64,000 nucleotides of DNA. It comes from Tortispora ganteri (lineage: Eukaryota). Both the position numbers and the translations under genes were made by a program. The stretch is from the NCBI GenBank assembly GCA_003707115.1, contig PPNB01000007.1, positions 124,001 through 188,000 on the forward strand. The letters run 5' to 3'. Positions 1 through 64,000 of the stretch are shown in pieces (positions within the stretch are counted from its first letter, which is position 1; every line of letters begins with the position of its first letter). A model generated the notes under the pieces. That model was not told where the DNA came from. It worked only from the letters and a program-made list of their open reading frames with translations, and ran no database searches.

Positions 1-98
1 ACATATTCATTTTTATTATGTCAATTATTACTTCATAATATAATTAAGAAAAAAAAATTAGCCCCTTTTTATTCGCCTTAATTCCATAGTAATCTGTA

Positions 99-1202
99 TC
101 ATAACTTCACATCTTGTCGTGATTCACTGAGCCGTCGCGATACGCTAGGCTCTTGCTGGTGTAGGGCCATTGATCTTCTTTCTACTAGTAGGAAGTGGAT
201 CTGGTGCCTGATACCATTAATGGCGGTTCTAAGCGCATTAATTTCATCGGCATTTTTTCTTGCCTCTGATACTAGCGATGCACTGTGTCTTATTTCGAAA
301 TCCCGCAATCCGCTCGAGACCAGTTCGAGTTCTGCGCGGACGTGCTCCTGCTCTGAGAATAAATGGAATATATCTGAATCTGAGGATAATGGATGTTGCG
401 TTTCCAAGAACACAAGCGCATCAATTTTACGATGCAACATATCATTTTCTTTCTCGAGTTTGTCGATTTTGGCCTGTTGTACTTCAAATGCTGGCCGTAG
501 ACTCGCAAACACGCAGGTTTGCTCATGGCTCGTGATCTCGCCCAGTGGTGCGTCTTCTTTTTTGCAACCGTATGGTTTACCACTGCAAGATATCATGCGT
601 TTCGGACACTCCTGGATGTGACTACTCATGTTGACTGCTGTGAACATACCGTTGCAATGTGGACAAGCAGCAGTGATCTTTTCGCACTTCTGTTCGTGGT
701 CTGACAAGTCCACCGCAGGCATAGTAGCGCCACACGCGCTGCAAGCAACTTCCTTATGCAACGGACACTCGTCTTCCGCTGTTGTCGCCTTGGCTTTACC
801 GGAAAAACTTTCTGATAGCTCGAGCACATGTTTGCGTAGGACTGTTATACCACAGTAGGGACAATCAATGGCGGCGTACTCGCACTCTTCTTGTACATGT
901 TTTGAAATTACATATTTGGGTCCAACCTTCGTACAGCCATTCTCCTTAAATAAACAATAAACGTCGAGATCGCTTAACAGGTTCATTATAACAAGTGGCG
1001 CTGGGTGTATATCGTTGACGGAGATCGGCTTTCGGTCAATCGGGCAACGCTCTGTGGATCTCTCTAATGCTCCAAAAAGACACATACGGCAAAATGTATG
1101 GCCACATATTGTTGTACGAGGTTCAATTAGAGGTCCACGACAAATTGGACATACTAATGATTCCGGTAGATCAACATACGTGTATTCTTCATTCTGCATC
1201 AT
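99..1202 (-). CDS. RING-finger / TRAF-type zinc-finger E3 ubiquitin ligase-like protein
   Basis: C3HC4 RING (CPIC...CGHTFCRMC...CPID), TRAF-type Zn fingers (C-x2-C...H...C) and a C-terminal coiled coil. The likely start is the ATGATG at 1202/1199; the upstream part of the track ORF looks non-coding. Confidence 0.85.
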   Translation of the reverse strand: MMQNEEYTYVDLPESLVCPICRGPLIEPRTTICGHTFCRMCLFGALERSTERCPIDRKPISVNDIHPAPLVIMNLLSDLDVYCLFKENGCTKVGPKYVISKHVQEECEYAAIDCPYCGITVLRKHVLELSESFSGKAKATTAEDECPLHKEVACSACGATMPAVDLSDHEQKCEKITAACPHCNGMFTAVNMSSHIQECPKRMISCSGKPYGCKKEDAPLGEITSHEQTCVFASLRPAFEVQQAKIDKLEKENDMLHRKIDALVFLETQHPLSSDSDIFHLFSEQEHVRAELELVSSGLRDFEIRHSASLVSEARKNADEINALRTAINGIRHQIHFLLVERRSMALHQQEPSVSRRLSESRQDVKL

Positions 1203-1390
1203 GGTTAATTGGTAAGAATTGGGTGGAGGGATATGGTGGAGAGAGGCTATTATTCCAACCCTTACCCACTCTACACCTGCTCTCTCTCCCAAAAGACGGG
1301 CTCCTTTATTAAGATCGATTCACCTTACTAAATAACCCTTCTATTAGCTATAAACCATTATAGTGTATTGTTTTTTTACCGCTTTAACAT

Positions 1391-2164
1391 ATGTCAAAGG
1401 AGGCACAAGTAACACTTCTTGCTGATCAGGTTGCTACTAGCGTTAGTGAACTCAAGCGGCTCGAAGAGCTCCAACTTCAACCTACTGATACAGAGCTCGA
1501 AGATGTTCATTCTTCGCTAGATAAACTACGACAAGCCATATCTGCACTAGACATAGAAGGCACAGTATCTAGTTCTGTGCTTGTATATCTTCAAAAGCGG
1601 TATGAGGATATAGTTACTCAGATGTATGGGTCCAGTCTTCCAAATGAACTTGCCGCCTCGTGGACAGAGAAACCACGTAAAACCGTTCGGTTCCGACCCG
1701 ACCTTGAGGAGTTCGCTCCTGCACAATCAGAGTCCCCACGCAAGAAAGATTCTAAAAATCTTCCTGATAATTTTGACAGCACTAGTAGTACAACCACAAC
1801 AACCGTCGATACTCTCACACCATTTGAACCCTACACAGATAACGTCGACCCGAGTTTCCTAGGCTCAGATGCCATCTTACTCCAGAATAGACAAATCATG
1901 GCCCAACAGGACCAGAATCTCGATACACTATCGGACTCAATATCTCGCCAACGTGATCTCGGACTACAAATTGGTCAAGAACTCGATGATCATGTCACTA
2001 TGCTCGACGACGTAGAGGCACTCGTCGACAGATCAACACAAAGACTTTCTAGTGCTCGCAAAAGACTTGACAAATTCTCAAAAGCCCTCAAGGAACACGG
2101 AAGTAATCTTACTATAGCAGCTCTGATTGTGATTCTGATTGTCCTGATTATTGTTTTGAAGTAA
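1391..2164 (+). CDS. SYN8: Qc-SNARE, Syn8/syntaxin-8-like endosomal SNARE
   Basis: N-terminal helical bundle, SNARE motif (QQDQNLDTLSDSISRQRDLGLQIGQELDDH) and a C-terminal transmembrane anchor. Confidence 0.8.
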   Translation: MSKEAQVTLLADQVATSVSELKRLEELQLQPTDTELEDVHSSLDKLRQAISALDIEGTVSSSVLVYLQKRYEDIVTQMYGSSLPNELAASWTEKPRKTVRFRPDLEEFAPAQSESPRKKDSKNLPDNFDSTSSTTTTTVDTLTPFEPYTDNVDPSFLGSDAILLQNRQIMAQQDQNLDTLSDSISRQRDLGLQIGQELDDHVTMLDDVEALVDRSTQRLSSARKRLDKFSKALKEHGSNLTIAALIVILIVLIIVLK

Positions 2165-2396
2165 TATTCCTATTGCTGCAAATGATACTGTTTACTACAC
2201 GCCATTCACACCGTTCAGCAGCTATCTGTCAAAACGCCCCCACAACACCCGGCGCCTATCTATCCGCTACAGTTACAGGCTTCGCTTCACAATATTTTGC
2301 AACTTTAAATTCACTATATACCATATACCTGACAGGAAATTATTTCCATGCTTTCTTCCAATTGTGTCATTAACCAATAATGACCGCAGTCGTCCA

Positions 2397-2834
2397 TCAA
2401 TTCTTGCTGCGCATCCTCACAGGCGAGGATGTGCTATCATACGTCGTTCCTTTACTGTTGCCCATTATAGGGAAATTCTGACCTGGAACATTTTGTGACA
2501 TCCACATTTGCCCATAATAAGGCATGTATCCATTCATTCCCGCTTGCTGTGGGTTTTGCTGATGTTGCTGTTGCAATGGCGAGGTATGTGGAGTAGAGCT
2601 GCTCGTGGATGAGTCTGTCAGTCCCATTCTATATTCGTCCGACAAGTATCCCGGATAGAATTCTAAATCATCTTCAATATCGAAACATCTGCTGGATTCA
2701 TATCTGATATAGTAACCTGAATTATACCTGTTTCCTGTGTTGCTTGTCCAAGCCGTCGCATCCCCTGATTCTCCTACATTCGCAACCCCAGATGATCCCA
2801 TGGGGTAGGTTGCGGCGCTTTGCTCTTTAGACAT
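2397..2834 (-). CDS. Small low-complexity hypothetical protein with an acidic SRCFDIEDDLEFYP motif
   Basis: 145-aa ATG-started ORF filling the intergenic gap, S/Q/N-rich, with one ordered-looking acidic-aromatic motif. Confidence 0.7.
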   Translation of the reverse strand: MSKEQSAATYPMGSSGVANVGESGDATAWTSNTGNRYNSGYYIRYESSRCFDIEDDLEFYPGYLSDEYRMGLTDSSTSSSTPHTSPLQQQHQQNPQQAGMNGYMPYYGQMWMSQNVPGQNFPIMGNSKGTTYDSTSSPVRMRSKN

Positions 2835-3144
2835 AATTGCATTCGTTATTCTACTGAGTTCTGGTTATCGTTATTTGCTGCGATCGAATGCTTTGGCTAA
2901 TCAAATCGCTCGTTGAAATTGGAAACAGTTTACGAGTTGTGGAAGGTGTCTGTCCATGATCTGTAATCATTTTGGAGGCTGGCATAGCAACCAAAGCTCA
3001 ATCTGATCCATTTGAATCCTACTATTGGCTCATATCAGTATTAAGGTTTAATAATTGCCACAATTATAAGGAGTTATTTTGCGCCAAGCCAATAAGGCGA
3101 TAGCGGCCGTTGGAAAGGTTGTGGGAGGATAAACAGCAAAGCTA

Positions 3145-4365
3145 TCAGTGATCTATGATGTACTCTTTGCAGTAGCCGAATTCCAGGGTTTCTGCATTGA
3201 TTCCGCGTTCGACACCCAGCTTATTGAATCGATCACGTGGTTCGAGGTAGTACTCATCAGTCACTACGAATGTACCCCAATGCACACCAATAACTTTCTC
3301 TGCTCCGAGGTCTTCTGCAGCGTTCAGACTATCACTTGGATCCATGTGATCACCGCATAAGTGCCAGCGCGGCTTATATGCACCACAAGGCATAATTGCT
3401 AGACTGCAGGAACCCAGTACTTCACGTATTGCTTTGAACATCTCTGGTTGGTAACCAGTGTCACCGGCATGGAACAGCACAGGCTTGTCGTCTTTGCAGA
3501 TCATGAACGAGCACCAGAGAGACCAGTTCTTATCAATCAGTTTTCTGCCAGACCAATGCATGGCTGGCGTGCATACCACTTTATATGAACACTTGGGGCC
3601 ACCAGGAGTAGCCGCATAGTCTGTAACGTCTAGTTCCTGCCACCAGTCCATTTCGATAATGTTGTAGATTCCGCGCTGTGCAAGAGTTTTTCTTACACCT
3701 AGTGGAACGATCCAGAGCGCACGGTTACCAATCTTCGAGCAAGACTCTAGGTCCAGGTGATCTGGGTGGTTGTGCGATACCAGCACGATATCTATCGGTA
3801 GCAGTTCTGCTGGGCACGGAGCTGGTCGTAGTCGCTTCGGACCAAAACTGTTGACAAGATGATCAGAGAAAATAGGGTCAGTGAGCACGCTGAGGCCGTT
3901 TACCATCGCGTGGATGCAGCTTTGGCCCAGCCAAGTCACTTTGACAGCGTTCGAGCTTGGGGTCGTAGCTTGAGCGAGATCAACGTCGTGTATCGGCAAG
4001 TTACGATCAAGCTCGTGTTGGTGCAACAGACAAACGCCACTGCCCGAGCCCCAGATTGGGCCTCTGAGAGTGACGAATAGATTCCAACACATGAACTCTA
4101 GGAATCCCTTGTCGCGATATTCTTGGAAAGGGTTAGCGAATCTGCCTGCCACAACTAGTGAAGAGAACCGTTTCTTGAGAGCGGCTATCTTGGAGTTATT
4201 TGAAGAATCCGAGACATTAAGAGATTCTGAACAAGATTCAATAAGCTCTCTTTCGCGGGTTCGTATGGTTTTCAGCTTTATCGCGCCGGTCACTATGTGG
4301 AATACAAAGTAACATCCATACGCGGAACTCAGCGCGTATACAAAATACGACAGTCTGACACCCAT
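3145..4365 (-). CDS. N-acyl-phosphatidylethanolamine phospholipase D (NAPE-PLD/Fmp30 family, metallo-beta-lactamase fold)
   Basis: TWLGQS, TDPIFS, HNHPDH (HxHxDH), PAMHWSGR, HAGDTGY, HMDP and VHWGTF motifs; N-terminal TM segment. Confidence 0.9.
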   Translation of the reverse strand: MGVRLSYFVYALSSAYGCYFVFHIVTGAIKLKTIRTRERELIESCSESLNVSDSSNNSKIAALKKRFSSLVVAGRFANPFQEYRDKGFLEFMCWNLFVTLRGPIWGSGSGVCLLHQHELDRNLPIHDVDLAQATTPSSNAVKVTWLGQSCIHAMVNGLSVLTDPIFSDHLVNSFGPKRLRPAPCPAELLPIDIVLVSHNHPDHLDLESCSKIGNRALWIVPLGVRKTLAQRGIYNIIEMDWWQELDVTDYAATPGGPKCSYKVVCTPAMHWSGRKLIDKNWSLWCSFMICKDDKPVLFHAGDTGYQPEMFKAIREVLGSCSLAIMPCGAYKPRWHLCGDHMDPSDSLNAAEDLGAEKVIGVHWGTFVVTDEYYLEPRDRFNKLGVERGINAETLEFGYCKEYIIDH

Positions 4366-4575
4366 AAAGACAAGTCTATAAATCTATAAAATGATGTTAA
4401 AATAATAGTAGGTAGTGTATGTAAGGTATAGACGATGCAGACGCCTTAGATTGCAGCTTCAGAAGGGCGATTTTGCGTTATAGTATACGGAAGTAATTGT
4501 GGATTGCCTATTTGGGTAATAATTACATTACTTAAATAGGCAGTTGAGTTTTAGTCATTTCTATAATTCGATAAT

Positions 4576-5040
4576 ATGCCGCCTAAAAAGACCAAATCAC
4601 CTACAGGACGACAATTAAGACTAACAGAATTTGTTATAAGTAAACCAAGAAATAAGAAAGATGTTGTAAAGAAGATTATTGAGACTAAAAAACCTTCTGT
4701 GAAGGAAACTACACCTGAAATTGTGGAACCTATTGCAATATCGCAGCCAAAACAGGTTTTACAACAACTTGATCCTGATAATAAGAAGTATGTTAAACAG
4801 CTATCTAAATTAAATGGTTTAAAATATGCTACTCATATTGGTAATGAGTCTGCAGCTGAACGAATATTGCTAAATTTCGATAAAACATATAAGTATGGGC
4901 CCGCAGGCGGGATAAAGAGGATAGATCGTTGGAAAAGAGCAAGAAATTTAGGATTAAATCCACCAGAAATCGTTTACGATATTTTAAATACTGAACAAGG
5001 TTCAAATGAAGATATTTATATCAATAGTTATGTCAGGTAA
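4576..5040 (+). CDS. DNA polymerase delta subunit 4 (p12/Cdm1)
   Basis: C-terminal signature FDKTYKYGPAGGIKRIDRWKRARNLGLNPP; N-terminal PIP-like RQLRLTEFV. Confidence 0.9.
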   Translation: MPPKKTKSPTGRQLRLTEFVISKPRNKKDVVKKIIETKKPSVKETTPEIVEPIAISQPKQVLQQLDPDNKKYVKQLSKLNGLKYATHIGNESAAERILLNFDKTYKYGPAGGIKRIDRWKRARNLGLNPPEIVYDILNTEQGSNEDIYINSYVR

Positions 5041-5071
5041 TTTATTTATTATTGACAAATGTTGGTATAGG

Positions 5072-6724
5072 TTATATCATTTCCATACTCGGATCAAGTA
5101 ATGTAACCCTGTTCCATGCATCCACATAAAAATCTGGCTCTTGAGGTATAATCTCAGGCGATTGTTCACTAATTGAAATATGTCCATCTTCAATTCTCAG
5201 AATACTATAAAATGTCTTCTTCTCTTCTTCATCAAATCGAGTCATAGGCGCTTCCTCAATGGACGAGTTCTCGTGTGCAATATGAATGTTAGGCACGTCA
5301 AATTCTATTATTGTTCCTGGTATGTAAACTCTCAGAAACAAATCGACTGAAAATAATGCCGTGTTTCGAATAGTCCTTATATCTGCAGGAACATTAATCT
5401 TCAGCGGGAAATACACTTGACAATCATTAATGCCGCATTTCGTCTCCCACGTCTTTATGGTCACTATATCTTCAAAGAACTTGTCTTTTTCTGTAACGTT
5501 TACTGAAATGTCTCTTTTAAGCGCATCAATTGGCGCTAAATGTATGCGATCATTCTTTTTAGGCCGCCTGTCTTGGAAAATAGTGGTTCGCCTCATCAAT
5601 GCACACTTCACTCGAGGAATGTTTCTAGTGCTGTTATTTTGTATTCTCAAACCGCACGTAATACAATCGCCGGCTGTGAATAGATTCTGTCGGGTCTCCA
5701 GCATCATACTCACCTCTCCTTCTTCCGTAGATGACGAAAAAGAAGAAGAAGACGAAGACGATGCTGAAAATTTTGCTGTTCGTGACGCTGTTTGATTTTT
5801 GTAATACGACGGGTTATCTATATCCCAAGCCTCTACTACTTCAACATTTGCACAACTTTCGATCGTCTTTTCCACTCCGTTTTCTCTAATTTTTGCATAT
5901 GCCGACAGCACATACCTTATTCTGCATTTCTCATTAGGCGATGAACCAGACGAAGGCAGATCCGACGGTAGTTTGAATGACCATGGAAACACTGTTTTTC
6001 CCGCCACAGGTTCTCTGAATCCAGCAGAGTCTGGAGGAGGGTAAGGGTGTCTTAGCGCAGAGGTAACTTGTTCGGTACCATCGCCTTTCGCAGGGTGCTG
6101 GAAGATCTGGCGTGACTGGATAAACGTGAAAGAGAGCGGGACATCCTGGATGCCTCGTACGAAAAGCTCCTCAAATCCGATAAGTTCAACACCTATTTCC
6201 CCAACTGTTAAACTGTTAGTCTTTTTAGCTGATGCTAAGTATGTAGGTGGTTTCATTCTCAGTGTAGCTGTACCCCAAACCTCTCCCCCTGCAGCAAAGG
6301 TCACTTTGGGGCATGGCATTATTGATACCTTCAAGGGGCCTGATTTGTTCATGTTCGGTTTGTGTGGATTGTGTCGCGCCTCAAAGCTCAGCGGCGGTAT
6401 GTATATGGGTGTATAAGGTAAATGTCGGAGCGATTTGAGAGGGTCGTAAAAGGCGAAGATCGATGAGTAGGTGGCAGATTCATGGTCTGTGTTGGCAGGT
6501 TCTGTGCTACTATCATTGCGTAGATCAGGAGATATGGGAATACTGAGATCATTGATATTATTGCGTAGTGCATGTAGTCCTGGTAGAGCGACAGCAGTAG
6601 AACCGGAAGATGAAGTTATGATCGATTCTGTGCGATGTGGACAGGATCGTCTAAGGCTACCAATTCGCGCCGGTTTAAGCGGAGAATCAAACCGACGAGG
6701 TTCTGGAGCAATTGCAATATTCAT
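5072..6724 (-). CDS. Arrestin-domain protein (alpha-arrestin-like adaptor)
   Basis: Arrestin-N (FAAGGEVWG...VELIGFEE...FPWSFKLPSDLPSS...IRYVL) and arrestin-C (FTAGDCITCGLRIQNNSTR) domains and a PPTY motif. The first ATG is at 6724; the track ORF starts at a TTG. Confidence 0.8.
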   Translation of the reverse strand: MNIAIAPEPRRFDSPLKPARIGSLRRSCPHRTESIITSSSGSTAVALPGLHALRNNINDLSIPISPDLRNDSSTEPANTDHESATYSSIFAFYDPLKSLRHLPYTPIYIPPLSFEARHNPHKPNMNKSGPLKVSIMPCPKVTFAAGGEVWGTATLRMKPPTYLASAKKTNSLTVGEIGVELIGFEELFVRGIQDVPLSFTFIQSRQIFQHPAKGDGTEQVTSALRHPYPPPDSAGFREPVAGKTVFPWSFKLPSDLPSSGSSPNEKCRIRYVLSAYAKIRENGVEKTIESCANVEVVEAWDIDNPSYYKNQTASRTAKFSASSSSSSSFSSSTEEGEVSMMLETRQNLFTAGDCITCGLRIQNNSTRNIPRVKCALMRRTTIFQDRRPKKNDRIHLAPIDALKRDISVNVTEKDKFFEDIVTIKTWETKCGINDCQVYFPLKINVPADIRTIRNTALFSVDLFLRVYIPGTIIEFDVPNIHIAHENSSIEEAPMTRFDEEEKKTFYSILRIEDGHISISEQSPEIIPQEPDFYVDAWNRVTLLDPSMEMI

Positions 6725-6890
6725 ATCAGTATTCCCTGTATAATTAGTGTCCAAATGTGGACTTTTTTAGAATTATAGCAAACTCAGACGTTTGTTTAGA
6801 TTGGGGGTACCTAAAATCGGTTCGAATAGAAGTCCAATTACCTTTTTAGGTTAATGCGGCTCATATGGAGCTATATGAGCCAGACTCGTA

Positions 6891-7913
6891 TTAATAGAAG
6901 CAGGATCGCGTTCTATGCGGAATAGAAGTAGACAAATTTTTTGATTTTTGGACTTGTTTAGCATAATCCCATAAATAAAAATCAATAAGTACAGCGTTCA
7001 AATGTGTGTAGTTATGTGATTTCTTTATACTGCGAAGGATTAGCTCGACTGCCCATATTGATACGCATCTAATTTCAATTTCTTTTGGGTCGCCACTTTG
7101 TATTATTTTTCTTTGAGCAATAATTTCACTTAATTCTGGAGTGTAATTAATGCAACCCAAGTCTCGCAAGATTTGTGGTACTCTGTAATCAGCGAACATA
7201 GTTAATTGATCAATATCTGTGAAAGTTCCGTAGCTTTTACCGTCAAAACAAGCCCATAAATCAGCTACAAAGATTTGCGCACGTTTATATATATAAACTG
7301 TACGGCCCTTGTAGGTGAAATAGTCCCTGAAAGAATGAATATGTGTACTGAGGGAATCCACGAGGGCGCAAGCAGATTGATTTGCAGATAAAATCAGTTG
7401 ATCGATGCCACCAAGCTGTGTTAATACGCGACCTGCTTCCTTAAGACAAGTAAATCGTTCGTGTAGTAAGGGTACTTCATACTCATTATTACTGACAAAT
7501 ATTTGTTTCAGTGCTTCAAAGTCGAACTCATCAGACGCCCAGTATTTGTAGCTGGTGATTTGAACACCTCTGTCAAGTGCACGGTTAATAGCAGCAGGTA
7601 AGCTCCAATAACCGGACCATAATTTACCTTTATATTCAACACAGAATGCAGAGTCTGGATTACCTGAATCTGTAGAATCATAATCTGACCAAAAACTGAA
7701 GTTTAATAAGTCGACCGTGAACACCCATTCAGCGGTCTTGAGATTACATATCTTTGGATGTAATTCATGAGTGTTCCAGGTAGCTGTAGAATAAGCCATC
7801 TCTTGCATACGTTCATAAAGTTGTTCAGCCACATTTATACAATTTAATTCATTACATGTGACATAATTGGAATTAGAAACGACATATTTTGCACTCTCGA
7901 GCACTTTCCACAT
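6891..7913 (-). CDS. QNG1: Queuosine salvage protein (DUF2419/Qng1 family)
   Basis: DLLNFSFW, GYWSLPAAINRAL, YKRAQIFVADLW, MFADYRVPQIL and DFYLWD motifs, and C-terminal HRTRSCFY. Confidence 0.92.
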   Translation of the reverse strand: MWKVLESAKYVVSNSNYVTCNELNCINVAEQLYERMQEMAYSTATWNTHELHPKICNLKTAEWVFTVDLLNFSFWSDYDSTDSGNPDSAFCVEYKGKLWSGYWSLPAAINRALDRGVQITSYKYWASDEFDFEALKQIFVSNNEYEVPLLHERFTCLKEAGRVLTQLGGIDQLILSANQSACALVDSLSTHIHSFRDYFTYKGRTVYIYKRAQIFVADLWACFDGKSYGTFTDIDQLTMFADYRVPQILRDLGCINYTPELSEIIAQRKIIQSGDPKEIEIRCVSIWAVELILRSIKKSHNYTHLNAVLIDFYLWDYAKQVQKSKNLSTSIPHRTRSCFY

Positions 7914-7981
7914 CTATCACTTTTAAAAAGAAAACCCGCGCAACCGAAAGTTTGCTTCAACCACTACCAACGAAGGGGGAA

Positions 7982-9727
7982 ATGTCACGATATTCGAGTT
8001 TAGAGACAATTTGGCAAGACAAATTTACTAAAATAAGAAATTCAAAGGTTTTACTTGTAGGAGCTGGAGGTATTGGATGTGAACTTATTAAAAATCTTGT
8101 TTTATCTGGATTTGGTGAAATTCATGTAGTTGACCTCGATACTATCGATTTGTCAAATCTCAATAGACAATTTTTATTCAGACATTCTCATATAAATCAG
8201 CCTAAATCAGTAATTGCAAAGGAAACTGCTTCAAAATTTAATCCTGATGTTAATATAATAGCTTACCATGCGAATATAAAACTTGACAAACAGTTTGATA
8301 CTGATTGGTTCAGCTCTTTTGATATTGTCTTTAACGCGCTTGATAACCTTGAAGCCCGACGTCACGTTAACCATATGTGTCTCGCTACTAATACCCCTCT
8401 TATTGAATCTGGAACTATGGGATTTAACGGCCAGGTACAAGTTATCATCCCCGGCCAAACAGAGTGTTATGACTGCAATCCGAAACCTGTCACTAAAGCC
8501 TTCCCTGTATGTACTATTAGAAGCACACCAAGTGAACCAATTCATTGCATCGTCTGGGCGAAAAGTTACCTTTTCACACAAATATTTGGTGAAGATGATG
8601 ATTTCGAAGCCGCAGCAGAACCAGACGAAGACCAAAAAGAACTTGAAGAGCTCCGTAAAGAGTCCGCAGAACTCAACCAAGTAAGAGATGCCCTTGAAAA
8701 TGACAATTTTGACCATATATTGTTCAATAAGGTCTTTACAGATGATATAGAACGTCTCAGTAAACATGAAGAAGTTTGGAAGTACAGGAAAGCTCCTATT
8801 GCACTCGATTATAGTAAACTCTTAGAAAAGGCGGAAACTCTTGATATTAATGATGTTCTCTCGCATGACCAAGCTATTTGGTCACCTGAAGAAAACCTGG
8901 CCGTTTACATGGACGCTATTAAACGTTTGAAAAAAAGGGCTTTAGTCGGAGGTCGCACTATAATTGAGTTCGACAAGGACGACAAGGATACTCTTGATTT
9001 TGTTGCTGCCGTAGCCAATTTAAGAGCACTCACATTTGGCATACCACAAAAATCGATCTTTGATATCAAACAAATAGCAGGAAATATTATCCCGGCTATT
9101 GCTACTACAAACGCTATCATTGCTGGGATATGTGTTATTGAAGGATTGAAAGTGCTGTGTCCACTTGGTGCAGAGCCTTGCAATGTGTTCCTTGCGCGTC
9201 GGCCAGAAAGGCTACTTAGCAGCGAATCAAAACAGCCTCCTAATGCCGATTGCGCTGTTTGCGGAGTCGCACGTGCTACTGTGCATGCAAACTTAGAAGA
9301 GCTCACTGTTCAGTCCATTGTCGATGCTCTGGTTCGCGACTTAAAGTACGGAGAGGAGATCAGTCTTATTACAGACCAACTGATTTACGACATTGATTTC
9401 GACGACAATCTAGCGGTTAAACTAACGGACCTAGGGATCACGTCAGATTCCTTTATCACCGTTGTCGACGATAATGAAACCAATCGCGTTAACCTCGAAC
9501 TGCTGGTTGTTGACGATCGTACCGCGAGCGGATTCTCAATACCGAATATCGACATCCCAACTAAAAAGAAGAAACCAGAAGAGGATGAGGAAAGCGACAT
9601 TGAAGAGGACGTCAGTTTACACGGAAAGAGAGCTGCAGAAGAAGATTTCGAAAATTCACAGCCAGCAAAGAAAGCTAAGCAGAACGAAGTAATAGCCATT
9701 GACGACGATGGTGTTATAGTTATTTGA
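7982..9727 (+). CDS. UBA2: SUMO-activating enzyme E1 subunit 2
   Basis: VGAGGIGCE, DTIDLSNLNRQFLF, catalytic FPVCTIRSTP, AGNIIPAIATTNA, Zn-binding CxxC pairs and a C-terminal NLS. The start is the ATG at 7982. Confidence 0.95.
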   Translation: MSRYSSLETIWQDKFTKIRNSKVLLVGAGGIGCELIKNLVLSGFGEIHVVDLDTIDLSNLNRQFLFRHSHINQPKSVIAKETASKFNPDVNIIAYHANIKLDKQFDTDWFSSFDIVFNALDNLEARRHVNHMCLATNTPLIESGTMGFNGQVQVIIPGQTECYDCNPKPVTKAFPVCTIRSTPSEPIHCIVWAKSYLFTQIFGEDDDFEAAAEPDEDQKELEELRKESAELNQVRDALENDNFDHILFNKVFTDDIERLSKHEEVWKYRKAPIALDYSKLLEKAETLDINDVLSHDQAIWSPEENLAVYMDAIKRLKKRALVGGRTIIEFDKDDKDTLDFVAAVANLRALTFGIPQKSIFDIKQIAGNIIPAIATTNAIIAGICVIEGLKVLCPLGAEPCNVFLARRPERLLSSESKQPPNADCAVCGVARATVHANLEELTVQSIVDALVRDLKYGEEISLITDQLIYDIDFDDNLAVKLTDLGITSDSFITVVDDNETNRVNLELLVVDDRTASGFSIPNIDIPTKKKKPEEDEESDIEEDVSLHGKRAAEEDFENSQPAKKAKQNEVIAIDDDGVIVI

Positions 9728-9783
9728 ATGAGATAAAAGTACAAAAAAGTGACTCGAATTTAGAGTTGAAGTCCTGGCTTCAT

Positions 9784-10497
9784 TTACAGAGATGTGCTCA
9801 TGCCACCATCAATCCGTATAGAGGCGCCGGTTATGTATTCATTTGTAGCAAGAAAAAGGGCAGCATGTGCTATTTCTTCCGGTTTACCAAGTCGATCCAG
9901 AGGTATTTTAGTCTTCATATGTTCTAGAATCTTTGGAGAGATTGTTTTAGCCATATCTGTTTCGACTAAACCAGGGATAATCACGTTGGAACGTACACCC
10001 CTTGATCCTAACTCTGCAGCCAAGGAACGCGAAAACCCCTCAATTCCTGCTTTAGAAGCCGCGTAAACGGAGCTTCCAGGAGATCCAATGCTACCTAATG
10101 CTGAAGATATATGCACAATACAGCCTTTTGTCTTCAAAAGTGACGGTAAAAACTTCTTCGTAGTAAGTATCGATCCCTTCAGATTGATATCGATCAGCTC
10201 CTCAATCTCCTCAGTTTTCAAACGCATCAGTAAACTATTCTGTGGTATCCCTGCGGCATTCACAACAATATCTATCTGTTCAAAATGTCCTTCAGTCCAC
10301 GGCTGCGACACGTTGTGAGACACCCCAATGTGCCCGCGTTCGGGGAACGGCAATGATCTCGCCGCCCTCTGCACGCTCTCTAAATTTCTAGATACAATTA
10401 TACATTTTCCACCGCTTTCTGCAAACAATCCCGCAATAGAATACCCTATTCCGCGACTACCTCCAGTTATGAGCGCTACTTTACCCGTTAATGACAT
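9784..10497 (-). CDS. OAR1: 3-oxoacyl-[ACP] reductase (SDR, mitochondrial FAS II type)
   Basis: TGGSRGIG, VNAAGI, YAASKAG, PGLVETDM and IDGG motifs of FabG-type SDRs. Confidence 0.75.
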   Translation of the reverse strand: MSLTGKVALITGGSRGIGYSIAGLFAESGGKCIIVSRNLESVQRAARSLPFPERGHIGVSHNVSQPWTEGHFEQIDIVVNAAGIPQNSLLMRLKTEEIEELIDINLKGSILTTKKFLPSLLKTKGCIVHISSALGSIGSPGSSVYAASKAGIEGFSRSLAAELGSRGVRSNVIIPGLVETDMAKTISPKILEHMKTKIPLDRLGKPEEIAHAALFLATNEYITGASIRIDGGMSTSL

Positions 10498-10571
10498 CCG
10501 GTTGTCGAAGGTGTAGTCGAGATGGACTATTAAGGTTTCTGTTTATATACAACTCCCTAGAAGTCGTCTGC

Positions 10572-13500
10572 TCAATAGCTAACCAGAGTTCCCCAGACTT
10601 CCTTATCTGATTGCGTTAATTGGCTGTATGCACGTTCAGAACCAGGACGATTGTACTGAAGACAGTCTCTCAAGATGGATCTAATTAGGTCCACAATCTC
10701 GTCGCCGCCGTTGCCATCATATTGATCCTGATCAGTGAGTTGCGCTAGATCTTTAATTGTCATATTTCCGGCGTCAACGTCTTCCCATTCGTCCAATCCG
10801 TCTTCATCTTCGTCGTTATCAATCGATACACCCGTGAACCTAGCAGCATCCGGCTTCGTCGCACCGCTATCCATTCGTCCTTTGGCATCATTCAACATCA
10901 CTTTTAGGATCTTCACAGGTACAGCAACCTGTGTGTATCGTTTCGGCATAGATTTAGCCATAGATCTCGTTATTATTTTCTCCTTTTCATTCTCGGTGAT
11001 AATTAAGTCGCCATCTACTTCGATTTGCCAGAGCCTCTCATCATTCGACGCAAACAGCATATATAGCGCCCGGTAGTATTTGGCTATGTCTCGCGTCTTG
11101 CCAACTGCTTCAATACTAGATAGCCATGCTTTTAAGACAACTTCTAAACCACTCACCTGTCGTTTTGGATCATTTTTATCGTCAAATTTCGTCGAAGACA
11201 AATACTCAATTGTCTCCTGTGTTGAGACAAGGGTCAAGGTAACAAATATATCCATCAAACTAATCACCATCAAGTCACGATCAGCCGATATAATACAACG
11301 CACTGCCGCTTGAATTATCTGAGGTAGATAAGGCATAATATACATGCTCATATGTGTGATCACAGAGGAGATCATTCTGCCCCCTGGACCAGTAGCTGAT
11401 GCATCCATAGACGGATCTAATGCCTTAGCTGCAACATCAAGGATAATTTCCAGTACGGAACGCGGCTGACCTGGTACAATTTCGACTTGATTTAAACCTC
11501 TGAGATGTTCCAAATCGCGATCTAGCATGCTTATTATACAGTCGCACCCGTACCCTACAGTTTCTGGATCCGCAGAGTTAATTAGAGGAGGAACTATTAG
11601 CTTCAAGCACGCTTCAGTGATTTCACGAGGAAGTGGGCCGTGACCGGCTTCAAGTATTGCCTGTATAATCTCAAAGGCTGCCAAAACTTCAGGAGATATT
11701 GGATCCTGAGGTACGTCAAATACAAGATCCTTCAATTTCTTAAAAGTAGATTCGCACAAGTTGGAATAATACGAATCATAATTTTCAGGCTCAAACAGCT
11801 CAATAATATCTGAGAATGCAGCAGCACTGTCAGCGCGCAATTGAGCATCAGCAGCATTTGCTGAAGTGATTTGCAAAATTAGTTCAGTCGCCAAAAAATG
11901 AGAATCAGGCAGTATATTGAGATCCAACTTTATTGCAGCAAGTATAGCATCTACTAACAGCACTGGAGTATCATCGGTAGCAGTATCTAATATTGAATTG
12001 ATACTATTCAATATCGGGTGAATATAAGAGCCCAAATGGGTTTGGTCAGTCGAAGTGAACCTTTGCCAGGCGATACAAGCGGCACAAATCCGGAGAGGAT
12101 CAGATAGAAATTGCGGATTATAAACTGCATTCAACAGCTCGACAAGCTGATTAAGGTGTAAATTTGTGTCAGCGACTTCAAATAGCCGTGAAGCAAAAAT
12201 GACTGCTCTAGCTTGCAGCAACGGATCCTGAGAACCAATACAGCTCATTATATATTGCATAAGATTGCTAAAAGAGCTTTCATCTTGTTTAGGGAGTTGA
12301 TCTTCATCCAGTTCAGAATAAATGAGACACAAAATGTACAAGGTAGCTTCTTGATGTCTAGGTTGATCAGAATAAGCGGTTACTACTGCCGCATCATATG
12401 CAAGAGCAAGCAAAGCGTCACTTGAATATGTGCATAACTGCGAAATGATATCCGCGGTGACATTTCTAGAGTTATATGATACCGAGAGATCCATTTCTTC
12501 ACTGACAAAGGCATTATAGTCATCTGACCATTCATTATACAGAAACGTAGGCAGTTGCGCAAATTCCAAGATTAGGGAGAAAAGAGATTTGAATTCTTCT
12601 GACGAAGGATAAAACAATTTCTTTACTTTGCCTTTAACTAAGAAGGAACGAAACAACTCTGTAAGCTCGTATGTGTACTGTTTGAATGTGACCTTTATTA
12701 AAGATTGAGGGTTAGACAGTTCAAACTCTTCGTCCACTTCATTATCTATATAGAGCTGACTATAGAGAGGAACAGTTTTTGCAAGCTTTAGGTAAATTAT
12801 CGGAGCCAACTGCGTCAAGTGTTCTTCAAGCAGTTCCGGGAATATAGTCTCCAAGTGAGCGTATATGCGAAATGCAGTGTATTGGTATAGAATTGTTTCA
12901 TCCTCCGGCGAACTTACAGGTTTCTCTATGAGCGCTATCAGGGCAGGAAACACTGAGACGCGCAAGAAGGTAGTAAACTGATTTATTGCTGAACGACTTA
13001 TCTCGTCTTTGAGGGTGTACATGGAGAGACAAGATTCGAGAACTTCTAGGACTTCTGCGCAAACTATTGGAGAAGAATTGAGGATCAGATGCAAAAGAGC
13101 GGAGGTGAGATCTTCAGCCACGTCGATATACTGTTCTATAGTGAACGAGTTGTCAAGCATATCTTTGAGGACGGTTAACGCACCCAGGAGCATAAAGTCT
13201 TCAGATGATTTTATAAGTATATTCATGAGAGAGGGCATTAGTTCCGGCCAGTCGTCCGGGAAGTCAACAGCTGCGATTTTGGCTACGGCGTAAGCCGCTG
13301 TAGATCGAATTTGGTACTCGGGCGCGGACACAGCCGATAAGAATAGATGGCGAATCTTTTGTTTTGCCTGCTGATCCAGTACAGGCCCTTCAAATTGTTC
13401 AATAGCAGGCGACCATTTTCGCAAAGCCAGTTGCCTCAAATTGATCAAAGCAGCTAGCCTAGTAGACAGATCCAATGAGGACAGAGCGGACACGTGCACC

Positions 13501-13616
13501 AGTCCGTCAATCAGCATCTGCGGGTGCGTTAGTCCCATATTGACAAGCTGTGCTTCAGCATTGGCTTGAGTAGTACCATTCAAAGTACTGCGTAATATCT
13601 GTACTAGCTGTTCCAT
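10572..13616 (-). CDS. KAP114: Importin-9 / karyopherin Kap114
   Basis: IBN_N domain, IAAVDFPDDWPEL, HEAT repeats, IITRSMAK and the acidic C-terminal loop DEWEDVD. Confidence 0.9.
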   Translation of the reverse strand: MEQLVQILRSTLNGTTQANAEAQLVNMGLTHPQMLIDGLVHVSALSSLDLSTRLAALINLRQLALRKWSPAIEQFEGPVLDQQAKQKIRHLFLSAVSAPEYQIRSTAAYAVAKIAAVDFPDDWPELMPSLMNILIKSSEDFMLLGALTVLKDMLDNSFTIEQYIDVAEDLTSALLHLILNSSPIVCAEVLEVLESCLSMYTLKDEISRSAINQFTTFLRVSVFPALIALIEKPVSSPEDETILYQYTAFRIYAHLETIFPELLEEHLTQLAPIIYLKLAKTVPLYSQLYIDNEVDEEFELSNPQSLIKVTFKQYTYELTELFRSFLVKGKVKKLFYPSSEEFKSLFSLILEFAQLPTFLYNEWSDDYNAFVSEEMDLSVSYNSRNVTADIISQLCTYSSDALLALAYDAAVVTAYSDQPRHQEATLYILCLIYSELDEDQLPKQDESSFSNLMQYIMSCIGSQDPLLQARAVIFASRLFEVADTNLHLNQLVELLNAVYNPQFLSDPLRICAACIAWQRFTSTDQTHLGSYIHPILNSINSILDTATDDTPVLLVDAILAAIKLDLNILPDSHFLATELILQITSANAADAQLRADSAAAFSDIIELFEPENYDSYYSNLCESTFKKLKDLVFDVPQDPISPEVLAAFEIIQAILEAGHGPLPREITEACLKLIVPPLINSADPETVGYGCDCIISMLDRDLEHLRGLNQVEIVPGQPRSVLEIILDVAAKALDPSMDASATGPGGRMISSVITHMSMYIMPYLPQIIQAAVRCIISADRDLMVISLMDIFVTLTLVSTQETIEYLSSTKFDDKNDPKRQVSGLEVVLKAWLSSIEAVGKTRDIAKYYRALYMLFASNDERLWQIEVDGDLIITENEKEKIITRSMAKSMPKRYTQVAVPVKILKVMLNDAKGRMDSGATKPDAARFTGVSIDNDEDEDGLDEWEDVDAGNMTIKDLAQLTDQDQYDGNGGDEIVDLIRSILRDCLQYNRPGSERAYSQLTQSDKEVWGTLVSY

Positions 13617-14221
13617 GGCGATCCTAGGCTACGTTTGTGCTATCTGAGAACAACAGCCTGCAGCGCTACGCGTAAACGATTGTAGATGCAACGAGGGTCC
13701 AGGGTAGTCAATTTGATCACAGAATGCAGTTGCATCGAACTTCAGACAGAGTGACCAGAGCGTTGGCGGTATGTGAGAGAGTACAGTTCATTACCAGATT
13801 AAAGAGATTTATGCATATTTTGCAGATGGTGCGATTGGTATAATTGGAGTGGAATAATGTAGTTTGACGTATCAGAGCGCGAGTAGTGCGGGGGCAGAGG
13901 AGGGTGGTGGGAGGCACGTACTTTGAGCCTGCTACTGAATGCGGTAAGTTTTGAGTGATAATGTCACAAGTAACAAGATTAAAGAGCATATGGTCTACGA
14001 AAACTCACGATGACGAAGAGCAATTTAATGCAAAATTCGCGTTGCAAATATTCAGCTACGCAGTAGTAACCGAAGAATAAATTTCCGGAACCGACAATTT
14101 ATTGAGCCGCACGAACGGCTTACCCAGCACAGTGGAGTAGCCTGAATCATATGGTGTGCTTAAAATAGAGTTCTACTCGGTAATCGGCAATGTTACTTCA
14201 GATTATTTATATAACTCCACA

Positions 14222-14269
14222 TTACGTAATTGGGAAAGAACTGCCTAAGTATTTAATTCATTATAAATA
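14222..14269 (+). promoter_or_regulatory. TTACGTAA bZIP (Yap/ATF-type) palindrome plus TATAAATA box
   Basis: TTACGTAA at 14222-14229 and TATAAATA at 14262-14269, upstream of the oxidoreductase ATG at 14339. Confidence 0.5.
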
Positions 14270-14338
14270 GATTTGATACTGCCACAAATTGCTAGAGTGC
14301 ATATTTTTAGCGTTTTACTACTTTAATAGCCCATTGCA

Positions 14339-15337
14339 ATGTCTATGTCCTACCTTGTGCTCCAGGAGCGCCCAGAAGGCGAAATTACTGACACCACTTT
14401 CCGGAAAGTTACTGAACCGATCCCGGAGACACTAAAAAAGGGTCAAGTTCTTGTGAAGGTAACTTATGTGTCTGTTGACCCAGCCATGCGCGGCTATCTC
14501 GCGGATGTGCGCTCGTATTACCCACCAATTGCGATTGGCGCCCCCATGAGGGCTTTGGGGCTCGGTGAGGTGGTCAAGTCTGAAAATGAAGATTTCCCTG
14601 TGGGCGAGATTGTCCGCGGACTTTATGGGTTCGCAGACCATTTTCTAAGTCAAGATGGATCAGATCTTGAAAAATTACCATTTAAAGACGTTGATATCCC
14701 GCAGTACCTTGCTCTATTAGGAATTACAGGCCTCACCGCCTATACAGGACTGATGAACCTCATCGACCCGCAACCGGGCCAAACAATCGTCGTGTCAGGT
14801 GCAGCAGGAGCTGTAGGCTCAATTGTCTGCCAGATTGCCAAACTTAAAGGTGCTCGAGTTGTCGGTATTGCAGGAACTACAGAGAAAGTACAATGGCTGC
14901 TTAATGACCTCAAAATCGACGCTGCGCTTAATTACAACTCGCCTGATTATGAGAAGGAGTTCGTTGAAGCAACTAAGGATCTCATAGACGGATATTTCGA
15001 TAATGTAGGAGGCAAAACACTTGATCTAGCGCTTAAACAGGCTAAAATACATGCCAAGTTTGCACAATGTGGCGGCATTTCTGGTTACAATGGCAAAGTC
15101 GAACCGATTTACAATTACATGAACATCGTCAAGTTCCGAATCAAGCTCGAAGGATTTATTGTTATTGACTACAAGTCAGATTTCCCAAAAGCCATATCTG
15201 ATATGTCTACTTGGCTCAGAGAGGGCAAGATTATCAGCCGTCTAGATATTATTGATGGCACTGTGGACGAGCTACCCCAGGCGCTTGCAGGGCTTTTCAA
15301 GGGAACAAACACCGGAAAGCGTTTAGTTAAGCTCTAG
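14339..15337 (+). CDS. NADP-dependent alkenal/one oxidoreductase (PTGR/LTB4DH-like MDR)
   Basis: SVDPAMR, GLTAY, SGAAGAVGS, YFDNVGG, CGGISGYN and NTGK motifs. Confidence 0.9.
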   Translation: MSMSYLVLQERPEGEITDTTFRKVTEPIPETLKKGQVLVKVTYVSVDPAMRGYLADVRSYYPPIAIGAPMRALGLGEVVKSENEDFPVGEIVRGLYGFADHFLSQDGSDLEKLPFKDVDIPQYLALLGITGLTAYTGLMNLIDPQPGQTIVVSGAAGAVGSIVCQIAKLKGARVVGIAGTTEKVQWLLNDLKIDAALNYNSPDYEKEFVEATKDLIDGYFDNVGGKTLDLALKQAKIHAKFAQCGGISGYNGKVEPIYNYMNIVKFRIKLEGFIVIDYKSDFPKAISDMSTWLREGKIISRLDIIDGTVDELPQALAGLFKGTNTGKRLVKL

Positions 15338-15493
15338 TCATATAAGAGGAATTGTTGTAATTGTACAAGTCCAAATCTGTTGTTATAGTAAATGTGTAGT
15401 ATGTAGCAAGGGAAGGACAATGGACCCGATATACCGATAAACTAACAGTTAGTTGAGATATGTTCTAGAAATTGCTACAGTCATTAAAAATAA

Positions 15494-15899
15494 TCAAACT
15501 GCACGTCTGACTAAAATGACTCCATCACCTCTCACGAACATCTTGCTAATGAATCTATCTCTATTAATCGGTTTGCCTTTCTTACCTGCCGAATTCTTCG
15601 GAATCTCTACCCATAGTTCTTTAACATCTTCTAGGACCATATTCGAATGTCGATCAAATGCTTTTAATCTTCCTAACAATTTATGATCGTTTCGACATAA
15701 AACTAACACTTGTGAGTTATTTTGAACAGCTGTATGTAGAACAGACAAAGGCCCATTCTCGAACTCGTACTCTTCCAATTTCAGAATCTCCGCCTCACTT
15801 AGCTCGCTTCTCGGTAAATTAATTAAATCACTAGTTTTATTCGGTTAGTTTACTAATTTTTTAAAAAAAAATAAATAAATAATTGATTACTTACGCCAT
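15494..15899 (-). CDS. SMD2: Sm core protein D2; exons 15899-15895 and 15830-15494, intron 15894-15831
   Basis: ATG GC|GTAAGT...AACTAAC...TAG|T GAT gives [25 protein letters not shown], followed by the Sm fold [17 protein letters not shown]...FVRGDGVI. Confidence 0.95.
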
Positions 15900-15961
15900 C
15901 TTGTTGTCGAAGTTTACATTTCTTTGCCGTCCCAAAAAACCTTTCTTCTACCAAAAATATC

Positions 15962-17233
15962 ATGTTACGATCTTTTCGCTCTTTCTCTCCACGTTCGCGT
16001 TGGTATTCCACCTCAAAATACTTCAGAAATCGTCAATCGCTACGATATGAAATACCAAATCCAAACACTGGCCCAGAAATCAAACTGCCCCCACCACGGT
16101 CCGCCGCATTCAAGAGACAGATACCTATATTGATCGGTGCAGGTCTCACTATATGGATCATTTATTCCGCTAAACATTTACTCTACCCGTCTTCTTCAAA
16201 CAACTCGGACCTGCCTTCTGCTGAAAAATTCTCTCCCTATGTCATAACGTATAAGTACGAATATGCCCCGGATCACTTCCTCATAGAACTCTCACCCACA
16301 ATGCTCATATGGCGGAAGATGCAACAGTCAAAGTACTATCCCTGGAACGGCCACAAGCTCTGGTCTATAGAAATCAGACAGCCTGACATGCAGATAGCCC
16401 GTAGGTATACCCCTTTGCCTCTTATGGTTCTCAAATCAAACTATCAGAATGACTCAGGCAAACCCCCAGTCCTCCACATACTGTCTGAGAACCCGCACAA
16501 GTCCTCATCCGAGGAAGGCCGCATGCTACTCGTAGTTAAACGATACAATGACGGCGAAGTGTCTCGTTGGCTCTGCTCACTACCACCTGGATCCAATGTT
16601 GATATCCGCGGGCCTCACATTGAGTATGAGCTCCATGACTCACAACAGTCAGATCTCGCATCCAGAAGGCCCCAAATATCCGATACGCCTTCCACGCTAC
16701 CCCCGGACCCGCAGATACCCGATTCTGTTGATCCGCCCAAAAATATACTATTCATGTCGGCCGGAACCGGCATCACGCCTGCCTTGCAAATGCTGCTCTC
16801 GCCCAACCCTCCTCGTGGGTTTGTACATCTTTTTCATTCCGCGTCTTCGCCTGAAGTTGTACCGCTCAACAGGTTTCTGTTCTTCTTAAAGTCCGCAGGA
16901 AGAATATCTATGTCGCAGTTCTATGGCAGAAGGATTACCGAAAAGGACGTTATCCCTCCGGCATCGGCTAAGTCCTTGCCTGAACAGCCTGAACAGCAAC
17001 ATCCAGGAGCTCTCGATAAGCTGAAATCTACTTTCAGTGCGTTCCGACGCGTAAAAGAGGAGATGCCCGTTGACCTTGCTTTTGTTTGCGGGCCCGAAAG
17101 CTATGTACGTGCAGTGTCCGGCGCTAGACAATATGTAAATATTGCAACCACTGGCAACCAGGATACTCCAATTAAAGGATACTTGGGCAAAAAGGGCTGG
17201 ACTTCCGATAACGTCGTACGATTGGCTTCTTGA
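15962..17233 (+). CDS. CYC2: Mitochondrial flavoprotein, cytochrome b5 reductase-like (Cyc2)
   Basis: Arg/Ser-rich presequence, TM segment, IARRYTPL, KRYNDGEVSRWL, AGTGITP and VCGPESY motifs. Confidence 0.8.
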   Translation: MLRSFRSFSPRSRWYSTSKYFRNRQSLRYEIPNPNTGPEIKLPPPRSAAFKRQIPILIGAGLTIWIIYSAKHLLYPSSSNNSDLPSAEKFSPYVITYKYEYAPDHFLIELSPTMLIWRKMQQSKYYPWNGHKLWSIEIRQPDMQIARRYTPLPLMVLKSNYQNDSGKPPVLHILSENPHKSSSEEGRMLLVVKRYNDGEVSRWLCSLPPGSNVDIRGPHIEYELHDSQQSDLASRRPQISDTPSTLPPDPQIPDSVDPPKNILFMSAGTGITPALQMLLSPNPPRGFVHLFHSASSPEVVPLNRFLFFLKSAGRISMSQFYGRRITEKDVIPPASAKSLPEQPEQQHPGALDKLKSTFSAFRRVKEEMPVDLAFVCGPESYVRAVSGARQYVNIATTGNQDTPIKGYLGKKGWTSDNVVRLAS

Positions 17234-17238
17234 AGTTT

Positions 17239-18720
17239 TTACTTGCCAATACAGAAAGAGCTGAAAACCACATCCAATATCTCTTCGACGTCAAGACCCT
17301 TACCCATGATCTTGCCAAACGATTCTGCAGCATATTTCAACTCCTCTGTGAAGAAAGTGATGCGATCTGGGTTATCTGCATCTTTGTATATGGCCAATGC
17401 ACGATCAAGGCCCGGAAGTACTTCTTGTTGAAGGATCTCTTTAACTCTGTGTGAAGCGCCTATCGGTTCTATGCCCTTGAAGTCGAACATGTTGTTTACC
17501 TGCGCAGATATAAGGTCAAGTAAGCTGGACACGCCATCTTTTTTACATCCGTTTACTGTCAATGCAGTGTCATAGTTCAAATCAATGTCTTTTAGCATGA
17601 GATCAAATTTATGCTGTGGATTTTCAACCAAATCAGGCTTTGTGCCTACAACTATTAGCGGAGTTGCAGCCCCATATCGTGAGATTGTATTCACGACGTC
17701 TGTGGAAACCGTAGGTTCTGTCAAAGGCAGTACCAATAGCAACAAGTCTGTTGAGCTGATTTTATCCTTTGCGCGCCTTATTCCTTCATTTTCTATTTTG
17801 TCTAATGAATCTTCTCTGATACCGGCGGTATCGCTGAGCGTGATTTTGTGACCGTGCACGTCCATTGTAAGTTCCATTACATCCCTAGTCGTTCCAGCGA
17901 TTTCGCTAACTATTGCTGCGTCTCTTCCTACCAGTGCGTTCAGCAAAGTAGACTTTCCGGCGTTTGGCTCACCTATAAGCGTAACGCTAGCACCCTTTCT
18001 AAGCATTTCGAATTGGTCGATTCCCTTGATCTGGTCGGCTACCTGGTTACGGATATCGCGAGACGATTTGTAGACGTTACTGAAGAGTTGGTCACTTGAA
18101 TCTATGTTTTCATCTGAAAAATCTATCAAAGCGGTAAGCATACCCATCTGTTCCAGTAATGATTTCTGCCAATATTCGTATAATTGGTACATGTGACCAC
18201 CTGAAGGCCCGACTGCGGCTTTTCGTTGTAATTCTGTCTCTGCATCAATGATTTCTCCGATCCCTTCAACTTGTGTCAAATCAAGCTTGCCATTATCAAA
18301 TGCACGTCTTGTGAATTCACCTGCCTCTGCATAGCGAATTTCACCATTATGTGATAAACCTTGAATTGATGCTAACATTGCTCGTACTACAGCTGTTCCA
18401 CCATGTATGTGTATTTCCACCATATCCTCTCCAGTGTATGACCGCGGGCCTGGAAAATATGTATATAATCCACGATCTATTATTGAACCATTATGTGATT
18501 TGAATGAATGTAAAATAGCTTTACGTGCGTCCAATTTGGTCGCTCCAAGACTCTCAAGTACAAACTTTGATCTGCATCCAGACACTCGTATAACAGCTAT
18601 AGCGCTCTTTCCTACAGCCGTAGACAACGCATATATAGTAGGATTGTGTTTAGATGCAAAATTACGTATTGAATATGTTACAAAAAGCCGTTTAGTTCGT
18701 ATAAATCGGCTAAATATCAT
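17239..18720 (-). CDS. MSS1: Mitochondrial tRNA-modification GTPase (MnmE/TrmE)
   Basis: TIYALST, SYTGED, GEFTRRAF, GEPNAGKS, GTTRD, DTAG and terminal FCIGK. The probable start is the ATG at 18720, which begins a mitochondrial presequence. Confidence 0.93.
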   Translation of the reverse strand: MIFSRFIRTKRLFVTYSIRNFASKHNPTIYALSTAVGKSAIAVIRVSGCRSKFVLESLGATKLDARKAILHSFKSHNGSIIDRGLYTYFPGPRSYTGEDMVEIHIHGGTAVVRAMLASIQGLSHNGEIRYAEAGEFTRRAFDNGKLDLTQVEGIGEIIDAETELQRKAAVGPSGGHMYQLYEYWQKSLLEQMGMLTALIDFSDENIDSSDQLFSNVYKSSRDIRNQVADQIKGIDQFEMLRKGASVTLIGEPNAGKSTLLNALVGRDAAIVSEIAGTTRDVMELTMDVHGHKITLSDTAGIREDSLDKIENEGIRRAKDKISSTDLLLLVLPLTEPTVSTDVVNTISRYGAATPLIVVGTKPDLVENPQHKFDLMLKDIDLNYDTALTVNGCKKDGVSSLLDLISAQVNNMFDFKGIEPIGASHRVKEILQQEVLPGLDRALAIYKDADNPDRITFFTEELKYAAESFGKIMGKGLDVEEILDVVFSSFCIGK

Positions 18721-18810
18721 TAAAAGTGATGGTTGTCGAAGTCCCAAAAAAAAGAAAGGATATTTCACTAGGTCATTGTATTTGTCTCGGATCGAGAACT
18801 TTTTGATCTT

Positions 18811-19848
18811 TTAATTGATTTTCCTCTTTTTGTGTACTTCTTCTGTCAATCCTCCAAGCTTTTTAGCCGTACGTTTCACAATTAAATTGCTTTTGTCTTC
18901 CCACAATGAGTCTTTCGCAGTATCTTCGTCTTTCGTGCTTATATGTCTCGTCTGCCCGCTCTTGCCAATAGCGTCATATCTTACACGAAGCGCCTTGTGT
19001 CGAGCGTTTCTACTCAGCATCTCGTACTCTGTCATTCCTGAAACATTACGTTTTACCACCTCATCATCCTGATAAAATGCGGCTTTGATTGAACGCCCTC
19101 GATGCTCTCGGTTCGTATTGGACTCATGTTCAGTCTCACCTTCGTTTTCATCTGACTTTTTCGTGCTCTCATCAATATCTTCCAACTCGCGAGCCACTCT
19201 AGCAAGCTCTCGTTCTTTCCATGCAAGTCGTTCGGCTTCAGGATCAACACCATCCGTGTCATCTACTTCAGCAAGTTGGCGATCAAACGCATTTAGCTCC
19301 GTAGATCTAGACATTATTCTCTTCTTAGATGACTCTATCATATCAAGAGATGTCAGCTTTTTTTTTGTAATCTTTTCAGCAGATTTAGCTATATGCTTTT
19401 TAGATATGAACATAGGGCGCCCTGCTGAAAGTAAACCGTCTTCACTACTTTCACTGTCGTCAGACTCGTCGCTACTATCAGTCTGATCAGTTTCATCGCG
19501 TATATCAGTGTCCTCAGATAACATAATATTGTCTTCAAAATCCACTAACTCAGATATTTCATCTGTTTTTGAAAGAATCAATTCCGCAGGCGAAGGCATT
19601 AGATGGTCTTGGTCGTTTGCCGATTTAGGCTCCTGCTCCGCCAAAGGTGACTCTCGCGTAATATAATTCGACTCTTTACGTTCTAAAGTCTCGCTAGAAT
19701 GTTCTTCAGGTTCATTCAAACCATTATTGTCGCAATTATCAGCTAGATTCGATTCATTTAGACTGCGATCTGACGAATCAGACTCAGACTCGCTGGCTTC
19801 AGCATAAGGCATTTTGCCTCGCCAGTACCGTCGACGGCTTCCTATCAT
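18811..19848 (-). CDS. MFAP1/Spp381-like spliceosomal B-complex protein
   Basis: RRYWRGK N-terminus, RPMFISK, VDDTDGVDPEAERLAWKERELARV, AFYQD and GKSGQTRH...EDT motifs. Confidence 0.85.
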   Translation of the reverse strand: MIGSRRRYWRGKMPYAEASESESDSSDRSLNESNLADNCDNNGLNEPEEHSSETLERKESNYITRESPLAEQEPKSANDQDHLMPSPAELILSKTDEISELVDFEDNIMLSEDTDIRDETDQTDSSDESDDSESSEDGLLSAGRPMFISKKHIAKSAEKITKKKLTSLDMIESSKKRIMSRSTELNAFDRQLAEVDDTDGVDPEAERLAWKERELARVARELEDIDESTKKSDENEGETEHESNTNREHRGRSIKAAFYQDDEVVKRNVSGMTEYEMLSRNARHKALRVRYDAIGKSGQTRHISTKDEDTAKDSLWEDKSNLIVKRTAKKLGGLTEEVHKKRKIN

Positions 19849-20043
19849 ATTTTAATCAAAAGCAAGCAGCCAAATCCCAAGTCAACAGGAATCAACGTAG
19901 CAGCCGATTCGTGGTCTGCGCAGAATTGTGCTGCTCATGACATATTATATATACGACTAAACTATACTTATTATCAATAAACTATACCCTAACCCACAAC
20001 AATAAGCTTAAAAAAACCCGTTTACCTCTAAATGTAGAATTCT

Positions 20044-20127
20044 GCCTCCTTGGCCCAGTGGTAAGGCGTCGCACTCGTACTAAATAAGCCTATGCGAAGA
20101 TCGATGGTTCGAATCCGTCAGGAGGCA
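20044..20127 (+). tRNA. tRNA-Thr(CGU) with a 12-nt intron (20080-20091)
   Basis: Acceptor GCCTCCT/AGGAGGC, D-arm with AGTGGTAA, anticodon stem TCGCA/TGCGA with loop CT-CGT-A[intron]A, T-loop GGTTCGAATCC, and downstream poly-T. Confidence 0.95.
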
Positions 20128-20297
20128 TTATAATTACTATTCCTTTTTTTTGTTTTTTCGAGGTAAAAGTTATCCAAATTAATTTGAATTTTTGGTAAAA
20201 TAAACAAAGTTTTGTTATAATGAATAGATATTGTAGTTGTAGTTCACTATCCAATACAGTATGAGATGGTTAAAATCAAGTACCGTTGAAGAGACAG

Positions 20298-22280
20298 CTA
20301 AGATGCGTATAGCATATCAATCAGCATTGCGTCTACCAAAGAACCAGCTTTCAAGGTTCCTCCGGCAATGGAGTTAGAGCTAGGAAGACAAAGAAGCGCA
20401 TTAGAAGCGACCATAGAACTGATACGTGAGCTTCTTTGAAAGCCAGTGGTGTGTGCCATTAAACAGTTGCTGCTTGAGCTATACTGAACTATAGCACGCT
20501 GATATTCTGGTCTAAAATCGAGCTTGATATCAGATTCCAGCTTTACTCTAACTATGGGCAGTCCAGCCTCCTTGTAAGACTTTGCAATAATTCCCGACCG
20601 CACTCGAATCGCAGGCAAGATGAACAAGTGGAAAGTGACTGCAGCAGATGCAGGATTTCCTGGTAGTGCAAATATTTGTTTCTGTTTTCCGTTTAGAGAA
20701 AGCGTAGCATATGTAGTAGGTTTTCCTGGTTTCATTGCAACTCTTCCAAAGTGAATAGTAGCACCCAGTTTCTCTAATGTCGGTTTAAGAAGATCTTTCT
20801 CACCCATTGACACACCTCCAGTTGTGATAATAATATCGTAGGAATCCAAAGCATCTCTTATTCTGGAAATTAGAGATTCAGAGTCATCTGGAATAATTCC
20901 AAGATCAGCAGGCACGCAGCCCCAGTGTCGAACTGCACTGAGTAAATACGGTCTGTTAGCGTCATATATTCCGGCAACACTAGTAGTAGGAACACCTTCA
21001 GAGAATACATCAGATAACTCGTTTCCTGTAGAGAACACAGCAACAGAAGGCGAGGTATAAACACGAATTTCAGCAATACCAACAGATGCAAGCACCGCAA
21101 TAGCGGCAGAATCAATCTGTTGTCCTACTTCGAGTATGGAATCACCTTTGGCGATATCTGAGCCCGGGAATCTGATATTTTCATTCGGTTTGACACCTTT
21201 AGCCAGAATCTTCACAACGCGCTCTTCATTTCCGTCTTCTGTGGTTTCTTCGCACACAGTTTCTTCGACCATAACCACTGAATCAGCTCCTGGGGGAACA
21301 GGAGCGCCTGTTGTGATTCTGGCTATAGTACCGGAGACCAGGCCGGGCATATCTGAGCCAAATCCTGCCAGGGAAGAAGATACGACGGGATAGGAGCCGG
21401 GTCCATCAGAAGATACAACTGCGTATCCATCAACGATGCTAGCTGAGTATGGAGGAACTGGGATTGGAGCAGTGATAGATTCTGCCGAATACTTGCCGAT
21501 AATTGCTGGATCATTGATTCTGAGTTTGAGCACCAAAGGCTTAGGTGTAGTTTCAAAGATAATCTTAAGTGCTTCCTCCATGGGAAGCATTGGAAAGGGA
21601 GATTCGCGTTTGCGTTGGGCAGGAGCAGAGCTAGAATCGATTAAATCGTGTTTGGCTAATGGGCCATGAGAGTGAGAGTGATGAGAGTGGCTATGAGAAT
21701 GATGAGAGTGGCCATGAGAATGATGCGAGTGATTATAAGAACTAAGAGGAGAGGATTGATTTTGTTTGTCTTTAAGCATTTTTCGATGTAAAGTTCTAGC
21801 ATCATCGCCTGCAGTCTGTTCACATGCATGAGGAAGTAGCGGCAGAAGAGCATCTAGACATTCTGTAACAGCTTTAGGAGACCCAGGCAAGGTGATAACA
21901 ACCGATTTGGCTATAGTACCGGCGACTGGCCTGGCCATCATAGCGAACGGGGTGATTGCCAAGGAAGTAGCTAGTATGCCATGGACCAGGCCAGATGCGT
22001 GCCTCTCAATTAGCGGACTAATTCTTTCAGGCGTTTTATCCTTAAGTGTAAACCCTGTTCCGCCACATGTGATGATTAGATTTATTTTATCATTGTATGC
22101 GAGAGATCTGACTTCATCGACGAGTTCCTGACTGTCATCCGGGACATAGGCTGTGTAAGTAAGCTTGAAGTCATTAGATTTGGCTAGGATTTGTTCTACT
22201 GTGGCGACAACTTTGTCTTGAGAATTATCTTTTGCACAGGTCTCTGAGACGATTATTACGGCCACTGTGAGGGTGTTCAT
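20298..22280 (-). CDS. Gephyrin-like molybdenum cofactor biosynthesis protein (MogA/G domain + MoeA/E domain; CnxE/Nit-9 type)
   Basis: G domain (TCGGTGF, TPE, LPGSPKAV), a His-rich linker, and E domain (SIVDGYAV, RITTGAPVP, STGNEL, TTGGVSMGEKD, MKPGKP, LPGNPAS, QRSSRISS). Confidence 0.95.
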   Translation of the reverse strand: MNTLTVAVIIVSETCAKDNSQDKVVATVEQILAKSNDFKLTYTAYVPDDSQELVDEVRSLAYNDKINLIITCGGTGFTLKDKTPERISPLIERHASGLVHGILATSLAITPFAMMARPVAGTIAKSVVITLPGSPKAVTECLDALLPLLPHACEQTAGDDARTLHRKMLKDKQNQSSPLSSYNHSHHSHGHSHHSHSHSHHSHSHGPLAKHDLIDSSSAPAQRKRESPFPMLPMEEALKIIFETTPKPLVLKLRINDPAIIGKYSAESITAPIPVPPYSASIVDGYAVVSSDGPGSYPVVSSSLAGFGSDMPGLVSGTIARITTGAPVPPGADSVVMVEETVCEETTEDGNEERVVKILAKGVKPNENIRFPGSDIAKGDSILEVGQQIDSAAIAVLASVGIAEIRVYTSPSVAVFSTGNELSDVFSEGVPTTSVAGIYDANRPYLLSAVRHWGCVPADLGIIPDDSESLISRIRDALDSYDIIITTGGVSMGEKDLLKPTLEKLGATIHFGRVAMKPGKPTTYATLSLNGKQKQIFALPGNPASAAVTFHLFILPAIRVRSGIIAKSYKEAGLPIVRVKLESDIKLDFRPEYQRAIVQYSSSSNCLMAHTTGFQRSSRISSMVASNALLCLPSSNSIAGGTLKAGSLVDAMLIDMLYAS

Positions 22281-22357
22281 TTATGAATAGCTAATGGTGG
22301 TAGGAGTTTGTTTTGGGAAAGAGTTAGAAACCGATTCACATACATTAAAAGCCGCAA

Positions 22358-23308
22358 ATGAGTTTAATCAAAGCGTTAGATATCTGCGATTCGGTACCGT
22401 ACGAGGACTTAAAAGGCCCAGAATTATTTGACCATACAGGGAAAATTGTAATTGGTCGACCTCTGGAAGAGGTAGCTGATGCATTGAAGCGTGAGCCAGG
22501 GTTTGAGGCCGTGGGCGACGAAAGCGTCAAGTTCAGCAGCAAGTTGGTCTCTGTGGTTGACAGGACTAAAGCACTTAAAAACGTCTTGGTGAAATGGAAA
22601 AGTACAAAACAGTCTACAGCGTTCAGCGATCTTCAGGGCTGGAGAAATGAAATGTACACGTTGTTCGGCAAAGACGGCGAGGTATATTGCTTGTATGAGC
22701 GTGCTGCTTCAGGGATGCTCGGCTGTGTGTCCTTTGGCGTCCATATCAATGTGTACACTATTAATCCGCTGCGAATCTGGGTGCCGCGCCGCTCTTATAC
22801 AAAGCAGACATACCCCGGAATGCTGGACAATTCCATCGCGGGTGGCATTGGGTTCCCTGAGACTGTGTTCTCGACGCTTGTGAAGGAATGTATGGAAGAA
22901 GGCAACATACCAGAACACATAGCGCGGACAGCGAAAGCTGTAGATGCCATCTCTTACTACTATTTGAACCCACAAACAGGCGCTAGACAGCCAGAGGTCG
23001 AGTTCATATATGATCTCGAAGTCGACAGTGCGTTCAACGCCACCCCGAACGATGGCGAAGTCGCTGAATTCAAACTGCTTCAAATCCCAGAAATACTGAC
23101 TGCCATTCTCAATGAAGAATTCAAACCGAACGCCGCACTAGTAATCATATCGTTCCTTATTCGCCACGGTCTTATCACAGCCGAAAATGAACCCAACTAC
23201 CTCGAACTGCTTACGCGATCACACCGTCGATTGGATCTGCCATTACCCAACGGCTGGCCTGAGCATTCGGACCCGGAACTTCTACATATGGGCCTTGACC
23301 ATCTTTAG
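22358..23308 (+). CDS. Nudix hydrolase, YJR142W/Tnr3-N (DUF4743) family
   Basis: GWRNEMY, ERAASGMLG, WVPRRS..KQTYPGMLDNSIAGG, Nudix-like box KECMEEGN, PNDGEV and FKPN motifs. Confidence 0.9.
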   Translation: MSLIKALDICDSVPYEDLKGPELFDHTGKIVIGRPLEEVADALKREPGFEAVGDESVKFSSKLVSVVDRTKALKNVLVKWKSTKQSTAFSDLQGWRNEMYTLFGKDGEVYCLYERAASGMLGCVSFGVHINVYTINPLRIWVPRRSYTKQTYPGMLDNSIAGGIGFPETVFSTLVKECMEEGNIPEHIARTAKAVDAISYYYLNPQTGARQPEVEFIYDLEVDSAFNATPNDGEVAEFKLLQIPEILTAILNEEFKPNAALVIISFLIRHGLITAENEPNYLELLTRSHRRLDLPLPNGWPEHSDPELLHMGLDHL

Positions 23309-23474
23309 CACACAGGTATACTCGATCTACCGGCAGACATCGAATGTCTCCCTGGAAGTCTCTTCCACATTCGAACTGGGTTATCTTTATTTTTTTCTGT
23401 CCAATTTCATTAGACCTTTTGCTACTTTCAATGACTGGTGAGTCAAGGTCGAGCACTTCGGTGATACCCGACAT
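23211..23474 (-). CDS. SOM1: Probable Som1-like mitochondrial inner membrane peptidase subunit
   Basis: 87-aa ORF from the ATG at 23474 containing ITQFEC-x9-CLPVDRVYLC-x6-PYVEV. This resembles the Som1 pattern LxQ[WYF]EC...CxPxxRxF..C...EV as I recall it. It overlaps the Nudix CDS antisense. Confidence 0.6.
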   Translation of the reverse strand: MSGITEVLDLDSPVIESSKRSNEIGQKKIKITQFECGRDFQGDIRCLPVDRVYLCAKDGQGPYVEVPGPNAQASRWVMADPIDGVIA

Positions 23475-23827
23475 GAGTCGAATATTAAGCAAAATGTAAA
23501 GTGGTGGGGGGTGGTTACTCAGGTCTGAAGAGTAGACTAACTCCTCTTTGGGAAACGCATTCGCGCACTATACTGCCATTTGACGTTCCTCCTTGACATT
23601 CATAAACGTCTCAATACGCACTCTTACGTGTGAAGGTATTGTATAAGAACTGTCAAAGGTTTAAATTTGAACTAATGACGAGTCAACGGAATATCAATTT
23701 ACTGGAAATACGAAATGGCCAGCTCTGAAAATCCACTCTGGAACGAAAACCTTATTGACTTCCCCCAAACGGAAATTACGGCTCTGCAGTGGGGAGGGAA
23801 TGGGGGGGGAAACACCATCAGCTATGA

Positions 23828-23834
23828 TTACTAA
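23828..23834 (+). promoter_or_regulatory. Yap1 response element TTACTAA
   Basis: Exact canonical YRE about 110 bp upstream of the quinone oxidoreductase ATG. Confidence 0.5.
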
Positions 23835-23942
23835 TACTTAGACTACATCCCTTTTAAATTTATTCTTATCGATTTGACTCTTTTCGAATTGCTACATTCG
23901 ATTTTTCTATCTTACTTTCTTTGACTTGACTTTCTCATTAAT

Positions 23943-24905
23943 ATGAAGGCCTACGTATTCAACGAACATGGAGACTATACTACCATTAAACTAGGTGAGG
24001 CTCCTAAACCTGTACCCGCAGACGATCAAATTCTCGTTAAGGCGACTTACGGAGGTTTGAACTACATTGACTCGTACTTCAGAAAGGGAATATATCCCTG
24101 GAAGTTTCCTGCAATTGCAGGAGTAGAGGGATCTGGTGTAGTGGAAGCTGTTGGATCGAAAGTGACCAACTTTACCCCAGGCGACAGAGTCATCTGCATG
24201 GGTTCTGGAATGTTTGCGGAATACTTCGTAGCACCTATTTCTCGCTGTGTCAAGTTACCTGAGAATATCAATGAAGAAATAGCACTTGCTGGATACCTTC
24301 AGGGATTGACAGCGTTGACTTTAGCCGAGGAAGCGCATAAAGTACTCCCTGGTCAGTATGCGCTTGTTCATGCTGCCGCAGGCGGTGTAGGTCTTCTTCT
24401 TACTCAGATCTGCAAGGCCAAGGGCGCCATTGTGATTGGAACTACCTCCACACCTGAAAAGGCTGAGGCCGCGAAAGCCGCCGGCGCGGACCATGTCATC
24501 TTCTACAAAACTGAGGATATTGTAAAGCGCGTCATGGAAATTACCGACGGATACGGCGTGGATGTCTCTTTCGATTCCGTTGGAAAAGACACTGTTGATA
24601 TCACAATGGAAAGCTTAGCCAAGTTCGGATCTTTTGTTTCCTACGGAAATACCACTGGCCCTGTCCCTCCTTTCACAATCAGCCGATTATCGCCTAAGAA
24701 CAATCACATTTGCAGGCCCCAGCTTTTCGCTTATATTTCGACCCCTGAACGTTTAGAAAAGTATTCTTCAGAGTTGTTTAAAATGATTTCTTCAGGAAGT
24801 TTGAAGATCACAATATTCAAGGTTTTCGATTTTGAAGACTACCGACAGGCAGCGGAAGCATTAGAGACAGGCAAGACCAGCGGTAAAGTTCTCTTGAAGT
24901 TGTAA
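23943..24905 (+). CDS. ZTA1: NADPH:quinone oxidoreductase (zeta-crystallin)
   Basis: GLNYIDSYFRKGIY, LQGLTA, VHAAAGGVG, FDSVGKDT, SYGN and GKTSGK motifs. Confidence 0.9.
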   Translation: MKAYVFNEHGDYTTIKLGEAPKPVPADDQILVKATYGGLNYIDSYFRKGIYPWKFPAIAGVEGSGVVEAVGSKVTNFTPGDRVICMGSGMFAEYFVAPISRCVKLPENINEEIALAGYLQGLTALTLAEEAHKVLPGQYALVHAAAGGVGLLLTQICKAKGAIVIGTTSTPEKAEAAKAAGADHVIFYKTEDIVKRVMEITDGYGVDVSFDSVGKDTVDITMESLAKFGSFVSYGNTTGPVPPFTISRLSPKNNHICRPQLFAYISTPERLEKYSSELFKMISSGSLKITIFKVFDFEDYRQAAEALETGKTSGKVLLKL

Positions 24906-25024
24906 TCTTCGAATTAGTCAGTTATGCACATGTACTAAATACAGATGTGCGTATATGCAATTTAATATTGCTTTTAAACCTTTAACCAACTCAATTCCTA
25001 ATAGACTTTCACTATTCACAATAG

Positions 25025-25912
25025 CTATATTTCTCCATTAATAAGTCGATCAAAAACAGCTTTAAGATTTCTTATACCTTCCAAGACATTCGTATCAGGC
25101 CCTTGGCCTGGCGCTGTAGAAGAATGTGCAAAGTCTATTATGCGAGCGTGTGCAATTAGTCTTGATGTACTAACAGAGCTATCCTCACTGCTTTCTGATT
25201 GAGTATCTTCTGCTGCATTTTCAGCATATTGTTTAGCCTGAAGGAACGCTTCAGGATCTGTTTCGTAGACAAATAAGACAGATGCGGACTTCATTCGAAT
25301 TTCTGAGTCTTTAATAGCGCTTTCTATAGCGTTTAGATCTGTATACAGCCGAGAAACCACGTAGTCTCTATGTTCACCAGTTAAATGACCGAGGAAATCA
25401 AGTACACAAGTATGAAAGGTTTCTTCAGTTAAGCTTCGGCCGTATTGTTTATCATAAACAATTATCTGATTATTTTTGTGAACGCGCATTCCGGCAATTC
25501 TGACTCCAAGGCTGCCAGAGGTAGTGGCCGCGGCAACTGCAGAGAGTCGTTGTTTCTTGTCTTCGCTGGCGTTGTCGTCGTGCAGCACTTTCCCGAGTTT
25601 TGCATCCATAATGGATGGTTTGCTAAAGCCATTCGTGAGATTTTCTAGTACTAAATAAATTTTTTCGTTGTCAATTTTGATCGCACTATCAACAATTGCG
25701 GCTTCTGAATCATTTAGGCTCTCGATCATCTTCCCCGGCGTCAACGTCCCTAGAAATCGTGGCATGAGCTCCGCCAGTTCTGCGAGGCTTTCATTACCTT
25801 GCACATCCGTGTAAAACTTCAGCTCTTGCGCACAAGAAGGCTTAAATAGCAGTTGACCAGAGGCGTCTTGCAGTACACCGTCGTGACCTGCCGCCTGATC
25901 TACGGGTCTCAT
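25025..25912 (-). CDS. ARG82: Inositol polyphosphate multikinase
   Basis: QAAGHDG, LENLT, PSIMDAKLG (PxxxDxKxG), SASVLFVYE and IIDFAH motifs; start at the ATG at 25912. Confidence 0.88.
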   Translation of the reverse strand: MRPVDQAAGHDGVLQDASGQLLFKPSCAQELKFYTDVQGNESLAELAELMPRFLGTLTPGKMIESLNDSEAAIVDSAIKIDNEKIYLVLENLTNGFSKPSIMDAKLGKVLHDDNASEDKKQRLSAVAAATTSGSLGVRIAGMRVHKNNQIIVYDKQYGRSLTEETFHTCVLDFLGHLTGEHRDYVVSRLYTDLNAIESAIKDSEIRMKSASVLFVYETDPEAFLQAKQYAENAAEDTQSESSEDSSVSTSRLIAHARIIDFAHSSTAPGQGPDTNVLEGIRNLKAVFDRLINGEI

Positions 25913-26028
25913 GGTGTGTAGGTTAGTGCTGTTGTGAGAAAGGGGAGAAAGAAAGGGGAAAGACTGAGAACGTAGAGGGGACACTACAAATATACAGCAA
26001 CATACATTTGTAAACAAATAGCACAACG

Positions 26029-26435
26029 TTACAGCACCTTAAAATCACTGAATATTTGTGATTTATCAGTTATAAACCCGTTTTTTGAGAATTTCACTCC
26101 TTCTTTCTGTAGAAGGCTGAGTTTTTTGTGACAATGAGCGCCTTGGACTCCCCAGGATCCATTGAACCCACCAATGTACCCTGAGGAGGAAATAACGCGA
26201 TGACATGGGACTTTTGGCGCATATGGATTTCTTCGCATAGCTCCACCTATAGAGCGCGGTGAAGATCCGCTTGCTTTAGCTAGAAGCTTGTACGTAGTGA
26301 CCTTGCCTTCAGGCACCTGGCACAAAAGCTTGTAAACGCGCTATTGTTAGCATTTAACATCATCAGAGCGCATTTAGCGCTGTTACCGGTACTCACTTGT
26401 TCATATAACGTGACCTTGGTCTTTCTATTCTCCAT
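26029..26435 (-). CDS. MGT1: O6-alkylguanine-DNA alkyltransferase (single-domain, ~116 aa); exons 26435-26397 and 26340-26029
   Basis: Splicing GTGAGT...TGCTAAC AATAG gives MENRKTKVTLYEQRVYKLLCQVPEGKVTTY, followed by the HTH motif RSIGGAM, catalytic PCHRV and LQKEGV. Confidence 0.88.
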
Positions 26436-26575
26436 TACCACAGGAAATGCAAAGTAGGTCGACAGACAGCGGAAATCACACTGTTTCGCAAATATGAGTC
26501 ACTAAAGATGGTGTGTTTGATCGCTTTGAAAAACGCGGGGCAAGAAACTCCCAAAGTTGACTAGACTTCGTGATT

Positions 26576-28144
26576 TCACAGCGGCGTTCCATGTACTCGA
26601 ACGCGATAAATACACGTGTAATTCGGATTTCCATAATTAGAATTGATCTTGAATATCACTTGTCTCATAGGAACATTTAATCGGGATATTCTAGGTTCTA
26701 CTTCCACTCGTTGAACATTGGAAGGTGCCTTCACATCGTATGTCCCTGATCCTAAATAAACATACTCCTCAGGTAAATGACTCTCAGGTTCCCTGTTCAG
26801 CAATCGGATAGTTTCTCGTGTTTTCGCATTTGACACTAATCCCCATAATTCTACTTCTTTGAATGCAGATTTCACAGACTTTAGAGCAATACTGGGGGCG
26901 TGCTCTAGCGAGAATGCCGTGACCACAATGTCTTGCGCGAGCCGTATTCCCAGAGTACCATTCGATCCAGCCATAGGCCAGCAGTATGCTGGATCAGAGC
27001 CAATTTGAAGAGCAGTATTTGGACGATTAACATAGTTCCATGGAAAAATATTAAAAAGTCCAAAAAAAGCAAACTTGCTTTCCTTGAAAGTGGCCGAAGT
27101 GTGTCGTTTGATGATTGATCCGCCCTCATCCTCTAGAGCGTAATCCCGGCTGTTTTTTTGATCATAGTTCTCCCCAGGAATGACCTCAGGAATTGCCTCT
27201 ACTATGCTCTGCTTTATAAGCCCTCCAGGCTTTAGCTGATCTTGCATGACGCTTTTTACCACATTTGGAATATACTCTATAATATTCTTCCTTAGCTGAG
27301 CTCCAAAGTGATCCAAGTATTCCTGGTTTTTTATGTCCCCAATGTCGGCGCCGTTATCTGTTTCACCCTTCTGAACGGTCTGCTGTAATTTTATTAAGGA
27401 GATCTCATGCTCTAGCTGTTTGATCCTAGACTCTATCTCCCCCGTATCGGCAGGCTGGTACACTGTAGAAACTACAACATTCGTCCAAGTGAATACCGGC
27501 CAGGCAGTGGGCAGCGTAGGTGTAGGAAGACTGACACGGATCAATTCAATGTCGCTTTCTTTTAAAATCCATATTACGGTGCCAACAGATAGTAATGATA
27601 TGAGACCAATTGTCAACTTCTTGCCAGCTCTCGATACTGTTACTGTTATGAACTCACCAATGCGTTTCCCCAGGGTCCAAAGAAACATCAATGGCAGCAT
27701 AACCACAATCAGTGCCAAATGGATACATTTCCTTATTTTCTTTGTGAGTCTATACTTCTCAATAAAAGTTTGATCGGTAATATTCTCAAGTATAGCATCT
27801 CCTTGTGCGAAATCATCTGCTGCATCTTCCGGATCACTTTCCAAATCAGTCTCTTCCTCACTTGCTACACTCTCGCTCACTTTGGAGTTGTCTTCATCTT
27901 CTGAAGACGTATTTGATATGCCATTAGAGTACCGCCGATTGTACCTGTCTATTAATGATTGTCCGGCATCTGCTGTCAGCTTTCGTTGTTGTGTTTGTGT
28001 TCGCTTACTAAGACTAGGACTTACTTCGAACTCTGGTATCGCAGTGGACCGATTAACGCGTCTAGCAGCACTCCGAGTCACAATAGACAAAGGAACCTCC
28101 GAAGAAGCTCTCTTACCACGTCTTACCGGCGTGGCAGGCGGCAT
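26576..28144 (-). CDS. SUN-domain inner nuclear membrane / spindle-pole protein (Sad1/Mps3 family)
   Basis: Basic then acidic N-terminus, TM segments, coiled coil, and SUN domain (DYALEDEGGSI, CWPMAGSNG, SNYGNPNYTCIYRVRVHG). Confidence 0.92.
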   Translation of the reverse strand: MPPATPVRRGKRASSEVPLSIVTRSAARRVNRSTAIPEFEVSPSLSKRTQTQQRKLTADAGQSLIDRYNRRYSNGISNTSSEDEDNSKVSESVASEEETDLESDPEDAADDFAQGDAILENITDQTFIEKYRLTKKIRKCIHLALIVVMLPLMFLWTLGKRIGEFITVTVSRAGKKLTIGLISLLSVGTVIWILKESDIELIRVSLPTPTLPTAWPVFTWTNVVVSTVYQPADTGEIESRIKQLEHEISLIKLQQTVQKGETDNGADIGDIKNQEYLDHFGAQLRKNIIEYIPNVVKSVMQDQLKPGGLIKQSIVEAIPEVIPGENYDQKNSRDYALEDEGGSIIKRHTSATFKESKFAFFGLFNIFPWNYVNRPNTALQIGSDPAYCWPMAGSNGTLGIRLAQDIVVTAFSLEHAPSIALKSVKSAFKEVELWGLVSNAKTRETIRLLNREPESHLPEEYVYLGSGTYDVKAPSNVQRVEVEPRISRLNVPMRQVIFKINSNYGNPNYTCIYRVRVHGTPL

Positions 28145-28293
28145 CGTGTGACTTTAAAGAGTATTGTCTTTGTGTTGGTAAACATGTTACGGTCCCTACG
28201 TGTTTTCCTACACGCCGCTTTTCCTATTTAGGAAAGTCACAACTGCTATAAGGCGATGATCTATTCGTTTATATAATTCTCATAACTAAAGAA

Positions 28294-30342
28294 CTAATTG
28301 ATAGACAAATGGGATCTGAACTTTTCTCGGATCTCGCCATTACGGGATTCCGGATTTCCAAATTCTGTGACCTGAACTATCACGTCTTCATATTGGTGCA
28401 TGGAATTCACAAAGCTCAGCGGGTCGCTGTAGACTAATGATCTGTGCACGTCGTCTTCATCCATTCCATTGGTGATCTGTTCTATATTTGAAACCGGAAA
28501 TTCAATGTGCTCTAGAGGCCAAAACGCAGAATTTCCCGTATTGTTATCCGATACCAACACCGCTAGAGGTTTAACCGTATCTGGATCTACAAGCAGTCCA
28601 GATGCATAACCTCTGACCCGTGTTGGCGAAGAAACAGATATACTGGAGCCTAAGCGCAAATGCCGAGTTCGCCCGTTTATTTGATATGAAACTAATATCA
28701 GGCTCGGATAAGCATCGGTTCCTTCTGGATATAAAAAAAGGTTTCGCAGAAACATTATCTTAGATATCTCACTCGTTAGCTTGCTGCAGATATCTAACGG
28801 CGAATACTCCCTTGCTGCTGATTTACTAAGCAAACCAGATAACCCGCCTAAACAGCCTGTACAGGCGCATTTGTGGTACGGAGGATACCTTGTTGCGTAT
28901 TTGAATATTGGAATAGCCGGCATGACCTTGCGCCTCAACGGTAATTTTCTTAACGGGACAGGTGATAGCGTCTCGCCAAATGCTATTCGCATAACTGAGT
29001 GACATAAGTTTGCATAGCTGTCAAATTTGCATACAGATGGTAAGGGAGTTTTCCATGTCTCTTTGATATCCTTGACAGCTGGGCATCTGCCATAAAGTCG
29101 TATGTACATAAGAGGAGCTTCCCCGCTCCTTAGTATATTCGTATACTTGGTCTCCGTTAGAAACGTCCTGTGCTTATCAGGAGCATATATTCCTAGATAA
29201 ATGATATCCTCTCCCTCACTATGCCTCAAAATTGGCATCGCCCAAAGTCCGATTTTGTGGCACAAGTGCTGAAGCATCAAAAGATAAGTAATGACTGGCC
29301 ATATCTTCATAATAAGTTTGAGCCCATATGCATTGTTCGCTTTAGCATCGCTAATAGCAGGCCTTATAAGTTTTATGCACTGTACAAACCTGCAGTATAA
29401 TTCTTTGTAAACCTCATGCGGCTCTAATTGTTTCCCAGTCTTGTAATTTCTGTCCAGAAGCCAAGTCCACCTTTTGGATAAATCGAATCCCTCATTCCAG
29501 ATGTATTTAAAAGGGCTCACGTACCAGATATCAATACTTGCAAGCCATCCAATCCAAGTTAATCGTTTGTCTAGGAATACTGAAACGTCTGCAGTTTTTG
29601 TGTCTGTGGGTAAACTGTTTAGCGAAAATAATGAAGGAAACAAGCGACCAAATGCCACTTTCGGAAGTATACGCCATCGCAAATAATAAGCGATTGCAGC
29701 GTATTTCAAGTAATTAATAGGCTCTAGCGTGATTGCTCTAATGTTATGCCGTTCGTCGCTAGAAGATAGGATAAATTTATCCAGAAATCGCTTCGCTGTA
29801 GCTGGGTACTTTTCCATGAGTTCGAAAAGATCGTCCGCATAAGGTAATGAGCTAATAGCACCTGTCTCAGATCTGAACCAACCAATAAAGTTCCTTTGAT
29901 TAGTAGGCAAGTCAATTGAGTGCGCATTGTACACCATCAGTTGTAGATACTTGAATAGAGACTCTTCAATATTGAGTCTGTCGTTGATAGCGGTGTAATA
30001 AATGTAGTAGTGCAAACGAGAGTGATGGCACATGAAGCAGCTGCAAGGTTGAAAACCGTAAGAGTTGTTCCTACATGTGCATCTATGGCTTCTCACATGT
30101 ATTATATTAAAAACGAGTTTACCTTGCTCCCAGTAGCCTCCACTTTTGCGAGTTATTATTCGCCATGTGTGCTTGCTAGAGCTGATCTTGGCAAATTTCT
30201 CACAATTACTTTCTTCTGCTATCGCGAAAACCAAAGTTGGAGGAAGGTAGACGAATATAATGATTAAAACGTCAATTGGACAAGCTATCAAAAACCTGAT
30301 CCATCGATACGCCCGCACAGACATAGAGGCAGTTAATGACAT
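28294..30342 (-). CDS. Uncharacterised 682-aa protein with an N-terminal hydrophobic segment and Cys/His clusters
   Basis: Uninterrupted 2049-nt ATG-started ORF filling the gap between conserved genes; no family recognised. Confidence 0.7.
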   Translation of the reverse strand: MSLTASMSVRAYRWIRFLIACPIDVLIIIFVYLPPTLVFAIAEESNCEKFAKISSSKHTWRIITRKSGGYWEQGKLVFNIIHVRSHRCTCRNNSYGFQPCSCFMCHHSRLHYYIYYTAINDRLNIEESLFKYLQLMVYNAHSIDLPTNQRNFIGWFRSETGAISSLPYADDLFELMEKYPATAKRFLDKFILSSSDERHNIRAITLEPINYLKYAAIAYYLRWRILPKVAFGRLFPSLFSLNSLPTDTKTADVSVFLDKRLTWIGWLASIDIWYVSPFKYIWNEGFDLSKRWTWLLDRNYKTGKQLEPHEVYKELYCRFVQCIKLIRPAISDAKANNAYGLKLIMKIWPVITYLLMLQHLCHKIGLWAMPILRHSEGEDIIYLGIYAPDKHRTFLTETKYTNILRSGEAPLMYIRLYGRCPAVKDIKETWKTPLPSVCKFDSYANLCHSVMRIAFGETLSPVPLRKLPLRRKVMPAIPIFKYATRYPPYHKCACTGCLGGLSGLLSKSAAREYSPLDICSKLTSEISKIMFLRNLFLYPEGTDAYPSLILVSYQINGRTRHLRLGSSISVSSPTRVRGYASGLLVDPDTVKPLAVLVSDNNTGNSAFWPLEHIEFPVSNIEQITNGMDEDDVHRSLVYSDPLSFVNSMHQYEDVIVQVTEFGNPESRNGEIREKFRSHLSIN

Positions 30343-30812
30343 CCCCTCATGTACTTGATCTATCAGTAATGAAACAAGTCAAATTGTCGAAGGGGAGGAC
30401 AACAGTCATTTTATTAGAGATAAGCTGGCCAGAGTGCGCAGTAGGGTCTAAGAATATTATCCTCATGCCCATAGCATAGCTACGTGTGGAGTTCAATTCA
30501 ACAGGAAAGCTTAATAAGAGAAAAAGTCCTTTTGTAATGCATGCGAAATTCGCCACAAAGTCCCTGAATTTCTGAGAAATACATCACACGTGAAATGCGG
30601 AATAGTCTATTTCGCGGGCTCAAGGTCCTGAGATCAAATTCGCAGAATAAAAGTAACGAGGCATACGAAATAGAGTAACAGGGGACAGCAGCAAAGCATA
30701 CCCCGGATTTCATTGATCGGGCAGGAAATGCATGTAAGGGGAAATAGTTTCGATAAGTTTGAAGGCTTGGAAACGTTTAGACTTGTAATTATTTATGCTT
30801 CTAATGCAGCCC

Positions 30813-31427
30813 TCACAGCGCATTCCAAGCAGAATTAACATTTTCTGCGTTCCAGCCGTCCTCCGAAGCTTTTATTACACACAGTTCACTATCTGCAATG
30901 GATTGAATCAGGACTTTATCTGGATTACCATTGGCATCAGTTTTTATTTGCAGGCCTAGTTGTCGATAGAGCTGAACGATTTTGGCATTAGATTCTGCGT
31001 CGGAAGCTATTGACGTAAAATCACCATTCTGAAGCACGTTTTCTAACTTGGCGCATTCTTTCGATAAACTGTCTATTTCACTGGAAAGCGAATCCTTAGT
31101 GGTATTCATTTGTGTTATTTTATTGTTGCAGTTGTCTTTTTGGCGATTTAGTTCGTTCAAGTATGGTTCATGACTAGTGAGATTTTTTTGAAGTGTAATC
31201 ATGTTGTTCTTAGCAGCAGAGAGCTGATCCTCCAAAACTTGAAGTTTAGATTGTTTTTCTTTTATTTCAGTTGCACGTTTTGCTTGGTTGTGGTTTAAAG
31301 CATTCTGAATTTGTTGCAACTTTTTAACTGTACTCTCTGTTACGCCAGGCAAGACATCTGTCAGTTCAGACATTGATGAACTATAAGAAGACAGCTCACT
31401 TGCAGAAAATTGCGTTACTTTTGACAT
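30813..31427 (-). CDS. SPC24: Kinetochore Ndc80-complex subunit Spc24
   Basis: Long coiled coil, then LYRQLGL...PDKVLI and a terminal W-containing helix (VNSAWNAL) typical of the Spc24 RWD domain; ATG at 31427. Confidence 0.75.
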   Translation of the reverse strand: MSKVTQFSASELSSYSSSMSELTDVLPGVTESTVKKLQQIQNALNHNQAKRATEIKEKQSKLQVLEDQLSAAKNNMITLQKNLTSHEPYLNELNRQKDNCNNKITQMNTTKDSLSSEIDSLSKECAKLENVLQNGDFTSIASDAESNAKIVQLYRQLGLQIKTDANGNPDKVLIQSIADSELCVIKASEDGWNAENVNSAWNAL

Positions 31428-31526
31428 TCTGGAGTTGTTTTGTAAATGATTATGCAATATCTCGGCAGTCTGGTTAAAGAAATGTAAACAAAACGTTCTA
31501 AAGTGGGAGGTTTAAAACTTTGGGTG

Positions 31527-31546
31527 GTCACGTGATAATAACGCGT
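31527..31546. promoter_or_regulatory. GTCACGTG E-box (Cbf1-type) plus MCB ACGCGT
   Basis: GTCACGTG at 31527-31534 and ACGCGT at 31541-31546, about 100-120 bp upstream of SPC24. Confidence 0.5.
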
Positions 31547-31813
31547 CAAAAATTGGATTTGATTAGGCAACGATGCGAGGATTAGTTTTGATTAGAGCAG
31601 TTTTGTTTAATTAAAGAGTGTAAGCAATAACGAAGATACATATTTCAAGGTAATTTAGAAGAGGATAAGAAAAAAATGGGATAAAGTGGTTGGTAATGCA
31701 AAGAAACTGATGTGGCAATCCGGGCGGCTGTAAATGAGGGGAAGGGATAGAAGGTAATATTATGAGGAGTCCAACTTAGATTCTCTCAAAAAAAAAAGGG
31801 TGTATCTTTTATA

Positions 31814-32359
31814 ATGAGGACAATTGACGAAATTATTGAATCTAAACATTTACCCAATAAGGAGGCAGTGGAAATTTATGTGGAATTGGATCCGATGGAG
31901 TTGCATGAGCTGCGTGGAGGATGGAAAGGGTCAACGTTGTATACTGACCACTCACTCGATAACAAGATGGCATCATTTGGATGGCATGGAATGTTCTTCA
32001 AAAATAATGAAATTGTTTATCCATCTATATGGAATGCGAGTAATGGCTCCAAATTTATTGCAGATCCTATGAAAGTAATTACGGCTGTTCATTCATCTAC
32101 CGCTAATGATATTATGGGATCCCCGCAATGTTATTCGACTACTTCCGATTCCGCTCGAGTCAGAATGATAGTATCCTATGGGGAACCTACTGCTACACTT
32201 ATATATGACAATTTGCCTATTTATGATTCATTTAAACGAATTGATAATGATCGTATCATGGGTCTAGTCGACATGAAGGGCGTTGATGATCCCTACTTCT
32301 TCATGATGACCCGTGATTTTGATCTTGGCAAAGAGTTGGGACTTGAAGTGATAGATTAG
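31814..32359 (+). CDS. GXWXG + DUF4334 domain protein
   Basis: GGWKG motif, WHG.FF, ARVRM, TATLIYDNLPIYDSFKRID and MGLVDMKG..PYFF. Confidence 0.88.
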   Translation: MRTIDEIIESKHLPNKEAVEIYVELDPMELHELRGGWKGSTLYTDHSLDNKMASFGWHGMFFKNNEIVYPSIWNASNGSKFIADPMKVITAVHSSTANDIMGSPQCYSTTSDSARVRMIVSYGEPTATLIYDNLPIYDSFKRIDNDRIMGLVDMKGVDDPYFFMMTRDFDLGKELGLEVID

Positions 32360-32432
32360 CGGGGATCAGTGCCAATTTGGGACATATCACCACCTAAACA
32401 ACACCCAAGTGCATCTGACACTATACCATAAC

Positions 32433-33290
32433 ATGATTATATCATTTATATTAAACTCATTTCTTTTAGCTTCTATTGTTTATATCTCTGTATTTGCCTT
32501 ATTTGTGCAATCAGCAGTAACATACGCTATATTTTACTACAGTTACATTCCCAATGCCGCACTGCAGTTCACTATAGATTACCCACAGCACCACGCTGTC
32601 ATTGATTTCGTCACTGACGACAATGGTATACTCACCACCCCCTCAAAACAGAAGTACAATGTTCAATTGTCGCTGTTTCTACCAGATTCGCCACAGAATA
32701 GAGCGTTAAATTCATTCCCTATTGTTGTAGTGCTCAATTCAGACACTGCCGTCCAGCATTTCCATCTGCGATCGGGCCTTCCTTACGTATCTAACGAACT
32801 CCGCTTGTTACGCCTTGCCATGCTCTGGCCTCTAAAAATCTTCGACCAATATGCAGAGTCCGAAACACTAGTCATACCAGTCACCTCAGATTTCACCTTT
32901 CAAAAACCATCGCCTTCAACTACGTTTGAGGTACAATTGCCCCATGATCTCTACGTGTACTCACTACGCGTCCAGTTCTTTGCTAACCTAACTGGACTCA
33001 AGTATTTCATGAAATATCATCCATTCATAAGCGCACTGGCAGGTACGCTAGCGTTATGGGCCTTAGAAGTCTGCACCATGGTCTTGGTGATCGCGGTCGT
33101 TGCCTACTACATATTGTCTTCATCAGCTGCAGAAAGCAGTTCGTACCAAAAACCAAAACCAAAACCAAAGCCAAAGCCAACGACACAGCAGTACCAGTAT
33201 CCCGTGGAGATAAAGAAAGAGCCAAAAGAAGACATTCCGGTAGTACACAGTCTGGTCTCTGACACAACAACAGCAGTCCCGCCTTCCTAG
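32433..33290 (+). CDS. SEI1: Seipin (lipid droplet biogenesis)
   Basis: TM1 followed by FYYSYIP, YNVQLSLFLPDSPQNR, FFANLTGLKYFM and TM2; ATG at 32433. Confidence 0.88.
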   Translation: MIISFILNSFLLASIVYISVFALFVQSAVTYAIFYYSYIPNAALQFTIDYPQHHAVIDFVTDDNGILTTPSKQKYNVQLSLFLPDSPQNRALNSFPIVVVLNSDTAVQHFHLRSGLPYVSNELRLLRLAMLWPLKIFDQYAESETLVIPVTSDFTFQKPSPSTTFEVQLPHDLYVYSLRVQFFANLTGLKYFMKYHPFISALAGTLALWALEVCTMVLVIAVVAYYILSSSAAESSSYQKPKPKPKPKPTTQQYQYPVEIKKEPKEDIPVVHSLVSDTTTAVPPS

Positions 33291-34138
33291 ACTGTACCAT
33301 ACTTCTGCTCTCCGGTCCGGCTCTTGTAAGCGTCCGCCATCAATGCGCATACAATTTCAATCTTCTCCTTTGGTACTTTTAAATTCAGGTACCATTCCTC
33401 GTTGGGCTCGTCCGTAATTGACTTGCCCAGCAACACACTGCCCCAGTATATAGCGCTGACCGCGAGTTCACGCGGCGTAGCGGCTAAGATGGCCATGCTC
33501 CTACACGCGTCATTGAGAAACTTCCAGGACGACCGACAAACATCTGTACTTCTTTCCTCGAGCTTCAGATCTGCTACGAAGTCCTGTAAGATGTCATAAG
33601 GGTTGGCAACTTCCAAATCGAAGCATATCGTCTCAAGGACAACAAGCTCGTTAAACAGTATCATGTCTCTCCACCTCCAGAACTCCTTGGACTGCTCGTC
33701 AATAATCGCGCTGTCATTTTTTTGCGCAACTTTAGCGCACACTATGACTAAATCTTTAACTCGGCGTGCGGTCTCCTCCGACTTAGCAGCTATGAACAGA
33801 CATGTGGCCGCGATGTCGTACTGGTGGTACTTTCGGAAGCTTTTCCGTATGTAGAACCTATGAAAGTAGCAGCTAGCGGCAAATATAGTATTATGCGGCA
33901 GCCTCAGCCGTGCTGCTGCCAGAATGATAAAATTTATGCCCTTAAATCTGCTCTCTACCTCACCCTCATACGAAATGCCGTCGAGTCTTGAGGGAGTACG
34001 ATCATGCAGCTCATCTGATGTAAACAGCCAGCTATTTGTGTTAGGCGAGCCGCCTTCATATTCGACATCTGCGCTACTGAATCGGTTTACATTTAAATTA
34101 TCTTTAGTGTCATAAGTTTGTCCCTCCGTTTCGGCCAT
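33287..34138 (-). CDS. Transcriptional cyclin (cyclin T/K; Pch1/Bur2-like)
   Basis: WLFT..EL..TPSRLDG, YFHRFY, CLFIAAKSEE and DEQSKEFWRWRD motifs; start at the ATG at 34138. Confidence 0.9.
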   Translation of the reverse strand: MAETEGQTYDTKDNLNVNRFSSADVEYEGGSPNTNSWLFTSDELHDRTPSRLDGISYEGEVESRFKGINFIILAAARLRLPHNTIFAASCYFHRFYIRKSFRKYHQYDIAATCLFIAAKSEETARRVKDLVIVCAKVAQKNDSAIIDEQSKEFWRWRDMILFNELVVLETICFDLEVANPYDILQDFVADLKLEERSTDVCRSSWKFLNDACRSMAILAATPRELAVSAIYWGSVLLGKSITDEPNEEWYLNLKVPKEKIEIVCALMADAYKSRTGEQKYGTV

Positions 34139-34308
34139 TGACTGCTGCTGCTTCGCGATATAAAGACTGGTTGGCAGGTAAGGTGAAAGATGGGAAGGGT
34201 CTCCTATCTTCCCAGGCCTCGCGGCTCTAAATGGGGGTTCTGGCGACATGAGCCCGGCGCAAACAACAACAAAAACCATTGAAAAATCGATATTCATAAA
34301 ATTGCTAC

Positions 34309-35565
34309 TTACAAATATCGCAGTACCTCTTTTCTGCCAAAATTGGTTAGTTTGAGGCGTGAGACATAGTCGTCGCGGTTGATGTACGCCCCGCACATAG
34401 TCCTCTTCCCTTCGAAACTAGTCCGTCCATGCAAGACCCTCAAATTGTTGAAAATCATCGGACGTCCAGGTTGCAATTGGAACTGGAACACAAATTCCTT
34501 ACTGTTCAGGATGTCACTCCATACTTTAGCAGCTCGGTAGAATTCCAGCACCTGTTCAGGCGTATCCCACTCTCGCATAGTCGATCTGTCGTCAGAGTTC
34601 CAGCGCACCTGTACAAGTACGCCCCTATGATCATGCATTAATATTGGGAATGAGTCGGCCGGCTGGATGCATACATCTTCGTTTCCTGCAGCATGTGCAG
34701 GAACAGGGACCTTCGACAGCGTTTTGTATGCCTGCGGATCCAGTTCCTTTAATCTCTCTGCGGCTTTGAACCCGTCAACTAGCGGAGTTTCACCACCAGT
34801 GCCAATATGTTCAAGCAGATGAAATAGCTGCAGACCTGGCTGATCAGTGAAATAAGTGCCATCTGTGTGTACACCTAGTTCCTCCTGAGAATATGCTAAA
34901 TCAGCTTTAGCCATGTCTGATGTGAACTTCCAAAACCCACCGTAATGCGTTGGCCTTATAAAAGCAATTCGTTTACATAGTTCTTCTGTGGAATTTTCAT
35001 CCACTGGTGTATTGTTTACGAATGCAAACCCATATTCTGCGATCTTGCGCGTCCATTTGGCTACGCCCTTATCGTCGCGCATCACCTCGTCAAACTCCAC
35101 CTGGGGGATATCGCGCGAATATGGGTCTTTAACATAGGAGTTATGCAAATCGCGACCAGTCCACAACACTTCCTTTATTGACGGTGGCTCTGCTAGTACA
35201 GGATCGTATGAGTGGTCACGAAGCCAATCGTATGTGTAGAAGCTCTTGTGGTCTCCATTCCACGTGACTTCCACCCCATCACTGTTTTCAGTGACATAGT
35301 CTGCAGATATATCTAGTGGGATCGAGGAAGTATTAATTAATCGCTGTAATGTGGTAGGATGATGACATTTGCTGCATTGACAACTGTCTCTGAGCCATAT
35401 CCCATGGTATTTTGATATCTTTCCGTCTTCCCACGGAACGACCAGCTTCCCGTCTGTAAACACAACACTTTTATTAGTAGAAATAGACTTAGCAGAAATA
35501 GGTCTAAAAAGTAATCTATTAGGTTTTCCTAATAAATATTTCCTATGTATTAGATTCCGAATCAT
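34309..35565 (-). CDS. Trimethyllysine dioxygenase (carnitine biosynthesis), mitochondrial
   Basis: WLRDSCQCSKC...TLQR Zn motif, IRPTHYGGFW, HTDGTYF (HxD), NLRVLHGR and CGAY motifs. Confidence 0.9.
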   Translation of the reverse strand: MIRNLIHRKYLLGKPNRLLFRPISAKSISTNKSVVFTDGKLVVPWEDGKISKYHGIWLRDSCQCSKCHHPTTLQRLINTSSIPLDISADYVTENSDGVEVTWNGDHKSFYTYDWLRDHSYDPVLAEPPSIKEVLWTGRDLHNSYVKDPYSRDIPQVEFDEVMRDDKGVAKWTRKIAEYGFAFVNNTPVDENSTEELCKRIAFIRPTHYGGFWKFTSDMAKADLAYSQEELGVHTDGTYFTDQPGLQLFHLLEHIGTGGETPLVDGFKAAERLKELDPQAYKTLSKVPVPAHAAGNEDVCIQPADSFPILMHDHRGVLVQVRWNSDDRSTMREWDTPEQVLEFYRAAKVWSDILNSKEFVFQFQLQPGRPMIFNNLRVLHGRTSFEGKRTMCGAYINRDDYVSRLKLTNFGRKEVLRYL

Positions 35566-35642
35566 ATCTCACTTGTGTGGCAGATGATACGGAGGTGGGT
35601 GCATAACAACCACTAAATCAGCCCCTCATCACTTGCTCGAAA

Positions 35643-35682
35643 GATATTCATAAACATTCATAGACATTCAAAGACATTCATA
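35643..35682. repeat. Four imperfect tandem copies of the 10-mer GACATTCATA
   Basis: GATATTCATA AACATTCATA GACATTCAAA GACATTCATA, read directly from the sequence. Confidence 0.85.
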
Positions 35683-35769
35683 GAAATCATTAACCATGCG
35701 TAACACTACCGCAGTATCGATTGAAATCAAACAAACACAAACAGTCAATAGTAGGTCGCTAGTCGTTCA

Positions 35770-36795
35770 TTAGGTACTCGTTGATACACTCAGGTCACCC
35801 CTTCGCGGCAGATCAATGGCCTCACCAAACCCTTTCTCATAAGGACGCAGTAACACGAACCTCTCGTCTAACCAGTCTAGTAATTCTTGTAAATTAGAAG
35901 TCTCATTCATGCTTTTTCTCTCTGCCCGTGTAATTGAGTGTGTCATCATCTCCGACACATGGTGCTGCAGTAGTCTGAACGGTAGCCCATACGCTGTGGA
36001 GTAGTGCAATATCAGTTCAACCGAACCCCATGTAGCTTTTTTCGCACCGCTGAACAATGCAGGATTCTCTAAAATACCACGTGCCGCCATTAAACCGTCG
36101 CATCCTGTCGCTTCGGCTATTTGCGCCGCATCTTTAACGGAAAAGACGTCACCATTTGCGACTACGGGAATAGCATTAGACATTGCATGTACATGCTGGC
36201 ACACCGCCTTTAACGCATCAATATTCACCGGTTCACGGCTTCTCTGTTCCTTGCGCCGTCCATGCACTACGAGATAGTCTGCGCCTGCATTCACAATACT
36301 CTCTGCCATTCTGATTGTCTTGTTGATATCCCGATGTATGCGAATTTTCGCTTCAACACACAGTTTTGGACATCTTTTCTTTACCATACGGATCATAGCA
36401 CACACTTTTTCTGGCTGTTCCATCAGTGCTGCGCCTATTCCTTGTGATATTTGATCTTTTATGGGACATCCACAGTTGATCCCGATCCCATCGCAATACG
36501 GTTCAACCATCTCTGCCGCCCGCGCTAGATCCTCGGGACTATTTACACCAAACTGTACTATTAAACATGAATCTGAATCATTAGTGGTGAAATCAGTGTC
36601 TCTGGCATATTGCGATCTGATGAACTCTCGGGCGAGGATCATGGGAGTGTAAACAATGTCCGCACCAAAGTGGCGAACAGTGGATCTAAAGGGTAGCTTA
36701 GAGTATCGAACCATGGGTCCGGCAATATATACTAGTCTACCTTCAGTTTTAGCATCTGAAAAAATTGTTCTAGGATCAATCTTTGTACGTGTCAT
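35770..36795 (-). CDS. DUS4: tRNA-dihydrouridine synthase Dus4
   Basis: AGPMVRYSKLPFR, YTPMILAREF, INCGCP, VHGR, ANGD and ARGILENP motifs; ATG at 36795. Confidence 0.9.
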   Translation of the reverse strand: MTRTKIDPRTIFSDAKTEGRLVYIAGPMVRYSKLPFRSTVRHFGADIVYTPMILAREFIRSQYARDTDFTTNDSDSCLIVQFGVNSPEDLARAAEMVEPYCDGIGINCGCPIKDQISQGIGAALMEQPEKVCAMIRMVKKRCPKLCVEAKIRIHRDINKTIRMAESIVNAGADYLVVHGRRKEQRSREPVNIDALKAVCQHVHAMSNAIPVVANGDVFSVKDAAQIAEATGCDGLMAARGILENPALFSGAKKATWGSVELILHYSTAYGLPFRLLQHHVSEMMTHSITRAERKSMNETSNLQELLDWLDERFVLLRPYEKGFGEAIDLPRRGDLSVSTST

Positions 36796-36984
36796 GGTGT
36801 TTGTGTTAAAAACATGAAAACTCAAAATGAAAACCGTGGGGAGCATAAACTCAGCTTCTTCCCACACGGCTAAAATGTACGTGTAACACCCGTATGATTC
36901 AAGACAAAAATGAAAGCAAACCAACACAAAATCAAAATCAAAACAAAAAAATTATTACCACAATATACAAAATTGTTAGCCATT

Positions 36985-39900
36985 TTAAATCATTAGCGGC
37001 GAACTGCTGGCCTCGGGGTACTGTCGCAAATCAAGACTCAAGGTCTTGGAACTTTTTTCCTGGATGTCCCTATACACCCCAATCAGAGCGTCTGATCTCT
37101 TAAACAAACCGCTCTTCAAACTGATAACAATAAACTGAAAATCAGGACCAGAGTGCGATCGGATGTAGTTGGCTAGTCTATCAACATTATCATTATCAAG
37201 AGCAGCATCAACCTCGTCCAGTACGAAAAAAGGCGCAGGAAGGAACGAATGAATTGCAAACAGCAATGCTAATGCTGCAACAGACTTTTCACCGCCAGAA
37301 AGTTGACCAATATCTCTAAACTGTTTAGAAGGAGGAACAGCGTGAAATCTGATACCTCCAAGATATGGCTCGCTGGTATTGTCAAGAGTCAAATAAGCAG
37401 ATCCAATAGCAGGTGAATTGTCTGATCTAGTCAGTTCCTTATATATCTTATCGATCTCTCCAGATATATGCTCAAACGCATTGGTGAAAAGTTCCAGTCG
37501 TTTTGCTTTAACCTTTTCAAACTTTTGCTTCGCATCCTTGACTTGTCTTGCAGCTTGCATATACTCTGATTCGGCATCTTCCAGTCTCTCTTGCACATGT
37601 GTCATCTTCTCTTCAGCCCGAGTCTGAGGTGCAAGCTGATCAAGCATCGTTTCCATTTGCTTTATTTCATCTATTAAATGTGATTCGATATCGCTTGAGT
37701 GGTCATCGTCAACTAAATCTTCAACCACGCTGTAATCGATCGACAAGCTATCAACCGGATCTGCTTCAATGTCTCGCTCCGCTAGAGTAATCAGTGTCTG
37801 CAATCGTTCTGAAGCCATACTAGGTGACTGTACCTCATCATCCGTGACAATCGCTTCAATGTCCTTGATATCAATATCCTCATCATTCTTAGTCTTTATC
37901 GAAATGCCTTCCATAATGCTGTTCTTCAGCATATTGATTAGAGAAGCCCTGGTTTTGGATATATCAACTCTATCCTGTAATATCTTCTGGGTTATAGTCT
38001 GACGTTCAGCTTCAAGTTCATTCAGCTTAGATTGCTCTCCTTCTAACGTAGAGTACGCAACTTTCGAGTTTTCGTTCGCTAAATCTAGTTCTTGTAGAAG
38101 CTTTTCCTTACTCTGTAGCAATTTATCTTTATCGCTCTCCAGATTAGAGAGCTTCACCGTCAAAGAGTCAATCGATTTTAGAACTGTATCGAGTCTATTG
38201 CTGATTCTTTCTCTTGCTCGTTTAAGCTCACTCAATCGAGATTCGGAATAAGACAAGTACCCTTTTAACTTATGCAAACGATTTCGTACTTCAACTCTGG
38301 CTCGGAGTCTTTTTTCCAGCGCAATAGATTTATCTTGTTCGTAGTCTCTAAAAGATGAAATTCCATTCTCAGCATAAAACTTGCCAAAAACTTCATTCTC
38401 AATAGCGGAGCATTGACTTTTCTTTTCTTCGATTCTCAAGTTGAGCTCTGATATATTGCCTTCAAGGACAGAAATCTGAGAAGAAAGGTCTTCACAGTCC
38501 TTTAAGCAAACGTCTATTTCTGCCTGATAATCGGTTTTCATACGTTCGTGAGATTTCAAGCTAGTTGTCAGTCCGTTAACCTCTTCATTTAATGCAATGA
38601 ATTTTGCAGTGACATCGTTCTGCTCAGTCATAGTAGCGATTTCCTTTGCTAGACCAGCTAGTTCGGAAAGAATAGAATTCTTCTTACGCTCTAAAGCGCG
38701 CAAAGCCACTTCATCCCATTTGTTATGCTCAGCAGGTCCATCGAGTGCACCTCCTGTTAGAAGACCTGCTTTGTGCAATATGCCTCCATCTAAAGTTACC
38801 AGTTTCTCAGCAAGATTATTCTTCCACTTCAATTGCATTGCAGTTTCCATATCATCACAAATTAGCGTAGATGAGCAAACAAAAGACATTATTCGTTCAA
38901 ATTTAGAGTCGTAAGAAAGGATGTCAATCAACAATTTCGTCGAATCGCTTAAGTCACGCAAACCAGCCTTAATAGGAGAAGGAACAATAGTATCCAAAGG
39001 CAAAAACATAGAAGTTCCTGCTCTTTGTTCGCGCAAGTAAGACATGCAATCAGAGGCCGTTTTGACGCTGTCAACAACTATTGCATCTAAATACCTTCCT
39101 AAAGCAGTGGCAGTGGCCCGTTCATATCGGCTATTTTTGGGCTTGCACAGTTCCGAGACAGTACCATAAACTCCAGGATATACATACTTTAGGGAATCTA
39201 TAGCATCTGACAATTTCTTCTTGTCCTTCGATAGTTTGATCTGAGAACCAGCTTTCAGAATCTCAGTGAGACATGACTCCAGTTCTTTATTGAGCTCTTC
39301 TTCCTTGTTACGAACACGCACTTTTTCAGCAGTAAGAGTTTCGTTCTCTTTACGAAGCCTTGCGAGTACATCTGATTTGTCATTCAAAGTAGCGTTGAGC
39401 TCACTGCATTTAGTAGAACAACTAGCATAATCTTCCTGTAAGCCGGCAAGTTTTGACTTTGATCTCAACAAGCTAGCCTCTAAGTATTGCTTTCGTTCAA
39501 GCTTTAACTCAGATTCGGCAACCAAACTTCTTAGTTCATTTTCAGCGTCAGCAGCTTGTCGAAAATATTGACCCTTCAGGTCCTCGAAAGTTTCAGTACT
39601 GAGCGCTGACAAGGCATCTGTGTTTCTGGCGGGCACCTCAGGCTGTAGAAGAAAAGCAGATTGTTCCTCAAGTTCTTGTATTTCATTTCTCAGTGTCTCT
39701 ATTTCGTCAGAAAGTCCTTTGGTAGTGTTGACGTTGCTTTCATAAGAGCGCTGAAGTTTCTTTTGTTCCAATTTCAAACCTTCCAGACGACTGTGAATAG
39801 GATCAATTTTGCCGATTTTTTCCTGTATTTCATTTTCCATGGTCTCTAACTGTTTGGAGATTTCAGAGATCTTTTTCTGAACAGAGTTATACTGTGAATT

Positions 39901-40728
39901 AGTAGCAGGAAGCGCAGAACTGGTCGCTTCTATCTGTTCACAGTAGCTATAGTATTCATCAATTGAGTGTTTTGCAGATTGCTTTAATTCAGATATTTTC
40001 AATTGAAAGAAATACAATTTATAAAGAACAAGTGAGCTCTTTTTGCTGCTCAGACTGGACTGAAGCTCGACGTACTTATCGTACTGTTCTTTCTGGCCTT
40101 TAAAGTACTTCATATCACGAGTATAATTGCGGCGTCTAATAAAAGCCAGCGAAGAAGAGCCTTCAATCTGCTCCAATTCTTTTTTTAGAGTGTCGTATTC
40201 TGTAATGAGCGCGCTGGAGCCAGACACGAATTCGATAAGTTGGGTGAGTTGTTTAGGTGTTTGAGACGCGACGTTTTCGATGTCACCCTGGAAAACGAGG
40301 AAGTTTCTAATCTTTGAGAGAATGTTTTCCTTCTCAAGAATATCTCTGTAGTTTTTAAAGGATTTAACTACGTCGTTGACAAAATAGGACGAGTAGCCAG
40401 ACTCAGTCACAGAACGGCGAAATGTAAGAATTTGATCGGTATTGGTGAGGTAGTAAAAGCAGACGGTGGCCGAGGAGTTAGGATTGATTTCCGGCTCTTT
40501 AAGAGAATCTACAGGCGGTCTATATATAAGATCTGAGAGTGTAGAGGAGCGCAGATAAGTTGCTTTTATTCCAAGAACAAATGATATAGCATCCATGAGA
40601 TTGCTTTTACCACTACCGTTCGGGCCGATAATAGAGAGGAACGAGATCTGGTTAGGTCCAAAGTCAATTTCATGAAGGCCCTTGTAGGACTTAAAATTTT
40701 GAATTGTAATTTTGAGCAGTCTTCCCAT
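36985..40728 (-). CDS. SMC1: Cohesin subunit Smc1
   Basis: NFKSY, GPNGSGKSNLMDAISFVLG, hinge domain, LSGGEKSVAALAL and PFFVLDEVDAALD motifs. Confidence 0.95.
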   Translation of the reverse strand: MGRLLKITIQNFKSYKGLHEIDFGPNQISFLSIIGPNGSGKSNLMDAISFVLGIKATYLRSSTLSDLIYRPPVDSLKEPEINPNSSATVCFYYLTNTDQILTFRRSVTESGYSSYFVNDVVKSFKNYRDILEKENILSKIRNFLVFQGDIENVASQTPKQLTQLIEFVSGSSALITEYDTLKKELEQIEGSSSLAFIRRRNYTRDMKYFKGQKEQYDKYVELQSSLSSKKSSLVLYKLYFFQLKISELKQSAKHSIDEYYSYCEQIEATSSALPATNSQYNSVQKKISEISKQLETMENEIQEKIGKIDPIHSRLEGLKLEQKKLQRSYESNVNTTKGLSDEIETLRNEIQELEEQSAFLLQPEVPARNTDALSALSTETFEDLKGQYFRQAADAENELRSLVAESELKLERKQYLEASLLRSKSKLAGLQEDYASCSTKCSELNATLNDKSDVLARLRKENETLTAEKVRVRNKEEELNKELESCLTEILKAGSQIKLSKDKKKLSDAIDSLKYVYPGVYGTVSELCKPKNSRYERATATALGRYLDAIVVDSVKTASDCMSYLREQRAGTSMFLPLDTIVPSPIKAGLRDLSDSTKLLIDILSYDSKFERIMSFVCSSTLICDDMETAMQLKWKNNLAEKLVTLDGGILHKAGLLTGGALDGPAEHNKWDEVALRALERKKNSILSELAGLAKEIATMTEQNDVTAKFIALNEEVNGLTTSLKSHERMKTDYQAEIDVCLKDCEDLSSQISVLEGNISELNLRIEEKKSQCSAIENEVFGKFYAENGISSFRDYEQDKSIALEKRLRARVEVRNRLHKLKGYLSYSESRLSELKRARERISNRLDTVLKSIDSLTVKLSNLESDKDKLLQSKEKLLQELDLANENSKVAYSTLEGEQSKLNELEAERQTITQKILQDRVDISKTRASLINMLKNSIMEGISIKTKNDEDIDIKDIEAIVTDDEVQSPSMASERLQTLITLAERDIEADPVDSLSIDYSVVEDLVDDDHSSDIESHLIDEIKQMETMLDQLAPQTRAEEKMTHVQERLEDAESEYMQAARQVKDAKQKFEKVKAKRLELFTNAFEHISGEIDKIYKELTRSDNSPAIGSAYLTLDNTSEPYLGGIRFHAVPPSKQFRDIGQLSGGEKSVAALALLFAIHSFLPAPFFVLDEVDAALDNDNVDRLANYIRSHSGPDFQFIVISLKSGLFKRSDALIGVYRDIQEKSSKTLSLDLRQYPEASSSPLMI

Positions 40729-40749
40729 GATTGTGGCGGTTTGGGGCGT

Positions 40750-40792
40750 ACGCGATTATTCAAGTGAGACGCGAATTTCAAGTTTGACGCGC
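40750..40792. promoter_or_regulatory. Three MCB-like ACGCG cores in an 18-19 bp tandem repeat upstream of SMC1
   Basis: ACGCGATTATTCAAGTGAG / ACGCGAATTTCAAGTTTG / ACGCGC at 40750, 40769 and 40787. Confidence 0.6.
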
Positions 40793-41429
40793 AGCGCGGG
40801 CGGGAGCTTGAAAGGATCAGTTGTTGGGAGTTTTACAGCTGGTGGGGGGTAAAAAAGGGCAAGGACAGGACGGGAGGGGCAGGGTAAGAGCGATCTGGCG
40901 GCCAAAGTAGTTGTGGAGAGGAGGTCAAAGGAGTAAAAGTAGCAAAAAAAAATATCTTGAAGTTTGCGTATATACAACATTAATATATGCTGGAGTGTAA
41001 TGAAGCTATATGTCTTGGTAATCGTCTGATATCGTTGTAAGACGAATCGGGGGAGTGCGGCGGGCGTTCATGGCCCAAACTATGCCATATATGATGGCAG
41101 CGGCGAGCAAGGTGATCAACACAAAGGAGAATAAAAAGTTAAGAATAATAGAGACCATATAAAATTATTTAACAAGGCAAAGGGTGAAGTTGTGAAGGTT
41201 TTATGAAGGGAAGGTCAGGTAGGAGAATGTTGTTTGGTGGCCAGGCAGGGTCCTTTAACCCACCCCCTTGGCCGGGCCATTGGGAGGGAAAATCCCCCAT
41301 ATAGTACAATGGTACTTTACCAGATCTCTTTTGTATATTAAACACATACAAAGATTGAGCTCTAATTTACCGGCGCAATAGGCCGCTAAAAATAAGATCT
41401 AGCATTAAATAGATCAATAAAATATTAAA

Positions 41430-44400
41430 ATGGTAGGGTCTGTACCGTCTTTTTTTCTGCCGGACCGACGGCAGAGTCTGGCATCGGCGGAATCCTCAGA
41501 CACAGTGCGACCTCGCCATTCGCGGACTTCTACGTTAATGTCAGTCTCATCTGCAAATTCGGAGTTTCAACTTGAAAAACCAAAAGATTCTAGAACTATT
41601 AATAAAATGTTTGAAACGCTTATTAATGAGCGCGATTTTAGATCATTGCCGGCTGCCGCAAAGAAGGAAATGATGCGTTATGATGTCAACAAAAAGTGGA
41701 CGCTTATCTACCAGGACGCTCTAGCAAAACATCAATCAATCAAAAGACAATCGATTCATTGGGATGACGTTGATGCGCCGTCCTGGTATGTACGAAAAAT
41801 TATAGAGGGTTCCATAACCGCAAAGCAGTTAGGTGAATTATGGGTCTCCTTACGCACACAGCCTATCGGATGGGTTCAGGAATTTATAGCATCTCAAGGC
41901 CATATAGCTTTAGCTACAGTGCTGGATCAACTGAACTCACGACCACAACGTACAGAAGGAGATATTGAACGCGAATATGATATCGTCAAATGTATCAAGG
42001 CTATCATTAATATGCAAGCTGGTGCAGACGCTGCTGTCAAGGATGACCGCTGTACAAACGCGCTTATCGGAAGCCTTATTTCACCTAAACTCGCCACAAG
42101 AAAACTTGTCACAGAAGTACTTACCTTTATTTCCCACTGGCATCCACCCAGAGGTCACGACTTGGTCCTCTCTGCCATGGACCGCATGAAAGAGCGTTTC
42201 AATCTCGCAAATCGCTTCTCCGGTTGGACTAAATGCGTTGAGATAACACTGGACGGAAGAGGCCGTCTAGGTTCTATGGTCGGTGCTAGTGAAGAGCTAC
42301 GTCTTGGTGGAACCGGCTCAGAAAGCCTACTAATAGACTATACACTGGCTACTATGTTCCTTATTAACGTCATTGTACAAGGAGACGATAATATACAAGT
42401 CCGATTACATATGCGTGCAGAACTTCTCGCTTGTGGATTACCACGAATCTTTCGCAAAATGAGTGATCTTCGAAACGAACTAATACAGCAACAAATTGAT
42501 AAATATGAAGACTTCGCCGCATTAGACAATGAAGATTTTAACTTCGCTCAGCAAAGAGAGAGCGTGATAAGTTTTGATGACCCTAGTCGAATAGCCGAAG
42601 AACTCTATAAGAAACTTGGATCCGATGAACGCTCAATTGATTATGTATCCTCTACACTTCATCATTTATTCATATTACAACAAGGAAAACTTCCTGACGA
42701 AAGGCGGCGCTTACTGCAGCTTGTTGATGCTATAGTTTCGGAGATAGTACGCGAAGGAATTGTGCCAACATCTTCTACTAATTACAAGCAAGTATTTAAC
42801 ATCTCAATTCAGTCAATTCTTGATCGTCTTCATACAGACGATCAGGCCAAACGAGCAATTCAAGACGCCAAAACAGCAACTGAACATCTTGAGAAAGCTA
42901 ATGCGGAACGACTCATTATAAATGAAAAGCTAGCTATGGGATCTAAAGGCTTAATTTCTAAACTGGAAAAGGAATTGGCTGAGAAAACAGAACTTTTAAA
43001 CTTGCAAGTGCGACTAAATACTGAACTCAAAGCTGATTTGGCTGCTCTTAGAGCTAATAATATGGCTCTCCTTCAAGAAGCCGAGTTGGAAAACAGAGAG
43101 TTGTACTTGATGCTTAAAGCAAGCCGCGATGGTGGTACTGAAGGCGTCGATACTGGCGGGGGAATTATTGACAGATCTAAATTAATGGCGAAGCTTGAGA
43201 AGTCTATTGAAAAACATCAACTGGATATTCGCTCAGAGAATCAGGCATGGGATGCTCCAATAGAACCTTCTACAAGATTGAGGGCGCTTCGTGAAAAGAT
43301 GGATATTGTACAATCCGAGGCAAGAGAACTTGAATTAATGGATTTTATGACTGACGATACCACTGATACCGAAAAGCTACAAAGAGAACTAGAGCAATCT
43401 AAACGACGCATTGAAGAACTGTCCAATTTATTGAACAAATCTGCAGGATTAGGACCTGGGCCCGGGCCTAGGCTCGGACCTGGACCTAAGTCTGAACCAA
43501 GTAAAGCCTCTAGCTCATCAGCGCTCGCAACAGGTGGAGTGCCGCCACCGCCACCGCCTCCACCACCACCTTTACCAGGCGCAACTGGTTCTTCTTGCAC
43601 AGGAGCTGCACCACCGCCTCCACCGCCACCACCGCCTCCACTACCGGGAACCTCTCTAGCAGTAGGAGCTCCACCACCTCCACCACCGCCTCCACCGCCA
43701 CTTCCTCCTGTTAACGGTTCTGCAGGACCACCTCCGCCTCCGCCTCCACCTCCTTTGCCTGAGGGTAAGTCTGTTGCAGAACCCTCTAAGCCCAGAGAAC
43801 CAACGCCTCCGCCTGTGCAACTTGCTCCTCGCCCTAGTCGTCGTCTAAAGCAGATGCACTGGGAAAAGATTGAGAAACCGGATTATACGTTTTGGGCACA
43901 GATTGATGACCTCAATGTTTCCAAAGACCTACTCGATAGGGGAATTCTGTCTGAAGTTGAACAAGTGTTTGCCGCTAAAGAAGTGAAGATAATTAGTAAG
44001 AAGACTAAGGTTGCAGGTGAAGAAAAGAAGAGATTTGTATCACGGGACATTGCTCAGCAGATTGAGATCAACTTTCACTCCTATTCGAATGTCCCTGTTA
44101 AGGAACTGGTAATAAAAGTACTACACTGCGATAGTGATATTCTTCAGAATGTTAATTTACTGGAGTTCTTATCCAAAGATGATATGGTGCGAGTCAGCGA
44201 CAATGTTATGAGGAATCTATCACCATATAGCACGGACTATACAAGAGAAGATCCGCAACCGCCAGAAAGGGATCCCTCAGAGCTCACTAGAGCTGACCAA
44301 ATTTACCTGGAACTGTGCTTGAACTTGCAACACTATTGGAAATCTAGAATGCGAGGGCTTCTTTTGGTACAAACATTTGAAAAAGACTACTCTGAGTTAG

Positions 44401-45635
44401 TAGGAAAGCTGCGAATGATAGATAGTGCGAATGAGGCTGTAAAAAGTTCCGAAAGGTTCAGAAAACTTCTTGAGATTATTCTTGCCGTTGGTAACTTCAT
44501 GAACGATACCTCGAAACGGGCCAATGGTTTCCGCATGGGCACTTTACAGAGACTTTCTTTGACGAAAGATGAACAGAACCAGATGACTTTCTTGCATTAT
44601 GTTGAGAAGATTGTCCGCACGAATTATCCTCACATTGCTGACTTTCAGGAAGATCTACGAGCTGTCCTTCCTGTTGCGAAGATTTCTATTGAACAAGTGG
44701 AGGCAGATTGCAAGGCTTTTTCGGCGAATATCACGAATGTTCAGAATTCAATGGACTATGGCAATCTAAACGAGACGAAACTATTTCATCCTGAAGACAA
44801 AGTCCTTTCTGTGTTACTGAAGCATATGCCACAGGCACGAGAGAAGCGCGACAATTTGGACAAACATCTACAAGGGACTACAGGAGCTTATCATAAACTT
44901 TTGCGGTTTTTTGGAGAAGATCAGAACGATTCACATGCGTATAACACATTTTTTGCCAAGTTTGCGACGTTTATTTCGGAGTACAAGAAGACTAATGCCG
45001 AAAATTTGATTCGTGAAGAAGAGATACGTGCATATGAGGCCAGGAAGAATTTACTCTTGACTCCCAAGAAAGGTGCTATGGCTAGTCTAATAGAGACAGG
45101 TAATGCTAAAAGTTCACCTACGGATGGGTCAAACAAGGCCGTTATGGACAGTCTGTTAGAGAAACTGAAAGCTGCTGGGCCGGGCGAAGCCACTTCTGCC
45201 CGTCGACGTGCGGCGGCTAGAATGAAACGTGTGCAAAGCTATAAAGACGGTGATAGCTCTGATGGAGGTGGTGATTTGACTTCTGTGACAAGTTCTGTAT
45301 CTCAGAATGAAGCTATGGATAATGCTGCTGATAGTGGAGACCGTAGCGAGACGAGCACACCTACATTGGAGTTGAAAGATTTTGATCTCGGAGACCGTGC
45401 CCGAAGTATGTTGCAGGATCTGCGTACAAAGAAGTCAGATGTGAACTTGCGAAGAATCAAAGCTAAAGAAGAGAATGAAAACCAACGAGCACGGTTCCTC
45501 CTCCGCGAAATGCGTCGCAGTTCACATATAGAAGACGAAGATAACTTTGAGAGCATGGTAAGCGCGATCCGCGCGCAACAAGAACAGGCAAACGGTACAG
45601 CCTTAGACAAGAATGAAGATGCAGACGAGAGTTAA
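41430..45635 (+). CDS. Diaphanous-related formin (Bni1/SepA-like)
   Basis: GBD/FH3 (SLRTQPIGWV), FH1 with four poly-Pro tracts (about 43540-43755), FH2 (LKQMHWEK, VGNFMN) and DAD (MDSLLEKL). Confidence 0.95.
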   Translation: MVGSVPSFFLPDRRQSLASAESSDTVRPRHSRTSTLMSVSSANSEFQLEKPKDSRTINKMFETLINERDFRSLPAAAKKEMMRYDVNKKWTLIYQDALAKHQSIKRQSIHWDDVDAPSWYVRKIIEGSITAKQLGELWVSLRTQPIGWVQEFIASQGHIALATVLDQLNSRPQRTEGDIEREYDIVKCIKAIINMQAGADAAVKDDRCTNALIGSLISPKLATRKLVTEVLTFISHWHPPRGHDLVLSAMDRMKERFNLANRFSGWTKCVEITLDGRGRLGSMVGASEELRLGGTGSESLLIDYTLATMFLINVIVQGDDNIQVRLHMRAELLACGLPRIFRKMSDLRNELIQQQIDKYEDFAALDNEDFNFAQQRESVISFDDPSRIAEELYKKLGSDERSIDYVSSTLHHLFILQQGKLPDERRRLLQLVDAIVSEIVREGIVPTSSTNYKQVFNISIQSILDRLHTDDQAKRAIQDAKTATEHLEKANAERLIINEKLAMGSKGLISKLEKELAEKTELLNLQVRLNTELKADLAALRANNMALLQEAELENRELYLMLKASRDGGTEGVDTGGGIIDRSKLMAKLEKSIEKHQLDIRSENQAWDAPIEPSTRLRALREKMDIVQSEARELELMDFMTDDTTDTEKLQRELEQSKRRIEELSNLLNKSAGLGPGPGPRLGPGPKSEPSKASSSSALATGGVPPPPPPPPPPLPGATGSSCTGAAPPPPPPPPPPLPGTSLAVGAPPPPPPPPPPLPPVNGSAGPPPPPPPPPLPEGKSVAEPSKPREPTPPPVQLAPRPSRRLKQMHWEKIEKPDYTFWAQIDDLNVSKDLLDRGILSEVEQVFAAKEVKIISKKTKVAGEEKKRFVSRDIAQQIEINFHSYSNVPVKELVIKVLHCDSDILQNVNLLEFLSKDDMVRVSDNVMRNLSPYSTDYTREDPQPPERDPSELTRADQIYLELCLNLQHYWKSRMRGLLLVQTFEKDYSELVGKLRMIDSANEAVKSSERFRKLLEIILAVGNFMNDTSKRANGFRMGTLQRLSLTKDEQNQMTFLHYVEKIVRTNYPHIADFQEDLRAVLPVAKISIEQVEADCKAFSANITNVQNSMDYGNLNETKLFHPEDKVLSVLLKHMPQAREKRDNLDKHLQGTTGAYHKLLRFFGEDQNDSHAYNTFFAKFATFISEYKKTNAENLIREEEIRAYEARKNLLLTPKKGAMASLIETGNAKSSPTDGSNKAVMDSLLEKLKAAGPGEATSARRRAAARMKRVQSYKDGDSSDGGGDLTSVTSSVSQNEAMDNAADSGDRSETSTPTLELKDFDLGDRARSMLQDLRTKKSDVNLRRIKAKEENENQRARFLLREMRRSSHIEDEDNFESMVSAIRAQQEQANGTALDKNEDADES

Positions 45636-46037
45636 AATGACGTGTGTTTTATGTTTTTAATGATTTTTATATTTATTATTTTTTATGGTACGGGCTGGTT
45701 TTTGGGTACCTGTTCCATATCGGGAAATTTCTCATTTGCGATTTGATTTTAAAGTTACAAGCGTGGCAATAATCAAGAAGCGCTAATGGTAAAGTTGAGC
45801 TTGAAAGAATTAATTACTGCGATCGGTACTTGCAATTTTTGCGAATCATTCTTTCAAATTCTAGACCCGACGGTTTCATTGATTGCATATATTCGCATTA
45901 GGCAACAGGACCCTTGTAAACTTTCGCCTATAATAGAGTTTGAACGGCATACGGATCGATGCTACTTTCCCCACCCGACCTAAACCCCACTCCGATCTCT
46001 AGACATTGGACTACTGCCAGGTATTTATTAATACTAA

Positions 46038-49000
46038 ATGGATTTCTCAGAAAAGAAAGGAAAAAAAATTGAGAAATCAATAATTGAAACGAAAGATAAT
46101 ATTGATTTCGGTATAGTCGACCCAGTGGAAGTCGTTGCGTCAGGAGTTTCTGTTTACAAAGACAAACAACATATATCAATTCCATTATTAAGCCGATTTC
46201 TACACAAAACACCAACAGAAAGTAAGACAGATGACATAGACATTAGTGTTAAACGACCAATTTTATCTCATGTTTCGTGCGAAGTCAGTCCCGGCACAAT
46301 GATGGCGCTCATTGGATCATCTGGTTCAGGTAAGACCACATTGTTGAATACTATGGCGAGCAGAATGTCAGGAACAGGTTTGAAAATGAGCGGAACTATC
46401 CTTTTTAATGGTAAACCGAATATGAACTCTGTGAGAAGTGGCTACGTTTTACAGCAGGATATTTTGCCACATACACTGACGCCACGCGAAACACTCAGAT
46501 TCTCTGCAGATCTTAGACTACCTTCTACAGTTTCGCGCGCCACCAGGTATCAGATGGTCGAGCAAGTAATTGCCGAACTTGGATTGCGTGACTGTGCCGA
46601 TACACGTATTGGTAATGTCGAACATAAGGGCATATCAGGTGGAGAAAAACGACGTGTTTCAATAGGCATTCAGATGCTCGCTAACCCCTCAGTACTATTT
46701 CTGGACGAGCCAACCACTGGTCTTGACGCCTTCTCTGCTTTCCAACTAGTGCGAACATTGTCTCATCTTGCAAAAAAAGGGCGTACAATAGTCTGTTCTA
46801 TCCACCAACCGAGGTCAGACATTTTCCATCTTTTCGATTCTATCACTTTGCTGGCAAGGGGACAGACTGTATATTCTGGACCCACGACAGAAATAATATC
46901 ATATTTTGAAGAACTTGGTTATGCTATGCCAATGCACGTCAATCCTGCAGACTTTATTATTGACATCTCCTCTATAGATGTTCGTTCACCTGAAGCCGAA
47001 GAGCGCACGATGGCCCAAGTTGAACGGCTGCTTAGAGCTTGGAAATCACACTCTAGCGGTTCGTTTTCTTCTAAACTGGAAACACCTGTTCCGGCCATTA
47101 CAGATGGAGACACTTCAGGTTCGCCTTCGGATATTCATTCGCTATCTACAAACACTGCTCCTTTCAGCACCCAAATCAGCACTCTAATCCGAAGAGGAAT
47201 TCTAACCACATTTAGGGACCCTTTTGGAATGTTTGGATTGATATTTGCTGCACTATTTGTAGGCGGCGTCAATGGTTGGATTTTTTATGGCTTAGAAGGG
47301 TCTGTTCAAGGCATGCGGTCCATGACAGGCGCTGCTTACATATCTATCACAGGTCTGCCCTATCTTGACCTTCTTTACGAGATCTATCGCTTATGTAATA
47401 CAGACATGCCTATATTTGACAGGGAAAAGAGTGAAGGCATTGTTAGTGTTTCCGGTTGGATTATCTCGCGACGCCTCACTAAGCTCTTTCTTGAAGACAT
47501 ACCGACCACTCTGATATATTCCGTGCTGATGTATTTCCTGGTAGGATTTCGCACTGACTCTGCTAGGTATTTCTTTGTCTACTTTGCCGATGTCTTCTTT
47601 ACGCACATGTGCGCTATTGGTCTCGCTACTATAGCTGTATCTATAAGCCGAGATTTCTCTGTAGCGTCTTTGATTGGCAATCTTTCTTATACTTTACAGT
47701 CTCTTGCTAACGGATTTTTTATTGCAGTTCCCAACATGCCTGTTTATGTGCGTTGGACACGCTGGATTACATATACTTATTTCTCATTTGGATTGGCTGC
47801 ATCGAATCAGTTCAGTGGATACGTCGGAAACTGTCCGTCTCCAGATCTTAACTCACCTGAATGCTACGAATATCTAGGTAATACCCAGCTTGCAGTTCTG
47901 GGTGTTCCGGTAAACTGGTTAGGCGTACCACTAGGAGTACTAGCAGCTTGGACAGTTGGATTTTTTATTATTTCGGGACTAGTGCTGCGCTTCTATCACC
48001 GATCGGTAAAGGTTGCCTCAACCAGTGTTTCTCCTTCGGCGTCCGACATAGTTAACCACATTCAACATGAACAGGTGCCAATCTCGCAGCAAAAAATTTC
48101 TATTTCTATCCAGTCTCTTTGTTTAACTATAGTGAAGCGTGTACTTCCTTGGAAGAAACGCGAGATAGTCATACTGAAAGATGTTAGCACTTCTTTCGAA
48201 TCAGGATGTCTCAGCGCTATCCTTGGTCCTTCTGGCTCGGGCAAAAGTTCTTTATTAAATTTCCTTGCAGATAGGTGCCATTCTACAGCACTTACAAAGT
48301 ATGAGGCACATGAACTGCTGATGCTTAATGGTCAAAAATCTTCTCCGAAGCTGCTATCTCGTGTTTGCTCTTATGTTACTCAAGACGATGACGGCTTGTT
48401 ACCTTCCCTAACTGTTAGGGAAACGCTCACGTTTGCAGCATACCTTCGCCTACCAAAGACATGGTCTAAGGATCAAATGAGAGAGCGCGCTGAGGAGATA
48501 ATGATCGACATGGGTCTGAAAGACTGTGCGGACAAACTTATTGGCTCCGAGTTCAGTAAAGGCATTTCCGGAGGAGAGAAAAGACGTGTGAGCATAGCAG
48601 TGCAGCTGCTAAGCGATCCGAGCGTTATATTTTTGGATGAACCTACTTCAGGACTGGATTCATTCACTGCTGGATCTATCTTGCAAGTATTGAAGAATTT
48701 GGCAATTAAAGGGAAAACTGTTATCTGTACCATCCATCAGCCAAGGTTTGACATGTTCAATAAGTTTGATAAGCTTCTTCTTCTTACCAAAGGAGGTCGT
48801 GTTGCTTATTCTGGTGCTCAAAGTTCTGTACTTGACTATTTTTCGCAAATGGGTTTCCACTGCCCTTCAAACGTGAACATTGCAGACTTTTTGCTGGACG
48901 TTGTGGCTGTTAATCTGCAGGATGAACAGAACGAAAAAGTCACTCGGGATCGGCTTAATCAGTTACTTGATAATTGGCGAGATCATTCAACGGAATATGA

Positions 49001-49922
49001 GCCTAATGCTTCTCTAAACAGTCAACTTGACGACACAGAACTTTTGAGCTACAGAAAAGAGTATAAGAGCTTGCGTTTAGCCTTCCTGCCTCTTCTACAA
49101 AGAAGTATACTCAATTTCAAGCGACGCAATGAAATAATTATAGCTCGACTGATGCAGATATTAGGACTGGGTATTATATTTCTGCTGTTTTTCACCCCAA
49201 TGCATTACGACTACCGGGGAGCTTATGATCGCATAGGCCTGGTACAACAATACCTTGCGTTGTATTTCTGTGGTATGCTTAACAATATTGCAGTCTATCC
49301 AGACGAGCGAAACGTTTTTTACCGTGAACATGATGACAATGTTTATGGGGTTTTGCCGTTCTTTCTATGCTATCTCACTATGGAGCTGCCATTTGAAATT
49401 TTTGCGTCTGCCCTTTTTGCGGCTATTGCAGGAATTGCACCAGGCATTACAAGATCTGCTGCGGGATATTTTGCATCCTTTGCTGTATGTTTTGGCATGG
49501 CTAACTGCGGTGAGTCTATCGGAATCATTTTCAACACTCTAGTTCGTCATATTGGCTTTGCGGTCAATCTCATATCTGTTGTGCTTTCGACTGGCACAGT
49601 AATGAGTGGCGTTTTGTCTTTGAACATGCAAGGATTTTTACAAGGCATTAATTATCTTTCACCTGCCAAATATGGTGCAGAGACGATGCTTTACTTTGGA
49701 TTTCAGGATGTTGACTTTAGTACCTGCTACACGGGAGATTATTCAATCAACGGAGAGCCTTGCTCTGAAATGACAGGTGCTGAATTTTTACAGACATTTG
49801 GATACACTGCTGATGGCAGAGTGGCATTAGGCGGATTAATGGCATGTGTTGTGATTTACAGATTAATTGCATTTGTGATTCTGCGCGTGAACAGGATGAA
49901 GCTCAATGTGCAGAAATCCTAA
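46038..49922 (+). CDS. Full-size ABCG transporter (NBD-TMD)2, YOL075C-like
   Basis: Two canonical Walker A motifs (GSSGSGKTT, GPSGSGKSS), two ISGGEKRRVS signatures, LDEPT and IHQPR motifs, and two TMDs. Confidence 0.92.
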   Translation: MDFSEKKGKKIEKSIIETKDNIDFGIVDPVEVVASGVSVYKDKQHISIPLLSRFLHKTPTESKTDDIDISVKRPILSHVSCEVSPGTMMALIGSSGSGKTTLLNTMASRMSGTGLKMSGTILFNGKPNMNSVRSGYVLQQDILPHTLTPRETLRFSADLRLPSTVSRATRYQMVEQVIAELGLRDCADTRIGNVEHKGISGGEKRRVSIGIQMLANPSVLFLDEPTTGLDAFSAFQLVRTLSHLAKKGRTIVCSIHQPRSDIFHLFDSITLLARGQTVYSGPTTEIISYFEELGYAMPMHVNPADFIIDISSIDVRSPEAEERTMAQVERLLRAWKSHSSGSFSSKLETPVPAITDGDTSGSPSDIHSLSTNTAPFSTQISTLIRRGILTTFRDPFGMFGLIFAALFVGGVNGWIFYGLEGSVQGMRSMTGAAYISITGLPYLDLLYEIYRLCNTDMPIFDREKSEGIVSVSGWIISRRLTKLFLEDIPTTLIYSVLMYFLVGFRTDSARYFFVYFADVFFTHMCAIGLATIAVSISRDFSVASLIGNLSYTLQSLANGFFIAVPNMPVYVRWTRWITYTYFSFGLAASNQFSGYVGNCPSPDLNSPECYEYLGNTQLAVLGVPVNWLGVPLGVLAAWTVGFFIISGLVLRFYHRSVKVASTSVSPSASDIVNHIQHEQVPISQQKISISIQSLCLTIVKRVLPWKKREIVILKDVSTSFESGCLSAILGPSGSGKSSLLNFLADRCHSTALTKYEAHELLMLNGQKSSPKLLSRVCSYVTQDDDGLLPSLTVRETLTFAAYLRLPKTWSKDQMRERAEEIMIDMGLKDCADKLIGSEFSKGISGGEKRRVSIAVQLLSDPSVIFLDEPTSGLDSFTAGSILQVLKNLAIKGKTVICTIHQPRFDMFNKFDKLLLLTKGGRVAYSGAQSSVLDYFSQMGFHCPSNVNIADFLLDVVAVNLQDEQNEKVTRDRLNQLLDNWRDHSTEYEPNASLNSQLDDTELLSYRKEYKSLRLAFLPLLQRSILNFKRRNEIIIARLMQILGLGIIFLLFFTPMHYDYRGAYDRIGLVQQYLALYFCGMLNNIAVYPDERNVFYREHDDNVYGVLPFFLCYLTMELPFEIFASALFAAIAGIAPGITRSAAGYFASFAVCFGMANCGESIGIIFNTLVRHIGFAVNLISVVLSTGTVMSGVLSLNMQGFLQGINYLSPAKYGAETMLYFGFQDVDFSTCYTGDYSINGEPCSEMTGAEFLQTFGYTADGRVALGGLMACVVIYRLIAFVILRVNRMKLNVQKS

Positions 49923-49947
49923 AAGGAGTCTTACAACTTTCTGATAT

Positions 49948-51594
49948 TCAAATGTACTTAGAGGGGTCAAAGCTTTCGCGCCATTTAGCCCCATATTTTC
50001 TAAGTGCTAGAATAGAAACGATAAGAATGCTTCCAAGAATCGCACCTATAGTCATAAGCCAGCCTGGCCCTATTGCGTTGTATATTGGAGCAGCGACAAA
50101 ACAGGCGATAGCGGCAAATATACAGCGGATAAAGTTGTTAATGGCGACGCCAGTGGAACCATGGCCCGGAAGAGCGTCCAGCAAGTAGGCCAGTGTGTTT
50201 GAAAAGAGTATAGCGATTCCTAAACCGAAGCCTGCAGTTCCTATTAGGGGAAATACCCACATAGTGTGTTTTGCTGCACACCATCCGAATACCAGAAGTG
50301 TTGCAGGTAGTAATATGGAAGCGAACATGACGTTGATTCCTATTCTACTCTCGGGGATTGGTTTTCCATGTTTTTTGATTGATTGTTTGATGATTTTGTC
50401 ACTCCAGATTCCTCCTAGAATACTACCCATTAAGTAGAAGACACTATTTGGAATGAAAGTCAGTCCGACGATCAGTACGGGGAAATCATAGGGCGGTTGT
50501 GAGTAGACAGTTTCGACGCAAATGTTCACAAGAAAGAGCATTGCAAAACAATAGCAAGAAAATAAACTTGCAACGAATACCGGCGGATATAAAAGAAGTC
50601 GCAAATTCAATAAAGGTTTATAAAATCCTTGCCACAAAGACATCAGTAGTTTTGCAGTGGGTAACTGGAAACTGAATACTGAGAGTCTAGTCTTTTCGCG
50701 GTCAAGTACTGGACGTTCGAGAGTTTCTGGAAGACAAAACAGTACAAGTATTAAAATTATTCCACCTAGGATTACTAAAAACCAATGAGCAGCGCGCCAG
50801 CTCCATTCATGAACTAGTGCAGCAGAAATAGTTGGTGCCAGTAAAGGTCCGCAAAGTGGACCTAAGTAAAAGTAACCCATTGCTCTACCTCTCTGAGTAG
50901 TGTTATAGATATCACTGATTGTGCCAGCTCCTACTGCTTGAACGGAAGCTGCACATGCAGCAGCTAGTGTTCGAAAAACAATAAGCATGGCTATTGAGGT
51001 AGATAAAGAACATCCAATACAGAAACCTGTAAAGAATAGAAATGAAATGAGGTATACTGTTCGACGGCCATGTAGTTGTGAAATTGAACTCCACCAGATA
51101 GGAAACAATCCTAGCGCTAGGACAAAAATACCCATTGATGAATTAACTAATGACCTAGAAGTATGTAAATCATTAACAATTTCGTCTACTATAGGGAATA
51201 ACATATAACTGCCAATAGGACCCGTTGATGCAGCCAATGTGACAATGAAAGTGATAAGAGCTTTGACATTATTGGTATATTGTTTTGAGTCATAAACTTC
51301 TTCTATTATAGAGATATTAGCTAAAAGGCCTCGGCGATATTTATTAGGAACAATTTCATAGTTTGTAGTTGATATGACTGTTTCGGAATACGGACCGTTC
51401 GCACATGAACTTGAATGAGAAGAAGATGGTAAAACAGGGTGTAGGTTTAGAGAATGAGACAAACTGTACTCTGAATTTGATCTAGAAATTTCATCTTCTA
51501 TATTAAGAGTGTTTTGTGATATAACTTCCTCTTCGGTATGGTTTGAATTATGTAATGAGATTTGAGTAAAATGATCGCTATCGAGAGGATCCAT
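49948..51594 (-). CDS. MFS DHA1 drug:H+ antiporter, Qdr3-like (downstream paralog)
   Basis: RRGLLA..EE..Y motif, GRRTVY, QAVGAGTISD, RGRAMG.FYLGPLCGP and PESR; 12-TM pattern. Confidence 0.9.
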   Translation of the reverse strand: MDPLDSDHFTQISLHNSNHTEEEVISQNTLNIEDEISRSNSEYSLSHSLNLHPVLPSSSHSSSCANGPYSETVISTTNYEIVPNKYRRGLLANISIIEEVYDSKQYTNNVKALITFIVTLAASTGPIGSYMLFPIVDEIVNDLHTSRSLVNSSMGIFVLALGLFPIWWSSISQLHGRRTVYLISFLFFTGFCIGCSLSTSIAMLIVFRTLAAACAASVQAVGAGTISDIYNTTQRGRAMGYFYLGPLCGPLLAPTISAALVHEWSWRAAHWFLVILGGIILILVLFCLPETLERPVLDREKTRLSVFSFQLPTAKLLMSLWQGFYKPLLNLRLLLYPPVFVASLFSCYCFAMLFLVNICVETVYSQPPYDFPVLIVGLTFIPNSVFYLMGSILGGIWSDKIIKQSIKKHGKPIPESRIGINVMFASILLPATLLVFGWCAAKHTMWVFPLIGTAGFGLGIAILFSNTLAYLLDALPGHGSTGVAINNFIRCIFAAIACFVAAPIYNAIGPGWLMTIGAILGSILIVSILALRKYGAKWRESFDPSKYI

Positions 51595-52609
51595 TTATGA
51601 TAGATACTTAAGTAATCTTGTTGTTTGTAAGTTTGTACTATTCCATTAGCTATTTTTTAAAATAAATCAACAAAATTTCATTTATACTGGAGCAAAATGT
51701 AAAAGAACAGTGTATTTATATATACTATCGATACTATTGATCTGCAAATGCCAGATGAGGCTCCTAGTATTTGCTTTTAAATAAAGTTAGTAGCAGATTA
51801 AGTTAAGGTTTTATTGAAAGCATTTAGATTATTAGGATTCATTGTTTTAGTACAAGGTGAAAATGAATGCGACATTACTTAATACGTATATGTATCTTAT
51901 CTATAGTAAACCAGGAAGATGTTAATATTAAATTTTTAAAGCAATGTTAAATATATTTTGTAATTCAATAGATTCAGCTTTCTTGCTTATCTGATAAAAC
52001 AAAGAGGCCAATCTTAAATATACAGTTACGCTAAGAAAAATAGAGTTTTACAGGTAGCAATTGTTTTGGGGTTGTACTCAGAAATACTCTTAATAAAATT
52101 TAGTTTGAAGTTGTACAGAGTAGTAAAACTTAGCTTTTGTCAGGCTCGTTAAACTTTATTAATAATAGAGTTTATAAACGACTTTGAAAACAGAGTATGA
52201 GATGGTCTCTATATATAACTACTAATTCATAAAATTAGCTTAAAACATAGAAATTATAATGCTTTTATATAGATAATATCTAAATGTTTGCTTTCATTAT
52301 ATATATATCATTCACGTGTTCTCAACTATGTCATTCTTTTATTGTAAATAGTACGTTATGGCTAATTGTTCCACAGGTTCCACGTGAAAACAGATATAAA
52401 GTTTGAATTCCAGTAATTCTATTCATTTTTAATGAATGAGCGATTTCAATTCGCATTCTTGAAATACGCCAAATGACACCTTTTATCTGCAACATGTTTA
52501 TTATTAACAGATATTAGATTCCAATAAACAAATAGAAAAGAAGTTCATTTCTTAGTGAATATTGGTTTGTTAACAATATAATCTTTGGTTCCTTCCGATT
52601 TCTGTTAAC

Positions 52610-54298
52610 TTAAAAGAAGTCCGAAACGTTGAAAGTTTGTCGCCATTTAGTTCCGTTCTTTCGAATAACTATAACAATTAGAATTAAACCGCATCCAAGA
52701 ATCGCACCTATAGTCATTAGCCATCCTGGCCCTATTGCATTGTATAGTGGAGTAGCAATAAAACAGGCAATAGCACCAAATATACATCGTACAAAGTTGT
52801 TAACGGCAACTCCAGTAGCACCATGACCAGGAAGAGCATCGACTAGGTACGTCAATGTATTTGAGAAGATAATTGCGGATCCTAAACCAAAACCTGAAGT
52901 CCCTATTAAAGGTAATACCCACATAGTGCGTTCCGCTGCACACCAGCCAAATATTAGAAGCATTCCAGGCACTAAGATAGAAGCAAACATTACATTAATA
53001 CCTATTCTGCTCTCAGGAATTGGTTTTCCATGCTTTTTGATTGATTGCGCAATGATCTTGTCACTCCAAATTCCACCGAGAACACTTCCAAGGAAATAAA
53101 AAACACTGTTTGGAATAAACATCAGTCCAACAATCAATACATCAAATTCGTATGGCGGTGATGAATATACAGTCTCAATGCAAACATTCAAAAGGTATAC
53201 AATGCCAAAAACATAGGAGGAAAACACACATGCGAAAAATACCGGTGGGTATTTGAGAAGTCGCAAGTGCAGTAAAGGGTCATAGAATCCATGCCAAATG
53301 GAATTTAATTGTCTCTTCAAATTATATGCTTTAATAGTTGTCACGGTGGATGCGCTTTTGGTCGGGGTTAAATCTGGCTGGCGTTCCAGCGTTTCCGGAA
53401 GACAGAATAGCACACATACGAATATAACTCCGCCGAGTATCACTAAAAACCAATGAGAAGCGCGCCAGTCCCACCTGGCAGCTAATGCACCAGAAATTAT
53501 AGGTGCAAGTAAAGGTCCACAAAGTGGACCTAAGTAGAAATAGCCCATTGCTCTACCGCGTTGAGTTGTGTAGTAGATATCGCTTATTGTGCCTGCTCCT
53601 ACAGCTTGAACGGACGCCGCACATGCCGCAGCCAGCGTTCGGAAAATTATAAGCATGGCTATTGATGTAGATAGGGCACATCCAATGCAAAAACATGTGA
53701 ATAGGAAAAAGGAAATGACGTAAACTGTACGACGGCCCTGGTGCTCTGAGATCGAACTCCACCAAATAGGGAACATACCTAATGCCAAAACAAATATACC
53801 AATTGAAGAGCTAACTAATGACTTGGAAGTATGTAAATCAGTAGCAATATCTCCAATTATAGGAAAGAACATTGAACTGCACATAGGTCCGGTAGTTGCA
53901 GCAAATGCTACAATGCACGTAACAAGGGCTTTGACTTGATCTTTGTATGCCTTAGAGTCATAGACTTCTTCTACTATACAAATATGCGCCAAAAGGCCTC
54001 GTCGGTCCTTACGAGGCACCTTTTCAGGCTTGACAGATGATATGCTGCCTGAAGCACGACGTGATGTGCCAGTAGCACATGACATAGAGCGGGTACGCGA
54101 AAGAGACGGGAGAACAGGGTAAAGTTCTAAAGCACTAGCCGAAATATATTCTGAATTTGGCCCAGGACCATTGTCTTCTTCTAGCGAAGACTCGTTTGAG
54201 GCATAATGTGAAAGAGCATCTTCTTCCACATGGGTAGTTTCCTCTTCCGATGACTCGTGCGACGAATGATCGCTGTCCAGCGGGTTGACTGCAGGCAT
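52610..54298 (-). CDS. MFS DHA1 drug:H+ antiporter, Qdr3-like (upstream paralog)
   Basis: Same motifs as 49948-51594, with VPRKDRRGLLA; obvious tandem paralog. Confidence 0.9.
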   Translation of the reverse strand: MPAVNPLDSDHSSHESSEEETTHVEEDALSHYASNESSLEEDNGPGPNSEYISASALELYPVLPSLSRTRSMSCATGTSRRASGSISSVKPEKVPRKDRRGLLAHICIVEEVYDSKAYKDQVKALVTCIVAFAATTGPMCSSMFFPIIGDIATDLHTSKSLVSSSIGIFVLALGMFPIWWSSISEHQGRRTVYVISFFLFTCFCIGCALSTSIAMLIIFRTLAAACAASVQAVGAGTISDIYYTTQRGRAMGYFYLGPLCGPLLAPIISGALAARWDWRASHWFLVILGGVIFVCVLFCLPETLERQPDLTPTKSASTVTTIKAYNLKRQLNSIWHGFYDPLLHLRLLKYPPVFFACVFSSYVFGIVYLLNVCIETVYSSPPYEFDVLIVGLMFIPNSVFYFLGSVLGGIWSDKIIAQSIKKHGKPIPESRIGINVMFASILVPGMLLIFGWCAAERTMWVLPLIGTSGFGLGSAIIFSNTLTYLVDALPGHGATGVAVNNFVRCIFGAIACFIATPLYNAIGPGWLMTIGAILGCGLILIVIVIRKNGTKWRQTFNVSDFF

Positions 54299-54697
54299 TT
54301 CCTTCGTTATAATAAGATTATAATATCCTTGTCAAAATCTAACTAGCTATATCGCTGCAGGGATAGCCAAATACACTACCTTAAGCTGATAGTTTACAAG
54401 GGATTCCGATATCTGGGGTACCAATCTGTCGGAGCAAAGAGTTAGACTTCTACTAAAGAAGTCAGACTACTGTGAACGATTATTTGAAATACCAACAGCA
54501 CTATATATGTAATATAAGGAAAACAGAATCAGTATAGAGAAGCAGAATAATGAATGGAATAATAAAATGACAATAAATTATATATAAAAAAAGACGCAAC
54601 TATGGATTTGCAAGCTTATGACTATTATAGTCGGAAAAGTAATTGGGACAAGGCATTATTGTCCAATCAGCGATGTTTATTGTGGAGGGGATGCCAT

Positions 54698-55879
54698 TCA
54701 GCTCATCGGAAGCTTGTTAGAGATGTTTCGGATATTTATCCAGATCAGGAGTCCGACCACTATAGACGATGATAGCTTTGTTGACGGGTATACATTCCAG
54801 GAGTATTCCTGTAATGCCCATAGTATACCTGTCAAGGCCATATGGCGGATATATGATATTCCACGTGTGGATCTATAAAACAAGTAAGGCGTGGTCCATG
54901 CAATCCATGAGAAAAACTGATAATGTAGTGATCTAGCACACAATACTCCTATTAAATTGGTAGTCGATGTAATCTCAAGAATTGTGGCAGGCGGAATATG
55001 GGCGTTGTAGTGTTTTCGAAACAGTTCGCTGAGTTGAAACCGTCTGCTAAAATACACAGCGAGCATTGAAGCATGAACGACAAGCAAAGCATGCGCAAAA
55101 TACTTAGAAAGGAATGTCTGTTCACTAATAAATCTCCAATTTACAGTCCATTTGTACAGGAAGACGCGCGAGAAATCGAAAGCCTGGTGCAAATAACCTT
55201 GCCAGTTCTCTGCAAGGAAAGGAATCGCAATGAATGTCTGAATAGCTATGAACTTCGCACCTAAAAATACACAACGTGAAAATGATAGCTCGTATGCATA
55301 TATTAGAGCCAATGCAGGTGCATATAGTAATGCGTTCATTTTAACTGAAACAGCTAGTGCGAAGGCAACCACACTGTTATCCCATGATCTGCGCTGCAAC
55401 AGCAGAACTGTTAACTGCATGAATAGAACATTGATACAATCATTAAACATCCTAAGCAAGTATATACTGTGCAATCTCTTCGAAAGGACCAATAATGGGA
55501 ACAAAAAAAAAGGCGCGTCAGCTGTAACATATACATACATCGAGACGGCTTGACAAGCCATGTATATACCCAAGAAAATATACTGTGCTTTAAGTATGTC
55601 TGATCCTTTATTGGTCAATTCGTATAAAAATGCAAATATCCAAGCATGTCCCGCAGGATATACCATTGGTCCTGTCGGACCTGTTATTTTGAGATAGTTT
55701 CGTTCGCCGTTCACCACCATTCCTGCTTGGATCATATACGTTTCCCAGTCAATTTCCGTGTATGGGACCTTCTTAATAATTATCACACTAAAACTTAGGT
55801 CTATTAAAAGCCATAATGCCGCCCATAGCTTGACATATTTCTTGTTTTGCAGAATTTTCGGAACTGGGTCTATGAGCAT
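54698..55879 (-). CDS. ALG3: Dol-P-Man:Man5GlcNAc2-PP-Dol alpha-1,3-mannosyltransferase
   Basis: VPYTEIDWETYM, GPTGPMVYPAGH, SKRLHSIYLLRMFND, KWTVNW, RSLHYQF and WNVYPST motifs; first ATG at 55879. Confidence 0.95.
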   Translation of the reverse strand: MLIDPVPKILQNKKYVKLWAALWLLIDLSFSVIIIKKVPYTEIDWETYMIQAGMVVNGERNYLKITGPTGPMVYPAGHAWIFAFLYELTNKGSDILKAQYIFLGIYMACQAVSMYVYVTADAPFFLFPLLVLSKRLHSIYLLRMFNDCINVLFMQLTVLLLQRRSWDNSVVAFALAVSVKMNALLYAPALALIYAYELSFSRCVFLGAKFIAIQTFIAIPFLAENWQGYLHQAFDFSRVFLYKWTVNWRFISEQTFLSKYFAHALLVVHASMLAVYFSRRFQLSELFRKHYNAHIPPATILEITSTTNLIGVLCARSLHYQFFSWIAWTTPYLFYRSTRGISYIRHMALTGILWALQEYSWNVYPSTKLSSSIVVGLLIWINIRNISNKLPMS

Positions 55880-56069
55880 GTCGAAGTTCAAGTTCAAGCT
55901 CCTTGTGCATTACAGATTAACTGATAAACTGACCAGGAAGCAAGTTTTCAGTTATTTTATTGAACTCAAATATGGTCATGTAATACAAAATCCTTTACAA
56001 AACATAAATACAGCATAAATTTTCCCCAAACAATACCAAAATGGTTGCACTACGTACACTCAATACAGC

Positions 56070-56523
56070 TCACACTTCTCCTGGTTTCTTTGAGTTGCAG
56101 GCCACAATCTTCAGCTTTTCCATGTCTATCAGATCATTAGGAGCTTCTACTCGAAACTCCGCGTTCTTCACAATAAAAGTCCACACCTCATCGCAAAACC
56201 TGTATGTAGATAAATGTCCCTTGACCATGCTTTTAGTTCTAACGCCATCCTGCAACGATTCTGAGATAGCTTTGTCGAAATTCGACAACACCTTGATCGC
56301 CAACTGAGGATGTATTTTTGATTCCCTGCACTTGTTAGAAATCATCCTCAAACAACTTTCTGCACATATACTTACGAAATCAGCTGATCCAATGCATCAG
56401 TCAAAGCTGTGCCAATACTACAATAGGTTAGTTAGTATATATTCATGTGAAGCCTAAATTGTGGATTTCTCAAATTACATACCTGCTCTCTCTGTAAATC
56501 TGATAAAAATTTCCCGAATTCAT
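56070..56523 (-). CDS. TOA2: TFIIA small (gamma) subunit; exons 56523-56483, 56417-56376, 56325-56070
   Basis: Two introns (GTATGT..TACTAAC..TAG; GTAAGT..TTCTAAC..CAG) join in frame to give [37 protein letters not shown]...TYRFCDEVWTF...KIVACN. Confidence 0.95.
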
Positions 56524-56664
56524 GCTGCAATATATCTTTTTAAATATCTGGAATCTGTAAAGAAGTGCAATAAGCCACTAATCGTTAAGCAAGTACAATC
56601 AACCTATACTCTATAAACCCTATACCCGTTTCGTGCTTATATATGTTAATCTACTTTTACTATC

Positions 56665-56784
56665 GGTTGCGGCCATATCCAGCAGAAAACACCGTTCCCC
56701 GTCCGATCAACTGTAGTTAAGCTGCTGAGAGCCTGCTTAGTACTCTGGTGGGAGACCACAGTGGAATCGTAGGTGCTGCAATCT
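56665..56784 (+). rRNA. 5S rRNA gene, dispersed single copy
   Basis: 120 nt GGTTGCGGCCATATC...CCGATCAACTGTAGTTAAGCT...GGTGCTGCAATCT, with paired termini, followed by a T-run terminator. Confidence 0.96.
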
Positions 56785-56997
56785 TTTTACTTTTTGTTTC
56801 CCTGGAATTTTTGTTCCTTGTATGAGTTCAGATCTAAGCAACATACCATAGGCAAGGAACTATTTTGAAGTAAAGAGTTGCATAGCGGTTCGAAAGATTG
56901 AAATCTTTATACTGTGATGTTTAGTAAAATATACTTATTTAAATATAAGAGACATTTTAGATTTCTGTATAACTTGCTAGCATATTTTCATTGTAAT

Positions 56998-57071
56998 GGT
57001 TCGATGGTCTAGTTGGTTATGGCATCTGCCTAACACGCAGAACGTCCCCAGTTCGATCCTGGGTCGAATCA
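56998..57071 (+). tRNA. tRNA-Val(AAC), intronless
   Basis: Acceptor GGTTCGA/TCGAATC, anticodon stem TCTGC/GCAGA with CT-AAC-AC, T-loop GTTCGATC, and T8 terminator. Confidence 0.96.
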
Positions 57072-57180
57072 TTTTTTTTACATTATTCAGAACTATCTAC
57101 AATAAATAAAATCCCCTTTTTTTCTATTACTAATAAGCATATAAATATTAGTAGAATATTTAGTTATGAGATAGTGCGGT

Positions 57181-58487
57181 TCATGCATGGACGAAGATCC
57201 ACTCGCCATGTCTTTGTAATAATTCAATCGCTTCTTTCTGGCTTATATTTAATTCAGAACAAATCCAGTCCATAGATCGAGGTCCCTTTATAAGTTTTTG
57301 GAATAATGCATTCTCATCTGGAGCGCCAACTGTTGATGATCGTTGAGACATTCTTCGCAGACGATCTTCCGCGTCCTCATCACGCACGTCTCCTACCGAG
57401 GAGAGCACAGCATGAGAATGCACGCGATAAATAATTCTTTTGATAACACCAAATGTAATAAACCTCCTAATGTCAATACCGTATAGTTTGTCCTTCTGAT
57501 GCGTTGCCCATTCTTTCACAGAAATATTATGATGTAACGATCTGTATAGCCAAAGCAAGCTCACAGGAGACGTAGCAGGGGCTCCAGGAGATGCGACATA
57601 TGATGCACATTCAGCTTGTATGGCATCATCTGTTGCAAACAATTCAATATCTGGTGTGCAGGCATACCTGTTAGAGAACTGAAATATGTCAATGATTAGA
57701 ACACAATCATAATACATGAGATGTTGAATGCATTTTTTAACTATAGAGTAATCAGCATCTGCTAAATCTGCAATTCTCTTGACTGAGCTGACCCCGTCAA
57801 TTAGGCCTAGAATACGGCGCATTGTAGGATCCCAGTTTGGGTCAGTTAGTCGTTTTAATTGAACAGTCGTTATAGGAACGTGATAGCTTTTAATTTCTTC
57901 TGGCGGAGCATATAAAGGAAACAATTTGAGATTTATTTTGTTCGCTGAGTCAAGAGGTATCATGCATTCGTAATAATGGTTCAGATCTTCAAAGACCTGT
58001 TCAATCGCTGAGCTTAATGACGACTTGCGGTTTGTGAGAAACTGTGATTGCTCTTCTAGTGTACAAAACATCTGCGCGAGTTCTTTAATTATCGGGAAAT
58101 AAGGCGTTGGTTCGTCGTCTCCGTAAAACACAAAACAAAAATTAAAAAGAAAGAAATTGCGCGGATATCGTGGATTGCTAATATGCATTGGATGCGATAC
58201 AATTCTGTAAGCGCCACATCTTAAAATAAGCATTCTATCACACAATGGTTCTTTAGGTATGATATAATTTTTAATAGAATCGAAATCTAGTAAAGGCTCC
58301 TCAAATGCTGTTGGATCATCTGACTCTGTGATCGAACCAGGTGGTACTTGCACTTCAACTTTCGGACCTTCTGTCGGGTGAAACACCGCATAAAAGCAGC
58401 TTAAAATTGGAACAAACCCTTAATTTTGTTAGTAAAATTACTTAAACTGACCATACCACACAGTAGCTTACCTTCGAACCCGCCCAT
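57181..58487 (-). CDS. NPR2: SEACIT/GATOR1 subunit Npr2; exons 58487-58472 and 58418-57181
   Basis: The intron GTAAGC..TACTAAC..AAG gives MGGFEGFVPILSCFYAVFHPTEGPK, followed by YIIPK, YPRNFFLFN, WDPTM, DIFQFSN and DIRRFITFGVIK. Confidence 0.93.
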
Positions 58488-58696
58488 AATAATGTCGTAA
58501 TTGGTGTGGCCGTCAAGGCTAAGTGTGCCTCTAAGTCCCAAGGGGGAGGAGGGGAACGGTGAATTGCAAAATAGTCTTTCTTTTCAATATGTGATCTAAT
58601 AAGGGATCTTCCCTGATCAGCAATAAGTGATGCATGAACAATGTATTTTAAATAAAAAATAAATGCAGTGCATATACAGACTTGTTTGTTGTGTTA

Positions 58697-59908
58697 TTAT
58701 AACGTTTCGCAGTAGGCATCAAGCTTTACTGGAATTGCAAAGGTTGTGATTGCGGGTCCGTTAAGCGTATGGAGATCAACCATAACATCTTGTGATTCTG
58801 CTGAGACTTTAGTTGAGGTGTGACTTTCAATTATATCAAACTCTGTTTCAGTCTCTTTGTACTGGATATTTTCTTCGACTTCAACAAAATCTGGAGCCAG
58901 TGTAGCCCACCGTTGAGGAGGAACGACAGACCAGACATATATAGCTCCAGAATCCAAACCGCTGGCAACTATCAAAGGCTTTGAAGGATGCCAGGCGACA
59001 TCGAGCAGTTCTTCCTTAGGCCCTTCGTAAATTTTCACTAATGAGCCATTCATAATCTCCCACATATATACATCATTCTTGGCTTGATAAATAGTAGCAA
59101 GTACATAGTCACCCGATGGGCTTGAAGTCATAGTGTTGAATGCAAGCTTATTGATTTTATCTTGAAACTTATGCTCGACTTCCAAAGTCCACGAGGAAGG
59201 ATCGCCTTCCAAGGTCAGTGGTATCAATCTAATTGCCCGATCTGAAGAGTTTATCAGAAGATAGGACCCATTCGGCGTAATATAAATGTTTTTGATGCTC
59301 GCCAAGGATACCGAGTGTGATAACAAAAGGTCGAACGTCTCCGCATTGTATATTTCAATAGTGCCTTTAGTAGTGCCTCCAAGAATATATTTTCCATCAG
59401 AGGTCAATGCAATACTGACAATATCATAACTATTTTCCGAGTCAGGAAACTGCCGTATTTCGGTATCATTTGTAGTATTATCTGAGTTCTCAAGCTTGGG
59501 GATCTCCAGGACGCAAAGCTTCTGAGACAGCATTACAATGCAGACTCTAAATTGAGACACGAAGTGGACCTCCAGAACAGGTGCATCAAGCCTCAAAGTG
59601 ATAATAGGTTCACCGCTACTCAGGTCCCATACACATATTTGAAAATCGCTGGCACACGATACTAAGTATCTTCCGCATTTTGACCAGTTCACGCTTTGTA
59701 CTGGTCGCACGTGGAATCGTAGCACTCTCGCCACACCAAATGTGTCAAGATCAATCACAACAATTGAGCCATCAAATTGTCCAGAAGCTAAATAGTCGCC
59801 ACTGGCATTAAACTTCAAACAAACGGCCTGTCCAAACTCAAGCACTTGTGTAAGTCGTTCCGGGTACTCGTGAGAGAGTATGTGAGGGTCGATCAGCTCT
59901 AAGTTCAT
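58697..59908 (-). CDS. SWD1: COMPASS WD40 subunit Swd1 (RbBP5)
   Basis: MNLELIDP..YPE, WD repeats, LEVEHKFQD, EGPKEEL and WATLAPDFVEVEENIQY motifs. Confidence 0.93.
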   Translation of the reverse strand: MNLELIDPHILSHEYPERLTQVLEFGQAVCLKFNASGDYLASGQFDGSIVVIDLDTFGVARVLRFHVRPVQSVNWSKCGRYLVSCASDFQICVWDLSSGEPIITLRLDAPVLEVHFVSQFRVCIVMLSQKLCVLEIPKLENSDNTTNDTEIRQFPDSENSYDIVSIALTSDGKYILGGTTKGTIEIYNAETFDLLLSHSVSLASIKNIYITPNGSYLLINSSDRAIRLIPLTLEGDPSSWTLEVEHKFQDKINKLAFNTMTSSPSGDYVLATIYQAKNDVYMWEIMNGSLVKIYEGPKEELLDVAWHPSKPLIVASGLDSGAIYVWSVVPPQRWATLAPDFVEVEENIQYKETETEFDIIESHTSTKVSAESQDVMVDLHTLNGPAITTFAIPVKLDAYCETL

Positions 59909-60206
59909 CCCAAGACTGTCACAAGCAACTCTCTAAGCACCACTTCTAGCAATAATAAACAGGATACTGGTATTTTTACTCAGTTTTGAGTTATTTTTTA
60001 CAGACCAGCAGTTTAGGTGTTAGCAGCCGTTTATGGTCGATGTACGCGTGCGGCGTATCACCTAATGGAACTCAGAAAAAAAAGTGACCTCTGTAAAGTT
60101 TAGTTGTCATAGCAACATCACTCTTTATCACCCGCCGACTGTGTATATTATGAAATTTTGCCTACCAACTTGATTTCTCCCTGCTTCCTGAGCTTCACTC
60201 GCCACT

Positions 60207-63200
60207 ATGACGGTGCAGTTTGCGTATTCTAGCGCTCCTCTGCGAACCGTCAAGGAGGTACGTATTTATTTGTTTTTGAGTAGTCTCGATTTAGTCTCTC
60301 TTTTCTAACCTTTAAGATCCAATTTGGGCTCTTGTCACCCGAGGAAATCGTAAGTAATCACTTCTCCTATCTATTTAGCCAGTTTTTTTCACTCTTTTCT
60401 TCTCTGTCCGTTGTACGATGTCAAAATCGTCGAACTGCTTCTTATGATTGTCTATGCTCTTTTTATACCGATTAAATCCGAACTGTTTCTTGTTTTATTC
60501 CGATATCCCTCGATTCCTACCGCGATCGTCCGTGTTCGCAAACAAAACAAAGTGCAGATATACACCCGTACGGCTGTATAGCTATAACATGCTCCTTCAT
60601 ATAATCGCCTCCAGGATGTGCTTCAATCTTCTCCACACAAGAACTGGCTGTATTTCTAGAATTTTTTTTCGAGAATACTGTAACTAACTCCTTATTTAGA
60701 AGGCAATGAGTGTCGCAAAGATAGAGTATCCAGAAACTATGGATGAAACTCGACAGCGCCCTAGAATCGGCGGTCTTAATGACCCCAGATTAGGCTCGAT
60801 CGATCGGAACTTCAAATGCCAAACCTGCGGAGAAGGTATGGCTGAATGTCCCGGTCATTTTGGTCATATAGAACTTGCAAAACCGGTCTTTCATATCGGA
60901 TTTATTACGAAAATTAAAAAAATATTGGAGTCTGTTTGTCTCCACTGTGGCAAAGTTCTGCTTGATGAAAGTAATCCTGCTTTTGCCCAAGCTATAAAAA
61001 TTCGCGATCCCAAACGCCGTTTCCAAGCTGTTTGGTCGCTCTGTCGTTCAAAAATGGTCTGTGATTCGGATGTGGCTCCTGACGCTGGCTACACTGAAAA
61101 TGATCCTCATGCTCCTGATGTTCACTTGCATGGTGGATGTGGAAATTCACAACCCGTAATTCGACGTGATGGACTGAAATTGTGGGGTACATGGAAGGCG
61201 GATAAACACGCCGAAGAGTCAGACCAACCGGAACGTCGTCAACTAACCCCTAGCGAGATCCTAAATGTCTTTAGACATATCTCTCCAAAAGATATCCAAA
61301 ATCTGGGCCTTAACGAGGATTACGCCCGCCCTGAGTGGCTTATTATATCTGTCCTACCTGTACCTCCTCCTCCTGTTCGCCCTAGTATTGCCATAAATGA
61401 CAGTGCTCGCGGAGAGGATGATTTAACGTCTAAGCTGGCTGATATTTTGAAAGCTAGTGCAAACGTTCAGCGATGTTTACAAGAAGGTGCCCCTGCTCAT
61501 GTTATTAACGAATTTGAAACTTTGCTGCAATATCATGTTGCCACTTACATGGATAATGATATTGCAAGCGTTCCCCAAGCTTTGCAAAAGTCTGGCAGAC
61601 CTGTAAAGTCTATCCGTGCCCGCTTAAAAGGCAAGGAAGGTCGTCTTAGAGGTAACCTTATGGGTAAGCGCGTTGACTTTTCCGCCCGTACCGTTATTAC
61701 TGGTGATCCTAACTTGAGCCTTGACCAGGTAGGTGTTCCTCGTAGTATTGCTCGCACTCTGACATACCCCGAAATTGTGACTCCATACAACATTCAGCGA
61801 CTCAGTCAACTTGTTCAAAACGGACCTAACGAGCACCCCGGTGCTAAGTATGTAATTCGCGACACCGGTGAACGTATTGATCTTCGCTATCACAAGCGTG
61901 CAGGTGATATTCCACTGCAGTATGGCTGGACTGTTGAGCGTCATTTGCAAGATGATGACCCTGTTCTGTTCAATCGTCAACCTTCTCTACACAAAATGTC
62001 TATGATGGCCCATCGTGTTCGAGTTATGCCTTATTCCACATTCAGATTGAATCTGTCTGTCACTTCTCCATACAATGCTGATTTTGATGGTGATGAAATG
62101 AATTTGCATGTGCCTCAATCTGAGGAAACACGCGCTGAACTTACTCAACTTGCTATGGTACCCTTACAAATCGTTTCACCCCAGTCCAACAAACCTGTTA
62201 TGGGTATTGTCCAAGACTCGCTGTGTGGTATTAGAAAGTTAACACTTCGGGACACATTTTTGACCTATGAACAAGTGATGAATGTTCTTTTGTGGGTTCC
62301 TGATTGGGATGGACAAGTTCCTATCCCTGCTATCATGAAGCCCAAGCCTCTTTGGACTGGTAAGCAGATTGTTAGTCTTTGCATTCCTAAAGGTATCAAC
62401 CTTATTCGTATTGATGATAACAATCCTCTCAGCTCTCCAAAAGATAATGGTATGCTTATTGAAAATGGTGAAATAATTTTTGGAGTTGTGGATAAGAAAA
62501 CTGTCGGTGCAACTGGCGGTGGACTTGTTCACACTATTATGCGTGAAAAGGGACCTCAGGTTTGCTGTAATTTTTTCACTGGTATTCAAATGGTTGTAAA
62601 TTACTGGTTACTGCACAACGGATTTTCTATCGGTATCGGTGATACCATTGCTGACGCTGCGACTATGCGGGATATTACGAATACCATCACTGCAGCGAAG
62701 GAAAAGGTTCAAGATATTATTCGTGATGCTCAAGAGAATCGTTTACCTGCAGAGCCTGGTATGACTCTGCGTGAGTCATTTGAGCACAAAGTATCGCAAA
62801 CTCTCAATCAAGCTCGTGACACTACTGGTCGGTCGGCTGAAATGAGTCTCAAGGATACGAACAACGTTAAACAGATGGTCACAGCTGGATCTAAGGGTTC
62901 ATTCATTAATATTTCTCAAATGTCTGCTTGTGTCGGTCAACAAATTGTGGAAGGTAAACGTATTCCTTTTGGTTTCAAGGATCGAAGTTTGCCTCATTTC
63001 ACGAAAGATGATTATAGTCCGGAATCTAAAGGATTCATTGAAAATTCTTATCTTCGTGGTCTTACTCCTCAGGAATTTTTCTTCCACGCCATGGCTGGCC
63101 GCGAAGGTTTAATCGATACAGCTGTTAAAACTGCTGAAACTGGTTACATTCAGCGTCGTTTAGTTAAGGCGTTAGAAGATATCATGGTTCAGTATGATGG

Positions 63201-64000
63201 CACTGTTAGAAATTCATTGGGAGCAGTTATCCAATTTGTTTATGGAGAAGATGGTTTAGACGGCGCACAAGTTGAGAAACAGACGGTCGATACTATTCCT
63301 GGCTCGGATGAAATGTTTGAATCGCGCTATAAGATTGATCTTATGGATCCTAAGCATACTCTAGACTTGAAATTACTGGAAACTGGAAGTCAAATCGCTG
63401 GAGATATAAAGGTGCAAGCTGTGTTGGATCAGGAATACCAGCAGCTCCTAGAAGACAGACGATTCTTGCGAACTGAAGTATTTAAGAACGGTGATAATAA
63501 CTGGCCTTTGCCTGTCAATATTCGCAGGGTTATTCAAAACGCTCGCCAGATTTTCCGTTTGGATGGCAATAAACCAAGCAACTTGACTCCTACTGAGATT
63601 GTTGAGCGTGTTCGTGAGACACTGAACAAGCTTGTTGTGGTTCGTGGTGAGGGTGATCTACTTTCTGAAGCGCAACAGAATGCCATAACGCTGTTCAGTT
63701 GTCTAGTTAGATCCCGTCTGGCTTGCAAGAGGGTCTTACAAGAATACAAACTAGATAGAGATGCTTTTGAATGGGTTTTGGGTACTATTTCGAGGCAATT
63801 CAATAAATCTCTGGTTGCTGCGGGAGAAATGGTTGGAGTACTTGCCGCGCAATCGATTGGTGAGCCAGCCACCCAGATGACCTTGAATACGTTCCATTAT
63901 GCTGGTGTCTCTTCGAAGAACGTCACGCTTGGTGTTCCACGTCTTAAAGAAATTCTGAATGTTGCTAAGAGTATTAAAACTCCCACTCTTACTGTTTACC
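60207..64000 (+). CDS. RPB1: RNA polymerase II largest subunit, 5' part (runs off the window); exons 60207-60257, 60317-60349, 60700->64000
   Basis: The spliced start [64 protein letters not shown], catalytic [11 protein letters not shown] and trigger-loop [12 protein letters not shown]. It is absent from the ORF track because there is no stop in the window. Confidence 0.98.

What the first reader, a model, noticed from the sequence alone, without database searches (positions are those of the whole stretch)
31814..32359. GXWXG/DUF4334 gene of bacterial-type architecture: horizontal-transfer candidate
Seen: an intronless 181-aa gene with GXWXG and DUF4334 motifs, inserted between core genes SPC24 and SEI1 in a locally AT-rich stretch. 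Knowledge, from memory of the family: it is mainly bacterial, with a shorter version in filamentous fungi. This copy has the long central insert (FIADPMKV...STTSDS) before ARVRM and the DMKG..PYFF..R tail that I associate with bacterial members. Some yeast clades (Wickerhamiella/Starmerella) are known for many bacterial acquisitions. It also shows motif drift (DH for GH, GMFF for GKxF). Inference: a domesticated bacterial gene of unknown function.
Basis: partly seen in the sequence, partly recalled or inferred. Interest (0 to 1): 0.7.

Follow-up and report, generated by a model that had tools for sequence, protein, structure and literature searches.

The report
Bacterial-type barrel gene pair in yeast
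A cactus-yeast relative carries two intact copies of a small barrel-shaped protein gene that looks borrowed from bacteria; this copy has changed several otherwise fixed residues, but what it does is still unknown and such borrowing is a known kind of event.

Summary
The ORF is real: 181 aa, GXWXG and DUF4334 above Pfam cut-offs, between SPC24 and seipin, and on one independently assembled contig with seipin and a cyclin gene. The host is a Tortispora-like yeast (Trigonopsidales), not the Wickerhamiella/Starmerella clade. Tortispora caseinolytica has both orthologs (82% and 91% identical). Both copies carry a 25-residue insert and motifs found in bacterial long-form members and in none of 11 named fungal homologs. 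Profile scores favour bacteria (197 vs 108; 365 vs 165). Bacterial transfer before the two species split is likely (about 0.8). No tree could be built, so this is not proven and the donor is unresolved. The protein models confidently onto PDB 4MVE (Z 20), a lipocalin-like barrel. Copy A replaced seven near-invariant residues, six identically in both species, which suggests a retuned pocket. Best guess for function: a cytosolic binder of small hydrophobic molecules. A T. caseinolytica gene model fuses copy A to seipin, probably an annotation artefact. Verdict: a new member of a known kind, of modest interest.

The parts
31814..32359 (+). GXWXG/DUF4334 gene, copy A (181 aa, P0001); predicted lipocalin-like barrel; no signal peptide or membrane segment evident by eye
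31871..32047 (+). Pfam GXWXG domain (residues 20-78); motif G35-G36-W37-K38-G39; K60 of the family replaced by M
32066..32152 (+). Central helical insert (about residues 85-113), absent from 11 of 11 named fungal homologs and from PDB 4MVE
32150..32314 (+). Pfam DUF4334 domain (residues 113-167) with long-form DMKG and PYFF motifs
30813..31427 (-). SPC24, upstream and divergently transcribed; 386-bp shared intergenic region
32433..33290 (+). Seipin (SEI1), 73 bp downstream on the same strand, with its own ATG; also next to copy A in T. caseinolytica
32328..32469 (+). Stretch that would have to be spliced out (142 nt, GC...AG ends, in frame) to reproduce the T. caseinolytica fusion model; weak donor, probably not an intron
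   Evidence: read against the junction; no consensus donor on + here

Best explanation
Origin (about 0.8): an ancestor of this yeast and T. caseinolytica acquired a long-form GXWXG/DUF4334 gene from bacteria. Two copies now sit at unlinked sites among core genes: A between SPC24 and SEI1, and B (G000:C557:549.5 kb) between a SWIB-domain gene and RPN6. One acquisition followed by duplication is slightly more likely (about 0.6) than two acquisitions. Function (about 0.45, inferred): a soluble cytosolic eight-stranded barrel with a helical insert that binds a small hydrophobic molecule, most plausibly an aromatic or terpenoid alcohol or aldehyde or a lipid, and buffers it or hands it to oxidoreductases. 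Copy B keeps the ancestral pocket. Copy A lost a conserved Lys (K60M) and Arg (R122Y) and changed several hydrophobic residues before the species split, then was conserved again, so it probably binds a different, more neutral ligand. Shown: gene integrity, two copies, orthologs, long-form characters, predicted fold, substitutions. Inferred: direction of transfer, duplication, pocket location of the substitutions, ligand class, expression.
For: Spacing from the invariant Pro to the invariant Ala is 19 in the fungal set and in 4MVE, 42 in a Myxococcaceae member, 44 in both Tortispora copies and 52 in a typical long form. Outside the insert, copy A has the long-form state at D49, T128, G156 and P160 and lacks the fungal WAG; none of the 11 named fungal proteins has the first four. 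Profile scores against 11 named bacterial versus 11 named fungal proteins: A 196.7 vs 108.0; B 365.1 vs 165.2. BLAST bits: A 115 (Ignatzschineria) vs 70.9 (Xylariales); B 176 (Corallococcus) vs 88.2. In the full-library search only 1 of 150 listed rows exceeded 51% identity, and it is the T. caseinolytica ortholog. The ortholog is 82% identical over 179 residues without gaps, against 85% for seipin. A 2857-bp contig at depth 79 spans the gene, seipin and part of the cyclin gene with no difference inside the ORF. Model pLDDT 95; 4MVE at Z 20.2, rmsd 1.9, 144 aligned; next rows fibrillin 5 and lipocalins at Z 7.6 or less. Context of homologs: directly behind a benzyl-alcohol-dehydrogenase-like Zn-ADH in 4 of 4 Myxococcaceae loci scanned; fused to a terpene synthase domain in a 63-member actinobacterial cluster; fused to an MpaB/rubber-oxygenase domain in P0213.
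Against: No tree was obtained. Plain identity barely separates the groups for copy A: 26-30% to 9 fungal proteins versus 24-36% to long forms. The alien index E-values is about 36 (hand arithmetic), below the usual 45 cut-off (recalled). Only 5 of the 150 rows got an organism name (26 checked), so unnamed long-form eukaryotic relatives are not excluded. Copy A is no closer to B (108 bits) than to bacteria (102-119 bits), so a single origin is unproven. The ADH link is confined to one bacterial family: 0 of 17 other bacterial loci examined had an ADH next to the gene, and the ADH has no close match in this yeast (best 34%). Lipocalin Z-scores are under 8, which the tool calls common.
Confidence: 0.78

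Rival explanations
1. Vertical inheritance: the long form is ancestral in fungi and was kept only in Tortispora, while other fungi have the short form and other yeasts lost the family.
For: The family is present in Ascomycota, Basidiomycota and Mucoromycota. Copy A is about as identical to fungal as to many bacterial proteins.
Against: 11 of 11 named fungal homologs are short and share their own motifs. Copy B is 50% identical to Myxococcaceae against 31% to the fungal seed. No other yeast is among the 7 organism-named rows of the 120 listed. No short-form gene was found in this genome (2 of 2 candidates scored were A and B).
Confidence: 0.08
2. The gene is bacterial in the end but reached the yeast through another eukaryote (amoeba, alga or an unsampled fungus).
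For: Several unnamed long-form proteins with long non-family extensions (P0156, P0172, P0234, P0238, P0261) look eukaryotic to me, which is a judgement and not a result. An unchecked earlier scan note reports a bacterial-type member in Naegleria.
Against: Those proteins rank well below bacterial ones for copy A. The best unnamed hit of copy B is 84% identical to a Pyxidicoccus protein, so it is myxobacterial-like.
Confidence: 0.08
3. The family are barrel enzymes (cyclase, isomerase or dehydratase type) rather than carriers. B is active and A is a catalytically altered or non-catalytic derivative.
For: Polar residues H46, K60, R117, Y131, D138 and D153 are invariant or nearly so across 78 sequences, more than a passive carrier needs. 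The domain is fused to a terpene synthase domain in one cluster.
Against: No enzyme stands out in the fold searches; the top rows after 4MVE are mostly binders and all have Z under 8. No activity is reported in the papers found.
Confidence: 0.25
4. Copy A is spliced to seipin and forms a cytosolic lipid-binding N-terminal domain of seipin, as in the 427-aa T. caseinolytica model CANCADRAFT_3912.
For: The public model joins residues 1-171 to seipin. The same junction can be drawn in frame in the window with GC...AG ends. The gap is only 73 bp.
Against: The donor would be a non-consensus GC site, and no GTRWGT lies on + between 31814 and 32470. Seipin has its own ATG with A at -3, ahead of the hydrophobic segment. 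Stop read-through is out of frame. A 74-bp tandem gap occurs elsewhere in the window (10497/10572). All homologs seen are free of seipin.
Confidence: 0.07
5. Contamination, misassembly or a decaying pseudogene.
For: Motif drift at 7 of 22 near-invariant sites; expression not shown.
Against: A single contig bridges the gene and its eukaryotic neighbours at the same depth. The ortholog lies next to seipin in a second species, is gap-free and shares 6 of the 7 replacements exactly.
Confidence: 0.02

Closest known systems
GXWXG (PF14231) + DUF4334 (PF14232) proteins; PDB 4MVE, Tcur_1030 of Thermomonospora curvata
   Same: Both domains above cut-off; model matches 4MVE at Z 20.2, rmsd 1.9 over 144 residues.
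   Different: 4MVE is the short form. This protein has a 25-residue helical insert, a 13-residue tail and replacements at 7 near-invariant sites. No function was found for 4MVE in the searches run.
Short-form fungal GXWXG proteins (Xylariales, Aspergillus, Penicillium, Mycena, Dichotomocladium; one labelled 'transcription factor cmr1' by its source)
   Same: Same two domains; 26-30% identity.
   Different: No insert, and WAGK, MDNK-type and YYFY-type motifs instead of the long-form ones. They do not look like the source of the Tortispora copies.
Myxococcaceae DUF4334 proteins behind a Zn alcohol dehydrogenase
   Same: Top tblastn hits of copy B among GTDB candidates, about 50% identity, similar mid-length insert.
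   Different: Only 32% to copy A; the dehydrogenase has no close match in the yeast. Donor status is not established.
Lipocalins / calycins, including plant fibrillin 5
   Same: Antiparallel barrel with GxW at the first strand and Arg at the end of the last (motif definitions recalled); Z 5-7.6.
   Different: Scores are below the level at which the tool trusts a match; not secreted; ligand unknown.
Bacterial genes acquired by yeasts, e.g. pectin lyase in cactophilic Pichia (PMC11449361, section 9 read)
   Same: Single bacterial-type gene, narrow yeast distribution; most Tortispora species are cactus-associated according to that paper.
   Different: That case has a tree and a known activity. 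Here there are two copies, one diverged, and no known activity.

Membership tests
GXWXG/DUF4334 family | PF14231 at or above 25 bits | tested here: met
   47 bits
GXWXG/DUF4334 family | PF14232 at or above 25 bits | tested here: met
   68.9 bits
GXWXG/DUF4334 family | 4MVE fold | tested here: met
   Z 20.2, rmsd 1.9, 144 aligned
GXWXG/DUF4334 family | Near-invariant residues kept | tested here: inconclusive
   15 of 22 near-invariant sites kept, 7 replaced; the 7 'invariant' columns include the query by construction
Long (bacterial-type) subgroup | Insert between the VxP strand and ARxR; D49, T128, G156, P160 | tested here: met
Short fungal subgroup | Pro-to-Ala spacing of 19 and WAGK motif | tested here: not met
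   spacing 44, WHGM
Lipocalin/calycin superfamily | Eight-stranded antiparallel barrel matching lipocalins | tested here: inconclusive
   many lipocalin rows, but Z 7.6 or less; Foldseek E 0.02 or worse for copy B
Lipocalin/calycin superfamily | Hydrophobic ligand bound in the barrel | not testable with these tools
   needs purified protein
Horizontally acquired gene | Physically integrated among host genes | tested here: met
Horizontally acquired gene | Closer to bacterial than to non-kin fungal homologs | tested here: met
   alien index about 36 for copy A is below the recalled cut-off of 45, while the bit-score gaps of 44 and 88 exceed the recalled cut-off of 30
Horizontally acquired gene | Nested in a bacterial clade in an ML tree, fungal monophyly rejected | not tested
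   tree scripts returned nothing
Horizontally acquired gene | Absent from related yeast lineages | tested here: inconclusive
   no other named yeast, but most rows are unnamed and no yeast genome set could be searched
Wickerhamiella/Starmerella clade acquisitions | Host belongs to the W/S clade | tested here: not met
   orthologs 82-91% identical to Tortispora caseinolytica, Trigonopsidales

The most novel reading that the evidence does not exclude
A bacterial lipocalin-like barrel was duplicated after transfer, and the retuned copy A was recruited to lipid-droplet biology: expressed with seipin, or spliced onto its cytosolic N-terminus, so that it delivers or senses a neutral lipid at the seipin ring. 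That would be a horizontally acquired domain grafted onto a core eukaryotic organelle machine, and a first function for GXWXG/DUF4334.
Probability: 0.07. Interest if true: 0.75.

Novelty: new member of a known kind. Interest (0 to 1): 0.33.

Why it matters
Bacterial genes in yeasts are known, so the origin alone is ordinary. The value is a clean natural experiment for an uncharacterised family. One small yeast genome holds a canonical copy and a copy with fixed replacements at near-invariant sites, and both are kept in two species. Single and double knockouts, and purified A versus B, could give GXWXG/DUF4334 a first function and show which residues define its pocket. One RT-PCR settles whether the public seipin fusion model is real or should be split.

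Tried and rejected
ML phylogeny: not obtained, the script machine was lost. dN/dS: not possible, no T. caseinolytica DNA was available. Word-based homolog search with copy A: 0 of 101 candidates passed, a sensitivity limit, since the full HMMER scan found 379. Expression: no RNA holder listed, which is no evidence either way. The two DNA runs laid show identical depth over the gene and may be one data set. Zero differences in the ORF versus 6 in SPC24 and 5 in seipin is too few and too linked to count as selection. Metagenome scan with copy A: 0 of 184 stretches confirmed; the scan with B gave no answer. Viral contigs: 0 of 75. NCBIfam: no family for A or B. Base composition as a sign of foreign origin: rejected. 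Co-transfer of the myxobacterial ADH: rejected. Assigning the copies to a mid-insert or a full-long subgroup: inconclusive, A 187.8 vs 177.0 and B 316.2 vs 346.3 on hand-picked sets of 10. A conserved gene neighbourhood across phyla: not found, 0 of 17 non-myxobacterial loci had an ADH and neighbours varied. Branch-point scan of the candidate intron: not obtained. Literature: 'GXWXG' 2 papers, 'DUF4334' 1, PDB/Pfam ids 3 (one opened, a false match; two unrelated by title), terpene synthase plus lipocalin 0; the Tortispora/HGT listings show no title on this gene. Earlier scan notes by sequence and by place: nothing. Complex prediction was not run: adjacency alone did not justify it.

Full report
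Observation. The ORF at 31814-32359 (+) encodes 181 aa in one frame. Pfam gives GXWXG at 47 bits and DUF4334 at 68.9 bits, both above the cut-off of 25. The neighbours are Spc24 (divergent, 386 bp away) and seipin (tandem, 73 bp away). The AT-rich remark carries no weight: the ORF is 39.2% GC, SPC24 38.2%, and 4 of 32 two-kb bins are lower than the bin holding the gene's start. DH for GH also occurs in other homologs. K60M is a real departure.

The gene belongs to this genome. In two public DNA runs, which may be one data set, a 2857-bp contig at depth 79 runs from 31619 through the gene and seipin into the cyclin gene, with no difference inside the ORF. No RNA holder was listed, so expression is untested.

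Host and second copy. The own-genome search found a second copy, B, at G000:C557:549471-549980 (38% identity). It is 182 aa and lies between a SWIB-domain gene and RPN6. Searches with the Pfam model and with a fungal short-form protein each scored 2 candidates and found only these two loci. B is 91% identical to Tortispora caseinolytica CANCADRAFT_103882. A is 82% identical over 179 residues, without gaps, to the start of CANCADRAFT_3912. The host is therefore a Tortispora-like yeast of the Trigonopsidales, not the W/S clade, and both copies predate its split from T. caseinolytica. A is about as conserved as seipin (85% over 217 residues), which points to purifying selection (inference; no dN/dS).

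Bacterial or fungal type. A search seeded with a fungal member returned 11 proteins with fungal names among 15 hits, from Ascomycota, Basidiomycota and Mucoromycota. All 11 are short. The spacing from the invariant Pro to the invariant Ala is 19 in the fungal seed, whose set aligns almost without gaps there, and 19 in PDB 4MVE from an actinobacterium. It is 42 in a Corallococcus protein, 44 in both Tortispora copies and 52 in a typical long form. So bacteria have both forms, and the named fungi only the short one. Outside the insert, A has D49, T128, G156 and P160, which are invariant or nearly so in 11 named bacterial long forms and absent from all 11 fungi; it also lacks the WAG motif of 10 of the 11 fungi. 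Against profiles of equal size, A scores 196.7 (bacteria) versus 108.0 (fungi) and B 365.1 versus 165.2; part of that gap comes from the insert itself. BLAST bits are 115 versus 70.9 for A and 176 versus 88.2 for B. The three nearest Atlas clusters are 96-100% bacterial for both copies, which the tool says is no proof of transfer.

Limits. No tree was obtained. For A, raw identity is 26-30% to 9 fungal proteins and 24-36% to long forms. The alien index is about 36 by hand, under the usual 45 (recalled). Of 150 rows, 26 were checked for a name and 5 had an organism; of 120 rows, 7 had one (1 yeast, 6 bacteria). Long-form eukaryotic relatives are therefore not excluded. The donor is unresolved. 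The best named bacterial hit of A is Ignatzschineria at 35%. A is no closer to B (108 bits) than to bacteria (102-119 bits), and subgroup profiles do not decide. One transfer plus duplication rests on parsimony and the shared spacing only.

Structure and divergence. Both copies model with high confidence (pLDDT 92 and 95). A matches 4MVE at Z 20.2, rmsd 1.9 over 144 residues; fibrillin 5 and lipocalins follow at Z 7.6 or less (similar for B). The insert forms helices at residues 85-107. Of 22 near-invariant columns in a 78-sequence alignment, A replaces 7: D23V, L52M, K60M, R122Y, M129L, M152V and L165M. Six are identical in the T. caseinolytica ortholog, and B keeps the family residue at all seven. 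The family residues at those six sites are invariant in both 10-member non-yeast sets. M60, L129, V152 and M165 alternate in register with conserved F62, Y131, G150 and F163 on their strands. By analogy with retinol-binding protein (recalled) the 161/163/165 face lines the pocket. This is an inference, not a cavity calculation. The pattern, a burst of change followed by conservation, fits a shift of function after duplication.

Function. No paper found gives the family a function. A transposon hit in Mycobacterium abscessus MAB_0274c impaired secondary biofilm formation, with possible polar effects (PMC11925935, passages). A table row in PMC10282554 lists a GXWXG gene as unknown (passage). Context is suggestive only. 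In 4 of 4 Myxococcaceae loci scanned, the gene directly follows a Zn-ADH whose closest named solved relative, for the one tested, is benzyl alcohol dehydrogenase; these four are kin and count as one observation. 0 of 17 other bacterial loci showed this. The domain is fused to a terpene synthase domain in a 63-member cluster and to an MpaB/rubber-oxygenase domain in one protein; other fusions (metallo-beta-lactamase fold, DUF952) point nowhere in particular. I put a carrier or buffer for small hydrophobic alcohols, aldehydes or lipids at about 0.45 and a barrel enzyme at about 0.25. A link to cactus chemistry is speculation; PMC11449361 (passages and section 9 read) places most Tortispora on cacti and reports transfer of a pectin lyase in Pichia, and that section does not mention this gene.

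The seipin fusion. The T. caseinolytica model joins A (1-171) to seipin in a 427-aa protein. This shows that A lies next to seipin in that species; the SPC24 side could not be checked. In the window the same junction needs a 142-nt intron, 32328-32469, which is in frame but starts with a non-consensus GC donor. No consensus donor lies on + in this stretch. Seipin has its own ATG in good context, stop read-through is out of frame, and a 74-bp tandem gap occurs elsewhere in the window. I read the fusion as a gene-model artefact (about 0.07 that it is real).

Verdict. A real, retained, bacterial-type gene, one of a pair, probably acquired from bacteria by a Tortispora ancestor (about 0.8, no tree). 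It is a new member of a known family and of a known kind of event. Interest 0.33.

Noticed in passing
G000:C557:549471-549980 (L002 1471-2019, -): Second, canonical GXWXG/DUF4334 copy between a SWIB-domain gene and RPN6; the clearer transfer candidate (50% to Myxococcaceae, 91% to T. caseinolytica).
   Followed up: yes
P0123 (T. caseinolytica CANCADRAFT_3912): The public gene model fuses the GXWXG gene to seipin and ends in a tail unlike the window's seipin; it probably needs splitting.
   Followed up: partly
window 28294-30342 (-): A 682-aa ORF next to SPC24 with no Pfam or NCBIfam match; an orphan or fast-evolving gene.
   Followed up: no
window 31487-31648: Both DNA runs show two alternative short contigs (depth 56 and 40) in the SPC24/GXWXG intergenic region, differing by 6 letters and one gap: a heterozygous or mixed stretch.
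   Followed up: no
window 31528-31548: A CACGTG box and an ACGCGT box lie side by side in the divergent promoter; they resemble Cbf1 and MCB sites (recalled) and would suit SPC24, but could also put the acquired gene under cell-cycle control.
   Followed up: no
L005 2877-4004, L006 2889-4007, L012 2886-4004, L016 2883-4004: In Myxococcaceae a Zn alcohol dehydrogenase ends right at the start of the DUF4334 gene; in L006 an aldehyde dehydrogenase follows on the other strand.
   Followed up: partly
structure row 3: An actinobacterial cluster of 63 proteins fuses GXWXG/DUF4334 to a terpene synthase domain (PF19086 in 100% of members); a good place to look for the family's ligand.
   Followed up: no
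window 33160-33185: The seipin C-terminal tail has a Lys-Pro run (KPKPKPKPKP) that the T. caseinolytica model lacks.
   Followed up: no
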